A stretch of DNA of 64,000 nt from Ramlibacter sp. (GTDB lineage: Bacteria > Pseudomonadota > Gammaproteobacteria > Burkholderiales > Burkholderiaceae_C): the NCBI GenBank assembly GCA_019449555.1, contig JAGRPN010000363.1:2884-66883 (forward strand), in the 5' to 3' direction. This document shows, in pieces, positions 1 to 64,000 of this stretch. A program made the position numbers and the translations under genes. The notes beneath the pieces are model-generated. The model saw only the letters and a list, made by a program, of their open reading frames with translations, did no database searches and was not told where the DNA came from. Positions within the stretch are counted from its first letter, which is position 1. Every line of letters begins with the position of its first letter.

Positions 1-52
1 TCAGCGCGGCCAGCGCAAGCGCGCACAGAAGCGCGAACGATGAATTTCTCAT
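1..52 (-). CDS. 5' end of a probable exported protein running off the window edge (MRNSSFALLCALALAAL...)
   Basis: ATG at 52 on the minus strand, followed by a basic-then-hydrophobic signal-peptide-like stretch. Only 17 codons are visible. Confidence 0.4.
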   Translation of the reverse strand, partial: MRNSSFALLCALALAAL

Positions 53-116
53 AAGCCGGAAGTGTGTTCGTGGGCCGCCGGCGCGGAGGTAGGCCAAAAC
101 CGCGAAAATACCCCGC

Positions 117-857
117 ATGACCCAAGAGCTCTTCCGCGCCGACTCGTATCTCAAGGACTGCACCGCCACGGTGGTCGGCATCGATGAGCAAGGCATCGTG
201 CTGGATCGGACGGTGTTCTATCCGCTGGGGGGCGGCCAGGCGGGCGACAGCGGCGTGCTGGTGCTGGCCGACGGCAGCGAGCTGGCAATTGCCGACACGC
301 GCAAGGGTAAGGATCCGGAGGGCCGGCCGACTCATCGGATATGCCATCTGCCCGCGCCCGGCCAGGACGACCGATTGATCCAGCTCAAGCCCGGTGACGC
401 TGTCACCGCTAAGGTTGACTGGCAACGTCGCCACAAGCTGATGCGCTTTCACACCACCACCCACCTGCTCTGCCACCTCGTGCCGCAATTGGTCAACGGC
501 TGCTCGATCACGCCGGACTATGCCCGGCTAGACTTCAACATGACCGACCCGCTGGACAAGGAAGTGCTGACGGCGGGCATTGCCCGGCTCGTGGCCGCCG
601 CCCATCCCGTCGCGGTCGGCTCGATCGCCGAGGAAGAACTCGATGCCAACCCGGCCCTCGTCAAGAGCATGTCGGTGCAGCCGCCGCGCGGCACCGGACG
701 CATCCGCACGATCCGCATCGGCGGCGACACCGCCATCGACTTCCAGCCTTGCGGCGGCACCCATGTGGCCAGCACGGCCGAGATCGGCGCGGTGGTCGTC
801 ACCAAGATCGAGAAAAAGAGCGCCACCACCCGGCGCGTGGTCCTGGGCTTCGCCTGA
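117..857 (+). CDS. alaX: Free-standing alanyl-tRNA editing protein (AlaX family)
   Basis: LDRTVFYPLGGGQAGD N-terminal motif, HxxxH (HTTTH) and QPCGGTH zinc-binding editing motifs. Confidence 0.9.
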   Translation: MTQELFRADSYLKDCTATVVGIDEQGIVLDRTVFYPLGGGQAGDSGVLVLADGSELAIADTRKGKDPEGRPTHRICHLPAPGQDDRLIQLKPGDAVTAKVDWQRRHKLMRFHTTTHLLCHLVPQLVNGCSITPDYARLDFNMTDPLDKEVLTAGIARLVAAAHPVAVGSIAEEELDANPALVKSMSVQPPRGTGRIRTIRIGGDTAIDFQPCGGTHVASTAEIGAVVVTKIEKKSATTRRVVLGFA

Positions 858-894
858 GGAACTTCGCCCCAAAGCCGAGCTCCCACTTGTCACG

Positions 895-3033
895 ATGATC
901 TCCCGCGTCCTGTCCGCTGCCTTCCTCGCAGCCACCCTGCTGTCGCCCGCGGCCGCCTCGGCCCAGGGCGCCGCCAGGAGCGTGGTCACCACCGAGCGCG
1001 TGCGAGCCGAGTTGATCGCGCATGCGCCCGACGGCGTGGTGCCCGGCAAGCAGGTCTGGGTCGGCCTGCAACTGACGCACCAGCCGGAATGGCACACCTA
1101 CTGGAAGAATTCCGGCGACTCGGGCCTGCCCACGCAATTGCAGTGGACCCTGCCGCCCGGCGTGCAGGCTGGCGACATCGCGTGGCCGCTGCCCAGGAAG
1201 ATTTTCATCGGCACGCTGGCCAACTACGGCTACGAAGGCACCGTGCTGCTGCCGGTGCCGCTGACGATCACGCCTGACTTCAAGCCGTCGTTGCTGGCCG
1301 GCGACCTGGACGTGAAATTGAAAGCGCAATGGCTGGTCTGCCGCACCGAATGCATTCCGGAAGACGGCGACTTCACGCTGAAGATCCCCGTCCGGAGCAC
1401 CACGGCCGCCAATGGCGCGGCGTTCGACGCGGCCTTCGCGGCGCAGCCGAAACCGTTGCCCGGACCGGGCAAGGTGCAGGTCGAAGGCAATGCGATCAAC
1501 GTCAGCCTGAGCGGCCTCCCGGCCTCCGTGCGTGGCAAGAACCTGGACTTCTTTCCCGAAACGAGCGAGGTCATCGAAACCGCGGCCAAATGGACCCAGG
1601 CCTGGGATGGCGACACCTGGACCGCCCACGTGCCGCTGTCGCCGCAGCGCGCCAACAGCCCGGCGCTGATGCCGCTGGTGGTCGCGCTCGGGAACAACGG
1701 ATGGCGCGCCGAAGCGAAGGTGAGCGGTGAATGGCCGGCCGTCGCGGCCGCCCCGGAGGCGATCTCTCCTGCCCTGCAGGCGGCCCTGCGCGGCGGCGCG
1801 GGCCCAGGCGCACTGGCCGCGCCCGCCACGCCTTCGCTCACGCTGGTCGCGGCGCTGCTCGGCGCCTTGCTCGGCGGGCTCATCCTCAACCTCATGCCGT
1901 GCGTGTTCCCGATCCTCGCCATCAAGGTGGTGGGCTTCACGCGCCACGCCAACGACCGGCGCGGGCATCGCATCGCCGGCATGGCCTACAGCGCCGGCGT
2001 GATCGCCTCGTTCGCCGCGCTGGGCGCTCTGATGCTGGCCCTGCGCGCGGCCGGCGAACAGCTCGGGTGGGGCTTCCAGTTGCAGTCGCCGGTCGTGGTC
2101 GCCGCGCTGGCCGGGCTCTTCACGCTGATCGGCCTGAACCTGGCCGGCCTGTTCGAGTTCGGCACCTTCCTGCCATCGAGTGTCACTTCCCTGGAGGCGC
2201 GCCATCCGGCGGTCAATTCGTTCCTGTCGGGCGTGCTGGCGGTGGCGGTCGCCTCGCCTTGCACGGCGCCGTTCATGGGCGCCTCGCTCGGATTCGCGAT
2301 CGGGCTGCCGGCGATCGACGCGATGATGGTCTTCGTGGCCATCGGCATCGGGATGGCGGTGCCGTACCTGGCCGCCAGCTGGGTCCCGGCGGTCGCTGCG
2401 CTGCTGCCGCGGCCGGGCGCCTGGATGGGCACCTTCCGCCGCTTCATGGCGTTCCCGATGTTCGCCACGGCGGCCTGGCTGGTGTGGGTGCTGGGACAGC
2501 AAAGCGGCATCGACGGGGCCGGGGCGCTGCTGGCGCTGCTGATCGCCATGAGCATGGTGGTGTGGTCGCTCACGCTGCACGGCCGCGCCCGCGCCGTGAT
2601 CGCCACGATCGCGGTCGCTTGCCTGGTGTTGGTGGCCTGGGCCACCGGGCCCAACATCACGCGCTTGCCGGTGCAGCAGGCCGCCGCCGGCGAGGGGCCG
2701 TGGCAACGCTGGGAGCCCGGGCGCGTGGACCAGTTGCTCGCCTCCGGCCAACCGGTGTTCGTGGACTTCACGGCCGCCTGGTGCGTGACCTGCCAGTACA
2801 ACAAGAAGACGACCCTGGAGCAGCCCGACGTGCTGGCCGATTTCGCCGCGAAGAAAATCGCGCTCTTGCGCGCGGACTGGACCCGGCGCGATCCGGCGAT
2901 CACCGCCGCCCTGGCGCAGTTGGGCCGCAACGGCGTGCCGGTGTACGTCGTGTACGCGAAGAACCGGCCCCCGGTCGTGCTGTCCGAAGTGCTGAGCCCC
3001 GACGAGGTGCGTTCGGCGATTGCCCGGCTCTGA
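895..3033 (+). CDS. dsbD: Protein-disulfide reductase DsbD family (N-terminal domain, TM domain, thioredoxin domain)
   Basis: Signal peptide, WHTYWKNSGDSG, TM cysteines in MPCVFP and SPCTAP, C-terminal WCVTC thioredoxin motif. ATG 895 chosen over the GC-shadow extension from 580. Confidence 0.88.
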   Translation: MISRVLSAAFLAATLLSPAAASAQGAARSVVTTERVRAELIAHAPDGVVPGKQVWVGLQLTHQPEWHTYWKNSGDSGLPTQLQWTLPPGVQAGDIAWPLPRKIFIGTLANYGYEGTVLLPVPLTITPDFKPSLLAGDLDVKLKAQWLVCRTECIPEDGDFTLKIPVRSTTAANGAAFDAAFAAQPKPLPGPGKVQVEGNAINVSLSGLPASVRGKNLDFFPETSEVIETAAKWTQAWDGDTWTAHVPLSPQRANSPALMPLVVALGNNGWRAEAKVSGEWPAVAAAPEAISPALQAALRGGAGPGALAAPATPSLTLVAALLGALLGGLILNLMPCVFPILAIKVVGFTRHANDRRGHRIAGMAYSAGVIASFAALGALMLALRAAGEQLGWGFQLQSPVVVAALAGLFTLIGLNLAGLFEFGTFLPSSVTSLEARHPAVNSFLSGVLAVAVASPCTAPFMGASLGFAIGLPAIDAMMVFVAIGIGMAVPYLAASWVPAVAALLPRPGAWMGTFRRFMAFPMFATAAWLVWVLGQQSGIDGAGALLALLIAMSMVVWSLTLHGRARAVIATIAVACLVLVAWATGPNITRLPVQQAAAGEGPWQRWEPGRVDQLLASGQPVFVDFTAAWCVTCQYNKKTTLEQPDVLADFAAKKIALLRADWTRRDPAITAALAQLGRNGVPVYVVYAKNRPPVVLSEVLSPDEVRSAIARL

Positions 3034-3068
3034 CCGGGCGGCGCGCCGGCTTGCGTACACTGGTGCGC

Positions 3069-3560
3069 ATGAACGACATCGCCACCTTGCGCCGCATCCT
3101 GGGCACCTGCAAGACGGTCGCCGTGGTCGGCCTCTCGCCGCAATGGCACCGGCCGAGTTTTTTCGCGGCCAAGTACCTGCAGGCGCACGGCTACCGCATC
3201 GTCCCGGTGAACCCCACCGCCAGTGAAATCCTCGGCGAGCGCTGCTACCCCAGCGTGAGCGCAGCCGCCGCGGCGTTGGGTGCGCGCGGCGAGAAGATCG
3301 ACCTGGTCGATTGCTTTCGCAGGAGCGAGGACATTCCGCCCATCGCCGACGAGGCCATCGCGATCGGCGCGCGCTGCCTGTGGATGCAGATCGGCGTCAT
3401 CGACGAGCAGGCGGCCGCCAAGGCCCGCGACAGCGGCCTGGACGTGGTGATGGACCGGTGCGTGAAGATCGAGCATGCGCGCCTGTTCGGCGGCTTGAAC
3501 TGGGCCGGCGTCAACACCCGCGTGATCTCCTCGCGGCGGCCGCAACACCTGCCCTACTGA
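3069..3560 (+). CDS. CoA-binding protein (YccU-like)
   Basis: VAVVGLS, YRIVPVNP, IDLVDCFRRS, LWMQIGV, VVMDRCVKIEH. Stop overlaps the next start. Confidence 0.85.
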   Translation: MNDIATLRRILGTCKTVAVVGLSPQWHRPSFFAAKYLQAHGYRIVPVNPTASEILGERCYPSVSAAAAALGARGEKIDLVDCFRRSEDIPPIADEAIAIGARCLWMQIGVIDEQAAAKARDSGLDVVMDRCVKIEHARLFGGLNWAGVNTRVISSRRPQHLPY

Positions 3561-4918
3561 TGAGCCAGGAACCCAAACCCGCGGGCCGCCCGGCCGCGAT
3601 CGCCGATCACGAATACGGCTTCGGCACGCGCGCCATCCATGCCGGGGCCACGCCCGACCCGGTGACCGGCGCGCGCGCCACGCCGATCCACCAGACCACC
3701 AGTTTCGTGTTCGACTCGGCCGAACACGCCGCGAGCCTGTTCAACCTGCAGACCTTCGGCAACGTGTACAGCCGCATCAGCAATCCCACGGTGGCGGTGC
3801 TGGAGGAGCGCGTGGCCTCGCTCGAAGGCGGTCGCGCGGCGCTGGCTTGCGCCACCGGCATGGCGGCGCAGATGACCGCGCTGCTGGCCATCGTGAAGGC
3901 GGGCGACCATATCGTGGCGGCCTCGACGCTCTACGGCGGCAGCGTCGGCCAGCTCGGCATCGGCTTCTCGCGCCTGGGCATCGAGACGACCTTCGTCGAT
4001 CCGCAGGATCCGGAGAATTTCCGCGCGGCGATCCGGCCCACCACGCGCGCGCTGTACGGCGAGACCCTGGGCAATCCGCTGGTGAACGTGCTCGACATCG
4101 AGAGCGTGGCGAAGATCGCGCACGAGCACGGCCTGCCCCTCATCGTCGACAACACCGTGCCGAGCCCCTACCTGTGCACGCCGTTCGCGTTCGGCGCGGA
4201 CATCGTGGTGCACAGCGCCACCAAGTACCTGGGCGGGCATGGCACGACGATGGCGGGCGTGCTCGTCGAGTCGGGCAAGTTCGACTGGGGCTCGGCCCTG
4301 TCGAAGGACAAGTTCCCGGAGATGCTGGAGCCCAGCCGCGCCTACCACGGCGTCAAGTTCTACGAGACGTTCGGTGACTTCGGCTACACGATGAAGGCGC
4401 GCATGGAGGTCAACCGCACCTTCGGCGGCGCGCTCTCGCCGCTCAACGCGTGGCTGATCCTGCAAGGCATCGAGACGCTGCACCTGCGCATGCAGGCGCA
4501 TTGCCGCAATGCCCGCCGGGTGGCCGAATTCCTGCGCGAGCACGCGCTGGTGAGCTGGGTCAATTACCCGGGCCTCGCCGATTCGCCGCACCATGCGCTG
4601 GCGAAAAAGCAGTTCCGCGGCATCGACGGCCAGCCGGGCGCGTCCGGCATCCTGACTTTCGGCATCAAGGCGCGCGACGCGGCCCGCGCCGGCGAGCGCT
4701 TCATCGACGCCTGCGAATTCCTGAGCCACCTGGCCAACATCGGCGATGCCAAGACGCTGGTGATCCATCCGGCTTCCACGACGCACCGCCAGCTCAACGA
4801 AGAGGAGCTGGCGCGTGCCGGCGTGCGCCCCGACATGGTCCGCCTGTCGGTGGGCATCGAGGACGCCGACGACATCCTGTGGGACATCGACCAGGCGCTG
4901 CGCCAGGCGGTCCGGTAA
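3560..4918 (+). CDS. metY: O-acetylhomoserine aminocarboxypropyltransferase / sulfhydrylase (Cys/Met metabolism PLP enzyme)
   Basis: PIHQTTSF, YSRISNPT, PLP lysine motif HSATKYLGGHG, HLANIGDAKTLVIHPASTTHRQL. Confidence 0.88.
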   Translation: MSQEPKPAGRPAAIADHEYGFGTRAIHAGATPDPVTGARATPIHQTTSFVFDSAEHAASLFNLQTFGNVYSRISNPTVAVLEERVASLEGGRAALACATGMAAQMTALLAIVKAGDHIVAASTLYGGSVGQLGIGFSRLGIETTFVDPQDPENFRAAIRPTTRALYGETLGNPLVNVLDIESVAKIAHEHGLPLIVDNTVPSPYLCTPFAFGADIVVHSATKYLGGHGTTMAGVLVESGKFDWGSALSKDKFPEMLEPSRAYHGVKFYETFGDFGYTMKARMEVNRTFGGALSPLNAWLILQGIETLHLRMQAHCRNARRVAEFLREHALVSWVNYPGLADSPHHALAKKQFRGIDGQPGASGILTFGIKARDAARAGERFIDACEFLSHLANIGDAKTLVIHPASTTHRQLNEEELARAGVRPDMVRLSVGIEDADDILWDIDQALRQAVR

Positions 4919-4925
4919 GAACTGG

Positions 4926-6131
4926 TCAGGCTGTCCCGACCGCCTGCAGGCACACGTACAGCCCCGGGATCGGCTCGCGCTGGTCCTCCCTGATCGGAGC
5001 CCGCGAGATGGCCTGGATCTCGAAACCATGGCGCAGGGCGAGCGCGCGCAGGTAGCGCTCGGAGTGGGCATAACGCTGGCTGGGCCGCAGCACGAAATCG
5101 CGATCGTCGGGTGCCAGTTCCACCGAAAAGCAGAAGCTGCCGCCCGGCTCCAGCACCCGCGAGACGCCGTCGAATACGTCTTCGAGCGCGCCCACATAGA
5201 TGAACACATCGGCCGACACCACCAGCTCGTAGCGCTGGCGCGTGGTCTCCAGGCAGTGGACGATATCGTCCTGCACCAGCCCCTCGTACAGGCCGAGGCT
5301 TGCTGCTTTCGCCAGCATGTTGGCCGACAGATCGACGCCGTCCAGCACGTCGGCCAGCGGCTTGACCAGCGCAGCGCACAGGCCGGTGCCGCACCCCAGG
5401 TCGAGCGCGCGGGAGAAAGTGCGCCCCAGGCTCGCCAGCTGCGCCGCCAGCACCCGGGGCGCCTGGTAATTCAGCACCTGCACCAGGTGTTCGTCGAACT
5501 TGTCGGCGTAGCCGTCGAACAGGAATTCGACGTACCGCAGGGGCGTTCTGGCGGGCTGCTCGCGCCCGTTCAGGGAGGCGAGGAAATACCGATTCAACTC
5601 GGGGGCGTCGCCGTGGTCGATCGCCTGCTGGAAGGCCGCCGCGGCTTGCTCGAAGCGGCCGAGATCCTTGAGCACGCCGCCGCGGCGGCTCCAGGCCTGG
5701 CCCAGTGCCGGATCACGCGCCAGCGCCGTGTCGTACGACGCCAGCGCCGCCTCGAGGCGCTCCAGCTCCTGCAGCGACTCGCCTTGCAACAGCCATGCTT
5801 TTGCGTCGGCGGGCCGCAACGCCAATACGCGCGACCAGTCGGCCAGCGCATCCTCGTGGCGTCCCAGCATGCCCAGTGCGAGGGCGCGGTGCTGCAGGGC
5901 ATCGACCGCATCGGCTTCCCGCGTCAACGCCTGGTCGAGCACCTGCAGCGCCTCCTGCGCCTTGCCCAGTTTGAGCCGGGTGGCACCGAGATTCGCCAGC
6001 GTGGAGGGACGCCCCGGCAGCAGCGCCAGTGATGCCTCGAATTGCCGCTCCGCCTCGGCGAAGCGGCCGGCCTCATGCAGTCGCACGCCGTCGATGAAGA
6101 GGTCCCGGGCACGTTCGAACGATTCGCTCAT
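4926..6131 (-). CDS. TPR-repeat protein with C-terminal class I SAM-dependent methyltransferase
   Basis: Several TPR-like helical repeats, then [14 protein letters not shown] and the [11 protein letters not shown] motif. Confidence 0.8.
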
Positions 6132-6199
6132 GGGGATCGATTGTGCGGTCAGCAGCGGGCCCGGTTCCGCCGCTGCGGCTGGCTGCGACAATGGAGGCC

Positions 6200-7300
6200 A
6201 TGAATTTCGCACTGCTCCAAAACGACACGTTCCTGCGCGCCTGCCTGCGCCTCGAGACACCTTACACACCGGTGTGGCTGATGCGCCAGGCCGGCCGCTA
6301 CCTGCCCGAATACCGCGAAACGCGCGCCCGGGCCGGCAGCTTCATGGGCCTGGCGACCAACGTCGACTATGCGACCGAGGTCACGTTGCAGCCCGTGGAC
6401 CGCTATGCGCTGGACGCCGCGATCCTGTTCTCGGACATCCTCACCGTGCCCGATGCGATGGGCCTGGGCCTGAGTTTCGCGCTCGGCGAAGGGCCGCGCT
6501 TCGCCACGCCGGTGCGCGACGAAGCCGGCGTCAGCGCGCTGCGCGTGCCCGACATGGAAAAGCTGCGCTATGTGTTCGATGCGGTCACCTCCATCCGCAA
6601 GGCCCTCGCCGGCCGGGTGCCGCTGATCGGGTTTTCCGGCAGCCCCTGGACGCTCGCGTGCTACATGGTCGAGGGCGCCGGCTCGGACGACTATCGCCGC
6701 GTCAAGACGATGCTTTACAGCCGGCCCGACCTGATGCACAAGATCTTGCAGGTCAACGCCGATGCGGTCGCCGCCTACCTCAACGCGCAGATCGAGGCGG
6801 GCGCGCAAGCCGTGATGATTTTCGACAGCTGGGGCGGCGTGCTGGCCGATGGCGCGTTCCAGGAATTCAGCCTGGCCTACACGGCGCGCGTGCTCGGACA
6901 GCTCAAACGCGAGCACGACTCGGCGGTCATTCCACGCATCGTGTTCACCAAGGGCGGCGGCTTGTGGCTGCAGGAAATGGGTGACCTCGAATGCGAGGTG
7001 CTCGGGCTCGACTGGACCGTGAACCTCGGCCGCGCGCGTGCGCTGGTGGGTTCGCGCAAGGCGCTGCAGGGCAACCTCGACCCGAACGTGCTGTTTGCCA
7101 AACCGGAGCAGATCGATGCGCAGGTCGCGCATGTCCTCGACAGTTTCGGTGCGCCGCACGTGGGCGCGGGCGCTGCGGCGGGGCACATCTTCAACCTCGG
7201 CCACGGCATCAGCCAGCACACGCCGCCCGAGAACGTGCAGATGCTCGTGGATGCGGTACACGCGCGTTCCCGAGCGATGAGAAACCGGCCAAGCGCCTGA
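6200..7300 (+). CDS. hemE: Uroporphyrinogen decarboxylase
   Basis: [53 protein letters not shown]. Confidence 0.97.
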
Positions 7301-7367
7301 TCAGGGTGTTCGTCATCGGGGTGTTCCCTAGCCACAGGCTCTGCAAAAAGTTTGCCAGACACTTGAC

Positions 7368-7598
7368 TTATGCACAAAAGCTGTGTCGCGGGGCACAAGA
7401 ATCGCCGGGCGCTGCTACAAAACCGATAGCGCTCGTAAGTGCTTGATTGTGAACGGTTTTTTTTGCCGCGCTTTTTTGCGGTTTCCCAGGCAAGGCCTTG
7501 ATTTTCCTGGGTCCGGGGCGCATCCGGGGGGTCCTATCAACAAACTTATCCACAGATTTATGAAACGCCCGGCAAACTGCTGTGAAATCAAACACTTA
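7368..7598. promoter_or_regulatory. Cluster of DnaA boxes and IHF sites in an AT-enriched spacer
   Basis: TTATCCACA 7546-7554 (perfect), TTATGCACA 7368-7376 (1 mismatch), CTATCAACA 7534-7542 (2 mismatches). WATCAANNNNTTR matches at 7436-7448 (-), 7491-7503 (-) and 7586-7598 (+). Confidence 0.7.
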
Positions 7599-7649
7599 AA
7601 CGGTGTTTCGGAAATCAACCTGAACACAATCGGCTAACCCGATCTTTCC

Positions 7650-9737
<2,088 letters not shown>

Positions 9738-9864
9738 AGCCCCGGCGACAGCGCCGCCGGTGGGCGGCAAGCGCCGGCCGCCGTATCGCCCATGCAGGCG
9801 ATTCCCGACCGGCGTAGTCGATGCCACAATCGCCCCCTTCTTCTCCGCGTTGCGGGAGGGCTCG

Positions 9865-10524
9865 ATGCGAACCAGCGTGCTGATCGTCGAGGACGAGCCG
9901 GAGTTCTTGCTGCGGTTCTCCAAGGCGGTGTGGGCCGATCCGGCATTGAACCTGGTGGCTGCCGTGTCGACCGGGCGGGCCGCTCAGGCGATGCTCGACG
10001 CCGAGTGCCCGGACGTCATGCTGATCGACCTCGGGCTGCCGGACTCCAACGGTGTGGACATCATCCGCTACGCCGCCGCGCACCATCCCGCATGCGACGT
10101 GCTCGTGGTCACGATGTTCGGCGACGACCAGCACGTGCTGGCCTCCATCGAGGCGGGTGCGACCGGCTATCTCCTGAAGGATGCGATGGCCGAACACATC
10201 GCAGCGAGCATCCACGAAGTGCGCGCCGGCGGCTCGCCGATCAGCCCGGGCATCGCCCGGCGTGTGCTCGCGCGGTTCCGGGTAGTGGCGACTCCCACGC
10301 CGAGCCCCGAACCCGATCATGCAGGAAAGCCTTCGCCCCTGACCGAGCGCGAGACCGAACTGCTGCGCCTCACCGCGAAGGGGCTGAGCTTCGACACCAT
10401 CGGTGAGCTGATGGGCATCTCGTCCCACACCGTGGTGGCGCACGTGAAGAAGATCTACCGCAAGCTGGCGGTGCATTCGCGTGCCGAGGCGGTGTACGAA
10501 GCCGGGCAGTTGGGGCTGTTGTGA
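9865..10524 (+). CDS. NarL/LuxR-family response regulator
   Basis: Receiver domain (IVEDE, DLGLPD, GYLLK) and LuxR HTH (LTERETELLRL...HVKKIYRKL). Confidence 0.9.
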   Translation: MRTSVLIVEDEPEFLLRFSKAVWADPALNLVAAVSTGRAAQAMLDAECPDVMLIDLGLPDSNGVDIIRYAAAHHPACDVLVVTMFGDDQHVLASIEAGATGYLLKDAMAEHIAASIHEVRAGGSPISPGIARRVLARFRVVATPTPSPEPDHAGKPSPLTERETELLRLTAKGLSFDTIGELMGISSHTVVAHVKKIYRKLAVHSRAEAVYEAGQLGLL

Positions 10525-12413
10525 GGCCATTGCATGCTGTCGCCGGGGCGGCGCGGTGGGCGCGGGTCATCGCCGCGGCCCTCGGTTTCGCCTGCGCCGC
10601 AACCGCTGCGCCAGCCGCCGTGATCGAGCCGGCGCAAGCGTCGATGCTGACGGCGCCGGACACCGCGCCACCGGCGCGCGAGCGCCCGTGGAAGACGGCG
10701 GCCCTGCCAGACATCTGGCGGCAGGTGCGTCCCGGCGTGCCGCCGGCAGTCACGTGGTACCGCATCGATTTTCCCTACCCCGCGAACGCCCGGCCGGGCG
10801 AACCCTGGGGGCTGTACCTGCCTTACCTGTACGACGGCGGCGAGGTCTGGCTCAACGGCGCGCTCGCGGCGCAGATCCAGCAAAGCTCGCCGGCCGTGCA
10901 CATCCGCTGGGCGCGGCCGCACCTGGTGCCGCTGCCCTCTTCGCTGCTGCGCGCCGGCAGCAACGAACTGGCGGTGCGCGCCGCCTTGCCGCGCGAGGGC
11001 GCGGCCGTGGGCTTTCCGCGCGCGAGCGTGGGCCCGCTGGCCGAACTCCTGCCGCTGTATGAACGGCGCTTCTTCTGGGTGCACATCACGCCGCAGATCA
11101 GCGCGTCGGTGTGCCTGCTGGTCGCGGGCTTCGTCCTGTTCATCTGGTGGCGCCGCAGGAGCGAGGTGCTGTACGGCTTGTTCGGCCTGGCCGCGGGCCT
11201 CTGGGGAATCCGGACGCTGACGTTCGTGGTCGAGGCGGTGCCGCTGGAACGCTGGCTGCTCTGGCGCATGACGTACCTGGGCGCGACCGGCGGCTTCATC
11301 GTCGCGATGGCGATCCTTGCCTTGCGTTTCGCCGGCCTGCGCTACGTGTGGACCGAACGCGCACTCGTGCTGTACTGGCTGGCCGGCCCCGTGTGGCTGC
11401 TGGCGGGCGGCGCCGCGGTCGAGCCGCTGGTGAACCATTACTGGATCGGCGGTTTCCTGCCGATCGGCATCGCCATCGTGCTCGTTTCGCTGCACACAGT
11501 CTGGCGGCAACGCACCTTCGCGGCCGCCGTGCTGCCGGTGGCGATGATCCTGGCGGTGCTGGCGGGCCTGCATGACTACCTCGTGAACTGGAGCGTCGGG
11601 GGCATCGCGCAGTGGCTCATGCCGGGCTGGGCCGGCCATCGCATCTTCCTGCTGCACCATGGCGCGAATCTGGTGCTCGTCGCGATGGGCGGCGTCCTGA
11701 CGGCGCGCTTCATCCAGGCGCTCGGCTCGCTCGAAGCGCTGAACCAGACGCTCGAATCGCGCGTGGCCGATCGCGAGCGCGAACTGGCCGCCAATTACGC
11801 GCGCATGGCGGACCTGCAGCGCCGGCATGCCGCAGCCGAGGAACGCCAGCTGATCATGCGCGACATCCACGACGGGCTCGGGTCGCAGCTGTTCGTGTCG
11901 CTGTCGCGGGTGGAGCGCGGCGACATGCAGGGCGCCCAGATCGCCGGCGCGCTGCGCGCCTGCATCGCCGACATGCGGCTCGCGCTCGACACGCTCGCGC
12001 CGGACGACAACGACTTCCGCTCCAAGCTGGGCGACTTCCTGTTTCGCTGGCGCACCCAGCTCGAAGCCGCCGGCGTCCACGCGGCCTGGACGATCGACGT
12101 GCCCGAAGGCGCGCTCGACATCACGCCGCACGCCGCGCTGCAGCTGCTGCGCATCGCGCAGGAAGCCTTGACCAACGTGCTGAAGCACGCGCAGGCCACG
12201 CGGGTCGAGGTCCGGCTGCGGCAAACCGGCGAGCGCCTCGAGCTCGAAGTGCAGGACAACGGCCGCGGGGCCGAAGCGCCGGCCGCAAGCGGACGCGGCA
12301 TCGGGAACATGCGCGCGCGCGCGCGGCAACTCGGCGCCGAGCTGCAGGTGCGCGCGAGCCCGGGGGGAACCTGCGTCGCGCTGCAGGTTCCCATGAACGC
12401 GGTACGCGCCTGA
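10521..12413 (+). CDS. Membrane sensor histidine kinase (periplasmic domain, about 7 TM, HisKA_3 type)
   Basis: GTG start overlaps the regulator stop. Many TM segments, H-box MRDIHDGLG, QEALTNVLKHA, DNGRG, GRGIGNM. Confidence 0.88.
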   Translation: MRPLHAVAGAARWARVIAAALGFACAATAAPAAVIEPAQASMLTAPDTAPPARERPWKTAALPDIWRQVRPGVPPAVTWYRIDFPYPANARPGEPWGLYLPYLYDGGEVWLNGALAAQIQQSSPAVHIRWARPHLVPLPSSLLRAGSNELAVRAALPREGAAVGFPRASVGPLAELLPLYERRFFWVHITPQISASVCLLVAGFVLFIWWRRRSEVLYGLFGLAAGLWGIRTLTFVVEAVPLERWLLWRMTYLGATGGFIVAMAILALRFAGLRYVWTERALVLYWLAGPVWLLAGGAAVEPLVNHYWIGGFLPIGIAIVLVSLHTVWRQRTFAAAVLPVAMILAVLAGLHDYLVNWSVGGIAQWLMPGWAGHRIFLLHHGANLVLVAMGGVLTARFIQALGSLEALNQTLESRVADRERELAANYARMADLQRRHAAAEERQLIMRDIHDGLGSQLFVSLSRVERGDMQGAQIAGALRACIADMRLALDTLAPDDNDFRSKLGDFLFRWRTQLEAAGVHAAWTIDVPEGALDITPHAALQLLRIAQEALTNVLKHAQATRVEVRLRQTGERLELEVQDNGRGAEAPAASGRGIGNMRARARQLGAELQVRASPGGTCVALQVPMNAVRA

Positions 12414-12552
12414 CGCCGCCGCGCCGCGCGCGCCGCCGCATCCCGCGAAGGCGCGACGGTCAATCGCGGAGGCGCTATTTTCGCGGGCGCGGTCCTTTCC
12501 TAGATTGAGCACACGCCGGCTTGGCGTGCAACGCTTCGAGCAGGAGGCCCCC

Positions 12553-12828
12553 ATGAATCTCCCACGCAATATTCCGAAGGAAACGGGTGAACTCGGCGCC
12601 GTCTGGATCGCCGTTCCCCTGCTTTGGGTGGTCGCCGCGATCGCCGGCCTGCTCATCGTGACGAGCTGGCCGACGCTGCTGGCCGACCCCCTGCCGGCTG
12701 AGATCGGCTCCGCCTCGAGCACGCTGGCGGCCGCACCCGCTCCCGACACCGATCCGTCGGTGCCGGCGGCCAGCACCGTGTTCACGCAGCGCACCTGGGA
12801 AGTCAGCGAGCCCGTGGCTCAGTTCTGA
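12553..12828 (+). CDS. Small hypothetical membrane-anchored protein (91 aa)
   Basis: Strong GGAGG RBS at 12543-12547. One hydrophobic segment and a Pro/Ala-rich tail (DTDPSVPAASTVF...EPVAQF). Confidence 0.65.
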   Translation: MNLPRNIPKETGELGAVWIAVPLLWVVAAIAGLLIVTSWPTLLADPLPAEIGSASSTLAAAPAPDTDPSVPAASTVFTQRTWEVSEPVAQF

Positions 12829-12852
12829 GCGCGGCGCGGCGCGCCCACGTTG

Positions 12853-13776
12853 CTAGCCAGGCGGCGATCCCGCGGCCGCTGACCTCATCTTCAGCGCCGC
12901 GCCATAGAGCTCGTTGCGCGAAGCGCCGGTGATTTCGGCCGCCAGCTTGACCGCGCTCTTGACCGGCAGCTCGGCCAGCAGCAGCCCCAGCACGCGCAGA
13001 CCCTCGTCCGGCTGCGGCGCTTGCGGCGCCGGGTGCAGCACGAGCGCGAATTCGCCGCGGCCGCGCTGCGGATCGGCCGCCAGCCAGCCCGGCAACTCGC
13101 CGCAAGCCAGCGTCGCGACCTCCTCGAACTGCTTGGTCAATTCCCGCGCCACGGTCACCGCGCGCGCGCCGAGCGCCGCGAGCGCAGCGGCCAGCGCGTC
13201 GATGCGGTGCGGCGCCTCCAGCAGCACGACCGCCCGGGTCTCCTGCGCCAACCGGGCGACCGCGGCCTGCCGTTCGCCCGCCTTGGCCGGCAGGAAACCC
13301 GCGAACACGAACGCGCCTTCATCGCCGGCCGCGCCGGCCACGCTCAACGCGGCCGTCACGCTGCTCGCGCCGGGCACCGGCACGACCCGCAAGCCGGCTG
13401 CGCGCACCGCAGCCACCAGGCGCGCCCCCGGGTCGCTCACCGCCGGCGTGCCCGCGTCGCTGGCATAGGCCACCCGCTGCCCTTGCTGCAGGCGCTCGAT
13501 CACGCCTTGCGCGCTCGCGGCTTCGTTGTGCTGGTGCACGGCCAGCCATTGCGCCGGCGCCTTGTCGATGCCATAGGCGCGGAGCAGCGCCTGCGTGTGC
13601 CGCGTGTCTTCGCAGGCGATCGCATCGGCCAGCTGCATTACGTGCAGCGCGCGCAAGCTGATGTCGGCCAGGTTGCCGATCGGCGTGGCGAGGACGTACA
13701 GGGCCCCTTGCGGATAATGCTGCGAGGCCGCCGCGTCGCGTGCGGCGTTCAGGGCTGAAGCAAAAGAAGCGCTCAA
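12853..13776 (-). CDS. rsmI: 16S rRNA (cytidine1402-2'-O)-methyltransferase
   Basis: [56 protein letters not shown] start. Confidence 0.94.
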
Positions 13777-14171
13777 TGGAATCCCCTCGCAACAAGAATG
13801 GCGGCGCGCCGTCCGCCACCAGCAAGCAGGCGGGCGACGCGGCCGAGGACCGGGCGCTGGCGCACTTGCTGGCCGCGGGGCTGAAGCTGCTGGCGCGCAA
13901 TTATCGGACGCCCGGACGCGGCGGCGGCGAGATCGACCTCGTCATGCGCGATGCGGGCGGCACGCTGGTGTTCGTCGAAGTGCGCCAGCGCGCCAGCCGC
14001 TCGTTCGGCGGCGCCGCGGGCAGCATCAGCGCCACGAAACGCCGGCGCATCGTCTTTGCCGCCCGCCATTACCTGATGCGCTCGCCCCAGCCACCGCCCT
14101 GCCGCTTCGACGTGGTCAGCGTCGAAGACGACGCGGTCGAGTGGCTGCGCGCGGCGTTCGACGCCTCCTGA
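13776..14171 (+). CDS. yraN: YraN family (UPF0102) putative endonuclease
   Basis: [33 protein letters not shown]. Exact start uncertain. Confidence 0.88.
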
Positions 14172-15664
<1,493 letters not shown>

Positions 15665-15682
15665 CGGCGCAGCCGCTCAAGG

Positions 15683-15708
15683 ACAAGGGCTCTCGCGGCC
15701 CTTGTTTT
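15683..15708. terminator. Hairpin between convergent genes, probable intrinsic terminator
   Basis: ACAAGGGC-TCTCGCG-GCCCTTGT followed by TTT. Confidence 0.55.
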
Positions 15709-15723
15709 CACGTTTGCGCAGCC

Positions 15724-16626
15724 TTACCGCAACCGCTTGATCAGGCTGGACGTGTCCCAGCGGCGGCCGCCCATCGCCTGCACCTCGCCGTAGAACTGGT
15801 CGACCAGCGCCGTCACGGGCAGCGTGGCGCCGTTGCGCTTGGCCTCGTCCAGGCACAGGCCCAGGTCCTTGCGCATCCAGTCCACCGCGAAACCGAAATC
15901 GAACTTGCCCTCGATCATGGTCTTGCCGCGGTTGTCCATCTGCCAGCTCTGGGCGGCGCCCTTGCCGATGACTTCGAGCACCTGCACCATGTCCAGCCCG
16001 GCCTTCTGCCCGAAGACGATCGCCTCCGACAGCCCCTGCACCAGTCCGGCGATGGTGATCTGGTTGACCATCTTGGCGAGCTGCCCTGAACCGGCAGCGC
16101 CCAGCAGGGTGAACGCCCGCGCAAAGGCCATGGCGACCGGCTTCGCGGTGTCGAAGGCCGCGGCGTCGCCGCCGCACATCACGGTGAGCAGTCCGTTCTG
16201 CGCCCCCGCCTGGCCGCCCGAGACCGGCGCGTCGACGAACTGCAGGCCGCGCCGGCGGGCTTCCGCATAGAGTTCGCGCGCTACGTTGGCCGAAGCCGTG
16301 GTGTGGTCGATCAGGATGGCGCCGGGCTTCATGCCGGCGAACGCGCCGTCCTCCCCGAGCACGACCGAGCGCAGGTCCTCGTCGTTGCCCACGCAGCAGA
16401 AGACCAGGTCGCGGCCGGCGCAGGCCTCGCGCGGCGTCGGCGCGGCGCGGCCCTTGAATTCGCCGGTCCACGCCTGCCCCTTGGCGGGGCTGCGGTTGTA
16501 CACCGTCACGTCATGGCCGGCCAGCGCCAGGTGCCCGGCCATGGGAAAGCCCATCACGCCCAGGCCAAGGAAGGCGACCTTGCGTGCAGGGGTGGATTCG
16601 TAACTCTTGGGATTGGTTGAAGCCAT
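15724..16626 (-). CDS. NAD(P)-dependent oxidoreductase, 3-hydroxyisobutyrate dehydrogenase / tartronate semialdehyde reductase family
   Basis: FLGLGVMGFPMAGHL, VYNRS, DAPVSGGQAGA, KMVNQ, KDLGL. Confidence 0.88.
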   Translation of the reverse strand: MASTNPKSYESTPARKVAFLGLGVMGFPMAGHLALAGHDVTVYNRSPAKGQAWTGEFKGRAAPTPREACAGRDLVFCCVGNDEDLRSVVLGEDGAFAGMKPGAILIDHTTASANVARELYAEARRRGLQFVDAPVSGGQAGAQNGLLTVMCGGDAAAFDTAKPVAMAFARAFTLLGAAGSGQLAKMVNQITIAGLVQGLSEAIVFGQKAGLDMVQVLEVIGKGAAQSWQMDNRGKTMIEGKFDFGFAVDWMRKDLGLCLDEAKRNGATLPVTALVDQFYGEVQAMGGRRWDTSSLIKRLR

Positions 16627-16690
16627 GCCGCACTTCTCCGGTGTTGAAACCCGCCGATTCTAGGCGGCGCGCACCTGCGGGGCTGCGCCC

Positions 16691-16707
16691 CTAATGCAAT
16701 CCTGATG
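16691..16707 (+). promoter_or_regulatory. Candidate OmpR-family (KdpE) direct-repeat site upstream of the kdpD-like gene
   Basis: CTAATGCAATCCTGATG, hexamers 11 bp apart, 13/17 identical to 19125-19141. Confidence 0.45.
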
Positions 16708-16732
16708 TGCGCGGTGGTAGTCTGCCGCCATC

Positions 16733-18226
16733 ATGAGCGAACAAGCCGTTGCAGCAGGCAAGGCCCGGGGCGTCAATCACTGGTGGGTCGTTTTCGGACT
16801 GCTCGCGGTGGCCACCGTCGCCGGCCTCGTCTTCGACCGGTACCTCACGCTGACCAGCCAGGCGATGCTGTTCGTCCTCGTGGTCGTGCTGGTGTCGTAC
16901 ACCATGCCCTGGGTTCCTTCCCTGTTCTGTGCGGTGGCGGCCGTTACGCTGCTGAACTTTTTCTTTATCCCGCCGCGCCTGACCTTCGAGGTCGATGCGC
17001 AGGAAAACGTGATCGCGCTGTTCACGATGCTCGCGGTAGCGCTGGTCATCAGCCATCTAGGCACTGCGCTGCGGAGCAAGACGGAGGCGGCCCACCTGAA
17101 TGCAAAGCGGGCGCGCCAGCTGCAGGAACTCGCGGTCGAGCTGGGCGGAGCCAACCTGCCGGCCGAAGTCCTGCTGCTGGCCCAGCGCTTCCTGGGCCGG
17201 GCGTTCACCGGTCCTTGCGTGGTCGCCCTGGTCGTGGACGGGCAGCTTCAATTGAGCGAGGAGGAAGCTCCGCTGTACCGGGACGGCATGCAGGCGTGCA
17301 TGCGCGAAGCCGCGACCCTGGGGCCCGGAACCGGCCGCTGGCCAGGCCTCGATGCGTGGTACATCCCGCTGGGCGTCAAGGGGCAGATCGGCGGCGCCGC
17401 CTGCGTGCGCAACGTCTCTTCCTACGACCACAGCGGCCGCGAACACGCGCAGGCCTTGTGCAGCCTCGCAGGGCAGGCGTTGTGGCGACTGAAACTGACG
17501 GCCTCCATGCAGGCCGCGCAGCAGGAATCGCAGCGGCACCTGGTGCAAAGCACGTTCCTCGCAGCCATTTCGCACGACTTTCGCACGCCGCTCGCGGCCA
17601 TCGTCGGCGCGGCCTCCTCGCTGCAGACGCAGCGGGACAAGCTCGCGCCGGCGGAGCAGGATCGCCTGGTGCGCAGCATCGTCAGCGAGGCGCAGTACCT
17701 CTCGACATTCGCGGAGAACACGCTGCAGCTCGTGCGGCTCGGGAACCTCGGGCAGTTGAACCTCGACTGGCAGTCGATGGAGGAAATCGTGGGCTCCGTG
17801 CTCGCCCGCGTGCGCCAGCGGGACCCGGCCCGCCGCATCAAGTCCAGGGTGCCGCCCGACCTGCCGCTGATCAAGGCCGACCCGGTGCTGCTCACGCAAC
17901 TGCTGGAGAACCTGCTGGACAACGCGCTGAAATACAGCTCGGAGGCGATCGAGCTCGTGGCGGGCCGGGGCGACCACCACCTCGAAGTCGCGGTGCAGGA
18001 TCGGGGGCCGGGCATCCCGCCGGAACTGGAGCACCTCATTTTCGAGCCCTATCGCCGCGACGACCACTCCGGCCAACGCGGCGCGGGCCTGGGGCTCGCG
18101 GTGTGCAGGGCCATTGCGCGGGCTCATGGCGGCAGCCTCGTTTTCCAGCGGCGCGAGGGCGGCGGCAGCAGCTTCGTGCTGAGCCTGCCCATCGAGGTGG
18201 TGCAGCCCGCCCGTGAGGCCGCATGA
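16733..18226 (+). CDS. kdpD: KdpD-like sensor histidine kinase, short form (DUF4118-type TM domain plus kinase)
   Basis: LNFFFIPPRLTF in a 4-TM region, H-box AISHDFRTPL, NLLDNALKY, DRGPGIP, GAGLGLAVC. Lacks the long cytoplasmic N-terminal KdpD/USP region. Confidence 0.8.
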   Translation: MSEQAVAAGKARGVNHWWVVFGLLAVATVAGLVFDRYLTLTSQAMLFVLVVVLVSYTMPWVPSLFCAVAAVTLLNFFFIPPRLTFEVDAQENVIALFTMLAVALVISHLGTALRSKTEAAHLNAKRARQLQELAVELGGANLPAEVLLLAQRFLGRAFTGPCVVALVVDGQLQLSEEEAPLYRDGMQACMREAATLGPGTGRWPGLDAWYIPLGVKGQIGGAACVRNVSSYDHSGREHAQALCSLAGQALWRLKLTASMQAAQQESQRHLVQSTFLAAISHDFRTPLAAIVGAASSLQTQRDKLAPAEQDRLVRSIVSEAQYLSTFAENTLQLVRLGNLGQLNLDWQSMEEIVGSVLARVRQRDPARRIKSRVPPDLPLIKADPVLLTQLLENLLDNALKYSSEAIELVAGRGDHHLEVAVQDRGPGIPPELEHLIFEPYRRDDHSGQRGAGLGLAVCRAIARAHGGSLVFQRREGGGSSFVLSLPIEVVQPAREAA

Positions 18227-18428
18227 AGCGAAGGGCGAGGCAGCGCCGGAGCGTGGCGCCTCGGTACGTGCGCAGTGGAGGCGCTGCGATGATTCGGCTA
18301 CGCGGAGCAGCTACGCAGGCTCTGCCTCTGCGCCGAATCCCCGCTTGCGGGGATCGACCAGCGCAATGCGGCCACAGCCTCCGACGCCAGGACTGCCGGG
18401 AGGCCAGCACAGCACCGGAGGAGGCGGC
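18227..18428. repeat. Palindrome-rich element between kdpD and kdpE, flanked by a near-perfect 12-bp direct repeat
   Basis: GAGGCCGCATGA 18215-18226 versus GAGGCGGCATGA 18421-18432. Stems GCAGCGCC/GGCGCTGC (18240-18287) and ATCCCCGC-TT-GCGGGGAT (18337-18354). Confidence 0.55.
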
Positions 18429-19115
18429 ATGAGCCTGCGCGTGCTGGTGGTCGAAGACGACCGCGAGTTGCGCTCGATGATGCGCTCGACGCTGGCCGTG
18501 GAAGGCTTCGAAGTGCAGACAGCGGTCTCCGTCAGCGAAGCGCGCGCGCTGCTGCGGCATGCCACGCCCGACGTCATCCTGCTCGATCTCGGCCTGCCGG
18601 ACGGCGACGGATCGGAACTGGTGCGGGAAGTGAGAAGGCAGCACTCGCTGCCCATCCTGATCGTCTCGGCCCGTCACCAGGAAGCCGAGAAGATCAAGCT
18701 GCTCGACGCCGGTGCGGACGACTACCTCACGAAACCGTTCAATGTCGGCGAATTGCTCGCGCGCATCCGGGTGGCGCTGCGGCATCGGGGCACCGCACTC
18801 GCGGCAGGGGAGACCACGCACGAAGTAGGCGACCTCCACGTGGACCTGAACGAACACCTGGTGGAGGTGAAAGGCGAGCCGGTCCACCTCACACCGACCG
18901 AATTCAAGCTGCTCGCCCGGCTGGTGCGCAGCGCCGGCAAGGTCGTCACGCATCGCCAGCTGCTCGCGGACGTGTGGGGCTCCGAATTCACGGAGCACAC
19001 CCACTACCTGCGCCTCTACATGGGGCAACTGCGCGCCAAGATCGAGGAAGACCCCGCCGAGCCCAGGCACCTGCTGACCGAAACCGGGGTGGGCTACCGG
19101 CTGGCAGCCGCCTGA
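18429..19115 (+). CDS. kdpE: KdpE-like OmpR-family response regulator
   Basis: LDLGLPDGDG, VSARHQEAEKIKLLDAGADDYLTKPF, THYLRLYMGQLRAKIEEDPAEPRHLLTETGVGYR. Confidence 0.92.
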   Translation: MSLRVLVVEDDRELRSMMRSTLAVEGFEVQTAVSVSEARALLRHATPDVILLDLGLPDGDGSELVREVRRQHSLPILIVSARHQEAEKIKLLDAGADDYLTKPFNVGELLARIRVALRHRGTALAAGETTHEVGDLHVDLNEHLVEVKGEPVHLTPTEFKLLARLVRSAGKVVTHRQLLADVWGSEFTEHTHYLRLYMGQLRAKIEEDPAEPRHLLTETGVGYRLAAA

Positions 19116-19124
19116 GCCGTGTTC

Positions 19125-19141
19125 CATATGCTTTCCTGATG
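19125..19141 (+). promoter_or_regulatory. Candidate KdpE site upstream of kup
   Basis: CATATGCTTTCCTGATG, 13/17 identical to the site upstream of kdpD. Confidence 0.45.
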
Positions 19142-19187
19142 CGGCATCAGCCAGACTGCCGCCTTGTCTGGCTTCGTGCGGAAGGCG

Positions 19188-21071
19188 ATGGCAACAACAA
19201 TGACCGTGGCACGGGAAAGCCGCGCCGCCATGACGATAGGCGCCCTCGGCGTCGTCTACGGCGATATCGGAACGAGTCCCCTGTACACCATGAGGGAGGT
19301 CTTCAACCCCGAGCACGCGGTTGCGCTCGACCCGCAGCACCTCATCGGAGCCGTTTCCGTCATCTTCTGGGGCCTGATGCTGGTGGTCACGCTGAAATAC
19401 GTGATCCTCATCCTGCGCGCCGACAACCGCGGCGAGGGCGGCATCATGGCGCTGACGGCGCTGGCCTCCAAGGCGGCCGGCGCCACGCCGAAGCGCCGCA
19501 TGGTGCTGCTGCTGGTGGGCGTCTTCGGAGGCTCGCTCTTCTATGGCGACAGCGTCATCACGCCGGCGATCTCCGTGCTCAGCGCGGTGGAAGGCCTCGA
19601 GGTGGCGACGCCCGCGTTCAAGCCTTACGTGCTGCCGATTTCCATCGGCGTGCTGATCGGCCTGTTTGCGGTGCAACGCTTGGGCACCGGCGTGGTCGGC
19701 AAGCTGTTTGGTCCGGTGATCGGCCTGTGGTTCGTCGTGCTGGCCACGACGGGGCTGGTCCAGATCACCGAACGGCCGGAAATCCTGGCCGCACTGAATC
19801 CGCTGCACGCACTCGGGTTCATGCGCGAGCAGGGGTTGCATTTCTTCGTCGTGCTGGGATCGATCGTGCTGGCCTTCACGGGCGCCGAGGCCCTGTACGC
19901 CGACCTCGGCCACTTCGGCAAGCGGCCCATCCAGATCGCCTGGATGGGGCTCGTGCTGCCGGCGCTGGCCATCAACTACATGGGCCAGGCGGCGCTCCTG
20001 ATGCGGGACCCCTCGGCCCTGGAGAACCCGTTCTTCCGCCTGTTCCCGCCGGTGCTCCTGATCCCGGCGGTGGTGCTGGCGACGGTGGCCACCATCATCG
20101 CCTCGCAGGCGGTCATCACCGGCGCGTACTCGATGACCAAGCAGGTCATCCAGCTCGGATTGCTGCCGCGGATGCACGTGCTGTACACGTCGGAAAAGGA
20201 GATCGGCCAGATCTACATCCCCCTCGTGAACTGGCTCCTGCTGGCGGCCGTGCTGCTCGCCGTCCTCGGCTTCGGCAGTTCGTCGGCGCTCGCCTCGGCT
20301 TACGGCATCGCCGTGACCGTCACGATGTTCACGACCACGCTGCTCACGTTCTTCGTGCTGCGCTACGACTGGCGCTACCCGGTGTCGTTCGCGCTCGCCG
20401 CCACGAGCGTGTTCCTCGGCCTGGACCTGGTGCTGGTCATCGCCTGCTCCCTGAAATTCCTGCAGGGCGGCTGGTTTCCGCTGGCGCTCGGGATTGCCCT
20501 GTTCACCGTGATGGCGAGCTGGCGCCGCGGCCGGGAGCTGCTCCTGGAGAGCATCGGCCAGGGCGACCCCGACCTCGTTCCGTTCCTGCAGGCGCTTGCG
20601 GCCGAAGACGTGAAGCGCGCCCAGCGCACGGCCGTGTATGCGGTTGCAAGCCCGAACACGGTGCCGCAGGCGCTGCTGCACAACCTGAAGCACAACGAGG
20701 TGCTGCACGAGCGCAACCTGATCCTGACGGTGGTGTTCCACGACGTGCCCTGGATCGGCGAGGCGCACCGCGTTTCGGTCGAAGCGCTGGCCCCGGGTTT
20801 CTGGCGCGTGCAGGTGAACTACGGGTTCAAGGACACCCCGGACATCCCGAAGGCGCTGGCGAGCTGCCGGTCGGAGAAGCTGCCGATCGACCTGTTCGAG
20901 ACCACCTACTTCCTCAGCCGCGAAACCATCATCCCCACCCGCAAGGCAGGCATGGCGCGCTGGCGCGAAGGGCTGTTCGCCTTCATGTCGCGCAATGCCG
21001 GGAACGTGGCGGACTTCCTTCGCCTGCCGAACAACTGCGTGATCGAGCTGGGAACGCGCGTGCAGATCTGA
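19188..21071 (+). CDS. kup: KUP/HAK/KT potassium transporter
   Basis: [56 protein letters not shown]. Confidence 0.95.
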
Positions 21072-21090
21072 CTCGCAGCGCTCCCCGGTA

Positions 21091-22227
21091 TCAGACGATG
21101 GCGAAATGTTCCGTGCCGGCCGACAGGTCCTGCGACTTGGCGCGCTGCGAATTGAGCTTGATCTGCAGGCGCAGGTCGTTGAGCGAGTCGGCGTTGCGCA
21201 GCGCGTCCTCGTACGTGATGATGTTGCTCTCGTACATGTCGTAGAGCGCCTGGTCGAACGTCTGCATGCCCAGGTTGCGGCTCTTCTTCATGATCTCCTT
21301 GATCTCGGACACCTCGCCCTTGAAGATCAGGTCCGACACCAGCGGCGTGTTCAGCATGATCTCCACCGCGGCGGCGCGGCCCTTGCCGTCCTGCTTGGGC
21401 ACCAGCCGCTGCGACACGAAAGCCTTGAGGTTGAGCGACAGGTCCATCAGCAGCTGCGCGCGCCGCTCCTCGGGAAAGAAGTTGATCACGCGGTCGAGCG
21501 CCTGGTTGGCGCTGTTGGCGTGCAGCGTGGCCAGGCACAGGTGGCCGGTTTCCGCGAACGCGATCGCGTGCTCCATGGTTTCACGGTCGCGGATTTCGCC
21601 CATCAGGATCACGTCGGGCGCCTGGCGCAGCGTGTTCTTCAGCGCCGCCTCCCAGCTGTCGGTGTCCAGGCCGACCTCGCGTTGCGTCACGACGCAGTTC
21701 TTGTGCGGGTGCACGAATTCCACCGGGTCCTCGATCGTGATGATGTGGCCCTGCGAGTTCTCGTTGCGCCAGTCGACCATGGCGGCCAGGCTGGTGGACT
21801 TGCCCGAACCGGTCGCGCCCACCAGGATCGTGAGGCCGCGCTTGGTCATGACCACGTCCTTGAGCACCTGCGGCAGCCCCAGGCCGTCGATGGTCGGCAG
21901 CACCTGCGGGATCACGCGCAGCACCATGCCGACCTTGGCCTGCTGCACGAACGCGTTGACCCGGAAGCGGCCGATGCCCGGCGGAGAAATCGCGAAGTTG
22001 CACTCCTTGGTGCGTTCGAATTCGGCCGCCTGCTTGTCGTTCATGATCGAGCGCGCCAGCGCCAGCGTGTGGCCGGCGTTGAGCGGCTGCGGCGACACCT
22101 TGGTGATCCTGCCGTCGACCTTGATCGCGGGCGGGAAGTCGCCGGTGATGAACAGGTCGCTGCCGTTGCGACTGACCATCAGCTTGAGCAGGTCATTGAT
22201 GAATTTGGTGGCCTGGTCGCGTTCCAT
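21091..22227 (-). CDS. pilU: Type IV pilus retraction ATPase PilU
   Basis: GATGSGKSTS, TIEDPVEF, LRQAPDVILMGEIRD, TLHANSANQALDR, GMQTFDQ. Confidence 0.93.
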   Translation of the reverse strand: MERDQATKFINDLLKLMVSRNGSDLFITGDFPPAIKVDGRITKVSPQPLNAGHTLALARSIMNDKQAAEFERTKECNFAISPPGIGRFRVNAFVQQAKVGMVLRVIPQVLPTIDGLGLPQVLKDVVMTKRGLTILVGATGSGKSTSLAAMVDWRNENSQGHIITIEDPVEFVHPHKNCVVTQREVGLDTDSWEAALKNTLRQAPDVILMGEIRDRETMEHAIAFAETGHLCLATLHANSANQALDRVINFFPEERRAQLLMDLSLNLKAFVSQRLVPKQDGKGRAAAVEIMLNTPLVSDLIFKGEVSEIKEIMKKSRNLGMQTFDQALYDMYESNIITYEDALRNADSLNDLRLQIKLNSQRAKSQDLSAGTEHFAIV

Positions 22228-22287
22228 GACGGTCCTTCACGTGCGTTGCTCGGGGGCTCGATTCTGCCGGTTGTCGCTGTTCGGGCC

Positions 22288-23331
22288 TCAGCCCGGGAAG
22301 TTCTCGGGGATCTTGGCCTTGCTGCGGGCTTCGGCGGCGCTGATCACGTTGCGCTTGACGAGGTCCAGCAGGTTCTGGTCGAGCGTCTGCATGCCGAAGT
22401 TGTTGCCGGTCTGGATCGCCGAATACATCTGGGCGACCTTGGCCTCGCGGATCAGGTTGCGGATGGCCGACGTGCCGATCATGATTTCGTGCGCCGCCAC
22501 CCGGCCGCTGCCGTCCTTGGTCTTGCACAAGGTCTGCGAGATCACGGCCTGCAGCGATTCGGACAGCATCGCGCGGATCATTTCCTTTTCTTCCGCGGGG
22601 AACACGTCGATGATCCGGTCGATCGTCTTGGCCGCACTGGACGTGTGCAGCGTTCCGAACACCAGGTGCCCGGTTTCCGCCGCGGTCATCGCCAGCCGGA
22701 TGGTCTCCAGGTCGCGCATTTCACCCACCAGGATCGCGTCCGGGTCTTCGCGCAGCGCGGACCTCAGTGCGGCGGCGAACGACAGGGTCATCGCCCCCAC
22801 TTCGCGCTGGTTGATCAGGCATTTCTTGGATTCGTGCACGAACTCGATCGGGTCTTCCACCGTGAGGATGTGGCCGTATTCGGTTTCGTTCAGGTAATTG
22901 ACCATCGCGGCCAGCGTGGTGGATTTGCCCGAGCCGGTCGGCCCGGTCACCAGCACCATGCCGCGCGGCTTGAGCGCCAGCTCGCCGAAGATCTTGGGCG
23001 CGTTCAGCTGCTCGAGCGTCAGGATCTTGGAGGGGATGGTGCGGAACACCGCGCCGGCGCCGCGGTTCTGGTTGAAGGCATTGACACGGAAGCGCGCGAG
23101 GCCCTCGATCTCGAACGAGAAGTCCACTTCCAGGAATTCCTCGTAGTTCTTGCGCTGGGTGTCGTTCATGATGTCGTACACCATGGCGTGCACCTGTTTG
23201 TGGTCCAGCGGGTCCACGTTGATGCGCCGCACGTCGCCGTGCACGCGGATCATCGGGGGCAGGCCGGCGGACAAATGCAGATCGGACGCCTTGTTCTTGA
23301 CGCTGAATGCAAGCAGCTGGGTAATATCCAC
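22288..23331 (-). CDS. pilT: Type IV pilus retraction ATPase PilT
   Basis: MDITQLLAFSVKNKASDLHLSAG, GPTGSGKSTT, LREDPD, AIRNLIRE. Confidence 0.96.
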   Translation of the reverse strand: MDITQLLAFSVKNKASDLHLSAGLPPMIRVHGDVRRINVDPLDHKQVHAMVYDIMNDTQRKNYEEFLEVDFSFEIEGLARFRVNAFNQNRGAGAVFRTIPSKILTLEQLNAPKIFGELALKPRGMVLVTGPTGSGKSTTLAAMVNYLNETEYGHILTVEDPIEFVHESKKCLINQREVGAMTLSFAAALRSALREDPDAILVGEMRDLETIRLAMTAAETGHLVFGTLHTSSAAKTIDRIIDVFPAEEKEMIRAMLSESLQAVISQTLCKTKDGSGRVAAHEIMIGTSAIRNLIREAKVAQMYSAIQTGNNFGMQTLDQNLLDLVKRNVISAAEARSKAKIPENFPG

Positions 23332-23374
23332 GAGTCCCCTTTTTTTGTAACGCGTTCAGGTTCGCCGGTTAATT

Positions 23375-24082
23375 ATGACCACGATTGCAGACAAGCTCCA
23401 GAGCGTTCACCAGCGCATCGCGGCGGCTTGTGCGCTCGCGCACCGTGACGTGAACGAAGTCACGTTACTAGCCGTATCGAAAACCTTCGGCCCGCAGGCG
23501 GTGCGCGAGGCCTTCGCGGCGGGGCAACTCGCCTTCGGGGAGAACTACATCCAGGAGGCGGTCGAGAAGATCGCTTTGCTGCGCGAGCTGCCGCTGCAGT
23601 GGCATTGCATCGGCCCGATCCAGAGCAACAAGACCCGGCTGGTGGCGACGCAGTTCGACTGGGCCCACACGGTAGACCGCCTGAAAACGGCGCAGCGCCT
23701 GTCGCAGCAGCGGCCCGAGGGGATGGCGCCGTTGCAGATTTGTATCCAGGTGAACATCGACGGCGGCCCCACGAAATCGGGCGTGCCGCCCGGCGAGGTG
23801 CTGCCACTGGCGCGGGAGATTGCCCGGCTGCCGCGGCTCGCATTGCGCGGCCTCATGACGATTCCCGAGCCGGCGCCCGACTTCGCGGCCCAGAAAGCGG
23901 TGCACCTGCGCGCCAGGGAACTGTTCGAGTCCCTGCGCGCGGCGGGGCTCGCGCTGGACACGCTGTCGATGGGGATGACCGCCGACCTGGAGGCCGCGGT
24001 CGCGGCCGGCAGCACCATGGTGAGAATAGGCACCGCGATTTTCGGCGAGCGCTTCAAATCCCCTGCCCCTCCGGGGGAGTAA
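23375..24082 (+). CDS. yggS: PLP homeostasis protein (YggS/PROSC family)
   Basis: LLAVSKT, FGENYIQE, WHCIGPIQSNK, LSMGMTAD, VRIGTAIFG. Divergent from pilT as is usual. Confidence 0.94.
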   Translation: MTTIADKLQSVHQRIAAACALAHRDVNEVTLLAVSKTFGPQAVREAFAAGQLAFGENYIQEAVEKIALLRELPLQWHCIGPIQSNKTRLVATQFDWAHTVDRLKTAQRLSQQRPEGMAPLQICIQVNIDGGPTKSGVPPGEVLPLAREIARLPRLALRGLMTIPEPAPDFAAQKAVHLRARELFESLRAAGLALDTLSMGMTADLEAAVAAGSTMVRIGTAIFGERFKSPAPPGE

Positions 24083-24108
24083 ATCACTTCTGCGGCATGG
24101 TGACCTGC

Positions 24109-25602
24109 CTAGTCCTGCGTCGCCTGTCGCACCGCATGTTCCCAGCGCGCCATCAGTTCGGCGGCGCGGCCGCTGTCCAGCGCGGGCTCGAAACGGTGCT
24201 GGGCCTTCCACAGCCCGGACAGCTCGCCGGTGCCGCTGTACACGCCGCTGGCCAGCCCCGCCAGCCACGCCGCCCCGAGGGCGGTGGTCTCGGTGACGGC
24301 GGGCCGCACGACGGCGATGCCCAGCAGGTCGGCCTGGAACTGCATCAGCAGGTCGTTGACACAGGCGCCGCCGTCCACGCGCAGTTCGGCCAGCGGCGCG
24401 CCACCGGCAGCAACCGCGTCCCGGCTCATAGCCTGCAGCAGCGCGCTGCTCTGGTACGCAATGCTCTCCAGCGCCGCGCGCGCGATATGGGCCATCGTGG
24501 TGCCACGGGTGAGGCCGGTGATCGTGCCGCGGGCGTCCGGCTTCCAGTAGGGCGCGCCCAGGCCGGTGAACGCCGGCACCATCATCACGCCGCCCGAATC
24601 GGCCACGCTTTCCGCCAGCGCCTGCACCTCGCCGCTGGCCCTGATGGCGCGCAAGCCGTCGCGCAGCCACTGCACGACCGCCCCGCCCACGAATACGCTG
24701 CCCTCGGTCGCGAACTCCCGCCCCGCGGTGACCTGCGCGGCGCTGGTCGTCAACAGCCCGTTGGACGAGGTCTGGAACTTCGAGCCGGTGTGCATCAGCA
24801 TGAAGCAGCCGGTGCCATAGGTGTTCTTGGCCATGCCCTCGCTGAAACACGCCTGCCCGAACAGCGCGCTCTGCTGGTCGCCGGCCACCCCGCCGATCAG
24901 GATGGGTGCGCCAAGCAGCGCCGCCTGCGTTTGGCCGAAGTGGGCGCTCGAAGGCAGCACCCGCGGCATGAGTTGTTCCGGGATGCCCAGCAGCGCCAGC
25001 AGCTCGCCGTCCCACTGGTTGTCGTGCACGTTGAACAGCATGGTGCGCGAAGCGTTGGTCACATCGGTGGCGTGCAGGGCGCCGCCGGTCAATTGCCACA
25101 ATAGCCAGCTGTCGATGGTGCCGAACGCGAGCTCCCCGCGCTCGGCCTGCGCCCGTGCCCCGCCCACCTGATCCAGCAGCCATTTGATCTTCGTGGCCGA
25201 GAAGTAGGAATCGATCAGGAGCCCGGTGCGCGACTGGATCAGCGCCGCATGCCCCGCCTCGCGCAATTGCGCGCAAACGGGCTCACCGCGCCGGTCCTGC
25301 CACACGATCGCGTGGTGGATTGGGTGGCCCGTCTTGCGGTTCCAGATCACGGTGGTCTCGCGCTGGTTGGTGATGCCCAACGCGCTGATGTCGCCGGCCT
25401 TCAGGCCGACTTCGGCCATCGCCTGGCGCGCCGTCGCGAGCTGGCCGCGCCAGATCTCCATCGGGTCGTGCTCGACCCAGCCGGGACGCGGATAGATCTG
25501 CGGCAGTTCCTGCTGGGCCACCGACACCGGATGGCCCTGCGCGTCGAACACGATGCTGCGCGAGCTGGAAGTTCCCTGGTCGAGTGCGAGCAGATAGGTC
25601 AT
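24109..25602 (-). CDS. glpK: Glycerol kinase
   Basis: [62 protein letters not shown]. Confidence 0.95.
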
Positions 25603-25666
25603 GCGAGTCTCCCACGAGCGCGCATCCTAACGCGCCCACCGTGACGGCGAGGCTCCGGAAGCTGCG

Positions 25667-28090
25667 TTACGGCCTGCGCCGCGCGCCTTCGTCGCCGGGC
25701 TGGCGTTCCCCGGCTCGTTCGCTCGCGGCTTCGCGCCGCGCCGATGCGGCGCGTTCGCGAGGCTGCGCTCGTTCGTCGCGCTGCTGCGCAGAGGCGGCGG
25801 AAGCACTGGGAGCGGCCCGCGGCGCTGCGGCGGGAGCCGCCGCGGCGGCACGCGGCGGCACCGGGGGCACACGTGGAGCGGCGGCCGCCGGCGCGCTCGC
25901 GGGAGCTTCAAGCTGGCGTGGCTGCGCTCTTTCGCTCGCCGCGGCGCGCGGCCGGGCTTCGGGCGGGGCTTGTCCGCCCTGCCGGGCTTCGCCCGTTTCG
26001 GGTCGCTCGTTCGCTGCCCGGCCCATTGGGCGAGCGCCCGGGCTGGGCGCCTCGCCGGTGGGCGCGCCCGAAGGCACGGACACCGCAGGCGGCGCGCGCC
26101 TCGGCGCGGCTGGCGCAGCCGGTGCTTCGCTGGCGGGCGCCGCCGGGGCGGAAGCGCGCGCTGCCCGGGATGCCGCCGCGGGGGGCGGGGAGACCGCCGG
26201 CGCGGGCGCCGAGGCGCGGGGGGCGGCAAACGCGGGCGGGCGCGCCGCTTCCGGCATCGGCCTGCGTGGCGTGGCCGGCGCAGGCGTAGCGGCTTCGGCG
26301 CTGGCCGGCCTGGCGCCCGGCTGCGCTGCTTCGGGTCCCGAAGCAGGTGCGGGGGCGGATGCAGCGGGCGCAGTTCGTGGAGGTGCCAGCGCCGGTCGCG
26401 GCGGCGCAGCCGGCGCAGAGGCCGCAGCGGGTGCGGCTCGCGCTGCGGGTGGCGGGCTGGCCGCGGGTGCCGGCGCAGGCGCGGAGGCGGGCGCCCTGGC
26501 GGCGGGCGGCCGCGCCGATGCCGCTGCGCTGGCCGGCTTCGCGGGCGGCGGGGCCGCCGGCTTGGTCGGCTGCACGACCTTGACGGCGGGGGCCGGTGCG
26601 GAGGCCGACGGTGCCGGCTTCAGGGCTGCTGTTGCGGCTGCGTCCAGCGGCTTGCCCGGGTTCGCGGCGAGCGCGCTCTGCCTGGCCTCGAAGGGGACCG
26701 GCGGCGGCGGCGGCGCCACCTGTGCAACCACGGGCCGGGCCTGCGCGGGCTGCGGCGGCTTGGCGCTCGCGGCCGGCGCGGCACCCACCACACTGGCGCG
26801 CACCGGCGCGACGGGCGGCACGGCCATGGCCGGCGCGCTGGCCGCCATTTCGCGCGTGACGTTGATGGTTTCCTTCGCGACCGGCTTGGATTGCGAGAAC
26901 ACCGCCGCCAGCACCGCGATCATCGCGCCCGGAAGCTGCTGGTTGGCGTACGTCACGTTGGCGGGCCTGCTGTTGCCATACAGGTTGGTGACGGCCGTCC
27001 GGTTGACCACCGTGTTGCTGATGTTGACGTTGGTGAAGTACTCGCGGCTGGCCGCATAGGCGGGGCGGTACACCTCGCGCGGGGCCAGCGGGAACCACGC
27101 GATCGCACGATCGCCGCCCCCGCCGCGCGCGCCGCCGGTTCCGACGAAAGCAACCAGCGCCGGTGCGTACACGGCCCGGGCGGTGGTTGGCCCGGGGACC
27201 CAGGCCCAGGTCCGGTCCACATACGCCCAGCGCCCGTAATGGGAAGGAGCGAACCCCCACGGCGCCGCGTCCACCCAGGTCCAGCCCCACGGCTCCACCC
27301 AGGCCCAATGCCCCTCGCGATAGGGTGCCCAGCCGGCCGGGACCCGGTTGGGGATCCAGACGAACCCGTACGCGTCGACCTTGCGCCAGGTGCCGTACTG
27401 GTCCAGGTCCTCATAGCCGATCACGTCCGGCGCGACGTAGCGGCGCGACACCGCCCCGTCCCAGCGGCGGTCGCGTTCATCCGACCAGCGTTCGAGTGCA
27501 TCCGCGGGCACCACCGCGAAGGTGTCGTAGTCGGTCAGGCCGCTGCCGTAGAAGCGATAGGTCAGGCGCTCGCCGATGACGAACGCGCGCCCTTCGCCAT
27601 AGACCTCGGCCAGGCCGCTGCGCACCGCGACCAGCGTCGCGTCGCCATTGGGATCGACTTCGATGCGGTAGCGGCCGGGCCGGCGGATCGAGAAGGCCAG
27701 GTTCGGCGTGTCGATCTCGAAGGTCTCGCCCCGGTCGAGCCGCCGCACCCGGATGCTGAGCGTGCCTTGCGTCAGTTCCATCTGCACGGTGCGATCGTCC
27801 ACGTTCAGCAGCGCCAGGCTGGTGGCGCCGCCCGCTCGAATCGCCGCGCTCCCGAGCTGCAATTCCGCTCGTGCGCCGCGATCGACCCAGAGCCGGTCGC
27901 CGGTGACCAGCGGGCGATTGACGACCGCGCGGACCCAGTCCCTTTCGCCACCGGGCGAGAAACTCGCGTCGCCAGTGACGTAGGCCAGACGCGCCACGCG
28001 CGCCGGCGGATCCGCGTGAGCCCACCCGGCGAGCAGGCATCCCACGAACGCGAACAGCAGCGGGGTGAAGAACTTTCGAACCGAAGTCAT
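25667..28090 (-). CDS. Exported FecR-like / DUF6600-type protein with WxP-rich region and long Pro/Ala-rich C-terminal tail
   Basis: Signal peptide, DPPARVARL, N.P...GDRLW, WAPYREGHWAWVEPWGWTWVDAAPWGFAPSHYGRW, then over 300 aa of low-complexity P/A sequence. Confidence 0.75.
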   Translation of the reverse strand: MTSVRKFFTPLLFAFVGCLLAGWAHADPPARVARLAYVTGDASFSPGGERDWVRAVVNRPLVTGDRLWVDRGARAELQLGSAAIRAGGATSLALLNVDDRTVQMELTQGTLSIRVRRLDRGETFEIDTPNLAFSIRRPGRYRIEVDPNGDATLVAVRSGLAEVYGEGRAFVIGERLTYRFYGSGLTDYDTFAVVPADALERWSDERDRRWDGAVSRRYVAPDVIGYEDLDQYGTWRKVDAYGFVWIPNRVPAGWAPYREGHWAWVEPWGWTWVDAAPWGFAPSHYGRWAYVDRTWAWVPGPTTARAVYAPALVAFVGTGGARGGGGDRAIAWFPLAPREVYRPAYAASREYFTNVNISNTVVNRTAVTNLYGNSRPANVTYANQQLPGAMIAVLAAVFSQSKPVAKETINVTREMAASAPAMAVPPVAPVRASVVGAAPAASAKPPQPAQARPVVAQVAPPPPPVPFEARQSALAANPGKPLDAAATAALKPAPSASAPAPAVKVVQPTKPAAPPPAKPASAAASARPPAARAPASAPAPAPAASPPPAARAAPAAASAPAAPPRPALAPPRTAPAASAPAPASGPEAAQPGARPASAEAATPAPATPRRPMPEAARPPAFAAPRASAPAPAVSPPPAAASRAARASAPAAPASEAPAAPAAPRRAPPAVSVPSGAPTGEAPSPGARPMGRAANERPETGEARQGGQAPPEARPRAAASERAQPRQLEAPASAPAAAAPRVPPVPPRAAAAAPAAAPRAAPSASAASAQQRDERAQPRERAASARREAASERAGERQPGDEGARRRP

Positions 28091-28259
28091 GACTGTGTCC
28101 TCGTCGGATGGTTGCGCCGCCAGGCACGGCAACGCAGCCACGCAGGAACGCGAGGCTGCGCCTGCAGAGTACGGGCTGCAGCCGACGCGCCGCGCAGGCG
28201 GAGGGCGCGAAACTTCGTCGGCGTTCTCCGACTGCCGGGCAGCCGGCCCGCCCGTGCGT

Positions 28260-28742
28260 TCAGACGCCGAGCGCCAGCCGGGTCGTGCTCTTGACCTCTT
28301 CCATCACGGCATAAGTGCGGGTCTCGCGCACGCCCGGCAACTGCCACAGCACCGTGCCCGCGAACTCGCGGTAGGCCTGCATGTCGGCCATCCGGGTCTT
28401 GAGCAGGTAGTCGAAGCCGCCGGCGACCATGTGGCATTCCATGATCTCCTCGTGCGCCTGCACCGCGGCCTTGAAAGCCTCGAACACGTTGGGGGTGGTG
28501 CGATCGAGCAGCACCTCGACGAACACCAGCATGCCGGCCCCCAGTTTGAGCGGATTCAGGCGGGCCTCGTAGCCCAGGATGTAGCCTTCGCGCGTCAGGC
28601 GCTGCACGCGCGCCAGCACTGCCGTCGGCGATAGCGCCACGCTTTCCGCCAGCTTGAGATTGGAGAGGCGGCCGTCGCGCTGCAGGACATTCAGGATTTT
28701 CAGGTCGATGCGGTCAACATCGGCTAAAGATTCACTCATCAT
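28260..28742 (-). CDS. putR: Lrp/AsnC-family regulator, probable proline utilization regulator
   Basis: DRIDLKILNVLQRDGR, LSPTAVLARVQRL, ECHMVAGGFDYLLK, ETRTYAVMEEVK. Divergent from putA. Confidence 0.85.
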   Translation of the reverse strand: MMSESLADVDRIDLKILNVLQRDGRLSNLKLAESVALSPTAVLARVQRLTREGYILGYEARLNPLKLGAGMLVFVEVLLDRTTPNVFEAFKAAVQAHEEIMECHMVAGGFDYLLKTRMADMQAYREFAGTVLWQLPGVRETRTYAVMEEVKSTTRLALGV

Positions 28743-28756
28743 TAGAGAATTATCCC

Positions 28757-28787
28757 GTGAAATCGGCTAATTTGGCGTGAAATTCAC
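28757..28787. promoter_or_regulatory. AT-rich putR/putA divergent promoter with repeated GTGAAAT and palindrome GTGAAATTCAC
   Basis: GTGAAAT at 28757 and 28777, palindrome 28777-28787. Assignment to PutR is inference. Confidence 0.35.
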
Positions 28788-28836
28788 TGCGAAGCGCGCC
28801 ACCATCGCAGCATCCGCGTTTCCACCGAGCCACGCC

Positions 28837-31800
28837 ATGACCTCACAGCGCCTGCCCCTGCCGTACCGGCCCGAGGCCGACATCGTCCGCCGCCATTTGC
28901 ATGCCCTGGGTCCGGGCCTCGATTGGGCGGCGGTCGCGCGCACGGCCCGGCCCTGGGTGCAGGCCGTGCGCGAGCACCCGCCGCCGTTCTGGGCGATGGA
29001 AAGCCTGTTGAAGGAGTACCCGATCTCCAGCGCCGAAGGGCTGGCGCTGATGCGCCTTGCCGAAGCGCTATTGCGCGTGCCGGATGCGCAGACCGCCATT
29101 GCGCTGACGGCGGACCAGCTCGGGCGCGCGGATTTCGAGGGCACCGGCGACAGCGCGCTGGCGCGCCTGTCGCAGACCGCGATCGCCCTGTCGAAAAGAT
29201 TCCTGCCCGATCCTTCGACCGGCTCCGGGCAGCCGGCGCATGAGACGGGCCTGTGGGCCAAACTCGGCGCGCGCAGCGTCGTGGCGGCAACCTTGCGCGC
29301 CGTGCAATTGCTGGGCCGCCAGTTCGTGCTGGGGCAGGACATGGCCGAGGCGTTGCACGAATCGGACGTGGCCCGGCGCAAGAGCGAGAGCCTGCGCGTT
29401 CCGCCGCCGGGCCGCCCCAAGGCGGAACAGCCCCCTCGGGGGGCAGCGCAGCCCGAAGGGCAAGCGTGGGGGCTAAGGTATTCCTACGACATGCTGGGCG
29501 AAGGTGCGCGCACCGATCACGACGCGCTGCGCTACCTCGCGAGTTACGAGCACGGCATCGACGCGATCGGCGGCCGCTCCCGCGCCGACCGGCCGGTGGA
29601 AGCCAACGACGGCATCTCGATCAAGCTCAGTGCGCTGCATCCGCGCTACGAGGAAGCGCAGCGCGAACGCGTGCTGGCCGAGCTGGTGCCGCGCGTGTGG
29701 ACGCTCTGCGAGCGCGCCGCCCGGGCCCACATCGGCCTCACCATCGATGCCGAGGAAGTCGACCGGCTCGAACTGTCGCTGGAAGTGTTCGAGGCGCTGG
29801 CGGCCCGCGTGGCCGAGCAGCTTCCGCAGTGGCAGGGCTTCGGGCTGGCGCTGCAGTCGTACCAGACCCGCGCCCTGGAGCTGGTCGAGCATGTCGCCGT
29901 GCTCGCGCGCCGCTTGCGGCTGCGCCTGATGTGCCGGCTGGTCAAGGGCGCCTACTGGGACGCCGAGATCAAGCGGGCGCAGGAGCTCGGCATGCCGCAT
30001 TACCCGGTGTTCACGCACAAGCACCACACGGATATCTCGTACCTCGCTTGCGCCCGGGCCCTATTGCAGGCGCAGGACGTGATCTACCCGCAGTTCGCCA
30101 CCCACAACGCGGGCACCATCGCGGCGATCCTGCAGATGGCAGCGGGCACGTCGCCGACCTTCGAGCTGCAGCGGCTGCACGGCATGGGTGTGGGCGTGTA
30201 TCGCGAAGTCTCGCGATACGCGCCGCATGTTCCGGTGCGCCTGTACGCGCCGGTCGGGCAGCACCGCGACCTGCTCGCGTATCTCGTGCGCCGCCTGCTC
30301 GAAAACGGCGCCAACAATTCGTTCGTGCACCAGCTCGCCGACGAATCGGTCGGCATGGACCGGCTGCTGGCGTCGCCGCTGCGCCTGGAAGCCACGCCGT
30401 CGCTGCCCTCGCCCCCACGCATATTCGGCGCGCAGCGCCAGAACAGCACGGGCGTGGACCTCGCGGTGCAAGCCATGCGCGAGCCCTTATTGGCGGCGCT
30501 GGAGGCAACGCAGGTCCCCGCCGTGCCTGCCTTCGATGCCGCCCAGGCCGGCGCGGCGGTCGCGCGCTCGGCCTCGGCGTACCCGGCTTGGCGCGGGGCG
30601 CCGGTCCGCGCCCGCGCGGCCGTGCTGCGGCAGGCGGCCGATGCCATGGAAGCGCAGTTGGCGCGCCTGTGCGCGCTGCTGTTGAAGGAGGCGTTCAAGA
30701 CCTGGGGCGACTGCGTGGCCGAAGTGCGCGAGGCGGTGGACTACCTGCGCTACTACGCCAACGAAGCCGAGCGGATCATGCAGCCCATCGCGCTGCCCGG
30801 ACGCGACGGCCAGGCGATGCTCGGCATCACCGGCGAGAGCAACGAATTGCGCCTGACGCCGCGCGGGCCCTGGGTGTGCATCAGCCCCTGGAATTTCCCG
30901 CTCGCGATCTTCACCGGCCAGGTGGCCGCGGCGCTGGCCACCGGCAATACGGTGCTGGCCAAGCCGGCCGAGCAGACGCCCGCCATCGCGCTGGAAGCGG
31001 TCAAGCTGTTGCACGCCGCCGGCGTCCCGCGCGACGCGCTGCAGTTGCTGCACGGGCCGGGCGAGACCGTGGGCGCCGCGCTGGTGGCGCAGCCAGGCAT
31101 CGCCGGCGTCGTGTTCACCGGTTCCACGCAGGTGGCCAGGATCATCCAGCGCTCGCTCGCCGCCAAGGACGGTCCGATCGTGCCGCTGATCGCGGAAACC
31201 GGCGGCATCAACGCGATGGTGGTCGACTCCACCGCGCTGCCCGAGCAGGTGACCGACGCCGTGATGCAAAGTGCGTTCCGCTCCGCCGGCCAGCGCTGTT
31301 CGGCGCTGCGGCTGCTGTGCGTACACGAGAGCATTGCCGACGGCGTGATCGAGATGGTGCGCGGCGCGGCGCGCGAACTGGTGACGGGGGACCCCGCGCA
31401 ATTGCGCACCGACGTCGGCCCCGTGATCGACGCACAAGCGTACGAGGGTCTGCAAGAGCAACTGCGCCGGCTGCATGCGCAGGCCCGCGCGCTGCTGCCG
31501 CCGGGTGAGTTCCCGCCGGCCACGCGCCTGATCCCGCCGCAAGCGTTCGAGGTCGAGCGCATTGCCGACGTGCAGCAGGAGATCTTCGGTCCGGTGCTGC
31601 ACATCGTGCGCTGGGGCGGCGACCCGCTGGCCGTGATCGACCAGGTCAACGCGCTGGGCTACGGCCTGACGCTCGGCATCCAGACCCGCATCGACAGCCG
31701 CGCGCTCGCGTTGGCGGCGCGCGCGCACATCGGCAACGTCTACGTCAACCGCAACATGATCGGCGCCGTGGTGGGGGTGCAGCCGTTCGGCGGCGAAGGG

Positions 31801-31929
31801 CTGTCCGGCAGCGGCCCGAAGGCCGGCGGCCCGCATTACCTGTATCGCTTCTGCGCCGAGCAGACGCTCACCATCAACACGACGGCAGCGGGCGGCAACG
31901 TGCAGCTGCTGGCGCAGATCGCGTCCTAG
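28837..31929 (+). CDS. putA: Bifunctional proline dehydrogenase / P5C (glutamate semialdehyde) dehydrogenase, no N-terminal RHH domain
   Basis: SYDMLGE, ISIKLSALHPRY, IDAEE, RLVKGAYWD, FATHN, YLVRRLLENGAN, ISPWNFPLAIF, FTGS, ETGG, GQRCSA, EIFGP. Confidence 0.95.
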   Translation: MTSQRLPLPYRPEADIVRRHLHALGPGLDWAAVARTARPWVQAVREHPPPFWAMESLLKEYPISSAEGLALMRLAEALLRVPDAQTAIALTADQLGRADFEGTGDSALARLSQTAIALSKRFLPDPSTGSGQPAHETGLWAKLGARSVVAATLRAVQLLGRQFVLGQDMAEALHESDVARRKSESLRVPPPGRPKAEQPPRGAAQPEGQAWGLRYSYDMLGEGARTDHDALRYLASYEHGIDAIGGRSRADRPVEANDGISIKLSALHPRYEEAQRERVLAELVPRVWTLCERAARAHIGLTIDAEEVDRLELSLEVFEALAARVAEQLPQWQGFGLALQSYQTRALELVEHVAVLARRLRLRLMCRLVKGAYWDAEIKRAQELGMPHYPVFTHKHHTDISYLACARALLQAQDVIYPQFATHNAGTIAAILQMAAGTSPTFELQRLHGMGVGVYREVSRYAPHVPVRLYAPVGQHRDLLAYLVRRLLENGANNSFVHQLADESVGMDRLLASPLRLEATPSLPSPPRIFGAQRQNSTGVDLAVQAMREPLLAALEATQVPAVPAFDAAQAGAAVARSASAYPAWRGAPVRARAAVLRQAADAMEAQLARLCALLLKEAFKTWGDCVAEVREAVDYLRYYANEAERIMQPIALPGRDGQAMLGITGESNELRLTPRGPWVCISPWNFPLAIFTGQVAAALATGNTVLAKPAEQTPAIALEAVKLLHAAGVPRDALQLLHGPGETVGAALVAQPGIAGVVFTGSTQVARIIQRSLAAKDGPIVPLIAETGGINAMVVDSTALPEQVTDAVMQSAFRSAGQRCSALRLLCVHESIADGVIEMVRGAARELVTGDPAQLRTDVGPVIDAQAYEGLQEQLRRLHAQARALLPPGEFPPATRLIPPQAFEVERIADVQQEIFGPVLHIVRWGGDPLAVIDQVNALGYGLTLGIQTRIDSRALALAARAHIGNVYVNRNMIGAVVGVQPFGGEGLSGSGPKAGGPHYLYRFCAEQTLTINTTAAGGNVQLLAQIAS
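29398..29472 (+). repeat. Palindromic element apparently inserted in frame in putA (about 25 codons)
   Basis: Hairpins GCCCCC-TCG-GGGGGC (29430-29444) and GCCC-GAA-GGGC (29451-29461). Encodes a P/G/A-rich peptide just before the conserved YSYDMLGE. Confidence 0.65.
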
Positions 31930-32609
31930 CGCGCGGCCCAGCCCCCGGAGACGGGGAATGCCTGCCCGACGAAGCAGTCGGCCGCCTCGCTGCACAGGTA
32001 GGCCGCGAACTGCGCATCCTCGCGCGCCGAAACGAGCCGCCCCAGCGGCACCTCGCGCTGCAGCCGCTCCTGGAAACGCGCATTGGCTTGCACCTCGGGC
32101 GGGAAGTAGGTCGGGTTGTCGACGAAATTCTGCGCGATCGCATTGACCTGCACGTTGTGCGGCGCGGCCTCGACGCCCAGCGCCTGCACGTAGGCCAATT
32201 GCGCGCCGCGCGCTGCGCTGTAGCTGGAAGCGCGCTTCATGCCGCGCAGCGCCGAGGCGCTGCCGATCACCAGGATCTTGCCTTTGCGCCGTTCCATCAT
32301 CTGCGGCAGCACGGCCCGTACCAGCCGCGGCAGCGGATCGACCAGGTGCGCGAACACCGACCGCCATTCGTCTTCCTGGACTTCGTGCGCCGGCGTGCTG
32401 GGCGCCGGCAGCGCGAGGTGCGCGACGAGGATGTCGACCGTGCCGGCCGCCGCGACGATCCGCGCCGGCAGCGCCGGGTCCACCAGCGCACGTTCGTCCT
32501 CGATCACGGTCGCGCCCTGCCGGGCGAACTCCGCGCACAGCGCCGGACCCATGAAGTCGCGGCACTGCGTCACCAGCACGCGCTTGCCGGCCAGCGCGGA
32601 TGCATTCAT
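31926..32609 (-). CDS. hheD: Halohydrin dehalogenase (haloalcohol dehalogenase/epoxidase), HheD-like SDR-fold enzyme, 227 aa
   Basis: T-X4-F-X-G (TQCRDFMG) replaces TGxxxGxG, S-X12-Y-X3-R triad (SASALRGMKRASSYSAAR), QNFVDNPTYF loop. Confidence 0.85.
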   Translation of the reverse strand: MNASALAGKRVLVTQCRDFMGPALCAEFARQGATVIEDERALVDPALPARIVAAAGTVDILVAHLALPAPSTPAHEVQEDEWRSVFAHLVDPLPRLVRAVLPQMMERRKGKILVIGSASALRGMKRASSYSAARGAQLAYVQALGVEAAPHNVQVNAIAQNFVDNPTYFPPEVQANARFQERLQREVPLGRLVSAREDAQFAAYLCSEAADCFVGQAFPVSGGWAAR

Positions 32610-35600
32610 GCGCGCTCCCGTTTGCGCCGCAGCAGGTCGTCCACCGTCGCGCTCAGTTTGCGCAGGTCGACCGGCTTGGTCATGTGCGCGTCGAAGCCCG
32701 CAGCCAAAGCCTCGCGTTCGTCCGCTTCCTGGCCCCAGCCTGTCGCGGCGATCAGCACCATGCGCTTGCCCCATTCGGTGTCGCGGATCTGGCGCGCGAC
32801 CTCGTGTCCGTTCAGGTCGGGCATGCCGATGTCGAAGATGCCGATGTCGGGCTTCTGACGCCGCGCCTCCCGCAGCGCGTCCTTGCCGCCCTTGACGAGC
32901 GCCGTCGTGAAGCCGGCGATTTCCAGCAGCCGCGCAATGCCCCAGCCCGCGTCGATGTTGTCGTCGGCGATCAGGATCAGGCCGCGCTTGCGCGAGGAAG
33001 CCGTGGCAGCGAGCGCCATCGATGGCGGCGCGACCGGATGCGGCGTGCCGACCGCCCGCGCAGTGGCACGCGCGGCCGGCAGGATGACGCGGAATTCGCT
33101 GCCCTGGCCCAAGCCGGGCGACGAAGCTTCGACGCGCCCGCCGTGCATTTCGACGATGCTCTTGACCAGCGCCAGCCCGATGCCCAGCCCGCCGTGATGC
33201 CCGGCCACCGGCACGGCCTGGGTGAACATCTCGAACATGTGCTCGATCTGGCCGGAGTCCATGCCGACGCCCTTGTCGGCCACACTGATCGCCACCTGCC
33301 CGTCTTCGAGGCGCGCCTTCAGGGCGATCTGGCCGCTGGCCGGCGTGTACTTGATGGCATTCGTGAGCAGGTTCGAGAGCACCTGGCCGAGCCGCAGCGG
33401 GTCCGCGTCGAGCTCTACCGGAAAGGGCGGCAGGTCCACCTTCAATTCATGGCCGGCCGCTTCGAGCAGCGGGTGGGTGGCCTCCAGCGCCGACTGCACG
33501 ACCGAGGTCAGCATGACCGGCTCGCGCTGCAGCTCGAGCCGGCCCAGTTTCAGGCGCGCGACATCCAGCAGGTCGTCCAGCAGCGTCTTCATGGCGCCGG
33601 CCTGCCGCTTGACCACCTGCGCGGCCGAATCGCGGTCGCTGTCCGGCAGCCCTGCCGTCAACAACAGCGCCGCCGCGCTGTCGATGGAGGCGAGCGGGTT
33701 GCGCAACTCGTGCGACAGCACCGCGAGGAACCGGTCCTTGGCCGCATCGGCGGCCTGCAACTCGGTGCGCGCCAGCTCGTTCTGCTCGAGGGCGCGCAAC
33801 AGCTCGGCCTGGCTGCGCTCGAGCGCCTGTTGCGCTTCGCGCGCGGCGCTCTGGTCGCGCAGGATCTTGACGAAGCCCACGGCCTGGCCCTGCGCATCGC
33901 GCATCAGCATCATGGCGCCGCTGGCCCAGAAGCGGGCGCCGTCCTTGCGCTGGTGGAACCGGTCATCGGCGGCGCGCCCGTCCGCGAGCGCCGCCTGCAT
34001 CTCCTTCTCGGGCGCACCGGCCGCGCGGTCTTCCTCGGTGAATATGACGTCCGCCACCCGGCCCAGCGCCTCCTGCTCGGTGTAGCCCAACAGCCGCTGC
34101 GCGCCGCTGTTCCAGATGGTCACCCGGCGCTCCAGGTCGGTCGAGAAGATCGCGAACTCCGTCGCGTTTTCCACCACCAGGCGCAGCCGTTCCTCGCTGG
34201 TGCGCAGCGCTTCGGCCGCCTGCTTCTGCTGCGTGATGTCGCGCGCGATCGCCGTCGCGCCGATCACCTGGTTCTGTGCGTCGCGGATCGGCGAGATGCT
34301 CAGGGCGACATGGATGTCGCTGCCGTCCTTGCGCCGGCGCACCGTCTCGAAATTGCTGATCGGCGTCGCCTCGCGCAAGCGCCTCGTCATCTCGAGCTGT
34401 TCGGCGCCGCGGTCCGGCGCGAGCATCGTGACCGGTTGCCCGATGGCCTCGTCGGCGCTGTAGCCGAACATCCGCTCGGCGCCCGCGTTCCAGCTGAGGA
34501 TCGTGAGATCCATTGCGCAGCTGAGGATCGCATCGGTGGACGAAGCCACCACCGCCGACAGCCACAGGCGCACGTCCTCGGCGCGCTTCCGTTCGGTGAT
34601 GTCGATGAACGAGACCACCACCCCGCCGATGTGGTCGTCCATCGTCCGGTACGGCAACAGGCGCGAGAGGAACCATTTGCCGTCCGGCAGGCCCACTTCG
34701 CGCTCGACCGGCACCAGCCGCTGCAATACGCGCTCGGCATCCGTCCGCAATTGCGGGTAATCGAGCCGGGTGGCCAGATCGGCCAGCGGCCGGCCCAGGT
34801 CGGTGGCGATCAGGTTGAACAGCGCCACCGCGGACGGCGTGTAGCGCGTGATGCGCAGTTCGCGGTCGAGGAAGACCGTCGCGATCGCGGTGGCGTCCAT
34901 CAGGTTGTGGATGTCGCTGTTCGCATGGCTGAGCTCGTCGACCTTGGTCTTGAGCTCCTGGTTGACGGTCGAGAGTTCCTCGTTGATCGACTGCAGTTCT
35001 TCGCGGCTGGTCTCCAGCTCCTCGGTGGCCGAGCGCAATTCCTCGTTCATGGCCTGCAGCTCTTCGTTGCTGGCCTTGAGCTCCTCGGTGGACGCGTCGT
35101 GTTCCTCGACCGTGTCGCGCAGGTGTGTCTTGAGCCGCTCCAGCTCGCGCTCCAGGTGCCGCGCCACCGGGTCGGCCTTGATGCGCTCGGGCTTGGCCGA
35201 AGCCGGCTCCTGCGCGCCGCCCGCCGGCTGGTCGCTGAGCGTGACCATGAACAGCTCGGCGCCGAGATCCTTGACCGGCGACACGCGGACCGCGATGCCC
35301 CGGCTCTCGCCCCCCAATTCGACCGGGCTCACCAGCACTTCCGCAGTGGACTGGGTCTCGGCCGCCTGGTACAGCGCGGCGCGCAATTCGATCCGCAGGC
35401 TGGGGTGCACCGCGCGCAACAGGTTCTTGCTCGGCTCGCCGCCGCTGTACTGCAGGAACCGGCCGGCGCTGGCCGACAGGTGCACGATGTCATGCTCGCC
35501 ATCGACCAGGATCGAAGGCGGCGCGAGCGCCTCGAGCAGCTTGAAATGCAGCTCGCCCCACGACGTGCTGCGCCCTTCCAGCGGCAGCCCGCCGCGTCCC

Positions 35601-37237
35601 ACAACGGCGGCCTGCTGAAACGATCGCGCGGAGATGGCCGGGGCGGTGGACGCGTGCTTGTGCGCTTCCAGCGCCAGGGCCAGCGTGCCCGGACCCACCG
35701 GGATCGGCACCTCGGCGCGGTGGGTGGGACGCTGCATGAAGATGCGATGCTTCTTGTCCAGCACGGAAAACAGCGCGGTGACGTCCTCGATCGATTCGGA
35801 CGAACCCAGGAACAGCAGGCCTTGGGGCCGCAAGGCGAAATGGAAGATGTCGAACAGCCGCTGCTGCGCTTCGCGGTTCAGGTAGATCAGCAGGTTGCGG
35901 CACGAGATCAGGTCCAGCCGCGAAAAGGGCGAGTCCTTCAGCAGGTCGTGCGGCGCGAACAGCACCAGCTCGCGCACTTCGCGCCGCACCTTGTAGCCGC
36001 CGGACTCGCGCACGAAATAGCGGCGCAGCCGGTCCTCGGGCACGTCCGCTTCGATCGTCGCGGGATAGCTGCCTTCGCGCGCCGCCTTGATCGCCTGCTC
36101 GTCCAGGTCGGTTGCGAAGACCTGCAACAGCGGCGGCGCATCGAGCTCGCGCGCTTTTTCCGTCAGCAGGATCGCCAGCGAGTACGCCTCCTCGCCGGTG
36201 GCGCAGGCCGGCACCCAGACCCGGATGGCGTCGTTCGGGCCCTTGCCCTTGAACAGCTCGCCCAGGTGCGCTTCCAGGCCAGCGAACGCGTCGGCATCGC
36301 GGAAGAAATTCGTGACGCTGATCAGCAGGTCCTGCAACAGGGCCCCGGCCTCGCCCGGGCGCGTGCGCAGGCAAGCCAGGTAGGCGGGCATGTCGGCGAC
36401 GCCGTTGACCTGCATGCGGCGCGCGATGCGGCGCACGACGGTGGCGCGCTTGTAGCAGGAGAAATCGCGGCCGGTGCGGGTGCGCAGGAAATTCAGCACG
36501 TCGCGCAGCGCGGCTTCCTCCGGCGGCATGGCCGGCTGCGCCGGCGGCGCTGCCGGGGGTGTGTCCTCCTCCGGCGGCAATTTCAATTGCTTCTCGATGC
36601 GGAAATACTGCAGCAGCTGCGGCCCCATCTCGGCGACCGGCAGCACCCAGTCCACCATCCCGGTGGCGATCGCCGAGCGCGGCATGCTGGCGTGCTCGGC
36701 CTCCTCGGGATCCTGCGCGACCGTGAGGCCGCCGCGTTCCTTGATGCGCTTGATGCCGATCGCCCCGTCGCCATCGGCGCCCGACAGCACGATGGCCGCC
36801 GCATGCGGGCCGTGAGTGTCGGCCAGCGTGCGGAAGAAATGATCGACCGACACATGCCGCCCGCGCGGGCTGGCCGGTTCGTCCGCCAGAGTCAGCGAGC
36901 CGTCCAGCGCGCGGATGAGTTTGCCCGGCGGGATGACGTAGACGTTGTTCGGCGCGACGCGCATGCTCTCGTTGACCTGGTGCACGGGCATCGCAGTGCA
37001 GCGCTGCAGGATTTCCGGCAGCGTGCTGACGTGCTCCGGCGACAGATGCATGATCACGACGAACGCCTGGCCGGAGTCGGCGGGCATCGCCTTGAAGAAA
37101 GCCTGGAGCGCGGGGATGGCACCGGCGGAGCCTCCCAGGCCGACCAGGGGCGTCATCTGGTAGCCCCGCGTGGGCACCACGTTATCGATGAGATCGGCCA
37201 GCTCTTCCTCAGCGTGGTCGGGATTCAGTTCGGACAT
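32606..37237 (-). CDS. CheB-CheR-coiled coil-multi-PAS-histidine kinase-receiver hybrid protein (1543 aa)
   Basis: CheB GGSAG/MHLSP/SGADGDG, CheR PACATGEEAYS and CRNLLIY, xEEL heptads, three PAS-like blocks, H-box LSHELRNPL, receiver ADDN..DIGMPDLNG..KP. Confidence 0.92.
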   Translation of the reverse strand: MSELNPDHAEEELADLIDNVVPTRGYQMTPLVGLGGSAGAIPALQAFFKAMPADSGQAFVVIMHLSPEHVSTLPEILQRCTAMPVHQVNESMRVAPNNVYVIPPGKLIRALDGSLTLADEPASPRGRHVSVDHFFRTLADTHGPHAAAIVLSGADGDGAIGIKRIKERGGLTVAQDPEEAEHASMPRSAIATGMVDWVLPVAEMGPQLLQYFRIEKQLKLPPEEDTPPAAPPAQPAMPPEEAALRDVLNFLRTRTGRDFSCYKRATVVRRIARRMQVNGVADMPAYLACLRTRPGEAGALLQDLLISVTNFFRDADAFAGLEAHLGELFKGKGPNDAIRVWVPACATGEEAYSLAILLTEKARELDAPPLLQVFATDLDEQAIKAAREGSYPATIEADVPEDRLRRYFVRESGGYKVRREVRELVLFAPHDLLKDSPFSRLDLISCRNLLIYLNREAQQRLFDIFHFALRPQGLLFLGSSESIEDVTALFSVLDKKHRIFMQRPTHRAEVPIPVGPGTLALALEAHKHASTAPAISARSFQQAAVVGRGGLPLEGRSTSWGELHFKLLEALAPPSILVDGEHDIVHLSASAGRFLQYSGGEPSKNLLRAVHPSLRIELRAALYQAAETQSTAEVLVSPVELGGESRGIAVRVSPVKDLGAELFMVTLSDQPAGGAQEPASAKPERIKADPVARHLERELERLKTHLRDTVEEHDASTEELKASNEELQAMNEELRSATEELETSREELQSINEELSTVNQELKTKVDELSHANSDIHNLMDATAIATVFLDRELRITRYTPSAVALFNLIATDLGRPLADLATRLDYPQLRTDAERVLQRLVPVEREVGLPDGKWFLSRLLPYRTMDDHIGGVVVSFIDITERKRAEDVRLWLSAVVASSTDAILSCAMDLTILSWNAGAERMFGYSADEAIGQPVTMLAPDRGAEQLEMTRRLREATPISNFETVRRRKDGSDIHVALSISPIRDAQNQVIGATAIARDITQQKQAAEALRTSEERLRLVVENATEFAIFSTDLERRVTIWNSGAQRLLGYTEQEALGRVADVIFTEEDRAAGAPEKEMQAALADGRAADDRFHQRKDGARFWASGAMMLMRDAQGQAVGFVKILRDQSAAREAQQALERSQAELLRALEQNELARTELQAADAAKDRFLAVLSHELRNPLASIDSAAALLLTAGLPDSDRDSAAQVVKRQAGAMKTLLDDLLDVARLKLGRLELQREPVMLTSVVQSALEATHPLLEAAGHELKVDLPPFPVELDADPLRLGQVLSNLLTNAIKYTPASGQIALKARLEDGQVAISVADKGVGMDSGQIEHMFEMFTQAVPVAGHHGGLGIGLALVKSIVEMHGGRVEASSPGLGQGSEFRVILPAARATARAVGTPHPVAPPSMALAATASSRKRGLILIADDNIDAGWGIARLLEIAGFTTALVKGGKDALREARRQKPDIGIFDIGMPDLNGHEVARQIRDTEWGKRMVLIAATGWGQEADEREALAAGFDAHMTKPVDLRKLSATVDDLLRRKRERA

Positions 37238-37262
37238 CCTGCCCTCGGTGGGGGAGGACGGA

Positions 37263-38249
37263 TTATGCGCTGTTCATTTCTCCCTCGACAAGCCGGCTGA
37301 GCAGGTGCGCCTGATCGCGCACTCGGTCGGCTTGGCGCTGGCCGGCCTGCGCCTGCACCGGGTCGCCGGTGGCCTCGGCCACGGCTGCCATGCGGCGCAG
37401 CAGGATCTCGCGTTCCTGCAGCGCCCGCACGCTGCTCCACAGGGCCTGCTCGGCCTGCTCGGTCTGGGCGCTTTCCAGCGTGCCGACCGTGAACGCATGG
37501 CCCGTATGGCAGCGGTAGCGCAAGGGTTGCGCCTCGTTGAGTTCCCACAGCCCCCCGCCGCAGTCGGGACAGGACAGCCCCGACGGCTTGCCGGCCGCCG
37601 ACAGGTTTTCCATGACGTGTTTCCCTTCGAAAAGCGCCTGCTCCCGCTGGAGCTGGGCCGGATGCGGCTGCGCCGGCGCGGCAGCATCCTGGCCTACGAG
37701 CTGCACCAAGGTCGCGGCAATCTCCCCGATCGCCAGCGTGTAGTCCACCGACACGTTGCGCAACGCGCTGGCGGGCATGCTTGGTGCCACCGCCGTGACT
37801 GGGTCCTGCACGATGGCCGTGCCCCCGCACTGCTTGATCGCCGCCAGCCCGGCCGTGCCGTCGTCCAGGTCGCCGGTGAGGACGACACCGATCGCGCGAT
37901 CGCACCAGGCCAGCGCGGCCGAGCGGAACAACGGGTCGATCGCCGGGCGCGCATGGTTCTCGCGCGCTCCACGGCCGAGCAGCGCCCGGTCTTCCGTGAA
38001 CGTCATGTGATGGTCGGGCGGCGCGACATAGATCGTGCCGGGCACCAGCGCCTGCCCGTGTTGCGGATGCACGGCAGGCAAGGCGCCGCGCCGCTCCAGC
38101 AACTGCGGCAGGATGCTGTGCCGGCTGCCCACGTGCAGCACGATGCCGATCACCGCGTCCATGGCCTTCGGCAGTCCCGCCACCAATTCGAGCAGCGCCG
38201 CCACGCCCCCGGCGGAGGCGCCGATCACGATGGCATGCGGTCGATTCAC
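37263..38249 (-). CDS. Stand-alone CheB-type methylesterase without receiver domain, with Cys/His-rich C-terminal domain
   Basis: IGASAGG, VLHVG, RPAIDPLFRSAA, LTGDLDDGTAG, C-terminal CPDCGG...YRCHTGH. Confidence 0.88.
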   Translation of the reverse strand: MNRPHAIVIGASAGGVAALLELVAGLPKAMDAVIGIVLHVGSRHSILPQLLERRGALPAVHPQHGQALVPGTIYVAPPDHHMTFTEDRALLGRGARENHARPAIDPLFRSAALAWCDRAIGVVLTGDLDDGTAGLAAIKQCGGTAIVQDPVTAVAPSMPASALRNVSVDYTLAIGEIAATLVQLVGQDAAAPAQPHPAQLQREQALFEGKHVMENLSAAGKPSGLSCPDCGGGLWELNEAQPLRYRCHTGHAFTVGTLESAQTEQAEQALWSSVRALQEREILLRRMAAVAEATGDPVQAQAGQRQADRVRDQAHLLSRLVEGEMNSA

Positions 38250-38414
38250 ACGGGGAACTCTTTCTGTGGCCCGACTGATTCTGCGCGGATTCCCGCGTTT
38301 TGAAATGCAGAGCAGGTTGCGTAGCCGCCGTCCGACATGGCGCTGCCGCTCCTTCCGACGCCCGGCTCATGCCTCGGGCGCGAGACTGGGCTGAACCACC
38401 ACGAAGGAACATCG

Positions 38415-38747
38415 ATGGCACACAGCAGCATCCTGGGCGCGGACGTCGCGGCCAGACAACCCAGCGGCCGCGGCGCGGACGTGCTGGGCCCGAGCGACAA
38501 CTCGGATAGCGGCAGCGACGCCATGGGCACCGACGAACTGCACGAGGACAGCGACGCCGCCGGCACCGGCGAACGCGGCGCGGTCGTCGGCAGTGACGCG
38601 CGCGAAGGCGGCGACATCCTGCCGGATCGCGTGACGCGCCTGCCCGAAGGCGACGGTTTCCCGGAAGCGGACCCCGATAGCGAGGAACTCGCGGACGTCG
38701 ACTCCGAAGACAAGGGCGACGAAGAATCCGAGCGGCGGCGCCGCTGA
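38415..38747 (+). CDS. Small very acidic hypothetical protein (110 aa)
   Basis: AAGGA RBS upstream. LGPSDNSDSGSD motif, Asp/Glu-rich, divergent from cheB. Confidence 0.7.
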   Translation: MAHSSILGADVAARQPSGRGADVLGPSDNSDSGSDAMGTDELHEDSDAAGTGERGAVVGSDAREGGDILPDRVTRLPEGDGFPEADPDSEELADVDSEDKGDEESERRRR

Positions 38748-38756
38748 CGGGCTCGC

Positions 38757-39674
38757 CTACCGCACCAACGTCGAAGCCCCAAACAGGCTCTGCACGAATT
38801 CCACCGCGAGTTCGGCAGTGCGGTTGCGCACGTCCAGCGCGGGATTGATCTCGACCACGTCGAGCGAACCGAGCTGGCCCGTGTCGGCGATCATCTCCAT
38901 GCACAGCTGCATCTCGCGATAGGTGGGACCGCCGCGCACGCCGGTGCCCACGCCGGGCGCCTCCAGCGGGTCGAGGCAATCGAGGTCGAAGCTCACGTGC
39001 AGGTGCGTGTCCTCGTCCACGCCGTGCAGCGCTTCGGTCATCGTGTTGCGCATGCCGTGCTCGTCGATGTGGCGCATGTCGAACACCTGCAGGCCCAGGA
39101 GCCGGATCGCCTGTTTTTCCTCCGCATCGACGCTGCGGATGCCGATGAAATCGATGTCCTCGGGCGTGATCGCCGCGCGCTGGCCGCTCCAGCCGACCAG
39201 CGCGTCGGGCCCGTGGCCCAGCAGGCAGGCCACGGGCATGCCGTGCAGGTTGCCCGAGGGACTGATGGCCTCGGTGTTGACGTCCGTGTGGGCATCCATC
39301 CAGATCACCCGCAGGTTCTTCTTCTCCTGGCGGCAGTAGCGCGCGACGGCGCTGATCGAGCCGATCGCCAGGCAATGATCGCCGCCCATCAGCAGCGGCA
39401 CATGGCCGTTGGCGAGCGACTGCGTGACCGCCTCGAACACCGAGCGGTTCCACGCGACCACTTCGTCCAGGTGGCGCAAGCCGCCGCTGGGCGCGGCCCA
39501 GGGATTGGCGGGGCCCGCGAGATTGCCTTCGTCGACCACGTTGAGCTTGTGCAAGCGCAGCGAGTCCACCAGTCCGGCCACGCGCAGCGCGTCGGGGCCC
39601 ATGCCGGCGCCGCGCACGCTCGCGCCCACGTCGGTCGGCGCGCCGATCAGGCTCACTGTTTTCATCCCGTTCAT
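38757..39674 (-). CDS. rocF: Arginase
   Basis: GGDHCLAIGS, WMDAHTDVN, SGNLHGMP, HVSFDLDCLDP, GTGVRGG, VEINP. Start 39674 or 39665. Confidence 0.92.
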   Translation of the reverse strand: MNGMKTVSLIGAPTDVGASVRGAGMGPDALRVAGLVDSLRLHKLNVVDEGNLAGPANPWAAPSGGLRHLDEVVAWNRSVFEAVTQSLANGHVPLLMGGDHCLAIGSISAVARYCRQEKKNLRVIWMDAHTDVNTEAISPSGNLHGMPVACLLGHGPDALVGWSGQRAAITPEDIDFIGIRSVDAEEKQAIRLLGLQVFDMRHIDEHGMRNTMTEALHGVDEDTHLHVSFDLDCLDPLEAPGVGTGVRGGPTYREMQLCMEMIADTGQLGSLDVVEINPALDVRNRTAELAVEFVQSLFGASTLVR

Positions 39675-39854
39675 TTTGGTGTGGCCCAAGCTGTTCCGGG
39701 GCTGCGAGCATGCTACAGGATGCATCGCCGGCGCGGCGCGGGAATGCGCCTTGCCGCATCGACTGCTACTCGTCAACAAACAACGGCGCCGTCAGCCGTG
39801 CCGCTTGATTCACTAGCTGGTTAAAATTTTGCAGCTGTACTTCGGGATCCCGCC

Positions 39855-40877
39855 ATGAACCTGCCCGCGCGTTTCGACGATGTCGCCCACCTCGAGGAGG
39901 TGATGAGCCGGCCCTCCGAGGACCTGGTCACCGAGCTGGAGCGCGCGCCGGGCGACATCATGGTGCTGGGCGTGGGCGGCAAGATGGGCCCGACGCTCGC
40001 GCGCATGGCCCAGCGCGCGGCGCCCGGCCGGCGCGTGATCGGCGTCGCGCGTTTTTCGCAGCCGGGCTTGCGCGGCGAACTCGAGCAGCACGGCATCGAG
40101 TGCATCGAAGCCGACCTGCTCTCGCGCGACGCGCTGGAGCGCCTGCCCGAGCCGGCCAACATCGTCTTCATGGCCGGGCGCAAGTTCGGCTCGACCGGCA
40201 GCGAATGGCTCACCTGGGCGATGAACGCTTATGTGCCAGCCCTGGTGGCGGAGCGGTTCGCGCAATCGCGCATCGTGGCGTTTTCCACCGCGTGTGTTTA
40301 TCCGTTCGTCGGCACGGCCGGCAACGGCGCGACCGAGGACATGCCGCCCACGGCGCCTTCGGGCGAATACGCGAACTCCTGTGTCGCACGCGAGCGCATG
40401 TTCCAGCATTTCTCGCACGAATACGCGACGCCCGGCCGGCTGCTGCGCCTGTCGTACGCGATCGACATGCGCTACGGCGTGCTGCACGACGTGGCGCACA
40501 AGGTGCTGCACGGGGAGCCGATCGATCTGGCCATGGGGCATGCGAACGTCATCTGGCAAGGCGATGCGAACGACTGGGCCTTGCGCTCGCTGGCACATTG
40601 CGACACGCCGACCTCGCCCTTGAACCTGAGCGGACCGAAGATCAGCATTCGCGACGTCGCGACGCGCCTGGGCGAACGGCTGGGCCGGCCGCCGGTGCTG
40701 CAGGGCCAGGAGGCCGCCACCGCCTGGCTGGTCGATTGCAGCGAAGCGTTCCGGCTGTTCGGCCCGCCGCAAGTGAGCCTCGACCGCATGCTCGATTGGA
40801 CCGCGGATTGGGTGCAGCGCGGCGGCGCCAGCCTGGGCAAGCCGACGCACTACGAAGCGCGCGACGGGAAGTATTGA
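39855..40877 (+). CDS. NAD-dependent epimerase/dehydratase family protein
   Basis: LGVGGKMG nucleotide-binding motif, FMAGRKFG, FSTACVY, YANSC, YGVLHD. Confidence 0.82.
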   Translation: MNLPARFDDVAHLEEVMSRPSEDLVTELERAPGDIMVLGVGGKMGPTLARMAQRAAPGRRVIGVARFSQPGLRGELEQHGIECIEADLLSRDALERLPEPANIVFMAGRKFGSTGSEWLTWAMNAYVPALVAERFAQSRIVAFSTACVYPFVGTAGNGATEDMPPTAPSGEYANSCVARERMFQHFSHEYATPGRLLRLSYAIDMRYGVLHDVAHKVLHGEPIDLAMGHANVIWQGDANDWALRSLAHCDTPTSPLNLSGPKISIRDVATRLGERLGRPPVLQGQEAATAWLVDCSEAFRLFGPPQVSLDRMLDWTADWVQRGGASLGKPTHYEARDGKY

Positions 40878-40880
40878 GAC

Positions 40881-40952
40881 TTTGCGGGACAGATCGAGTT
40901 TGAGATCTTGTGGGACAGATCAAGAATTGCTTCAGCAATTTTGCTCTGTCCC
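40881..40952. repeat. REP-like hairpin with duplicated GGGACAGATC arm
   Basis: GGGACAGATC at 40886 and 40912, inverted TCTGTCCC at 40945-40952, inner palindrome AATTGCT-TC-AGCAATT (40925-40940). Confidence 0.6.
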
Positions 40953-41047
40953 CAACACTCTGGGTAGCGAGGGGGCGCCGCCAACGGACCGTCAAACCCG
41001 GTTCCGCGGCGACGCTGGAAAAGGCACGTTGATCGGAGATGTACTCT

Positions 41048-42115
41048 ATGCACTGGTCCGAAATTCCTCCCGACTCGCTGGCCGTGCTGCGCCGCGGGGC
41101 AGTGATCCCGGCGCACCTGCTGGCGCTGGATGCGAACCGCCGGCTCGACGAGCGGCGCCAGCGCGCGATGACGCGTTACTACCTGGACGCCGGTGCGGGC
41201 GGCGTGGCGGTGGGCGTGCATTCGACGCAGTTCGCGATCCGTGAGGTGGGCCTGTACGAGCCGGTGCTCGCGCTCGCAATGCAAACGGCGCGCGAATGGG
41301 AGCCGCTGGGCGGGCGCCGGCCGCTGTTCATGGTCGGTGGGCTGGCGGGCAACACGCAACAGGCGGTCCGCGAGGCCGCGATCGCGCGCGGCCTCGGCTA
41401 TCACGCCGGCCTCTTGAGCCTGGCCGCGATGAAAGGCGCCAGCGAAGAAGAACTGGTAGCCCATTGCCGGGCCGTGGCCGACGTCATGCCGCTGGTAGGC
41501 TTCTACCTGCAGCCCGCGGTGGGCGGCATCCACCTGGCGGCTAGCTTCTGGCGCCGCTTCGCCGCGATCGAGAACGTCGCGGCGATCAAGATGGCGCCGT
41601 TCAACCGCTATCGCACGCTCGACGTGATCCGCGGGGTGGTCGCGGCCGGCGCCGAGGAACGCGTCACGCTCTACACCGGCAACGACGACCACATCGTGCT
41701 GGACCTGCTGGCGCCGTTCACGTTGATGCGCAACGGCCAGCCGGTGACCGTGCGGATCAAAGGCGGCTTGCTGGGCCACTGGAGCGTCTGGACGAAACGC
41801 GCGGTGGAACTGCTCGAGCGCATCCACGCCGCCGTCGCGAGCGGCACCGTGACGCCGGAACTGCTGGCGCTGGACGCGCAGGTCACCGATTGCAATGGCG
41901 CCCTGTTCGATGTCGCACACGATTTCCACGGCTGCATCGCCGGCTGCCATGAAGTGCTGCGGCGCCAGGGCTTGCTGGAGGGCACGTGGTGCCTCGACCG
42001 GGCCGAGGGCCTCAGCCCCGGCCAGGCGGCGGAACTCGATCGGGTACGCGCCGACTACCCGCACCTCGTCGACGACGATTTCGTCGCGCAGCACCGCGAT
42101 CGCTGGCTGGCGTAG
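41048..42115 (+). CDS. Dihydrodipicolinate synthase / class I aldolase superfamily protein of unknown substrate
   Basis: GVAVGVHSTQF, GFYLQ, IKMAPFNRY (candidate Schiff-base Lys), YTGNDD. GGAG RBS 9 nt upstream. Confidence 0.8.
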   Translation: MHWSEIPPDSLAVLRRGAVIPAHLLALDANRRLDERRQRAMTRYYLDAGAGGVAVGVHSTQFAIREVGLYEPVLALAMQTAREWEPLGGRRPLFMVGGLAGNTQQAVREAAIARGLGYHAGLLSLAAMKGASEEELVAHCRAVADVMPLVGFYLQPAVGGIHLAASFWRRFAAIENVAAIKMAPFNRYRTLDVIRGVVAAGAEERVTLYTGNDDHIVLDLLAPFTLMRNGQPVTVRIKGGLLGHWSVWTKRAVELLERIHAAVASGTVTPELLALDAQVTDCNGALFDVAHDFHGCIAGCHEVLRRQGLLEGTWCLDRAEGLSPGQAAELDRVRADYPHLVDDDFVAQHRDRWLA

Positions 42116-42121
42116 GCGCCG

Positions 42122-42187
42122 TTGCGGGCTCGACCCGCAAATGCATAGACCCCCGCCGCGCCTGCAGCGCCTTTGCCTTGCGGCAAA
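42122..42187. other. Two short hairpins downstream of the aldolase gene
   Basis: TTGCGGG-CTCGA-CCCGCAA (42122-42140) and TTTGCC-TTGC-GGCAAA (42172-42187). Role unclear. Confidence 0.35.
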
Positions 42188-42248
42188 AGTTCTCCACGTC
42201 CCCGGACTATCATCGTTGACAGCGGCCGCCCCAGCCTCTACGATGGTG

Positions 42249-42264
42249 CTAATTAACCAATTAG
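42249..42264. promoter_or_regulatory. AT-rich palindromic candidate operator upstream of tctC
   Basis: CTAATT-AACC-AATTAG. Related core TGGTTAA also at 39818-39824 upstream of the epimerase. Confidence 0.4.
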
Positions 42265-42287
42265 GGAATTAACCTCCGGAGACCTCC

Positions 42288-43295
42288 ATGAACAAGCGCT
42301 TTTTCCTGAAGTCCGTTTCGATGGCCGTGATGGCCCTGGGCATCGTGTTGCCCGCGGCCGCCCAGTGGAAACCGACGCGGCCGATCAACCTGATCGTGCC
42401 CTGGGCCGCCGGCGGCTCGACCGACCAGGTCACCCGCGTCACCGCCGCCGAACTGGAAAAAGTGCTGGGCCAGACCATCGTGGTGATCAACCAGCCGGGC
42501 GCCTCGGGCGCGATCGGCACCAAGAGCGCGCTGGACGCGCCCAAGGACGGCTACACCTGGACGGCGGGCGCCGCGCAGGACCTGGGCACCTACCAGACGC
42601 TGGGCTCCCTGAACAGCAGCATCAAGGACTGGCACCTGTTCCTGAACGTCGCCAACATCCAGGTGATCGGCGTCAACCCGAAGACGCCCTACAACACGGC
42701 CAAGGACCTGCTCGACGCGATGAAGGCCAAGCCGGGCCAGATCAGCGTCGCGACCGCGGGCGTGACGTCGGCCGGGCACAACGCGATGGAGCTGATCTCG
42801 AAGGTGACCGGTGTGAAGTACCGCCACGTGACGTATGACGGCGGCAACCCCGCCGTGGTCGCCACCGTCGCCGGCGAAGCCGACGTCACCACGCAGCTCG
42901 CGGTGGAACAGGCCGACATGATCCGCGGCAAGCGCCTGCGCCCGCTGGCGGTCGTGAGCGACAAGCCGCTCGAACTCGAAGGCTACGGCACCATCCCGCC
43001 GCTGTCGCAGACGCTGCCCGGCTTCACCGCGCCGGCCAACTATTTCGGCATCTTCCTGCCCAAGGGCGTGCCGGACGAAGTGGTGAAGACGCTGGAGAAG
43101 GCCTGGGCCGAGCACATCGTCAAGAGCGAGGCGCTCAAGAAGTACGCCACCAGCCGCGGCGCCTTGTTCAATCCGCTGTACGGCGAGGCCGCGCAGAAGG
43201 CGGTGTTCCCCGCGATCCAGGCGAACGCCTGGCTATTGTTCAACGGCGGCAAGGCCAAGGTCTCGCCCGACACGGTCGGCATTCCCAAGCCCTGA
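42288..43295 (+). CDS. tctC: Tripartite tricarboxylate transporter substrate-binding protein (Bug/TctC)
   Basis: Signal peptide, IVPWAAGGSTD, INQPGASGAIG, YDGGNPA, GGAG RBS. Confidence 0.88.
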   Translation: MNKRFFLKSVSMAVMALGIVLPAAAQWKPTRPINLIVPWAAGGSTDQVTRVTAAELEKVLGQTIVVINQPGASGAIGTKSALDAPKDGYTWTAGAAQDLGTYQTLGSLNSSIKDWHLFLNVANIQVIGVNPKTPYNTAKDLLDAMKAKPGQISVATAGVTSAGHNAMELISKVTGVKYRHVTYDGGNPAVVATVAGEADVTTQLAVEQADMIRGKRLRPLAVVSDKPLELEGYGTIPPLSQTLPGFTAPANYFGIFLPKGVPDEVVKTLEKAWAEHIVKSEALKKYATSRGALFNPLYGEAAQKAVFPAIQANAWLLFNGGKAKVSPDTVGIPKP

Positions 43296-43324
43296 AAGAG
43301 CAGCGGGCCATCCCTGCCTGACGC

Positions 43325-43891
43325 ATGACCGAGTCCGCAGTTTCCCCGCCCGAATCCAGCGCCAGTGCGCCCGAGGGTGAAGCCCCGATTCACCCTCGCA
43401 GCGACCTGAAGGACGGATTGGGCTGGATGGTGCTCGGCATCGCGATCCTGGTCGGCTCGATCCGGATGGACCGGCTCGAGCAGCAGCACATCAATCCGTA
43501 CACGGTGCCGGGGCTGTTGCCCGGCCTGCTCGGGATCGCGATGATCCTGTTGGGCGGCATCCTCGCTTTGCGCAGCTGGCGCCGCGGCGCATTGCGGCTG
43601 GCGATTCCGGCGCCCACCGCCGACCGCCGCGAGGAACGCCGGCGGGTCTGGATCGTCGTCGCCTTGTGCACGGGATACGCCGTGGGCCTCGTCGGCCACG
43701 GCCTGCCGTTCTGGTTCGCGTCGGCCATCTACGTGACCGGCTCGATCCTCATCCTGCAAAGCCTCAGCCGCGACGAAGCCGAGCGGCGCTTCACGGTGCG
43801 TGCCTTCGTGAAGGCGCTGGTCATCGGCCTCGGTTCCGGCTTGATCACGTCATTGGTCTTCCAGGAGTTCTTCCTGGTCCGCATGCCTTGA
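43325..43891 (+). CDS. tctB: Tripartite tricarboxylate transporter small membrane subunit
   Basis: Four TM segments, PGLLP motif, C-terminal FQEFFLVRMP. Confidence 0.8.
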   Translation: MTESAVSPPESSASAPEGEAPIHPRSDLKDGLGWMVLGIAILVGSIRMDRLEQQHINPYTVPGLLPGLLGIAMILLGGILALRSWRRGALRLAIPAPTADRREERRRVWIVVALCTGYAVGLVGHGLPFWFASAIYVTGSILILQSLSRDEAERRFTVRAFVKALVIGLGSGLITSLVFQEFFLVRMP

Positions 43892-43922
43892 ACGGGCGCT
43901 GAAGTCCCCCCGAAAGCCTCCC

Positions 43923-45458
43923 ATGCTGCAAGGACTGTCCGACCTGGGCCATGCCTACCTCGGCTTTCTGAATGTCACCACGCTGGCCTACGGCCTGGGC
44001 GGCGCGTTCGTGGGCATCATCATGGGCATCTTGCCGGGCCTGTCGGCCACGCTGGCGATCGCGCTGCTCACCACGCTCACGATCAAGCTGCAGGCGACCG
44101 ACGCGATCCTGGTGCTGGTCTGCTCGTACGTGGGCGCGCTGTACGGCGGCTCGCGCACCGCGATCCTGCTCAACATCCCCGGCACCGCGGCCAACGCGGC
44201 GTCCTGTGCGGATGGCTATGCGCTGGCTTTGCAGGGCCAGGCCGGGCGCGCGATCGGCATCGCCACGTCGGGCGCGTTCGTGAGCACGCTGCTGGGCGTG
44301 CTGTTCCTGGCCACGTTCACGCCGACGCTGGCCGAAGTCGCGCTGTCGTTCGGCGCGTTCGAGTTCTTCTGGCTGTCGCTGTTCGGCGTCACCATGTCGG
44401 GCAGCATCGTCGGCAACGACCCGCTCAAGGGCTGGCTGATGGGCCTGCTGGGACTGTTCGTTGCCCAGATCGGTCAGGAAGGCCTGTACGCCTACGACCG
44501 TTTCACTTTCGGCTGGGACGAACTGGCCGGCGGCATCGCGCTGATCCCCGCGCTGGTGGGCGCGTTCGGGCTGGCCGAAGTGCTCACCACCCTGGCCGAC
44601 CCGGTGGAGCGCAAGATCATCGACATGAAGGACTCGGTGCTGCCGCGCTTCCGCGAGATCGTGCAGTACTGGCGCACGGTGCTGCGCTCCGGCCTGATCG
44701 GCGTGATGACCGGGCTGCTGCCCGGCGTCGGCGAGGACGCGGGGGCGTGGATGTCGTATGCGGCAGCCAAGGCGGCCAGCAAGGAAAAGGAGAAGTTCGG
44801 CAAGGGCTCGATCGACGGGTTGATGGCGGCCGAAACGGGGGACATGTCTTCCATCCCCGGCCACATGATTCCGACGCTGGCACTGGGCATCCCCGGCTCC
44901 GCGCCGTCGGCGGTGCTGATGGCGGCGATGATCATCCACGGCATCCAGCCCGGCCCGATGATGCTGATCGAGCATCCGCAATTCGTGTACCAGATGGTGG
45001 CGATGACCACGCTGGCCTCGCTCACCATCCTGCTGTTCGGCCTGTTCGGCGTCCGGCCGCTATTGCTGATCCTGAAGGTGAGGCGTTCCGTGCTGATGCC
45101 CATCGTGTTCCTGCTGTGCACGGTGGGCGCGTTCGCGAGCGCCTCGCGCCTGTTCGACATCTACGCGATGATGGCGATCGGCATCGGCGCGTTCTTCCTG
45201 CGCCGGCGCGGCTATGAGATGGCGCCGCTGGTGCTCGGGCTGGTGCTGGGCCACCTGATCGACAAGAGCCTGCGCCGCGGGCTGGTGCTCTCGGACGGCA
45301 GCCTGGTGCCGTTCTTCACGCGGCCGATCTCGGTGGTTTTCGCGACGGTCACCATTTTCACGATCCTGCTTTATGTGCCACCGTTCAAGGCGGCCGTGAG
45401 GCGCGTCACCGGCGCGATCGGCGGCGGCCTGCGCTCGCTGTTCGCGCGGCGCACCTAG
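43923..45458 (+). CDS. tctA: Tripartite tricarboxylate transporter large membrane subunit
   Basis: GILPGLSAT, YGGSRTAILLNIPGT, GLLPGVG, LALGIPGS, PLVLGLVLG. Confidence 0.92.
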   Translation: MLQGLSDLGHAYLGFLNVTTLAYGLGGAFVGIIMGILPGLSATLAIALLTTLTIKLQATDAILVLVCSYVGALYGGSRTAILLNIPGTAANAASCADGYALALQGQAGRAIGIATSGAFVSTLLGVLFLATFTPTLAEVALSFGAFEFFWLSLFGVTMSGSIVGNDPLKGWLMGLLGLFVAQIGQEGLYAYDRFTFGWDELAGGIALIPALVGAFGLAEVLTTLADPVERKIIDMKDSVLPRFREIVQYWRTVLRSGLIGVMTGLLPGVGEDAGAWMSYAAAKAASKEKEKFGKGSIDGLMAAETGDMSSIPGHMIPTLALGIPGSAPSAVLMAAMIIHGIQPGPMMLIEHPQFVYQMVAMTTLASLTILLFGLFGVRPLLLILKVRRSVLMPIVFLLCTVGAFASASRLFDIYAMMAIGIGAFFLRRRGYEMAPLVLGLVLGHLIDKSLRRGLVLSDGSLVPFFTRPISVVFATVTIFTILLYVPPFKAAVRRVTGAIGGGLRSLFARRT

Positions 45459-45465
45459 AACCATC

Positions 45466-46329
45466 ATGCAATTCGCACTCTGCAACGAGGTGCTCCAGCC
45501 CCTGCCGTTCCAGGAGCAATGCGCCATGGCCGCGGCGCTGGGCTATGACGGGCTCGAGGTTGCGCCGTTCACGCTCGCCGCCGACCCGATGGACATCACC
45601 GACGGGCAGGCCGGCGTGTACCGCCGCATGGCCGAAGACCAGGGCCTCGCGATCTCCGGCCTGCACTGGCTGCTCGTCGCACCGGCCGGCTTGTCCGTCG
45701 TCGACGCCGATGCGCAGGTTCGCGAGCGCACGGTCGCCGTCATGCGCCGGCTGGTGGAGTTGTGCGCGGCGATGGGCGGGCGCTACCTAGTGCACGGCTC
45801 GCCCAAGCAGCGCACCGTGCCGCCCGGGTCCAGCCGCGATGAGGCGCTGGCGCGAGCCCGCGAATGTTTTGCGCAGGCGGCAGCGACCGCGACCAGCTGC
45901 GGCGTCACGTACTGCATCGAGCCGCTGTCCACGCGTGAAACCGACCTGCTCAACACCGTCGCCGAGGCGGCGCGGATCGTGGACGAGATCGCCTCGCCCG
46001 GACTGAAGACGATGATCGATTGCAGCGCCGCCGGCCAGACGGAATCGCAGTCCGTCGCCGACCTGATGGCGCAGTGGATGCCCACCGGCCACATCGCGCA
46101 CGTGCAGGTCAACGACCCGAACCGGCGCGGGCCGGGCCAGGGCGAGATGCGGTTCACGCCGATCCTGCAGGCGCTGCTTCGCATGCAAGCGCAAGGGCAT
46201 TACCGCGGCATCGTCGCGGTCGAGCCGTTCGACTACGTGCCGGACGGGCCGGGCTGCGCCGCCCGCTCGATCGGCTACCTCAAGGGCATCCTCGAAGGAC
46301 TGGAGCGTCATGGCTTTCAGGGTGTGTGA
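45466..46329 (+). CDS. Sugar phosphate isomerase/epimerase (TIM barrel, ketose 3-epimerase-like)
   Basis: GYDGLEVAP, CIEPL, MIDC, HVQVND..RRGPGQG, VEPF. Confidence 0.82.
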   Translation: MQFALCNEVLQPLPFQEQCAMAAALGYDGLEVAPFTLAADPMDITDGQAGVYRRMAEDQGLAISGLHWLLVAPAGLSVVDADAQVRERTVAVMRRLVELCAAMGGRYLVHGSPKQRTVPPGSSRDEALARARECFAQAAATATSCGVTYCIEPLSTRETDLLNTVAEAARIVDEIASPGLKTMIDCSAAGQTESQSVADLMAQWMPTGHIAHVQVNDPNRRGPGQGEMRFTPILQALLRMQAQGHYRGIVAVEPFDYVPDGPGCAARSIGYLKGILEGLERHGFQGV

Positions 46330-47716
46330 GATCGAACTGTACGAGCGCCCGGTCGTGCTGCGCTTGCCGTTCCGCTTCGGCGTGGTGACGCTCACGGAAA
46401 GCCCGCAAGCCTTCGTGCGCGCGCGCATCGAATTCGCGGACGGCCGGAGCGCCTGGGGCGCCGCCGCCGAAATGATGGCGCCCAAGTGGTTCGACAAGAA
46501 CCTGGCGCTCTCGAACGAAGACAATTTCAGGCAATTGCGCGACGTGCTGCGGCTCGCGCGCGATGCCTACCTCGGCGACGCGGCGCCGGCCGGCGCCTTC
46601 GGTCATTTCGCGCGGCACTACGACGCTCATCTCGCCGCGGCGCAAGCGAAGGGCTACAACCCGCTGCTCGCGAATTACGGGCCGGCGCTGATCGATCGGG
46701 CCGTGCTCGACGCGCTCTGCCGCCATCAGGGCTTGTCCTTCTACGCGGCCCTGCAGGCCAATCTGCCGGGCATCGGCAGCGCGCGGCGCCCCGAGTTCGC
46801 GCCGTTCGATTTCAACGGCTTCCTGCGCGGGCTGCAGCCTTGCGCCGACATCGAGGCGCGGCACACGGTCGGCATGGTCGATGCGATTACCGCAGCCGAC
46901 CTCGCGCAGCGCGTGAACGACGGCCTGCCGGAAACGCTGGAAGAAGTGGTGCGGACTTACGGCCACCGCTATTTCAAGCTCAAGGTGGGCGGCAGGCTGG
47001 ATGCCGACCTCGCGCGCCTCGAAGCGATCGCCGCCGTGCTGGACCGCCGGAGCGATCCGTACTTCGTCTCGCTCGACGGCAACGAGCAGTACGAGAACGC
47101 GCAAGGCGTCGCCGAATTGTCCGCCGCGATCCGCCACCGCCCCGCCCTGCAGCGGCTGTGGGCGTCCACGCTGTTCATCGAACAGCCGATCGCGCGCAAA
47201 TTGGCCCTGGACACCGACTTGCGCGCGGCCGCGCCGGGCAAGCCGGTGATCATCGACGAATCCGACGGCGAACTCGACACCTTCTTGCGGGCGCGCGAGC
47301 GCGGCTATGCGGGGGTGTCGTCGAAAACCTGCAAGGGCCTGTACAAGTCGATCCTCAACGCGGCGCGCTGCGCGGCGTGGAACGCCCAGGAAGCCGGCGC
47401 GCGCTACTTCATGTCGGGCGAAGACCTGACGACGCAGGCGGGGCTGTCGGTGCAGCAGGACCTGGCGCTGGTGAACCTGCTGGGCATCCGCCACGTGGAG
47501 CGAAACGGCCATCACTACGTCAACGGCATGGCGGCGCAGCCGCGGGCGGAGCAGGACGCATTTCTCGCGGCGCACCCCGACATGTACGAGCGCACGCATG
47601 GCGCCGTGCGGCTCAAGATCCGCGGCGGGCGCATCGAGATCGGCTCGCTCGCGTGCGCCGGTTATGCCAGCGCCGCGATGCCGGACTTCGGCGCGATGCA
47701 GCCGCTGGCCGCGTAG
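46310..47716 (+). CDS. Enolase/mandelate racemase superfamily protein of unknown substrate
   Basis: KxK motif FKLKVGG, metal ligands in DGNE, IEQP and IDES. Overlaps the upstream gene. Confidence 0.75.
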   Translation: MAFRVCEIELYERPVVLRLPFRFGVVTLTESPQAFVRARIEFADGRSAWGAAAEMMAPKWFDKNLALSNEDNFRQLRDVLRLARDAYLGDAAPAGAFGHFARHYDAHLAAAQAKGYNPLLANYGPALIDRAVLDALCRHQGLSFYAALQANLPGIGSARRPEFAPFDFNGFLRGLQPCADIEARHTVGMVDAITAADLAQRVNDGLPETLEEVVRTYGHRYFKLKVGGRLDADLARLEAIAAVLDRRSDPYFVSLDGNEQYENAQGVAELSAAIRHRPALQRLWASTLFIEQPIARKLALDTDLRAAAPGKPVIIDESDGELDTFLRARERGYAGVSSKTCKGLYKSILNAARCAAWNAQEAGARYFMSGEDLTTQAGLSVQQDLALVNLLGIRHVERNGHHYVNGMAAQPRAEQDAFLAAHPDMYERTHGAVRLKIRGGRIEIGSLACAGYASAAMPDFGAMQPLAA

Positions 47717-47742
47717 GCCATGGCGGTGGGCCGCGAATTCAC

Positions 47743-50700
47743 ATGTTCAAGAAGATCCTGATCGCCAATCGAGGCGAAATCGCCTTAAGGCTGGTGCGCG
47801 CGGTGAGCGATCTCGGCGCGGCGAGCGTGGCACTCTACGCGCAGGACGATGCCGATGAGCCGCACGTGCGGCATGCCGACGAGGCCGTTGCGTTGGACGC
47901 CGGCGGCCCGGCGGCCTACCTGGGCATCGCACGAGTGATCGGCATCGCCCGCGACCGCCAATGCGACGCCGTGCATCCCGGCTACGGCTTCTTGAGCGAA
48001 CGAGCCGATTTCGCGCAGGCCTGCGCGCAGGCGGGGCTGGCGTTCATCGGCCCGACCGTCGAGCAGTTGCAGTTGTTCGGCGACAAGGCCCGCGCACGCG
48101 CGCTGGCCGCTCGATGCGGCGTGCCACTGCTCCCCGGCAGCGATGGCGCCGTGACGCTGGAGCAGGCGCAGGCCTTCTTCGCGGCGCAGGCGGGGGCCGG
48201 CGTGATGATCAAGGCGCTGGGTGGCGGCGGCGGGCGCGGCATGCGCGCGGTGCTCGATGCCGCGGACCTGCCCGAGGCGTATCGGCGCTGCGCGTCCGAA
48301 GCGCGCGCGTTCGGCGTCGAAGGCGTGTATGTCGAGCGGCTGATGCTTCATGCGCGGCACATCGAAGTGCAGGTGCTGGGCGATGGCGTCCATGTAATGA
48401 GCCTGGGCGAGCGGGAGTGTTCGCTGCAACGGCGGTTCCAGAAGCTGGTGGAAATCGCGCCCAGCCCGAGCCTGGGCGAGCCGCTGCGCCGGCAAATCAC
48501 CCAGGCCGCGCTCAAGATGGCGCGCCACACCCGCTACCGCAGCCTCGGCACCTTCGAGTTCCTGGTGGACGAGGGTTCCGGCGAGCTGCCGTTCGTGTTC
48601 ATCGAGGCCAATCCGCGGCTGCAGGTCGAGCACACGGTGACGGAAGAAGTGACCGGCCTCGATCTCGTGCAATTGCAGATCGCGCTGGCCGCCGGCGAAA
48701 CGCTGGCCACGCTCGGGCTCGACGCCGACCGGCCGCCGCAGCCGCAGGGCTTTGCGATCCAGTGGCGCATCAACGCCGAAACGCTCGACGCGAACGGCAA
48801 CGCACGCCCGTCCAGCGGGAGGCTCGAGCGCTTCGACCTGCCTTCGGGTCCCGGCGTGCGCGTGGACACGCATGGCGTGGCCGGCGCGTCGCCCTCGCCG
48901 CATTACGACACGCTGCTCGCGAAGCTGATCGTGCACTCGCGCGGCCCGCTGTTCGTCGATGCGGTGCGCCGCTCGCGCCGCGCGCTGGCCGAATGCCGCA
49001 TCGAGGGGCTTGCCACGAACGTGTCGCTGCTGGCGGCGCTGGCGGCGCGGCCGGAGTTCGAACAGCAGCAGGTCGATATCCGTTTCCTCGAATCGCAACT
49101 GCCTCGCCTGCTGGCCGAGGCCCAGGCGCATGAACGCAAGACGCGGCCGCTGCGCCCCGGCGAGCCGTATCCGCAGCAGGAGGAAGGCGTGTTCGCCCCA
49201 GGCCTGTCGGCCGTGCGGGCGCCGATGGCCGCCCGCCTGGTGCAGCTCGATGCGATCGAAGGCGAAGTCGTCGCGGCGGGAGACCCGGTGGCCGTACTCG
49301 AAGCCATGAAGATGGAGCATGTCCTGCACGCCGCCACGGCCGGCCGCGTCGCCGAGGTGCGGGCCCTGCCCGGCGAGTACCTGCGCGAACACCAGGTGCT
49401 GGTCCTGCTCGAGCCGCTCGAAGGCGAGGCGGCCACGGCCAGGGAACATGCCCCTGTCGATCCCGACGCGATCCGTCCCGACCTGCAGCGCGTGATCGAC
49501 CGGCACGCGTTCACGCTCGACGCCAACCGGCCGCAGGCGGTGGCACGCCGCCACGCGAGCGGCGGGCGCACCGCCCGCGAGAACATCGCCGACCTGTGCG
49601 ACGAAGGCAGCTTCATCGAGTATGGGGCGCTCGCGATCGCGGCGCAGACGCGGCGCCGGTCGATCCAGGACCTGATCGCCAACACGCCGGCCGACGGCAT
49701 GGTGACCGGCATCGGCACCGTGAACGCGAAAGAGTTCGGCCCGCAGCGCTCGCGCTGCGTCGTGATGGCCTACGACTACACCGTGCTGGCCGGCACGCAA
49801 GGCATGCGCAACCACCACAAGAAAGACCGCATGCTCGGGTTGGCGCACCAGCTCGAATTGCCGGTCGTGCTGTTTGCCGAGGGCGGCGGCGGGCGTCCCG
49901 GCGACGTCGACATGCCGATCGTCGCGGGCCTGAACAACCACACCTTCAGCCAGTTCGCCGCGCTGTCGGGCAAGGTGCCGGTGGTCGGCATCGTGCATGG
50001 CCGCTGCTTCGCGGGCAACGCCGCCTTGCTTGGCTGCGTGGACGCGATCATCGCCACGCAAGCCAGCAACATCGGCATGGGCGGGCCGGCCATGATCGAA
50101 GGCGGCGGCCTGGGCGCCTACAAACCCGAAGACATCGGGCCGAGCGACGTGCAGTCGCGCAACGGCGTGATCGACGTGCTGGTCCAGGACGAGGCCGAGG
50201 CGGTGGCTGCGGCGCGGCGTTACCTCTCGTACTTCCAGGGGCCGGTGGGGCGGTGGGAATGCGCCGACCAGCGCGCGCTGCGCCACGCCGTGCCGGAGAA
50301 CCGGCTACGTGTGTACGACGTGCACACGGTATTGCGCGGACTGCTGGACACCGGCTCGCTGCTCGAACTGCGCGCCGGCTACGGCGCGGGCGTGATCACG
50401 GCGCTCGGGCGCATCGAGGGCCGCGCGGTCGGCCTGATCGCGAACAATCCCAAGCACCTGGGCGGCGCCATCGACGTGGAAGCTGCCGACAAGGCGTCGC
50501 GCTTCATGCAACTGTGCAACGCGCACGGGCTGCCGATCGTGTCGCTCACCGACACGCCCGGTTTCATGGTCGGCCCCGAGATCGAGGCGCAGGCCCAGGT
50601 GCGCCACGCCTGCCGCATGTTCGTGGTCGCCGCGCACCTGTCGGTGCCGTTCTTCGCCGTGGTGCTGCGCAAGGGCTACGGCCTGGGCGCGCAAGCGATG

Positions 50701-51018
50701 ACGGCGGGCGGCTTCGACGCGCCGGTCTTCACCGTCGCCTGGCCCACCGGCGAGTTCGGCGCAATGGGCCTGGAAGGCGCGGTGAAACTGGGTTTCCGCA
50801 AGGAACTCGAAGCCGCCGCGCCCGGAGCGGAGCGCGATGCGCTGTACGACAAGCTCGTGGCCCGGCAGTACGAGAACGGGCAGGCGATGAACATGGCCGC
50901 GACGCTGGAGATCGACGCCGTGATCGACCCCGCCGAGACACGCAACTGGCTGGTGCGCGGGCTCGCATCGGCGACGCATCGCCAGCCGGCTGGAACGCGG
51001 TTCGTCGACAGCTGGTGA
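47743..51018 (+). CDS. Single-chain biotin-dependent acyl-CoA carboxylase (BC-BCCP-CT)
   Basis: KILIANRGEIA, HPGYGFLSE, QRRFQKLVE, EANPRLQVEH, biotinylation motif EAMKME, carboxyltransferase domain (GGGGRPGD, DTPGFMVG). Confidence 0.9.
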   Translation: MFKKILIANRGEIALRLVRAVSDLGAASVALYAQDDADEPHVRHADEAVALDAGGPAAYLGIARVIGIARDRQCDAVHPGYGFLSERADFAQACAQAGLAFIGPTVEQLQLFGDKARARALAARCGVPLLPGSDGAVTLEQAQAFFAAQAGAGVMIKALGGGGGRGMRAVLDAADLPEAYRRCASEARAFGVEGVYVERLMLHARHIEVQVLGDGVHVMSLGERECSLQRRFQKLVEIAPSPSLGEPLRRQITQAALKMARHTRYRSLGTFEFLVDEGSGELPFVFIEANPRLQVEHTVTEEVTGLDLVQLQIALAAGETLATLGLDADRPPQPQGFAIQWRINAETLDANGNARPSSGRLERFDLPSGPGVRVDTHGVAGASPSPHYDTLLAKLIVHSRGPLFVDAVRRSRRALAECRIEGLATNVSLLAALAARPEFEQQQVDIRFLESQLPRLLAEAQAHERKTRPLRPGEPYPQQEEGVFAPGLSAVRAPMAARLVQLDAIEGEVVAAGDPVAVLEAMKMEHVLHAATAGRVAEVRALPGEYLREHQVLVLLEPLEGEAATAREHAPVDPDAIRPDLQRVIDRHAFTLDANRPQAVARRHASGGRTARENIADLCDEGSFIEYGALAIAAQTRRRSIQDLIANTPADGMVTGIGTVNAKEFGPQRSRCVVMAYDYTVLAGTQGMRNHHKKDRMLGLAHQLELPVVLFAEGGGGRPGDVDMPIVAGLNNHTFSQFAALSGKVPVVGIVHGRCFAGNAALLGCVDAIIATQASNIGMGGPAMIEGGGLGAYKPEDIGPSDVQSRNGVIDVLVQDEAEAVAAARRYLSYFQGPVGRWECADQRALRHAVPENRLRVYDVHTVLRGLLDTGSLLELRAGYGAGVITALGRIEGRAVGLIANNPKHLGGAIDVEAADKASRFMQLCNAHGLPIVSLTDTPGFMVGPEIEAQAQVRHACRMFVVAAHLSVPFFAVVLRKGYGLGAQAMTAGGFDAPVFTVAWPTGEFGAMGLEGAVKLGFRKELEAAAPGAERDALYDKLVARQYENGQAMNMAATLEIDAVIDPAETRNWLVRGLASATHRQPAGTRFVDSW

Positions 51019-51073
51019 CGCACCTATCATGCGCGAAAACGCATCCCCCACCAGCGGCAACAAGGAGACCTGC

Positions 51074-51850
51074 ATGTACACCCCATTCGATTTGAGCGGG
51101 CGAGGCGCCGTCGTCACCGGCGGCAACGGCGGCATCGGCTTGGGCATGGCGCGCGCGCTGCTGGCGGCCGGCGCGTCGGTGGCGATCTGGGGCTCCAACG
51201 CGGAGAAGACCGCGAAGGCGAAGGCGCAACTCGCCGGCGAATGCGGCGATGCCTCGCGCGTGCACGCGTTCGTGTGCGATGTCGCGGACGAGGCGCAGGT
51301 GGAGCGCACTTTCGCCGCTTCGGTGATCGCGCTGGGGCGCGTCGATGCGTGCTTCGCCAACGCCGGCGTGTCCGGCAAGGGCACGCTGCTGGTGGACATG
51401 AGCCTGGAGGAATTCCGCCGGGTCCAGCGCGTCAACGTGGAAGGCGTGTTCCTCACGCTGCGCGCCGCGGCCCGCCACATGGCCGAGCGCGGCGAAGGCG
51501 GATCGCTGGTCGCCACCGCGAGCACCGCCGCGGTCGAAGGCGCCGCCCGCAACAGCCATTACGGTGCATCGAAAGGCGCGGTGACCTCGTTCGTGCGGGC
51601 GCTGGCCGTGGAACTGGCGCGCCATCGCATCCGCGTGAACTCCATCCTGCCCGGCTGGATCGTCACCGAGATGACTGAAAAGTCCGTGGCCAACGAGAAA
51701 TTCGCCGGCGCGGTGCTGCCTCGCATCCCCGCGCGGCGCTGGGGCGGGATCGACGATTTCGGCGGCATCGCCGTGTACTTGGCGAGCGACGCGTCGGGCT
51801 ATACGACCGGCGAGCAGTTCGTCATCGACGGCGGCTACACGAAGTTCTGA
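51074..51850 (+). CDS. Classical SDR oxidoreductase
   Basis: VVTGGNGGIG, NAG, YGASK, VNSILPGW, GEQFVIDGG. AGGAG RBS. Confidence 0.9.
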   Translation: MYTPFDLSGRGAVVTGGNGGIGLGMARALLAAGASVAIWGSNAEKTAKAKAQLAGECGDASRVHAFVCDVADEAQVERTFAASVIALGRVDACFANAGVSGKGTLLVDMSLEEFRRVQRVNVEGVFLTLRAAARHMAERGEGGSLVATASTAAVEGAARNSHYGASKGAVTSFVRALAVELARHRIRVNSILPGWIVTEMTEKSVANEKFAGAVLPRIPARRWGGIDDFGGIAVYLASDASGYTTGEQFVIDGGYTKF

Positions 51851-51871
51851 CTCACAGGCAGCGCGCCACGC

Positions 51872-52066
51872 TCACCGCTTCTCGCCGCCGCCGCTGGTGG
51901 CGGGCCCCTGCGGCTGGATCCAGAACACCTTGCGGGATTTCTCGCGCTCTTCCAGCAGCGCGGCGAGCTGCTGCTCCAGCATGAGCGTGGCGGGGTCCTG
52001 GGGGCCGAACGCCTCGGCCGATTGCCTGATCAGCGTTTGCAGCGACTCGATCAGTGGATCCGCCAT
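51872..52066 (-). CDS. Small hypothetical protein (64 aa)
   Basis: AAGGA RBS about 7 nt upstream, helical amphipathic composition, lies downstream of the serine hydrolase on the same strand. Confidence 0.5.
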   Translation of the reverse strand: MADPLIESLQTLIRQSAEAFGPQDPATLMLEQQLAALLEEREKSRKVFWIQPQGPATSGGGEKR

Positions 52067-52088
52067 CGTTGCGTCCTTGCCGCTGCGA

Positions 52089-53108
52089 TCAGCGCGATTC
52101 CATGGCGGCGCGCTGTTGCGCCGCCGTGTACAGGCGGGAACGGATCAGTTGCAGGGCATGGCCCCGGCGATTGCTTTCCGGTGAAACCGTCGAGGTGATC
52201 GCGACCACCAGTTCCAGCGGCGGGTGAACCCAGATGAACTGGCCGCCGAACCCGCTGGCCATGAAAGTCTTGCGCGGCGCATCGGATGGCACCACCCACC
52301 ACATCAAGCCGAAGGGCATCGACACCGGCGCACCGCCGGCATTTTGCGGCTGGGTCGCCGCCATGACGTAGGACTCGGGAACGATCTGCCGGCCGGCCCA
52401 GGCGCCCTTCTGCAGGAACAGCTGGCCGAGCTTGGCCATGTCGATCGTGCGCATGTGCAGTCCGCGCTCGTACGAAGGCTCGTCGAAGGCCAACGGCGCG
52501 ACGAGGTTCAGGCGCGCGAAGTCGGCGAGCGGCATGCCCGTCGCCTTTTCGAGAACGACCGACAGCACGGGCACGAGCGCGTTGTCGTACGCGAACACGC
52601 GGCCGGGCGCGGCGCGCAGCGGGCGCGCCCAAGCCTCCCGCGCGCGCCCTGCGGCAGCCGTGCCGGCAGGGTCATTCACCTCGAAGCCCGCGGTCATGGT
52701 GAGCAGATGGCGCACGGTGATGGCCGCGGCGAGCGGATCATTGTTGGCGGACGCCCATTCCGGCACCAACGCCAGCACCGGTTGGTCCAAGCCGCTGATC
52801 CGGCCCTGTCCCACCGCAATGCCCACCAGTGAGGACAGCGCGCTCTTCGCCACGGATTGCACGTCGCGCAATGCGGTGGACTTGCCGTCGCGATAGAACT
52901 CGTAGACGACGCGGCCCCGCAGCACCACCACGGCGCTCTGCACGTCGGCGAGGTGCTGCGTGATCGCCTGGTCCACTCCCTTGAACGCCGCCGTGTCCAG
53001 GGCCTGTTCGTCCGCGGAGGATGCGCGCCATTCGCCGGCCGCATGCGCATGCAAAGTTGCGGCAGCGCCGATCAATAAGCCGACCCACAACAGCCACGCA
53101 CGGCTCAC
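52089..53108 (-). CDS. Exported serine hydrolase, beta-lactamase / AmpC / NylB-like family
   Basis: GTG start with AGGA RBS, signal peptide, SxxK (SVAK), TVRHLLTMTAG, YxN (YDN), ASGFGGQ. Confidence 0.82.
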   Translation of the reverse strand: MSRAWLLWVGLLIGAAATLHAHAAGEWRASSADEQALDTAAFKGVDQAITQHLADVQSAVVVLRGRVVYEFYRDGKSTALRDVQSVAKSALSSLVGIAVGQGRISGLDQPVLALVPEWASANNDPLAAAITVRHLLTMTAGFEVNDPAGTAAAGRAREAWARPLRAAPGRVFAYDNALVPVLSVVLEKATGMPLADFARLNLVAPLAFDEPSYERGLHMRTIDMAKLGQLFLQKGAWAGRQIVPESYVMAATQPQNAGGAPVSMPFGLMWWVVPSDAPRKTFMASGFGGQFIWVHPPLELVVAITSTVSPESNRRGHALQLIRSRLYTAAQQRAAMESR

Positions 53109-53252
53109 GGCTTTCCTTGGAGTGACAGTGGACAAAGTGTAGCTCGCGACGCTCAGCGCAATTGCGCGACCGATCGAGCGCCGCCTGCAGGCGTTGGTGT
53201 TTGTGGCTTGCCGGATAATTTCCCTGTCCCTCAGCAACAAACACCTGCTCAG

Positions 53253-53891
53253 ATGCTGCGCTATCTCACCGTCCCCGTCACTCCCTTTCAGCAGAACTGC
53301 TCCATCGTCTGGGACGAGGACAGCCGGCAGGCCGCGATCATCGATCCGGGCGGCGACCTGGACAGCGTGCTCGCCGAGATCGAGGCGCGCGATCTGTTGC
53401 CGCAGCAGATCTGGCTGACGCACGCGCACATCGATCACGCCGGCGGCGCCGCGGAACTCGCGACGCGGCTCGGCGTGCCGATCGTCGGGCCGCACCCGGC
53501 CGACCAGTTCTGGATCGACATGCTGCCGCAGCAAGGCGCGATGTTCGGGCTGGGCCGCTCCGAGCTGTTCACGCCCGCCCGCTGGCTGCACGACGGCGAC
53601 AGCGTGGAACTGGCGGGCCACCGGTTCGACGTGCGCCACTGCCCCGGCCATACGCCGGGCCACGTCGTGTTCCATTCACCCGAGATGAACCGAGCCTTCG
53701 TGGGCGACGTGCTGTTCGCGGGCAGCATCGGCCGCACCGACCTGCCGCAAGGCGACTACGACACGCTCATCGCCAGCATCGCGCAGCGGCTGTGGCCAAT
53801 GGGCGACGACACCGTGTTCATCCCGGGCCACGGCCCGGAAAGCACGTTCGGCCGCGAGCGCCGCAGCAATCCGTTCGTCGGCGGGACCTGA
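53253..53891 (+). CDS. MBL-fold metallo-hydrolase (glyoxalase II-like, GloC/YcbL family)
   Basis: TPFQQNCS, LTHAHIDHAGG, PGHTPGH, GDVLFAGSIGRTD, PGHGPEST. Confidence 0.9.
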   Translation: MLRYLTVPVTPFQQNCSIVWDEDSRQAAIIDPGGDLDSVLAEIEARDLLPQQIWLTHAHIDHAGGAAELATRLGVPIVGPHPADQFWIDMLPQQGAMFGLGRSELFTPARWLHDGDSVELAGHRFDVRHCPGHTPGHVVFHSPEMNRAFVGDVLFAGSIGRTDLPQGDYDTLIASIAQRLWPMGDDTVFIPGHGPESTFGRERRSNPFVGGT

Positions 53892-53902
53892 CGCCGCCAA
53901 CC

Positions 53903-54451
53903 TCAAGCGCGCAGCAGGATCCGCCAGAGACCGGTCCAGATCAGCCAGAACCCCGCCAACAAGCCGATGAAAGCGATCGAACTGGCCGGCCAGCCGATCG
54001 CAATGAGCCCGGCGATCACGATGGAAAACAGACCATCCGCCAAGACCCAGCCCCAGCCGCTTGCCGGTCTCAGCTTGAAGGCGAGCACGGTGCGCGTGAT
54101 GCCCCCGGCAAAGAAGAACGCGCCGACTAGCAGCGCCAGCGAAGCCACACCGGCCAGGGGCGCAAACACGATGACCAATCCGAGCACCAGGGTCAGGATG
54201 CCCGAGGCGAGCTTCCAGCCAAAACCTTGCTGCGAGCGCGTGTGGATCGCGTAGGCCAGCTCGGAAACGCCGCCTATGACCAGCAGCCAGGCGAACAGCA
54301 AGGCCGTCGCAAACGCGGCCACGCCAGGCATGACCATTGCCAGAACGCCGCTGACAATCAGAAGCACGCCCCACGCCACGTGCCATCCGCTCGCGCTCGC
54401 GGGCGGCCCGAAGCGCCTCCCACTTTCATGGAGTTCGTTTGAAGTTGCCAT
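53903..54451 (-). CDS. HdeD/DUF308-family membrane protein
   Basis: Six hydrophobic segments in two repeated halves, GGAG RBS before ATG 54451. Confidence 0.8.
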   Translation of the reverse strand: MATSNELHESGRRFGPPASASGWHVAWGVLLIVSGVLAMVMPGVAAFATALLFAWLLVIGGVSELAYAIHTRSQQGFGWKLASGILTLVLGLVIVFAPLAGVASLALLVGAFFFAGGITRTVLAFKLRPASGWGWVLADGLFSIVIAGLIAIGWPASSIAFIGLLAGFWLIWTGLWRILLRA

Positions 54452-54652
54452 ATCGGTCTCCTGGACAAGTCCGGCCACCGGTCCACTCGCGCCGGCAACG
54501 ATTCCTGGCTGAGTCCCCATCATGAGAATGCGAGCGCGACGCAACGCTACATTCGGCTAGATCTGCAAGCGAAAGCAGCTTGTCCGCCGTTGGTTGCAGC
54601 TCATCAGCGGTGATTTGCCGGCGGCACCGAGAGCGCCGACGGCGGGTCTTGC

Positions 54653-56029
54653 TCAGCCTTGACCGGCCATTGATTCCGTGGCGGGCGGTGCGCTGGTGCC
54701 GGTCTGCGCCGCGCTGACGGATGGTCCCGCACGCAAACGGCTGGCCGGAAAGCGGATGGCAAAAGTCGAACCGGCGCCCGGCCGGCTCTCGATCGCCAGC
54801 TCGGCGCCATGCCGCTGCGCCACGTGCTTGACGATGGCCAGCCCCAGCCCGGTGCCGCCTGTTTCGCGCGAACGGCTGCGGTCCACGCGGTAGAAGCGCT
54901 CGGTGAGGCGCGGGATGTGTTCGGGCGCGATGCCCGGGCCGGTGTCGCGCACGGAGAATTCGCCGCGGCCGTCGGGCAGCATGCGCCATGCGACTTCGAT
55001 GGACCCGCCGGCAGGGGTGTAGCGAACCGCGTTGCTCACCAGGTTGAGCAATGCGCTGGCCAGCTCGCCGGGGGCGCCCGCGAGTTCGTGACCTGCGGGT
55101 CGATCGAAGCGCAGCTCGTGCGATTTCCCCAGCGCCACGGACAACGCGCGCGCATCCTGCTCGCATTGGGCCAGCAGCAGGGCGACCGGCGTCCACTCGC
55201 CGGTCCCGGGCAAGGGACTGCCCTCCAGCCTCGACAGCGTGAGCAGGTCGCCCACCAGGGTCTGCATCCGCCGGGCCTGCTGCGCCATCAGGTCCAGGTA
55301 CCGGATGCGCTCGTTGGCTTCCAGCGGAAGGTTCTGCAAGGTTTCCACGAACCCGGCCAGCACGGTGAGCGGGGTGCGGATCTCGTGCGATACGTTGGCG
55401 ACGAAGTCCCGACGCATCACTTCGGCCTGCTCCAAAGCGGTGACGTCGCGTGACAGCAATAGCCTGCGCCCGCCCCCGTAGGGGTGCAGGTACAGCGACA
55501 GCTTGACCGGCAGCGACGGCGTGCTGCGCGAACCGGGGATCACCACCTCGCGCGCGTGGCTGCTGCCGTGGTAATAGGCGGTGAACGAGGGGTCGCGAAT
55601 CAGGTTCGTCACCTGCTGCATCAGGTCGCGCTTCAGGTCGAACCCGAACTGGTCGGCCGCCGTCTGGTTGCACCATTCGATGCGGCCCTGGGCATCGAGC
55701 AGCACCACGCCGTTGGGCGATTGCTGGATGGCCGCCAGGAAATCCTGCAGGCGGCGCTGTGCATCGGTGGCCTGCGACTCCCGCATCCGCAGCGCGCGCT
55801 GGACCCGGTCGGCCACCTCGCCCCACGGTCCGCGCATCGCAGGCGCGGCCCCTTGATTTCCTTCGCGCAGCCAGCGCAGCACCGCAGCTGCCCTTACGCT
55901 GTCCGCCGCGAGCCATGCGAAGGCGCCCGCGACGAGACCGACCAGCGCCGCGCTCTCGCGCCCCAGCCACCAGCCGAGCAGGCCGCCACCGAGCTGACAC
56001 AGAAGGAATCCGAGAAAGCGCCAGGCCAT
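54653..56029 (-). CDS. phoR: Phosphate regulon sensor kinase
   Basis: PAS region, RRDFVANVSHEIRTPLTV, NLVSNAVRYT, RLTERFYRVDRSRSRETGGTGLGLAIVKH. Confidence 0.95.
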   Translation of the reverse strand: MAWRFLGFLLCQLGGGLLGWWLGRESAALVGLVAGAFAWLAADSVRAAAVLRWLREGNQGAAPAMRGPWGEVADRVQRALRMRESQATDAQRRLQDFLAAIQQSPNGVVLLDAQGRIEWCNQTAADQFGFDLKRDLMQQVTNLIRDPSFTAYYHGSSHAREVVIPGSRSTPSLPVKLSLYLHPYGGGRRLLLSRDVTALEQAEVMRRDFVANVSHEIRTPLTVLAGFVETLQNLPLEANERIRYLDLMAQQARRMQTLVGDLLTLSRLEGSPLPGTGEWTPVALLLAQCEQDARALSVALGKSHELRFDRPAGHELAGAPGELASALLNLVSNAVRYTPAGGSIEVAWRMLPDGRGEFSVRDTGPGIAPEHIPRLTERFYRVDRSRSRETGGTGLGLAIVKHVAQRHGAELAIESRPGAGSTFAIRFPASRLRAGPSVSAAQTGTSAPPATESMAGQG

Positions 56030-56073
56030 GATCGATTGTGACGCGCGCTGCGCGCCTCAAGGCGCGGTGGACA

Positions 56074-56775
56074 CTAGGCCGCCGCGCCGTAATCCACCGC
56101 GAACCGGTAACCTGCGCCGCGGACCGTCTCGATCATCGCGCCGGCCCCGCCCAACGCCTCGCGCAGCCGCTTCACATGGACGTCCACCGTGCGCTCCTCG
56201 ATGAACACATGGTCGCCCCAGACCTTGTCCAGCAACTGCGAACGGCTGTGCACCCGCTCGGGGTGCTTCATGAGGTAGTGCAGCAATTTGAATTCCGTCG
56301 GCCCGAGCTTGAGCGCCTGGCCGCGCCAGCTCACGCGATGCGTCGCCGCATCCAGCACGAGTTCGCCGGCGGCCGCCTGGTCGTTCACCTGCTCGGGCGC
56401 GCGGCGCCGCAAGACGGCACGGATGCGCGCCAGCAGTTCCTGCGTGGAGAACGGCTTGGTGATGTAGTCGTCGGCGCCGGCATCCAGGCCCGCCACCTTG
56501 TCGGGCTCGTCGCCGCGCGCGGTCAGCATCAGGATCGGGATGCCTTTGGTGCGCGGGTCGTTGCGCCACTTGCGCGCCAGCGACAGCCCGCTCTGGCCGG
56601 GCAGCATCCAGTCCAGCAGGATCGCGTCCGGCAGCACCGCATCGAGTTCGCGCTGCGCGGCCACGCCATCCTCGGCCCACACCGGCTGGAAGCCGTTGTG
56701 GCGCAGGTTCACGCACACCAGCTCGGCGATCGCGGGTTCGTCTTCGACGACCAGGACGCGCGGGCCGTTCTTCAT
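56074..56775 (-). CDS. phoB: Phosphate regulon response regulator
   Basis: LLDWMLPGQSG, GADDYITKPFS, VWGDHVFIEERTVDVHVKRLR. Confidence 0.96.
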   Translation of the reverse strand: MKNGPRVLVVEDEPAIAELVCVNLRHNGFQPVWAEDGVAAQRELDAVLPDAILLDWMLPGQSGLSLARKWRNDPRTKGIPILMLTARGDEPDKVAGLDAGADDYITKPFSTQELLARIRAVLRRRAPEQVNDQAAAGELVLDAATHRVSWRGQALKLGPTEFKLLHYLMKHPERVHSRSQLLDKVWGDHVFIEERTVDVHVKRLREALGGAGAMIETVRGAGYRFAVDYGAAA

Positions 56776-57476
56776 CAGCGGACGACGGACTCGATCTGTT
56801 CCATCGACGCGTGCCGCACGTCCGCGCCCTTGACCACGTAGATGATGAATTCGGCGATGTTCTTCGCGTGATCGCCGATGCGCTCGATCGCCTTGGCCAC
56901 GAACAGCAGGTCGAGGCTGGCCGAGATGGTGCGCGGGTCTTCCATCATGTAGGTGATCAGCTTGCGCACGAACCCGTCGAACTCGCGGTCGATCAGGTCG
57001 TCCTCCTTGAGGATCGAAACCGCGACGTTGGCATCCAGGCGCGCGAAAGCGTCGAGGGCCTTGCGCAACAGGCCGGAAGCCAGGTCGGCCGCGACATGCA
57101 GTTCCGACGCGGGCAGCGTGCGCGCCGCGCCGCTGCCGATGATGGACTTGACCATGCGGGCGATCTTCACCGCCTCGTCGCCGGTGCGCTCGAGGTTGGC
57201 GGTCGTCTTGGAGATCGCCACCAGCAGGCGCAAGTCGCGGGCCGTGGGCTGGCGCCGCGCGATGATGGACGACAGCTCGCGGTCGATCTCCACTTCCATG
57301 AGGTTCACGCGGGTCTCGATCTCCTTCACCTGGGCGGCGGCCTCTTCGCTGAATTCGGAGAGTGCGTGCACCGCCATGCGGATCTGGGACTCCACCATGC
57401 CGCCCATTTCCATGACGCGGGTGGAAACGGCGCTGAGCTCGGTGTCGAACTGGGTGGAAAGATGTTTGTCATTCAT
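56775..57476 (-). CDS. phoU: Phosphate signalling protein
   Basis: KHLSTQFD, RQPTARDLR, LERTGD, IERIGDHAKNIAE. Confidence 0.95.
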   Translation of the reverse strand: MNDKHLSTQFDTELSAVSTRVMEMGGMVESQIRMAVHALSEFSEEAAAQVKEIETRVNLMEVEIDRELSSIIARRQPTARDLRLLVAISKTTANLERTGDEAVKIARMVKSIIGSGAARTLPASELHVAADLASGLLRKALDAFARLDANVAVSILKEDDLIDREFDGFVRKLITYMMEDPRTISASLDLLFVAKAIERIGDHAKNIAEFIIYVVKGADVRHASMEQIESVVR

Positions 57477-57488
57477 GGCAGGCTCCAT

Positions 57489-58268
57489 TCATCCGAACCG
57501 TCCCGTGATGTAGTCTTCCGTCTCCCTGCGCTTGGGCTTGAAGAAGATCTGCTCGGTCTCGCCCATCTCGATGAGGTCGCCGAGGTACATGTACGCAGTG
57601 TAGTCACTGACGCGCGCCGCCTGTTGCATGTTGTGCGTGACGATGACGACGGTGTAATCGCTCTTGAGCTCGGCGATCAGCTCCTCGATCTTGCCGGTGG
57701 AAATCGGGTCCAGCGCCGAACAAGGCTCGTCCAGCAGCAACACCTCGGGCTTGATCGCGATGCCGCGCGCGATGCACAGCCGCTGCTGCTGCCCGCCCGA
57801 CAGCCCCGCGCCGCTTTGCGAGAGCTTGCCCTTCACCTCGCCCCAGAGCGCCGCCTTGCGCAGCGCCCATTCGACCCGCTCGTCCATGTCCGCGGCGCTC
57901 AGGTCCTCGAACAGGCGCACGCCGAACGCGACGTTGTCATAGATGGACATCGGGAAAGGCGTGGGCTTCTGAAAGACCATGCCGACCTTGGCGCGGATCA
58001 GCGCCACGTCCTGCTTCGACGTCAGCAGGTCTTCTCCGTCCAGCACGATTTCGCCCTCGGCGCGCTGGTCCGGATAGAGCTCGTACATCCGGTTGAAGGT
58101 GCGCAGCAGCGTCGATTTGCCGCAGCCCGATGGGCCGATGAACGCCGTGACCTTCTTCTCGGCGATGTCCAGGTTGATTGCTTTGAGGGCATGGAACCGG
58201 CCGTAATAGAAGTTGAGGTTCCGCACCGAAATCTTCGATCGCGCGTTGCCCGCCGTGAGAGTAGCCAT
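57489..58268 (-). CDS. pstB: Phosphate ABC transporter ATPase
   Basis: [47 protein letters not shown]. Confidence 0.97.
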
Positions 58269-58279
58269 GGGATACCTTG

Positions 58280-59176
58280 TCAGATCTTGCTGCGCGTGAG
58301 CACGCGCGCCAGGATGTTGAGAACCAGCACGGCCAACGTGATGAGGAACACACCGGCCCAGGCCAGTTGCTGCCAGTTCTCGTACGGGCTCATCGCGAAC
58401 TTGAAGATCGTCACGGGCAGGCTGGCCATCGGATCGGCGAGGCTGGAGGTCCAGAACTGGTTGCTCAGCGCGGTGAAGAGCAAGGGAGCGGTTTCACCGG
58501 AGATGCGGGCCACGGCCAGCAGCACGCCCGTGACCACGCCGGCACGCGCGGCCCGCAGCGTGATCTTCGTGATGACCTTCCACTTCGGCGCGCCCAGCGC
58601 ATAGGCGGCTTCGCGCAGGCCGGCGGGCACCAGCAGCAGCATGTTCTCGGTGGTGCGGATGACCACCGGAATGACGATCAATGCGAGCGCGATCACGCCG
58701 GCCCATCCTGAAAAGCTCTTGAAGCGGGCCACGACCACGGCATAGACGAACAGCCCGATCACGATCGACGGCGCGGACAGCAGGATATCGTTGACGAAAC
58801 GCGTGAGGGATCCCAGCCATCCCTTGGTGTCGTACTCGGCCAGGTAGATGCCGGCCATGATGCCGATCGGCGTGCCGACGAAGGTTGCCAGCACGACCAT
58901 CAGGAAGGAGCCGTAGATCGCATTGGCGAGGCCGCCTGCTTCATTGGGCGGCGGCGTCATTTGCGACAGCGTGGCCCAGCCGAGGCCGGCGACGCCCAGC
59001 CGCACGGTGTCCCAGAGGATCCACACCAGCCAGAAGACGCCGAACGCCATCGCGGCCAGCGACAGCGTGAGCGCCACCTGGTTCACCCGCTTGCGGCGCG
59101 CATACAGTTGCTGGCGCACCTGCTCCCGGTCGGCCTGCCGGATCAGGCGCTCACCCGTGCCGACCGCCTTGTTCAT
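58280..59176 (-). CDS. pstA: Phosphate ABC transporter permease
   Basis: [41 protein letters not shown]. Confidence 0.95.
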
Positions 59177-60198
59177 GCCTTCGCCCCTTCCCTTTTCCTC
59201 AGCTGTACCAGCAGCAGCTTGGACAGCGACAGGACGACGAACGTGATGAAGAAAAGCACCAGTCCCAGGTAGATCAAAGCCGCCTGATGCAGGCCGCTCG
59301 CGGCTTCGGCGAACTCGTTGGCCAGCGCCGAGGTGATGCTGTTGGCGGCCTGGAACAGCGAGAGCGTATCGAGCTGGTTGAAGTTGCCGATGACGAAAGT
59401 GACCGCCATGGTTTCGCCCAGCGCCCGCCCAAGGCCGAGCATGATGCCGCCGATCACACCGGCCTTGGTATAGGGCAGCACCACCTTGAACACGACCTCC
59501 CAGGTGGTGGAGCCCAGCGCATAGGCCGATTCCTTGAGCATCGGCGGCGTCACGTCGAAAACGTCGCGCATCACCGACGCGATGAACGGAATGATCATGA
59601 TGGCCAGGATGATCCCGGCCGAGAGGATGCCGATGCCCACCGGCGGTCCCGAGACCAGCGCGCCGAGGTACGGCACGTCCGCAAAGAGCGCCTGCAGGGG
59701 CTGCTGGACAAAGGTCGCCAGGATGGGCCCGAACACCAACAGGCCCCACATGCCATACACGATGGAGGGGACCGCCGCCAGCAATTCGATGGCCGTGCCC
59801 AGCGGGCGCTTGAGCCAGGCCGGAGACAGCTCGGTGAGGAACAAGGCGATGCCGAAGCTCACCGGGACTGCAATGACGAGAGCGATCAGCGAAGTGGAGA
59901 TCGTGCCGTAGATCATCACCAGCCCGCCGAATTCGCCGCTCACCGGGTCCCACACGCTGTTGCCGATAAAGCCGAGGCCGTATTTCTCGATGGCCGGCCA
60001 GGCGCCCACCAGCAGTGAGGCGAGGATGCCCGCCAGCAACCCGAGCGTCACCACGGCGGCCGCTTTCGCGGTCCAGCCGAAGAGCGTATCGGCCCAAGGG
60101 CTTCTGCGCCTGGGGCGTGCCGGGGAGGGCGTCATTGCGCGGGCACGCCCCCCGGCGGCAACGGAGGCGGTCTCATGGGCCGCAAGTGTAGAGGACAT
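59173..60198 (-). CDS. pstC: Phosphate ABC transporter permease
   Basis: [33 protein letters not shown]. Confidence 0.95.
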
Positions 60199-60237
60199 CA
60201 CGCGGGCCGATCCCACCTGGCTGCGCCCCTGCCGCCG

Positions 60238-61269
60238 TCACTTGTACGCGATGGGCTTGCCCGGCGCGTCCTTGATCTCGCCCCAGGCCTTTTCGATCTG
60301 GGTCTTCACGACGGCCGGCATCGGCACGTAAGCCAGGTCGCTGGCGGTCTTGTCGCCGTTCTTGTAGGCCCAGTCGAAGAACTTGAGTGCAGCAGCAGCT
60401 TCGGCCGGCTTGTCCTGGCTCTTGTACATGATGATGAAAGTGGCCCCGGTGATCGGCCAGGCATCCTTGCCGGGCTGGTTGGTGAGTATCTGGTAGAAAC
60501 TCCTGGACCAGTCCGCGCCGGCCGCCGCGGCCTTGAACGCCTTGTCCTCGGGCGCCACGAAATTGCCCGCCGAGTTTTGCATCAGCGCGTAGTTCATCTT
60601 GCTCTGCTTCACGTACGCATATTCGACATAGCCGATCGAGTTGGGCAGCCGGTTCACGAAAGCCGCAACGCCTTCATTACCCTTGCCGCCCGCGCCGGCC
60701 GGCCAGTTCACGGCCGTCCCCTCGCCCACCTTGCTTTTCCAGTCCGCGTTCACCTTCGACAGGTAATTGGTGAAGATGAAGCTCGTGCCCGAACCGTCGG
60801 CGCGGCGCACCGGCGCGATCGCCGCGTCCGGCAGCGGCAACGACGGGTTGAGCGCCTTGATCGCCGGGTCGGTCCACTTTGTGATCTTGCCCAGGTAGAT
60901 GTCCCCGAGCACCTGCCCGTTGAGTTTGAGCTGCCCCGGGGCGATGCCCTTGATGTTGATCACCGGCACGACGCCGCCGATCACCGTCGGAAACTGCATC
61001 TGCCCCTTCTTGGCCAGGTCCTCGTCCTTGAGCGGCATGTCGGACGCGCCGAAGGCCACCGTCTTCGAGTCGATCTGCTTGATGCCCGCGCCGGAGCCGA
61101 CCGACTGGTAATTGACCTTCACGCCGGTGGCCTTGTTGTAATCGGCGGCCCATTTGGCATACAGCGGCGCCGGGAAAGTGGCGCCGGCGCCGGTGATGTC
61201 CTCCGCCGCCGCCAGGCCGGCAAAGCAAAGCAAAGCCAGGGCGAGGGTGATTAGCACGTTCATTCTCAT
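60238..61269 (-). CDS. pstS: Phosphate ABC transporter substrate-binding protein
   Basis: GAGATFPAPLY, YQSVGSGAG, RADGSGTS, GKGNEGV, AWPITGATF. Confidence 0.96.
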   Translation of the reverse strand: MRMNVLITLALALLCFAGLAAAEDITGAGATFPAPLYAKWAADYNKATGVKVNYQSVGSGAGIKQIDSKTVAFGASDMPLKDEDLAKKGQMQFPTVIGGVVPVINIKGIAPGQLKLNGQVLGDIYLGKITKWTDPAIKALNPSLPLPDAAIAPVRRADGSGTSFIFTNYLSKVNADWKSKVGEGTAVNWPAGAGGKGNEGVAAFVNRLPNSIGYVEYAYVKQSKMNYALMQNSAGNFVAPEDKAFKAAAAGADWSRSFYQILTNQPGKDAWPITGATFIIMYKSQDKPAEAAAALKFFDWAYKNGDKTASDLAYVPMPAVVKTQIEKAWGEIKDAPGKPIAYK

Positions 61270-61304
61270 CGTTGGACCTTCGGGTTTTGAAACGGAACAA
61301 GTCG

Positions 61305-61338
61305 ACTCTAGGAAGGTTTTGTGACAGCGATATGACAA
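61305..61338 (-). promoter_or_regulatory. Pho box and -10 element of the pstS promoter
   Basis: Minus strand TTGTCAT-ATCG-CTGTCAC (61338-61321), 10-nt spacer, then TAGAGT (61310-61305). Confidence 0.85.
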
Positions 61339-61432
61339 GAGTGCGGTCGGCAAGGTGCTCCAGGTACCGCTTTCCACTGCGCCGGATTCGGGTGAAACCC
61401 TAGGCCGCCGAGGTGCCGCAGACGCAACAAGT

Positions 61433-61446
61433 TTGAGGCAGATCAA
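61433..61446 (+). promoter_or_regulatory. FNR/Anr box upstream of nrdD
   Basis: TTGAG-GCAG-ATCAA, 1 mismatch to TTGAT-N4-ATCAA. TACTCT -10 candidate at 61470-61475 fits class II spacing. Confidence 0.7.
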
Positions 61447-61493
61447 CACTACATCTGGGGTCTATCGCCTACTCTAAACGCTACATATAGCGT
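61446..61493 (+). promoter_or_regulatory. Tandem NrdR boxes
   Basis: ACACTACATCTGGGGT (61446-61461) and ACGCTACATATAGCGT (61478-61493), 32 bp apart. Confidence 0.8.
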
Positions 61494-61509
61494 GAGGAGC
61501 CGAAACCCC

Positions 61510-63576
61510 ATGTCCCATCCCTTTCCGACCACGACGCTGCCGGCCCAGGTCGTCAAGCGGGGCGGCGAGCGCGTGCGCTTCGACGCCGGCAAGATCGAAG
61601 CGGCGCTGGAGCGTGCCGGCAGCGCGACCGGCGAGTTCGGCGCCGACGAAGCGGCCCTGCTCACCGCGATGGCCGTCAAGGTGCTGGCCTGGCGCTTCGC
61701 CGGCCAGGCCCCGGCGATCGAGCAGATCCAGGACGTGGTCGAGCAGACGCTGATCGCGGCCAACCACCTCAAGACCGCGCGCGCCTACATCGTCTATCGC
61801 GAGCAGCACGCCCGGCTGCGCCAGGACAGCAAGACGCTGGTCGACGTCGAAGCGTCGATCAACGAATACCTCACCCGCGCCGACTGGCGCGTGAACGCCA
61901 ACGCCAACCAGGGCTACTCGCTGGGCGGGCTGATCCTCAACGTGGCGGGCAAGGTGACGGCCAATTACTGGCTGTCGCACGTGTACTCGCCCGAGATCGG
62001 CGAGGCGCACCGCAGCGGCGACATCCACATCCACGACCTCGACATGCTGAGCGGCTACTGCGCCGGCTGGTCGCTGCGCACGCTCCTGCACGAAGGATTG
62101 AACGGCGTGCCGGGCAAGGTGGAAGCCGGGCCGCCGAACCACATGTCGTCGGCCGTGGGGCAGATCGTGAATTTCCTGGGCACGTTGCAGAACGAGTGGG
62201 CCGGCGCGCAGGCGTTCTCGTCCTTCGACACCTACATGGCGCCGTTCGTGCGCAAGGACGGCATGGCGTACCGCGAGGTGCGCCAGTGCATGCAGGAGCT
62301 GGTCTACAACCTGAACGTGCCCTCGCGCTGGGGCACGCAGACGCCCTTCACCAACCTGACTTTCGACTGGACCTGCCCGGACGACCTGCGCGAGCAGGTG
62401 CCCGTGATCGGCGGGCGCGAGATGCCGTTCATGTACGGCGAGCTGCAGGCCGAGATGGACATGATCAATCGCGCCTACATCGAGGTCATGACCACGGGCG
62501 ACGCGAAGGGGCGCGTGTTCACCTTCCCGATCCCCACCTACAACATCACGCGCGACTTTCCGTGGGAGTCGGAGAACGCAAACTTGCTGTTCGAGATGAC
62601 GGCCAAGTATGGGCTGCCGTACTTCCAGAATTTCGTGAACTCCGAGCTGGAACCCAACATGGTCCGCTCGATGTGCTGCCGCCTGCAGCTGGACCTGCGC
62701 GAACTGCTCAAACGCGGCAACGGCCTGTTCGGCAGCGCGGAGCAGACCGGCAGCATCGGCGTCGTCACGGTCAACTGCGCGCGCCTGGGCCACCTGCACC
62801 GCGGCCGCGAGACCGACCTGCTGCGCGCGCTCGATGCGCTGCTCGAGATCGGCAAGCGCAGCCTGGAGGTCAAGCGCAAACTGATCCAGCGCCTGATGGA
62901 CCAGGGCCTGTTTCCGTACACCAAGCGCTATCTCGGCACGCTGCGCAACCACTTCTCGACGCTCGGGGTGAATGGGCTGAACGAGATGGTGCGCAATTTC
63001 AGCGGCGACGCCGACGACATCACGACCGAACGCGGTCACGCGCTCGCCCTGCGGCTGCTCGATCGCGTACGCGAACGCATCGTCGCGTTCCAGGAAGAAA
63101 CCGGGCACCTGTACAACCTGGAGGCGACGCCGGCCGAGGGCACGACCTATCGCTTCGCGCGCGAGGACCGCAAGCGCTGGCCGCAGATCCTGCAGGCCGG
63201 CAGCGCCGACAAGCCGTACTACACGAACTCGTCGCAACTGCCGGTCGGCTTCACCGACGACCCGTTCGAGGCGCTGGAACGGCAGGAACCGCTGCAATCG
63301 AAGTACACGGGCGGCACCGTGCTGCACCTGTACATGGGCGAGCGCCTGTCCAGCGGCGCGGCGTGCCGCGAGCTGGTGCGCCGCGCATTGACGCGTTTCC
63401 GCCTGCCCTACATCACCATCACGCCGACGTTCTCGATCTGCCCGACGCACGGCTATCTCGCCGGGGAACATGCGTTCTGCCCGAAGTGCGACGAGGCGCT
63501 GCTCGAACGCAAGCGCCAGGCGCTCGCTTCCCAGCATCCCATTGCCAACCCATTGCCCGAGGAGACTGCACGATGA
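61510..63576 (+). CDS. nrdD: Class III (anaerobic) ribonucleoside-triphosphate reductase, catalytic chain lacking the glycyl-radical C-terminus
   Basis: ATP cone (VVKRGG), HIHDL, GYCAGWS, SMCCRL, NLEATPAEG, terminal CPTHG...CPKC. No RxxGY motif. Confidence 0.93.
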   Translation: MSHPFPTTTLPAQVVKRGGERVRFDAGKIEAALERAGSATGEFGADEAALLTAMAVKVLAWRFAGQAPAIEQIQDVVEQTLIAANHLKTARAYIVYREQHARLRQDSKTLVDVEASINEYLTRADWRVNANANQGYSLGGLILNVAGKVTANYWLSHVYSPEIGEAHRSGDIHIHDLDMLSGYCAGWSLRTLLHEGLNGVPGKVEAGPPNHMSSAVGQIVNFLGTLQNEWAGAQAFSSFDTYMAPFVRKDGMAYREVRQCMQELVYNLNVPSRWGTQTPFTNLTFDWTCPDDLREQVPVIGGREMPFMYGELQAEMDMINRAYIEVMTTGDAKGRVFTFPIPTYNITRDFPWESENANLLFEMTAKYGLPYFQNFVNSELEPNMVRSMCCRLQLDLRELLKRGNGLFGSAEQTGSIGVVTVNCARLGHLHRGRETDLLRALDALLEIGKRSLEVKRKLIQRLMDQGLFPYTKRYLGTLRNHFSTLGVNGLNEMVRNFSGDADDITTERGHALALRLLDRVRERIVAFQEETGHLYNLEATPAEGTTYRFAREDRKRWPQILQAGSADKPYYTNSSQLPVGFTDDPFEALERQEPLQSKYTGGTVLHLYMGERLSSGAACRELVRRALTRFRLPYITITPTFSICPTHGYLAGEHAFCPKCDEALLERKRQALASQHPIANPLPEETAR

Positions 63577-63776
63577 CACATGACACCGCACCGGAAATCG
63601 CGATAGCCGAGCGCGCGGCGGCCGAGCCGCAACTGCGCGACGAGGAGCGCCAGCCTTGCGAAGTGTGGACGCGCGTGATGGGCTACCACCGCCCGGTGTC
63701 CAGCTTCAACATCGGCAAGCAGGGCGAGCACGGCGAGCGCCGCTTCTTTTGCGAGGCCGCGCTGCCGGGCCGGTGA
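63573..63776 (+). CDS. Stand-alone NrdD glycyl-radical domain protein (67 aa)
   Basis: [37 protein letters not shown] at 63559-63564, ATGA overlap with nrdD stop, GTGA overlap with nrdG start. Confidence 0.85.
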
Positions 63777-64000
63777 CCGCCCCGTTGCGGGTGGCCGGCC
63801 TGACGCCGCTGACCACCATCGACTTTCCGGGGCGGCTGGCGGCGGTCGTGTTCCTGCAAGGCTGCCCGTGGCACTGCGGCTATTGCCACAACCCCGGCCT
63901 GATCGCCGCCGATGCTGCGCCTGCCATGCCATGGCAGCAGGTCCGCGCGTTCCTGCAGCGACGCCGCGGCCTGCTCGATGGCGTGGTGTTCTCGGGCGGC
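63773..64000 (+). CDS. nrdG: Anaerobic RNR activating radical SAM enzyme (5' part, runs off the window)
   Basis: [33 protein letters not shown] with CxxxCxxC motif. Confidence 0.9.

Follow-up and report, generated by a model that had tools for sequence, protein, structure and literature searches.

The putA gene at this locus raises the question of whether the palindromic segment in its proline dehydrogenase region is a native part of the enzyme or a repeat that has been turned into protein. We consider it very likely that a copy of a Comamonadaceae repeat entered putA long ago, stayed open, and has been translated as a tolerated loop. The features on which the argument depends are given in coordinates of the window, i.e., the whole stretch of 64,000 nucleotides that was analyzed:

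28263 to 28766, minus strand: AsnC/Lrp-type regulator, PutR-like, divergent from putA (Pfam HTH_AsnC-type and AsnC_trans_reg); context, outside the element
28777 to 31929, plus strand: putA, bifunctional proline dehydrogenase/P5C dehydrogenase; 1050 aa from a GTG start (translation, PDB 3HAZ)
29398 to 29478, plus strand: repeat copy inserted in putA; 81 nt or 27 codons, in frame, encoding VPPPGRPKAEQPPRGAAQPEGQAWGLR
29398 to 29428, plus strand: hairpin 1; stem GTTCCGCC (29398 to 29405) pairs with GGCGGAAC (29421 to 29428)
29406 to 29420, plus strand: conserved apical block of hairpin 1, GCCGGGCCGCCCCAA, holding its own GGG/CCC mini-stem
29430 to 29444, plus strand: hairpin 2, GCCCCC-TCG-GGGGGC, nearly invariant family-wide
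29451 to 29461, plus strand: hairpin 3, GCCC-GAA-GGGC, a variant shortened by 3 nt relative to the canonical one
29462 to 29478, plus strand: 3' tail, AAGCGTGGGGGC and then TAAGG; conserved (family consensus)

The putA reading frame has no stop across its whole length, and its translation aligned with PDB 3HAZ (E = 1e-281) over query residues 28 to 195 and 232 to 1046; the Pfam domains Pro_dh, Aldedh, and Pro_dh-DNA_bdg are present in PutA homologues. Because the database protein (P0002) has 1030 aa, against 1050 aa from the GTG, the true start of putA may be at 28837. A neighbor of the AsnC/Lrp type recurs at other putA loci.

The preliminary description had reported an in-frame insert of about 75 nt, a multiple of 3. 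Empty orthologous sites, in which ..CTG CGC is directly followed by TTC TCC TAY GAC.., fix the ends of the insert exactly; it comprises 27 codons, so that its frame and its divisibility by three stood, but its length is exactly 81 nt (29398 to 29478). The same insert is present in two other genomes (G014 and G090), and the G090 copy, a third filled allele, confirms the boundaries. The insert separates strand beta1 (YSYDMLGE) from the last helix of the alpha domain. Codon counts bear out the rarity ascribed to the junction codons CTA AGG (CTA, 0.6% of Leu codons; AGG, 5.2% of Arg codons). Judging from the ends of the putA alleles, which are CTC ATG in G090, CTC ACA in G014, and CTG/CTC AGG in G005/G006, these two codons are the mutated 3' end of the element (canonical CTCATG) and not host codons. 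The apparent Leu-Arg duplication at the insert was considered as a target-site duplication and rejected, as it arose secondarily by mutation at the end of the element itself. A second forward frame (..GPPQGGTAPSGGSAARRASVGA..) is open across the insert, as had been pointed out from the sequence, and this frame is in use by other copies of the repeat.

The genome is a draft of 458 contigs, repeats break assemblies, and one TPP-enzyme orthologue (in G022) is split at an element site; these points would suit an insert created by assembly or binning. We give practically no weight to such an artifact, as the insert occupies the same site and frame in the independent assemblies G014 and G090 and in dozens of NCBI, ENA, and JGI proteins, and the open reading frame is continuous, with a GC3 of 0.90.

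Many genomic copies, some of them intergenic, had been predicted, and the window's own genome contains 17 by BLAST and nhmmer and 19 by covariance model, most of them intergenic. The putA insert itself scored 79 bits against the covariance model (E = 1.7e-14). Within the genus, 100 of 101 genomes carry the element; within the family (Comamonadaceae), 121 of the 150 sampled genera do, including Polaromonas, Hydrogenophaga, Ramlibacter, Rhodoferax, Variovorax, Acidovorax, and Ottowia, with the highest copy number (approximately 98) in one Polaromonas MAG; tandem arrays occur at times. By these sequence comparisons, positions 29398 to 29478 are identified as one copy of a dispersed family of approximately 85 nt that is widespread in the Comamonadaceae. 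A literature search on the core motifs and on Comamonadaceae repeats returned no description, and we know of no published name for this family.

Units of the family measure 84 to 88 nt and have three hairpins, two of which (hairpins 1 and 3) show strong covariation. In the 5' hairpin, the stem sequence varies among sub-lineages, with complementarity kept and the apical block conserved, and the tail ends in GGGGGC-nCAT. Across 125 copies, 93% of the cells were paired, and the covariation score was 0.354, compared with 0.107 for shuffled and at most 0.052 for slid alignments. All seven stem pairs of hairpin 1 and all three pairs of its mini-stem vary on both sides. Hairpin 3, which was absent from the search model, has five covarying pairs. 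Its canonical form has a bulged A between segments of 2 bp and 3 bp and ends in a GNA triloop; read from the family consensus, this form would give a TGA stop in the reading frame of putA. The two GC hairpins named in the preliminary description were both found (29430 to 29444 and 29451 to 29461); hairpin 1 is longer than either of them. Since hairpin 2 scarcely varies (99.5% of cells paired in the 125 copies), covariation provides no evidence for or against it. Folding of the single sequence was not significantly better than that of shuffled GC-rich sequence (z = -1.56 and -1.25), so the structure was judged solely by covariation. Searches of Rfam 15 gave no match above noise for the putA copy or a canonical copy (best E values, 3.9 and 4.2). 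The idea that insertion copies stem 1 from the target was rejected, as the empty putA site lacks the stem and this stem recurs elsewhere, in different genomes and at unrelated targets.

About a third of the copies in the window's genome are genic: 6 of 17 lie in frame within genes, all in sense orientation, in PutA, PEP carboxylase, AceK, a TPP enzyme, an amidohydrolase, and the tail of a hydrolase. These in-frame copies interrupt Pfam domains. Compared with empty sites, filled genes are longer by 84 nt (PEP carboxylase), 78 nt (AceK), 84 nt (amidohydrolase), and a net 48 nt (TPP enzyme), and these four inserts are missing from five close relatives. The G022 orthologue of the TPP enzyme is divided between two contigs exactly at the element site. 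Other genera carry in-frame copies in GcvT, biotin carboxylase, PGI, AcrB, a UvrA-like protein, and an APH kinase. The parallel drawn beforehand with Rickettsia palindromic elements is thus apt, with five more genes here and many Comamonadaceae genes carrying in-frame copies. Orientation differs with context: 18 sense versus 8 antisense copies inside genes and 24 antisense versus 3 sense copies between co-directional genes, both counts being based on approximate gene calls.

Given the strong structure of the element and its exact placement at a domain boundary, one could imagine that it is removed like an intron or intein and that mature PutA lacks the loop. This seems very improbable to us. 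The segment is far below the size of group I/II introns (81 nt) and of inteins (27 residues), and no Rfam family matched it. Furthermore, genic inserts differ from empty sites by multiples of three (81, 84, 78, and 84 nt and net +48 nt) and PutA variants contain frame-restoring internal indels, both of which are expected only if the element is translated.

PutA had been said to run almost directly from the preceding helix into beta1, and solved structures indeed have a 7-residue linker (3HAZ) where the protein studied here has 36 residues. Most orthologues show a 27-residue gap at this position, the clean gap that had been anticipated. In the AF2 model, the insert is coil (pLDDT <50) between helix 169-185 and strand 214-219, and the rest of the barrel is confident; together with the 3HAZ comparison, this places the loop, as had been suggested for modeling, at the linker before beta1. 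The model suggests a loop on the PutA surface that is compatible with the fold, and this 27-residue, Pro/Gly/Ala/Gln-rich segment is probably disordered. The element would then be translated and tolerated by PutA.

Among the 115 best PutA matches, a sample skewed toward insert carriers because the query region included the insert, 86 have an insert of 26 to 31 residues at the same site, 9 have remnants, and 4 have longer versions, one of them a tandem double. In the tree, one clade of 81 PutA proteins is entirely filled, and the clade of the window's protein mixes alleles that are filled, partial, or empty. The insert lies at the same site in proteins named Polaromonas and Hydrogenophaga, and the 11 orthologous putA copies compared as DNA have stem-1 variants of GTTCCGCC in common. 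The distribution of these sequences indicates an old insertion that predates the separation of the genus from the PutA lineages bearing the names Polaromonas and Hydrogenophaga. The preliminary description had held that a single genomic copy together with the same loop in distant PutA proteins would speak against a repeat. The loop does occur in distant orthologues, but the repeat is multicopy, and the repeat origin stands; because those distant loops are the same element in DNA, they point to the age of the insertion.

Within the genus, the insert has been lost partly or wholly many times with the gene retained. The putA genes of G005 and G006 keep remnants and have a CTN AGG ending in common, and frame-restoring internal indels occur among the PutA variants. 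The alleles at this one site thus form a series of full, tandem, frame-switched, truncated, and deleted versions. An 81-nt variant with a modified hairpin 3, common to G000, G014, and P0014, conflicts with the PutA tree, so the history is not purely vertical. This discordance is among the observations that would suit repeated site-specific insertion, or a homing-like spread between alleles, in place of a single ancient insertion. G014 (filled) and G019 (empty) are sisters with a support of 100/100, and G000, also filled, falls in another clade; at least six state changes are forced on the larger tree; and between G000 and the Polaromonas-named P0014, identity is 94% in the element and approximately 75% in the flanks. 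Nevertheless, all putA copies have the same stem-1 lineage, orientation, frame, and left junction, whereas the stems of other copies in these genomes are quite different, and the target sites of other insertions have no motif in common with the putA site. Loss is documented directly by the partial remnants, and four "empty" alleles have a rare AGG or AGA Arg codon before beta1, like the filled G000 clade, where the outgroups all have CGN, which fits deletion scars. Repeated insertion consequently appears to us an improbable source of the shared site, and we retain a single old insertion followed by losses.

A tolerated insert should drift, and the putA copy does not look like freely drifting junk, to judge from its synonymous sites. 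Over the first 54 nt of the insert in nine orthologous putA copies, identity was 0.72, 0.90, and 0.88 at codon positions 1, 2, and 3, respectively, and third-position identity rose to 0.94 when the decayed P0079 was left out, compared with 0.55 in the next 450 nt of putA. Orthologous copies also differ by compensatory double changes (GTTGTGCC/GGCACAAC and GTTTCGAC/GTCGGAAC), and the hairpin 3 pairs occur as CCC/GGG, CGC/GCG, CAC/GTG, and GGC/GCC. Third-position conservation and compensatory stems point to a constraint on the nucleic acid and not on the peptide, and because third positions that should drift are 0.88 to 0.94 identical, something beyond tolerance is acting on the insert. Gene conversion as the sole cause of this conservation was unsupported at the loop marker of hairpin 2: in two genomes, this loop reads TGA in the putA copy alone and TCG in the other copies, and homogenization is therefore not evident at that marker. 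Hairpin 3 leaves room for exchange.

These patterns make it conceivable, though we would put it forward only tentatively, that the putA insert is a nucleic acid module kept by host selection, on its sequence and structure, either as RNA (mRNA stability, processing, or a translational pause at a domain boundary) or as protein-binding DNA. Besides the third positions, the compensatory changes inside one orthologous putA lineage, and the TGA marker, such a module would fit the strong orientation bias and the state of the hairpins: all three are perfect in the old putA copy, whereas hairpin 2 is broken in the lineage-specific PEP carboxylase copy. The insert has, however, been deleted repeatedly in the genus without loss of putA, and the P0079 lineage let it decay. 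Moreover, mRNAs carry the element either way round depending on context, which speaks against a single RNA function, and templated quasi-palindrome repair or occasional gene conversion could maintain the stems; some exchange is hinted at by the discordance of hairpin 3. Selection by the host is compatible with an origin by insertion as well. In its broadest form, the proposal would be that the three-hairpin element of approximately 85 nt is a functional Comamonadaceae module, a structured RNA or a DNA site bound by protein, used in operon spacers and selected even within coding sequence, with the putA copy kept (synonymous sites, compensatory stems) since before the genera diverged. We judge this possible but rather doubtful. 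If true, the 27-residue loop would be a by-product of the element, rather than the reverse.

Under the preferred reading of an old insertion read as a tolerated loop, an 81-nt copy, free of stops in the frame of putA, entered the short linker that joins the alpha domain to beta1 of the proline dehydrogenase barrel. With a length divisible by three, it left the gene open, and it would have been read as a 27-residue loop. In the lineage of the window, the last two codons of the element would then have mutated to Leu-Arg, restoring the conserved Leu-Arg before beta1, and sister lineages would afterwards have deleted most of the remainder. This is the order of events that we propose. The element presumably is or was mobile DNA, a view drawn only from its dispersed distribution and lineage-specific insertions because no transposase, terminal inverted repeats, or target duplication was found at the copies analyzed.

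Textbooks describe small palindromic repeats that invade housekeeping genes in frame only for Rickettsia and a few other reduced or pathogenic genomes. These results indicate that such invasion is also common in a large bacterial family whose members live free in soil and water and that it affects central enzymes (PutA, PEP carboxylase, AceK, PGI, GcvT, AcrB, and biotin carboxylase). Through the allele series at the putA site, one can follow directly how a protein loop arises and disappears. Synonymous conservation, compensatory stems, and opposite orientation preferences raise the question of whether the element is purely selfish or an RNA or DNA signal. In practical terms, the family will break assemblies and distort Comamonadaceae protein alignments and annotations, and it merits a covariance model in public RNA and repeat libraries.

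Among the known repeat classes, the element had been called a MITE/REP-like dispersed repeat. Its dispersal is evident, but membership in either class did not hold, as terminal inverted repeats and target duplications are lacking and the genome's single RAYT gene has another repeat on its flanks. MITEs fusing in frame with genes include Coxiella QMITE1, intragenic ERIC, and the Neisseria Correia elements (PMC5896051, PMC10969869, PMC3184786). Like them, the element is a small nonautonomous repeat able to add peptide segments to host proteins. The defining features of MITEs, however, are terminal inverted repeats and target-site duplications that come from a parent IS, and neither is seen here. 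The 5' end is the variable stem-1 arm, the 3' end is GGGGGC-nCAT, and the two are noncomplementary; no consistent target-site duplication appeared in five filled/empty comparisons (putA, PEP carboxylase, AceK, amidohydrolase, and TPP enzyme). The only close inverted pair of copies, on contig C413, encloses riboflavin-operon (rib) genes and nusB, and neither a transposase nor a parent IS was found between them.

Likenesses to single-strand transposons of the IS200/IS605 type and to their short derivatives (PATEs) are hairpins near the ends, an orientation bias relative to genes, seemingly precise loss, and the lack of both terminal inverted repeats and target duplication. A cognate TnpA with the ends of the element was not found, the only Y1 gene being paired with another repeat, and the left flanks of four filled/empty pairs (GCGC, GCAC, CGGC, and GCCA(C)) gave no clear target motif.

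As in REP, BIME, and REPIN sequences, GC-rich hairpins with compensatory stems lie in short intercistronic operon spacers, sometimes in tandem. Unlike REP and REPIN, the element is a three-hairpin unit of 84 to 88 nt rather than a palindrome of 20 to 40 nt or an inverted doublet, has no GTAG/CGTC head, and has about a third of its copies in this genome within genes. A RAYT-like gene is present as a single copy in nearly every genome of the genus. RAYT was rejected as the partner of the element: the gene (Y1_Tnp; G000 C168:4912-5241) has another repeat on its flanks, TTGGGGTCAGATTCC.., a perfect 23-nt inverted repeat that is itself dispersed, and no convincing copy of the element was found within 1.5 kb of 12 RAYT loci, the one partial match (8.7 bits, E = 0.54) being at the locus of the window's genome. 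RAYT presence does not track copy number either; G073 has RAYT and no element, and several element-rich MAGs, which are incomplete, show no RAYT.

MIRU are intercistronic repeats of 40 to 100 bp that have one preferred orientation relative to transcription and overlap flanking stop and start signals. The element resembles them in its operon-spacer location, length range, preferred orientation, and overlap with flanking stop and start signals. MIRU differ in being tandem direct repeats with small ORFs and without three-hairpin palindromic units, and to our knowledge they have not been reported in frame in enzymes.

The closest likeness is to Rickettsia palindromic elements, which are dispersed between genes and, with unusual frequency, in frame in unrelated housekeeping genes (Ogata et al., Science, 2000, as summarized in PMC10969869). 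Both are dispersed palindromes found in frame in unrelated genes, both would contribute surface-loop peptides, and both have old copies that are vertically inherited and decaying; neither has a known transposase, terminal inverted repeats, or target duplication. In contrast to the 100 to 150 nt of Rickettsia palindromic elements in reduced, AT-rich intracellular bacteria, the element measures approximately 85 nt, and its hosts are free-living, GC-rich Betaproteobacteria of 3 to 7 Mb. It further differs from them in its three hairpins defined by covariation, in the orientation difference between genic and intercistronic copies, and in the conserved synonymous sites of the putA copy. With a sequence that is probably unrelated to theirs, as judged by host taxon and base composition, the Comamonadaceae element is best regarded as analogous to the Rickettsia palindromic elements.

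The earlier reading of the putA insert, as a dispersed repeat turned into a protein loop, proved essentially right. In the window PutA, ..KSESLR is followed by the inserted peptide, VPPPGRPKAEQPPRGAAQPEGQAWGLR, and then by YSYDMLGE, whereas most PutA proteins of the genus run from (N/H/Q)LR directly into FSYDMLGE, the clean gap (27 codons) that an ortholog alignment had been expected to reveal. At the DNA level, the empty sites in the genus read ..CTG CGC followed immediately by TTC TCC TAY GAC.., and the insert is therefore exactly 81 nt long, in frame as first described but longer than the estimated ~75 nt.

Features at the putA locus (window positions)
28777-31929, forward strand: putA, full-length PutA (translation)
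Divergent from putA: neighboring gene for a PutR-like AsnC/Lrp regulator
29398-29478, forward strand: the insert in putA
32609-37273, reverse strand: 1555-aa hybrid protein (CheB methylesterase, CheR methyltransferase, several PAS, histidine kinase, and receiver domains), two genes downstream of putA beyond an SDR gene and unrelated to the element

The two GC hairpins and the second open forward frame noted previously are both present, and a third, longer hairpin is formed by GTTCCGCC (29398-29405) pairing with GGCGGAAC (29421-29428). The junction codons CTA and AGG are indeed rare, accounting for 0.6% of Leu and 5.2% of Arg codons, respectively. In the protein, residues 196-231 stand where the solved PutA of B. 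japonicum (3HAZ) has a 7-residue linker joining the last alpha-domain helix to beta1, the first strand of the PRODH barrel. Modeling of the loop, a proposed check, agreed with this position: in the AlphaFold model (115 homologs), the insert is predicted as coil with a pLDDT of <50, flanked by helix 169-185 and strand 214-219 (numbering of P0002, the 1030-aa database version of the window PutA).

The element occurs once in the window and, as predicted for a dispersed repeat, many times elsewhere, including in intergenic spacers. An 86-nt query located ~14 additional sites in the 5.1-Mb draft genome of the window (G000), where an nhmmer profile found 17 copies and a covariance model found 19. 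Within the genus, the latter detected the element in 100 of 101 genomes, with at least 44 copies at the upper end; across the GTDB family, with one genome sampled per genus, it did so in 121 of 150 genera. Copy number ranges from 0 to ~100 across the family; a Polaromonas-named MAG (GCA_030689685.1, G283, 4.1 Mb) holds 98 copies at E <1e-6, about one per 40 kb, versus 17 to 19 in G000. The exact core pattern is present in genomes named Polaromonas, Hydrogenophaga, Ramlibacter, Rhodoferax, Variovorax, Ottowia, Acidovorax, Xenophilus, Curvibacter, Methylibium, and Rubrivivax and in a few other Burkholderiales. The named proteins nearest to the window PutA bear the label Ramlibacter, which makes that genus the probable source of the window. 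Head-to-tail intergenic arrays of four copies also exist (e.g., G104:C66:96755-97090 and loci L122 and L136). Separately, the TPP-dependent enzyme ortholog of genome G022 is broken across contigs (C345 end and C13 start; L228 and L229) exactly where G000 carries the element, which suggests that the element breaks short-read assemblies.

We aligned 125 copies from ~100 genomes, each 84 to 88 nt long, and all share the following parts.

Anatomy of the element
Hairpin 1: 7-9-bp stem of hypervariable sequence; most positions show each of the four Watson-Crick pair types among the copies
Hairpin 1 apex: conserved block GCCGGGCCGCCCCAAGG, within which GGG/CCC forms a further mini-stem
Hairpin 2: GCCCCC-TCG-GGGGGC, with hardly any variation
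Linker between hairpins 2 and 3: AGCGCAG
Hairpin 3: GNA triloop on a stem of 2 bp and 3 bp separated by a bulged A
Tail: AAGCGTGGGGGC-nCAT

On the proposed structure, 93.3% of cells were paired, and both-sided changes occurred in 16 of the 21 pairs. The covariation score reached 0.354, versus 0.107 after shuffling (0 of 500 shuffles attained the observed value) and at most 0.052 with partners slid. Since hairpin 3 was absent from the search model, its covariation represents independent evidence. Counts of G·T (25) and A·C (17) revealed no strand asymmetry. Sub-lineages with an identical stem 1 were found in different genomes and at targets unrelated to one another; thus, the stem is inherited, and the possibility that it is copied from the target was rejected on the same grounds. 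An Rfam search with the element matched no family, and a literature search for its core motifs found none.

Six of the 17 copies in G000 interrupt Pfam domains inside ORFs with high GC3, namely those for PutA, PEP carboxylase, AceK, a TPP-dependent enzyme, an Amidohydro_2 protein, and, apparently, the C-terminal tail of an alpha/beta hydrolase. None of the six is antisense, and between them they use all three forward frames. The inserts of PEP carboxylase (84 nt), AceK (78 nt), and the amidohydrolase (84 nt) are missing from five close relatives, and the truncated TPP enzyme copy takes the place of ~25 nt of host sequence, a net gain of 48 nt; in every case, filled and empty alleles differ by a multiple of three. 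Pfam-confirmed in-frame copies from other genera lie in GcvT, biotin carboxylase, PGI, AcrB (two copies), a UvrA-like protein, peptidase M20, and an APH kinase. The remaining G000 copies occupy short gene spacers and are mostly antisense to transcription: narG-narH (twice), lptB-rpoN (filled by the copy at C150:20045-20125, L263), nusB-aminotransferase and downstream of ribD (both on C413), and others. Stem 1 of four spacer copies pairs with GGAGG, the Shine-Dalgarno sequence of the gene that follows. Across the whole set of 125 copies, with approximate gene calls, 24 were antisense and 3 sense between co-directional genes, and 18 were sense and 8 antisense inside genes. Sense-frame peptides are rich in Pro/Gly/Ala/Gln/Ser/Arg, and antisense-frame peptides contain Cys/His/Phe/Tyr; we infer that a filter for flexible hydrophilic loops explains the genic bias.

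In each of two paralogous nitrate-reductase operons, an antisense copy sits precisely between narG and narH (G000 C330:338-414 and C183:1245-1318; L258 and L259), and the Shine-Dalgarno sequence of narH pairs with its stem 1 (TGCCTCC/GGAGGCA). The apical mini-stem of both copies has the same compensated GAG/CTC change, and the two may have arisen when the operon was duplicated, not through independent insertions.

As to how the putA copy evolved, a pattern specific to the junction matched its intact form in only 3 of 118 genus genomes (G000, G014, and G090). The 3' end of the element is the canonical CTC ATG in G090 and CTC ACA in G014, which identifies the rare CTA AGG of the window as a mutated element end. 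In the PutA tree, G000 clusters with G005 and G006, which retain only the 3' third and 15 nt of the element, respectively. Both have the derived CTN AGG in common with G000 and have lost the original host Leu-Arg; thus, the Leu-Arg at the conserved position ahead of beta1 now seems to be supplied by the element. Of the top 115 PutA matches in a collection of 5.8 billion proteins, a sample biased to carriers because the query region contained the insert, 86 had a 26-31-residue insert at the site, 4 a longer one, 9 remnants, and 16 none. One of the four longer inserts (P0007, L252, GCA_038213665.1) consists of two tandem copies in frame, with 57 extra residues. In some inserts, the frame switches part-way (..APSGGSDPRSGGAWG.., FPAGPPQGELAP..; P0043, P0039, P0097, P0108, P0116, and P0118 in alignment A4) and is restored by paired indels within the element.

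In the tree of these 115 proteins, a clade of 81 is entirely filled and includes matches named Polaromonas and Hydrogenophaga. Hence, of the two observations named beforehand as jointly contrary to a repeat, the loop does occur in distant PutA, whereas the single genomic copy is contradicted by the 17 to 19 in G000. The window's clade of 34 is a filled/empty mosaic requiring at least six changes. Recurrent site-specific insertion at putA could produce such a mosaic, and it is possible but less likely than the simplest reading, a single old insertion that was later deleted, in part or in full, on repeated occasions. The Arg before beta1 is encoded by CGN in all outgroup genes and by AGG or AGA in four "empty" genus alleles, as in the G000 clade; these alleles fit deletion scars retaining the element's last two codons.

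Furthermore, we compared 11 orthologous putA copies, drawn from different lineages, at the DNA level.

Pairwise identity among putA copies
Element: mean, 0.77 (G000 versus P0014, 0.94)
240 nt upstream of the element: 0.63
450 nt downstream (conserved barrel): 0.73; third codon positions, 0.55
First 54 nt of the element, by codon position: 0.72 (first), 0.90 (second), and 0.88 (third; 0.94 if the decayed P0079 is excluded)

Stem 1 was a variant of GTTCCGCC in 11 of 11 copies, with compensatory changes within the locus in hairpin 1 (GTTGTGCC/GGCACAAC and GTTTCGAC/GTCGGAAC) and hairpin 3 (CCC/GGG, CGC/GCG, CAC/GTG, and GGC/GCC). Position 3 is more conserved than position 1, which rules out both peptide selection and the picking of sequences by protein similarity as causes. 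The conservation would reflect selection acting on the nucleic acid itself or else repair of a templated or conversion type. The hairpin-2 loop TGA is unique to the putA copy in two genomes, where the remaining copies read TCG; this marker speaks against simple homogenization by gene conversion. A short hairpin-3 variant common to G000, G014, and P0014 conflicts with the gene tree, so some element-limited exchange is possible. This nucleotide-level conservation of an old copy is the most interesting lead of the analysis.

As for the mechanism of spread, no terminal inverted repeats, target duplication, or shared target motif was found in the aligned copies and filled/empty sites, and the inverted element pair on C413 encloses ordinary genes instead of a transposase. 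A RAYT-like Y1_Tnp gene is present in 94 of 101 genus genomes, nearly always as one copy, and no convincing element copy was found near such genes at 12 loci examined. The single gene of G000 (C168:4912-5241) is flanked by a different, itself dispersed repeat, a perfect 23-nt inverted repeat, AATTGGGGTCAGATTCCAATTAA (L211, 1414-1436 and 2218-2240), whose core recurs ~14 times in G000, partly as inverted doublets (C389, C98, and C275). This repeat is a second, classical REP/REPIN-type family. The MITE/REP-like label initially given to the element must therefore be dropped: MITEs have terminal inverted repeats and target duplications, and the element has neither, whereas in RAYT-REP systems the REP itself flanks the RAYT gene, a place taken here by another repeat. 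By resemblance only, single-strand (HUH-type) mobilization would be the best fit because of the hairpins, the lack of inverted ends and duplication, the seemingly exact losses, and the orientation bias. The element represents a new family with the behavior of the Rickettsia palindromic elements, here in a large group of free-living Betaproteobacteria.

Follow-up and report, generated by a model that had tools for sequence, protein, structure and literature searches.

A probable D-type halohydrin dehalogenase gene beside putA in a Comamonadaceae metagenome-assembled genome

Introduction

The gene hheD, which lies between putA and a large hybrid sensor kinase gene in the window (the whole stretch of 64,000 nucleotides that was analysed), raises the question of whether it encodes an ordinary NAD(P)-dependent short-chain dehydrogenase/reductase (SDR) or a halohydrin dehalogenase (HHDH), a cofactor-free enzyme built on the same fold. 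HHDHs are valued as biocatalysts for epoxides and beta-substituted alcohols, and HheD8 is also valued for oxetanes. A preliminary description, made from the sequence alone, proposed an HHDH of the D subtype on the basis of two fingerprint motifs, the length of the protein and one loop, and expected automatic annotation to call the protein a generic SDR. The catalogue of D-type HHDHs dates from 2014 and ran from HheD to HheD38 by 2016 (PMC4989007), and two of them (HheD2 and HheD8-M3) have a crystal structure.

The analysis below indicated that the gene very probably encodes a D-type HHDH (also named haloalcohol dehalogenase or halohydrin hydrogen-halide lyase), in which the SDR fold is retained and NAD(P) binding has been lost. 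The preliminary call was correct, and the gene is an ordinary further member of a well-known family. As a D-type sequence 70% identical to HheD2, it is a small addition to the enzyme-screening pool.

The gene and its fingerprint motifs

The features of the locus are listed in Table 1. The proposed length of the protein agreed with the open reading frame, and homologues, including HheD2, aligned from residue 1. A 282-residue reading from an ATG further upstream was rejected as an over-extension into the upstream gene. A GGGAG Shine-Dalgarno sequence was found at 32615-32619, 5 nt upstream of the hheD start codon.

Table 1. Features of hheD and the adjoining genes (positions in the window)
Feature	Position	Strand	Evidence or remark
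CTAG, overlapping stop codons of convergent hheD (minus) and putA (plus, 28777-31929)	31926..31929	.	Palindrome, no spacer
hheD-like gene, probable D-type halohydrin dehalogenase, 227 aa	31926..32609	minus	ORF, PDB phmmer, tree, Foldseek, dN/dS
D-type pocket loop, Q160-NFVDNPTYF-P170	32100..32132	minus	QNFVDNPTYFP, residues 160-170
HHDH motif 2, S117, Y130, R134 (S-X12-Y-X3-R), catalytic triad	32208..32261	minus	SASALRGMKRASSYSAAR, residues 117-134
HHDH motif 1, T14-QCRD-F19-M-G21 (T-X4-F/Y-X-G)	32547..32570	minus	TQCRDFMG, residues 14-21
ATGA overlap of the hheD start codon and the kinase stop codon (TGA)	32606..32609	minus	Same 4-nt overlap in locus L004
Hybrid sensor, CheB-CheR-PAS-HisKA-HATPase-REC, 1543 aa, upstream of hheD	32606..37237	minus	Pfam
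Stand-alone CheB, 328 aa, before the hybrid kinase gene	37263-38249	minus	

Both HHDH motifs were present where the preliminary description had placed them. These motifs were defined by Schallmey et al. (2014), as quoted in PMC4989007 and PMC11976700, and serve to distinguish HHDHs from SDRs; of the candidates chosen by motif in that study, all 19 that were assayed were active, according to the quotation in PMC4989007. Motif 1, which is predicted to line the nucleophile/halide pocket, stands in place of the glycine-rich NAD(P)-binding motif of SDRs.

A single motif carries little information by itself. Here the match did not arise by chance, because both motifs occupied homologous SDR positions, the protein was 70% identical to a characterised HHDH, and all of the best 120 homologues in a metagenome search, each at least 72% identical to the window protein, kept both motifs. 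Across 34 aligned D-type sequences, the motif and pocket residues were all invariant, among them T14, F19, M20 and G21 of motif 1 and the triad S117, Y130 and R134. The loop QNFVDNPTYF, which the preliminary description had taken to fit the D subtype, was identical in HheD2 and differed by one residue in HheD8; nine of the 11 positions between residues 160 and 170 (Q160, N161, F162, V163, N165, T167, Y168, F169 and P170) were invariant in the same alignment.

Closest relatives, predicted structure and phylogeny

Sequence, predicted fold and phylogeny all placed the protein in subtype D. The best match of a phmmer search against the PDB was HheD2 (7b73; PMC9629495) with an E-value of 8e-103, 346 bits and 70% identity, followed by HheD8-M3 (8xxb; E 4.6e-90, 304 bits, 63% identity), HheB (4zd6; E 2.4e-55, 191 bits, 47% identity) and 6a41 (E 2.9e-30, 109 bits; 30% identity in Foldseek). 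After 6a41, other HHDHs and NAD-dependent SDRs were mixed, near 1e-20 and at 77 bits or less. Sequences HheD19-38 are 57-95% identical to HheD to HheD6, and identities between subtypes are below 30% (PMC4989007). An exhaustive phmmer search against 1.84 billion cluster representatives gave only 96 clusters with an E-value of 1e-30 or lower. The first canonical SDR, with TGGASGIG and S-x12-Y-x3-K, appeared in this library only at E 5e-28, and most of the full-length matches above it retained both HHDH motifs.

The AlphaFold2 model of the protein had a pLDDT of 80.7 and a pTM of 0.82. When it was used as a Foldseek query, 7b73 was again first (TM 0.88), followed by 8xxb and 4zd6 at the same identities as above, and the top ten matches were HHDHs throughout (7b73, 8xxb, 4zd6, 5b12 and 6a41). 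The confidence of the model was low at residues 119-126, the loop adjoining Ser117, and at the C-terminus (218-227), so the geometry of the pocket is a prediction.

In a maximum-likelihood tree (IQ-TREE) of full-length representatives, the window protein fell in a clade with HheD2 with a support of 97/83. HheD2 was represented by the translation from the HTCC2207 genome (L068), and the clade also contained other genome-derived D-type sequences. The preliminary description had suggested a placement against HheA-G references: the position beside HheD2 was found in this tree, and for subtypes A, B, C and G the placement relied on PDB anchors alone. By PDB searches, representatives of the other clades were anchored to the B/D and A/C sides.

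Comparison with characterised halohydrin dehalogenases

HheD2 from the marine gamma proteobacterium HTCC2207 (Wessel et al., 2021, FEBS J) was the best match by sequence and by fold. The identity extended over the full length with no insertion or deletion in 225 residues, and both motifs, the triad, the RGMKRAS active-site loop and the AQNFVDNPTYFP loop were shared. The roughly 30% of residues that differed between the two proteins lay chiefly on the surface and within the N-terminal third. Their hosts were also different, a marine member of the Porticoccaceae for HheD2 and a Comamonadaceae metagenome-assembled genome (MAG), probably Ramlibacter, for the window protein, and the genomic neighbours were unrelated.

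HheD8 from Thauera aminoaromatica S2 has its triad at the same residue numbers (S117-Y130-R134) as the window protein, and all ten triad mutants of HheD8 were inactive (PMC11782660). Seven of eight pocket residues (F19, A69, M124, Q160, N161, Y168 and R182) were identical to those of wild-type HheD8, and Q160, N161 and Y168 are among its listed active-site pocket residues (PMC11782660). The exception was position 127, which is Arg in HheD8 but Ala in the window protein, as in HheD2. The structure 8xxb is that of the A69F/M124P/R127G variant, HheD8-M3, with chloride in the halide site (PMC11782660). HheD8 also has an oxetane-forming and oxetane-opening side activity.

The next-closest characterised subtype was HheB (halohydrin hydrogen-halide lyase B of Corynebacterium sp. 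N-1074; 4zd6, 5b12). It shares the 227-residue length class, the fold and the motifs, but it belongs to another subtype and its pocket loop reads AQHWTQNKEYFW instead of AQNFVDNPTYFP. HheC of Agrobacterium radiobacter AD1 (1pwx), the mechanistic reference among HHDHs, has a Ser-Tyr-Arg triad too, and its NAD site is replaced by a halide pocket. However, it is only about 26% identical to the window protein, and it has 254 residues with a C-terminal extension.

The catalytic mechanism would be the same as in HheC. By analogy with HheC, HheD2 and HheD8, the substrate hydroxyl would be held by Ser117 and Tyr130. Arg134 is expected to lower the pKa of Tyr130, which could then act as the base that deprotonates the hydroxyl, and attack of the resulting alkoxide would expel the vicinal halide and close the epoxide ring. 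In the reverse reaction, halide, azide, cyanide, nitrite or a similar anion may serve as the nucleophile. The halide/anion pocket would lie in the former nicotinamide site, with motif 1 (T14, F19 and G21) and the N165-P-T-Y-F169 loop as its predicted lining. The enzyme presumably works independently of a cofactor and as a homotetramer, which in HHDHs is a dimer of dimers.

Genomic context and the upstream sensor kinase

The hheD gene is probably co-transcribed with the hybrid sensor kinase gene upstream. Before the kinase gene there are the stand-alone cheB gene and an arginase-family gene, and neither MCP, CheA nor CheW was found near the pair formed by CheB and the hybrid kinase (32606-38249). 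A scan of positions 31700-33100 for sigma-70 consensus promoters and intrinsic terminators found no promoter-like or terminator-like site. On the other side, hheD and putA converge without a spacer in the window, as against a 46-nt spacer in locus L004. Among 80 putA loci of other species, hheD was never adjacent to putA.

This arrangement raised an alternative in which the protein has HHDH chemistry but its role is tied to the CheB-CheR-PAS hybrid kinase, for example in making or removing a small molecule that the kinase senses. The overlapping start and stop codons, the good Shine-Dalgarno sequence and the lack of a promoter-like site upstream of hheD in the scanned region were consistent with it, and the arrangement was kept in L004, 86% identical, together with the pair of stand-alone CheB and hybrid kinase. 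However, in L003, which was 92% identical, nearly the whole kinase gene had been lost: two deletions spared only the initial ~20 bases and an internal fragment of 70 bases, whereas hheD with 60 bases upstream and the stand-alone cheB gene were kept (this contig comes from a metagenome assembly, in which a misassembly is possible). The 82%-identical L006 and the copies of the same genus (L008-L010) were located elsewhere; in these, as in L001 and L002, hheD stood in unrelated contexts, and the pairing was absent from every locus examined beyond L004. None of 80 species-level HheD loci shared a neighbour family with the window. In addition, Ramlibacter sp. MMS24-I3-19 had a related, shorter PAS-kinase adjoining putA without hheD. 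We therefore considered a kinase-tied role very improbable; the pairing of the kinase and hheD is a chance feature confined to a single lineage.

In a more specific form of this idea, the translational coupling is functional, and a methylation-adapting sensor would respond to a halogenated or epoxide signal molecule on which the dehalogenase acts. This was judged slightly less probable again. If true, it would give a first hint about the role that D-type HHDHs play in nature. Since the sole suggestive neighbour is dispensable in the 92%-identical relative, the locus does not advance the question of that role.

The region between the arginase-family gene and cheB was variable. It held a gene for a 509-residue RecQ-like helicase in L003 (L003:3224-4937), a 53-residue RecQ zinc-binding remnant in L004 (L004:1443-1604) and nothing in the window (38749-38761). 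The RecQ-like gene looks like a decaying insertion.

The search for conserved neighbours covered the open reading frames within 7 kb on either side of hheD at the 80 species-level loci and in the window, which were clustered by all-against-all BLAST. The most frequent neighbour family occurred at 7 of the 80 loci at most. These seven loci formed one synteny block of housekeeping genes in Porticoccaceae (GNAT, DnaT-like, AceK and RadA-like), and the block was rejected as a clue to the substrate.

With respect to pathway partners, the absence of another dehalogenation or epoxide hydrolase gene, which had been claimed for the window, held for the region within about 10 kb of hheD. No EHN-type epoxide hydrolase was found in the genome. 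The genome encoded two type II haloacid dehalogenases above the TIGR01428 cut-off (G000:C150:11833-12423 and G000:C3:12031-12615), both on contigs other than that of hheD. Because there was neither an EHN-type epoxide hydrolase nor a linked dehalogenation gene, the classical haloalcohol-degradation pathway was not evident. The lack of pathway partners is the case for most known HHDH genes: only two are located with an epoxide hydrolase, few (that of HheC being one) have a link to an epoxide hydrolase pathway, and other physiological roles are possible (PMC4989007). A literature search on the physiological role of HHDHs gave nothing relevant.

Relation to NAD(P)-dependent SDRs

According to the public annotation of its homologues, the protein would be an ordinary NAD(P)-dependent SDR. 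As the preliminary description had predicted, these homologues were named 'SDR family oxidoreductase', 'NAD(P)-dependent dehydrogenase' or '2-keto-3-deoxy-L-fuconate dehydrogenase', and the Pfam families adh_short_C2 and adh_short matched the protein. However, the Pfam matches were partial and began at about residue 47, which left the first 46 residues unmatched. The NCBIfam SDR models also matched only from residue 47 or later, and their scores of about 100 bits were all far below the curated cut-offs of 215-340. The N-terminal nucleotide-binding part is thus unlike that of SDRs. A motif scan of the 227-residue protein found no TGxxxGxG, NNAG or YxxxK, and Arg134 takes the place of the catalytic Lys of SDRs, as had been proposed. 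In Foldseek, NAD-dependent SDRs came after the HHDHs, with an E-value of 1e-14 and ~26% identity, compared with 70% for HheD2. Clustering with NAD-dependent SDRs, which the preliminary description had set against its own reading, was not seen; the protein clustered with HHDHs instead. An NAD(P)-dependent dehydrogenase is therefore a very improbable explanation, and automatic annotation has again mislabelled cofactor-free lyases as NAD(P) dehydrogenases.

Selection and distribution

Compared codon by codon with four relatives whose proteins were 75-92% identical, hheD gave dN/dS values of 0.07-0.23, which indicated purifying selection. The gene was present in a single copy in its genome (an assembly of 458 contigs, 96% complete), in which the neighbouring PutA was closest to that of Ramlibacter species (74-76%). 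Only 4 of the 25 sampled genomes of the genus, probably Ramlibacter, contained a homologue, and the other three copies were only 70-72% identical. A tree built from 89 D-type sequences grouped the window copy with the metagenomic L003, L004 and L006 (support 99), apart from the copies of the same genus, two of which grouped with a Ramlibacter MAG. In a sample of the order, a homologue was found in 22 of 300 other genomes and in 10 of 144 genera. Homologues at 70-79% identity were also found in bins of Beta-, Gamma- and Alphaproteobacteria, Acidobacteriota and Thermodesulfobacteriota. Such a pattern marks hheD as a strongly constrained, mobile accessory gene.

The patchy distribution and the separate branches of the copies within one genus might also suit a decaying or non-catalytic remnant of horizontal transfer, but the intact frame, the presence of every catalytic and pocket residue, the low dN/dS and the 70-79% conservation across several phyla make this scarcely credible.

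Among the 80 genome loci (L011-L090), D-type HHDHs from Pseudomonadota, Acidobacteriota and Thermodesulfobacteriota were 70-79% identical without a conserved neighbour, and such conservation is unusually strong for an accessory gene without a known natural substrate. One of these loci, L070, came from a bin labelled Synechococcus sp. UW140 and encoded a D-type HHDH with 75% identity on a 307-kb contig. It grouped with the copy of Ideonella, and the contig is probably a mis-binned betaproteobacterial one rather than the carrier of a cyanobacterial gene.

Follow-up and report, generated by a model that had tools for sequence, protein, structure and literature searches.

A putative two-polypeptide class III ribonucleotide reductase whose glycyl-radical loop is encoded by a separate small gene

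Class III ribonucleotide reductase (RNR) is a textbook glycyl-radical enzyme, and the barrel of its catalytic protein, NrdD, is ten-stranded. In reviews and large surveys of the family, the catalytic chain is described as ending in the radical domain. The locus described here lies at the end of a 64,000-nucleotide stretch of Ramlibacter sp. DNA, referred to below as the window. Its nrdD gene stops before the radical domain, and a motif resembling the missing loop is found in a separate reading frame of 67 codons. The question is whether these two open reading frames (ORFs) specify a broken enzyme, a single protein hidden by an error or by recoding, or a reductase that is made in two pieces. 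The features that bear on the question are the following.

61433..61446, + strand: FNR/Anr-type box TTGAGGCAGATCAA, about 70 nt 5′ of the nrdD ATG, with one mismatch to TTGAT-N4-ATCAA
61446..61461, + strand: weaker NrdR-box-like sequence ACACTACATCTGGGGT, read from the sequence, 32 bp 5′ of the strong box
61478..61493, + strand: NrdR-box-like palindrome ACGCTACATATAGCGT, the strong box, a match to ACACTATATATAGTGT
61510..63576, + strand: nrdD, large chain, 688 aa, 77.2 kDa, with Pfam and NCBIfam profile matches
62671..62682, + strand: MCCR finger loop, residues 388–391, read from the sequence
63439..63489, + strand: predicted Zn ribbon CPTHG..CPKC, CPTHGYLAGEHAFCPKC, residues 644–660, read from the sequence
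63559..63564, + strand: Shine-Dalgarno sequence GAGGAG for the small gene, within the 3′ end of nrdD, 8 nt 5′ of the ATG
63573..63776, + strand: small chain of NrdD, 67 aa, 7.6 kDa, in the −1 frame relative to nrdD
63681..63683, + strand: GGC codon of Gly37, the residue of RVMGY predicted to carry the radical, positioned from the ORF translation
63773..64000, + strand: 5′ part of nrdG, a radical-SAM activase with CxxxCxxC, extending beyond the end of the window

The large chain is recognizably an NrdD up to its last segment. Its frame opens at ATG 61510, with an in-frame GTG further 5′ at 61492, and closes at the TGA of 63574–63576. Pfam detects an ATP-cone (68.7 bits) and the NRDD barrel (PF13597; 579 bits, profile positions 2–529 of 562), and NF006126 matches with 1127 bits, against a cut-off of 548 bits, over profile positions 3–660 of 684. 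Both domains thus exceed the curated cut-offs that define class III NrdD (PF13597; NF006126/TIGR02487). The finger-loop cysteine is supplied by MCCR, a double-cysteine loop of the type with Met that is described in PMC9669993. The predicted Zn ribbon would follow the last barrel strand and precede the radical loop, as in the class III family. A tail of 28 residues follows the ribbon and the chain then ends, short of the ends of both profiles; no RxxGY motif occurs on the 688 residues.

The small ORF is exactly the end that nrdD lacks. It matches Pfam NRDD at profile positions 531–562 of 562 (30.4 bits; cut-off 26.2 bits) and NF006126 at positions 649–681 of 684, so that the two ORFs jointly span the family profiles end to end and the system as a whole does possess an RVxGY loop. 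Gly37 aligns with the radical glycine of the family profile. In a Pfam search at E values up to 0.1 NRDD was the only family found, with no match to Gly_radical, the domain of the pyruvate formate-lyase (PFL) type; a phmmer search of PDB sequences with the small chain as query returned no match. The N-terminal segment of about 20 residues is variable. A total of 5255 homologues of the small chain were found, and the core that follows this segment is conserved at close to 100% in the best 120 of them. The codons of the invariant residues nevertheless show synonymous changes among homologues. One invariant residue, Cys29, invites the idea of a fourth zinc ligand that would bridge both chains. 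We do not claim such a bridge, since the CxxH..CxxC motif is already complete in the large chain and is like the four-ligand site of Thermotoga maritima NrdD.

At the junctions, the start of the small ORF overlaps the nrdD stop as ATGA (4 nt), and its own stop, TGA 63774–63776, overlaps GTG 63773 of nrdG. The initial annotation had described an nrdD with ATP cone, MCCR and terminal zinc site but without RxxGY, followed by a −1-frame ORF with a GAGGAG ribosome-binding site and ATGA and GTGA overlaps; all of these elements are present in the sequence as it described them.

The frame that opens at GTG 63773 matches TIGR02495 (NrdG2) from profile position 2 with E = 3.5e-25 and contains CPWHCGYC, so that a cognate radical-SAM activase is encoded next to the two chains. 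The full gene, 224 aa, is found in the genome contig (locus L001, 1701–2375). Upstream of nrdD, the FNR-type box is one of three matches in the window to TTGAT-N4-ATCAA with one mismatch (0.41 expected), and would place nrdD under anaerobic induction. At three or fewer mismatches, ACACTATATATAGTGT has a single match in the window, the palindrome ACGCTACATATAGCGT, with 0 expected from 100 shuffles. The two NrdR-like boxes lie in tandem about 32 bp apart, a spacing typical of NrdR operators, and the host genome encodes an NrdR.

The locus is best explained as a functional class III RNR made of two polypeptides, a reading to which we give a probability of roughly 0.85. The glycyl-radical loop and the short helix after it would come from the 7.6-kDa chain, and everything else, namely the allosteric ATP-cone, the catalytic barrel with its MCCR finger loop and the Zn ribbon, from the 77-kDa chain. 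A β-hairpin of the small chain may dock into the barrel so as to bring Gly37 opposite the finger-loop cysteine, as in one-piece enzymes, and NrdG, the product of the next gene, would place the radical on Gly37. The ATGA and GTGA overlaps suggest that the three genes are translationally coupled, and their promoter is probably under FNR-type and NrdR control.

A structure prediction for a relative is consistent with this reading. Because the two ORFs of the window differ by a −1 frame, a natural relative with both parts in frame was modeled with AlphaFold2 as a single chain, read through its single TAG. The model has a mean pLDDT of 88.8 and a pTM of 0.86. It matches the solved NrdD structures that are named below, with a TM-score, normalised to the target, of about 0.75. 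The hairpin (residues 705–716) and the following helix (722–730) are predicted with block pLDDT values of 88–94, and Gly712 of the relative is the residue with which Gly37 aligns. The lowest block of the C-terminal region, at pLDDT 69, comprises the first residues of the part that corresponds to the small chain.

Can the host rely on this pair of genes? Its genome, a 458-contig draft that is 96% complete, contains one NRDD barrel, which lacks the loop, and one small gene; no second NrdD was found anywhere in these contigs. Since the only NrdD of the genome has no loop, the small chain must be the regular, obligatory subunit. In this genome the small protein is not a spare, and to that extent the exchangeable subunit pictured by the initial annotation is not supported as it was stated. 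The other RNR genes of the host are of class I/II, and together with NrdR this gene content indicates a facultative organism.

The arrangement is not peculiar to Ramlibacter. Two-piece NrdD is encoded by hundreds of other bacteria, Cupriavidus necator H16 among them. When 80 named genomic loci with the small ORF were inspected, 76 proved to have the large nrdD directly 5′ of it. The split is conserved across genera, a point that the initial annotation had left to be surveyed. In these 76 loci the small ORF lies in frame 0 (32 loci), +1 (21) or +2 (23) relative to nrdD; the large gene ends in TGA (43), TAA (20) or TAG (13); and the gap between the genes ranges from −8 to +280 nt, with a median of 33. 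A Shine-Dalgarno sequence and an ATG precede the small ORF in all but two of the 76. This, together with the conservation of the small ORF, supports the view of the initial annotation that the radical loop is translated on its own. Within the genus, the identical ATGA junction occurs in one relative; in another, about 40 nt separate the two genes. Of the cluster representatives at 50% identity that are closest to this NrdD, about half are without a radical domain. The small gene is often unannotated or called hypothetical, and the large gene alone is then taken as a complete NrdD.

Fused relatives indicate how the split may have come about. In contiguous proteins, 13–59 residues separate the CxxC from the glycine, and the variable linker is located at the site of the break in the window. 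On a 123-leaf tree of the barrel, at least about 19 changes between the split and fused states are needed. Because of these long-linker relatives and repeated changes of state, we regard the split as a break in the long, variable and probably flexible tether between Zn ribbon and radical loop. Such repeated switching fits a break that is structurally neutral.

A more elaborate proposal extends the two-polypeptide explanation and is not mutually exclusive with it. The small chain may be an adaptive, consumable radical cartridge, swapped after cleavage at Gly37 by O2 or NO while the 77-kDa body is reused: the fragments would leave, a fresh copy would dock, and NrdG would activate it on or off the enzyme. 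Phages that carry the cartridge alone would by this means keep up dNTP synthesis in hosts with a two-piece enzyme. Glycyl-radical enzymes are known to be cut by O2 at the site of the radical, and PFL is rescued by GrcA/YfiD (review PMC13450708); the facultative character of the host genome also agrees with the proposal. Viral sequences lend the idea some support. Relatives of the small chain occur in 248 IMG/VR viral contigs; 79 of the 80 best viral loci have an open small ORF of 49–131 aa (or of about 350 aa if the frame stays open a long way upstream), and 75 of the 80 have neither nrdD nor nrdG within 6 kb of it, as would be expected of a module that acts in trans. The two viral small genes whose surroundings were checked sit within phage structural modules. 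In L093 the portal gene immediately precedes the small gene, terminase is encoded further upstream, and the genes for the head protease and the major head protein come downstream; in L028 the small gene comes after that for the tape measure. A tblastn search of deposited phage genomes (INPHARED) with the small protein gave no match. One metagenome-assembled genome has an extra, unlinked small gene with its own Shine-Dalgarno sequence (L173, as against L156).

Several observations weigh against the cartridge. The Ramlibacter genome has just one small gene, which is obligatory; relatives fused through a long linker are common; and the number of state changes is what a near-neutral break would produce. 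The split also extends beyond facultative aerobes. Two loci labelled Sutterella, one from an uncultured Coriobacteriia and one labelled Bacteroidaceae are split, all four in metagenome bins, and these groups are gut anaerobes. The evidence for an oxygen-sparing exchangeable part is thus mixed, with some support from the phage contigs in which the small gene stands by itself, and we consider this extension of the two-polypeptide reading rather unlikely.

Programmed recoding would yield one fused protein, by −1 frameshifting or stop read-through, and the small ORF would not be translated separately. The −1 frame of the small ORF, its overlap with the nrdD stop, and the relatives in which a single stop separates two parts in the same frame are the features that recommend it. 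No X-XXY-YYZ slippery heptamer is present 5′ of the nrdD stop (CCCGAGGAGACTGCACGATGA), however, and no single mechanism could accommodate the three frames, three stop codons and spacers of up to 280 nt seen among relatives, or the Shine-Dalgarno sequence and ATG that almost all small ORFs have. The variety of frames and stop codons among relatives, and their long spacers, lead us to reject recoding as highly improbable.

Nor is it at all likely that the locus is a decaying system, a truncated and inactive NrdD with a leftover fragment, even though the other RNR classes in the genome could cover dNTP supply. Both chains and nrdG are intact, and the small-chain core is invariant while synonymous sites vary. 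The comparison with Cupriavidus necator H16 argues in the same direction. Its megaplasmid pHG1 bears the same three genes with the same break after CPxCDEE..K, and its small chain is 92.7% identical to that of the window over the matched part (query residues 21–61). The two loci differ in that the chains are separated by a 142-nt spacer in C. necator and overlap by 4 nt in the window. The small gene, with the product WP_011154154, is annotated as a separate CDS in NC_005241, a record of pHG1. The pHG1 nrdD/nrdG locus is reportedly the subject of a 1999 paper by Siedow et al. In the CH34 genome paper, the nrdDG locus of pHG1 is cited as essential for complete denitrification; by these cited genetics, a locus with the layout of the window is tied to anaerobic growth and is reported to be needed for denitrifying growth.

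An assembly or sequencing indel in one contiguous nrdD, which a 458-contig draft and frames differing by a single base might suggest, is ruled out by the comparative data: the two same-genus junctions, 76 independent assemblies (complete genomes included) split in all three frames, and the small gene on two independent complete pHG1 sequences and a third C. necator plasmid record.

Having set these alternatives aside, we return to the two-polypeptide enzyme and its relation to known systems. The one-piece NrdD/NrdG systems of phage T4 (1H7A), T. maritima (4COI/4U3E), P. copri (8P23) and E. coli have the same domains in the same order, namely ATP-cone, barrel, finger-loop Cys, Zn ribbon, RVxGY loop and C-terminal helix, with the activase gene as a neighbor. 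The Zn motif of the window, CxxH..CxxC, resembles the CxxxHx6CxxC of T. maritima NrdD. Unlike these enzymes, the large chain of the window ends 28 residues past the Zn ribbon, its radical loop is a separate product with its own Shine-Dalgarno sequence and ATG, and some 50 extra, poorly conserved residues surround the break.

A further parallel is GrcA/YfiD of E. coli, an autonomous glycyl-radical cofactor that serves PFL as a spare part. Like it, the small chain is a small free-standing glycyl-radical module (67 aa, with RVMGY) with a variable or disordered N-terminus and a conserved C-terminal radical module, for which activation and insertion in trans are possible in principle. The two belong to different families, as the match of the small chain to NRDD indicates. 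GrcA, moreover, occurs alongside a complete PFL and stands in for its damaged part, whereas here the only barrel in the 96%-complete genome is loop-less and the small chain is the primary part.

Other RNR genes are known in pieces. The class II enzyme of Pseudomonas aeruginosa is split as NrdJa/NrdJb (Crona et al. 2015, cited in PMC9669993). This catalytic subunit too is encoded by two consecutive ORFs with no intervening mobile element, and accessory C-terminal domains reside on the second chain; it differs in belonging to another class with an AdoCbl cofactor, and NrdJb is large, with IscU-like and Zn-finger domains and no radical site. Phage RNR genes such as T4 nrdB and Aeromonas phage Aeh1 nrdA are split by introns, inteins or homing endonucleases (PMC3653736). 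They resemble the present case in that the genes are in pieces and the enzyme is still active. In phages, however, mobile elements cause the splits and splicing heals many of them, whereas in the window nothing is inserted, the genes overlap by 4 nt, and the two products stay separate. The spacers of relatives, at −8 to +280 nt (median 33), are too short to hold a mobile element.

In the literature that could be searched, work on related splits was confined to phage intron and endonuclease splits, split class II NrdJ, and GrcA. No description of a split NrdD or of a separate glycyl-radical subunit was found there, in agreement with the initial annotation, which knew of no biochemical account. 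A 2026 review lists replaceable radical parts in glycyl-radical enzymes other than PFL as an open question, on which two-piece NrdD bears; if the cartridge proposal is true, it would extend spare-part systems beyond PFL for the first time among glycyl-radical enzymes. The finding matters for annotation, because the missing end of many apparently complete NrdD proteins is a conserved small gene. Two-piece NrdD would also provide a natural system for the study of how an activase gains access to a buried glycine and of whether installation of a radical loop in trans is possible, with C. necator H16, Ralstonia and Bradyrhizobium as genetically tractable hosts.

Three tightly packed genes, nrdD, a small ORF and nrdG, lie at the end of the window, all on the + strand:

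61510–63576, + strand: nrdD, from ATG at 61510 to TGA at 63574–63576; 688 aa, 77.2 kDa
63573–63776, + strand: small ORF; 67 codons, 7.6 kDa
63681–63683, + strand: codon of Gly37 of the small chain, the predicted radical glycine
63773, + strand: GTG start of nrdG, overlapping the small-ORF stop; the frame matches TIGR02495 from profile position 2

GAGGAG precedes the nrdD start codon ATG by 9 nt, and there is an in-frame GTG at 61492. The large chain matches the Pfam ATP-cone, NRDD over profile positions 2–529 of 562, and NCBIfam NF006126 over positions 3–660 of 684 (1127 bits). It carries the finger loop MCCR (residues 388–391) and the zinc ribbon CPTHG..CPKC (residues 644–660), and ends 28 residues further on; an RxxGY motif is absent from this 688-residue product. 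The ATG of the small ORF overlaps the nrdD stop (ATGA) and has GAGGAG 8 nt before it. Its product matches NRDD at positions 531–562 of 562 (30.4 bits, over the cut-off) and NF006126 at 649–681 of 684, exactly the C-terminal end that is missing from the large chain in both profiles. The glycyl-radical motif, RVMGY, is on this small product. The complete nrdG on the genome contig encodes 224 aa. The description of a split gene in the initial annotation, including the 67-aa ORF with its own GAGGAG and both overlaps, is thus borne out in every detail. We conclude, with a probability of about 0.85, that the locus encodes a known enzyme in a genuine and conserved two-chain form.

An FNR-type box, TTGAGGCAGATCAA, lies in the nrdD promoter region (61433–61493) together with a pair of NrdR-box-like sequences spaced by 32 bp. 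ACGCTACATATAGCGT, the stronger member of the pair, occurs nowhere else in the window, where chance would give 0 such matches; an NrdR gene is present elsewhere in the Ramlibacter sp. genome.

Among 5.8 billion proteins searched, 5255 are small and match the C-terminal part of NRDD. The best 120 span 59–108 aa, nearly all below 77; their first 20 or so residues are variable, and the core starting at L is essentially invariant while synonymous sites across it differ. Conservation of the split among genera, raised as a question by the initial annotation, is evident from 525 relatives in species-representative genomes. In 76 of the 80 best named loci nrdD-large lies directly upstream of the small gene, and in none of the 80 is the fused form found. 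Split loci occur in Sulfuricella, Massilia, Rhodoferax, Herbaspirillum, Achromobacter, Castellaniella, Advenella, Paraburkholderia nodosa, Sutterella and a Hyphomicrobiales MAG. A Sutterella contig (L178) has a solitary small gene whose 3 kb of upstream sequence lack nrdD, with bin contamination possible there. Throughout the clade of split and long-linker forms, Cys29 of the small chain (63657–63659), 8 residues ahead of the radical glycine, is invariant; at the equivalent place contiguous NrdDs with a short linker read CEVYSR or TEVYSR, a cysteine being common there but not universal.

Within the order, NF006126 is matched over the cut-off in 76 of 301 genomes. The match reaches profile position 681–682 without a stop in five (three were fetched and confirmed as contiguous) and extends to 682 across a single in-frame stop in six more; in most of the remainder it ends at about 650–672, a few matches being fragments cut at contig ends. 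The large chain also served as query in an exhaustive HMMER search, from which the top 150 representatives of 50%-identity clusters were examined. A recognisable C-terminal region is present in 133: 75 stop after the zinc ribbon and lack a radical loop, and the other 58 are contiguous. A midpoint-rooted FastTree phylogeny was built on barrel columns only, leaving out the region in question, from the 123 sequences covering ≥70% of those columns (66 split and 57 fused, some of the split labels possibly reflecting truncated gene calls). The two states are clustered yet interleaved: Fitch parsimony requires at least 19 changes, against 40.9 ± 2.9 with shuffled labels.

A second search used only the region from zinc ribbon to C-terminus of a read-through relative, in which both parts lie in frame across a single TAG. 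It gave 2578 matches, and all 114 tails that could be parsed among the best 120 belong to contiguous NrdDs, including those of a Chlamydiae MAG, Cohaesibacter, Maricaulis, Teredinibacter and a Verrucomicrobiota MAG. Their linker from CxxC to radical glycine spans 13–59 residues (median 29), and the tails shown carry the same flanking signatures as the split proteins, CPxCDxEL..K and a radical-motif signature starting with L. The split is thus a break within a long and variable tether that remains intact in relatives, and this accounts for its repeated gain and loss.

Other rearrangements occur among the NrdD relatives. Many of the closest cluster representatives (P0124–P0273) are 1000–1900 aa long and match the query in 2–5 separate stretches, which suggests inteins inserted in the barrel. 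Nine contiguous NrdDs (P0139, P0142, P0149, P0163, P0171, P0194, P0224, P0233 and P0244) have an extra C-terminal CPxC domain that looks like a glutaredoxin/NrdH-type redoxin. P0244 appears to be an NrdD–NrdG fusion, because it runs on into NrdG-like radical-SAM sequence. In the contiguous NrdD of a Chlamydiae MAG (P0278), the lead-in and radical motif are tandemly duplicated.

The read-through relative was modeled as a single chain with AlphaFold2 from an alignment of 113 contiguous homologues (mean pLDDT 88.8, pTM 0.86). In this model a predicted helix after the zinc ribbon, residues 661–681, crosses the junction. Confidence in the C-terminal region is lowest for the first ten residues of the small chain (block pLDDT 69) and high (88–94) for the conserved lead-in, the hairpin 705–716 around Gly712 and the helix 722–730. 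The model matches the experimental structures of class III RNRs from P. copri, S. thermophilus, T. maritima and phage T4, with target-normalised TM-scores reaching about 0.75. The prediction, for a single chain of a relative, supports canonical docking of the radical loop. In the structural literature the radical glycine is fully buried and can meet the activase only by swinging out together with the C-terminal domain; unlike in the one-piece enzymes, that mobile part is here a separate chain.

The Ramlibacter sp. genome (96% complete) holds one NRDD barrel and one small gene, along with three matches to the class I/II large-subunit domain. With one barrel and one small gene, the small chain is the enzyme's sole radical carrier and an obligatory subunit. 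It differs in this from GrcA, which backs up a complete pyruvate formate-lyase. The initial annotation proposed that the small chain is an exchangeable subunit, in effect a cartridge: a 7-kDa piece that the cell could discard after oxygen damage. Action of the module in trans is favored by 248 IMG/VR viral contigs that encode a relative. Among the 80 best viral loci the ORF is open in 79 (typically 49–131 aa), and 75 have no nrdD or nrdG within 6 kb. The shortest forms (49 aa) start just ahead of SERQxCEVW. In viral locus L093 (6001–6123) the small gene follows the portal gene directly, with terminase further upstream and head protease and major head genes downstream. The tape-measure gene precedes the small gene in L028 (6001–6138). 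In both it stands alone within structural gene modules. A phage would benefit only if the product plugs into the host's large chain. A candidate second small gene in MAG JANYAU01, preceded by an SD of its own, is unlinked (L173, about 3000–3186, versus L156); bin contamination is possible. Such a cartridge would be physically reasonable. A near-neutral break accounts equally well for the frequent changes from fused to split and for the contiguous forms with long linkers. The adaptive reading is possible, though unlikely. Phage versions in L069, L070 and L093 are extended at the N-terminus by a Cys-rich stretch, perhaps a separate zinc ribbon.

Recoding by frameshift or read-through could in principle join the parts into one fused protein, as the relative with a single TAG might suggest. 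At the 76 split loci, however, the small ORF lies in frame 0 relative to nrdD in 32, +1 in 21 and +2 in 23; the nrdD stop is TGA in 43, TAA in 20 and TAG in 13; and the gap ranges from −8 to +280 nt (median 33). No single mechanism accounts for this variety. An SD and ATG precede the small ORF at 74 of the 76, and no slippery heptamer is found ahead of the nrdD stop in the window. An assembly or sequencing artefact interrupting a one-piece gene is dismissed because comparison with relatives settles the point: one relative in the same genus has the identical ATGA junction, in another about 40 nt separate the two parts, and the split of the named loci falls in all three frames.

For the two-chain enzyme, piecemeal annotation exists in databases, and a description in print was not found in the searchable literature. 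A family-wide RNR survey gives class III a C-terminal radical domain and discusses splits for class II NrdJa/NrdJb only; the published phage RNR splits are due to introns, inteins or endonucleases. By tblastn the small gene is found in 161 plasmid records (Ralstonia 132, Bradyrhizobium 7, Cupriavidus 5, Paracoccus 4, and others). As annotated on the C. necator H16 megaplasmid pHG1, a "ribonucleoside triphosphate reductase" ending ...CPRCDEEILARKRDQLAA is followed by a 142-nt spacer, a 66-aa "nrdD" and nrdG. Siedow et al. are cited in the genome paper of C. metallidurans CH34 for the H16 locus as needed for full denitrification; the paper names Rmet_5137 and Rmet_5139 as CH34's own genes, skipping 5138. 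Since pHG1 has the same layout at the locus cited there, the two-piece layout belongs to a system reported to be functional in vivo.
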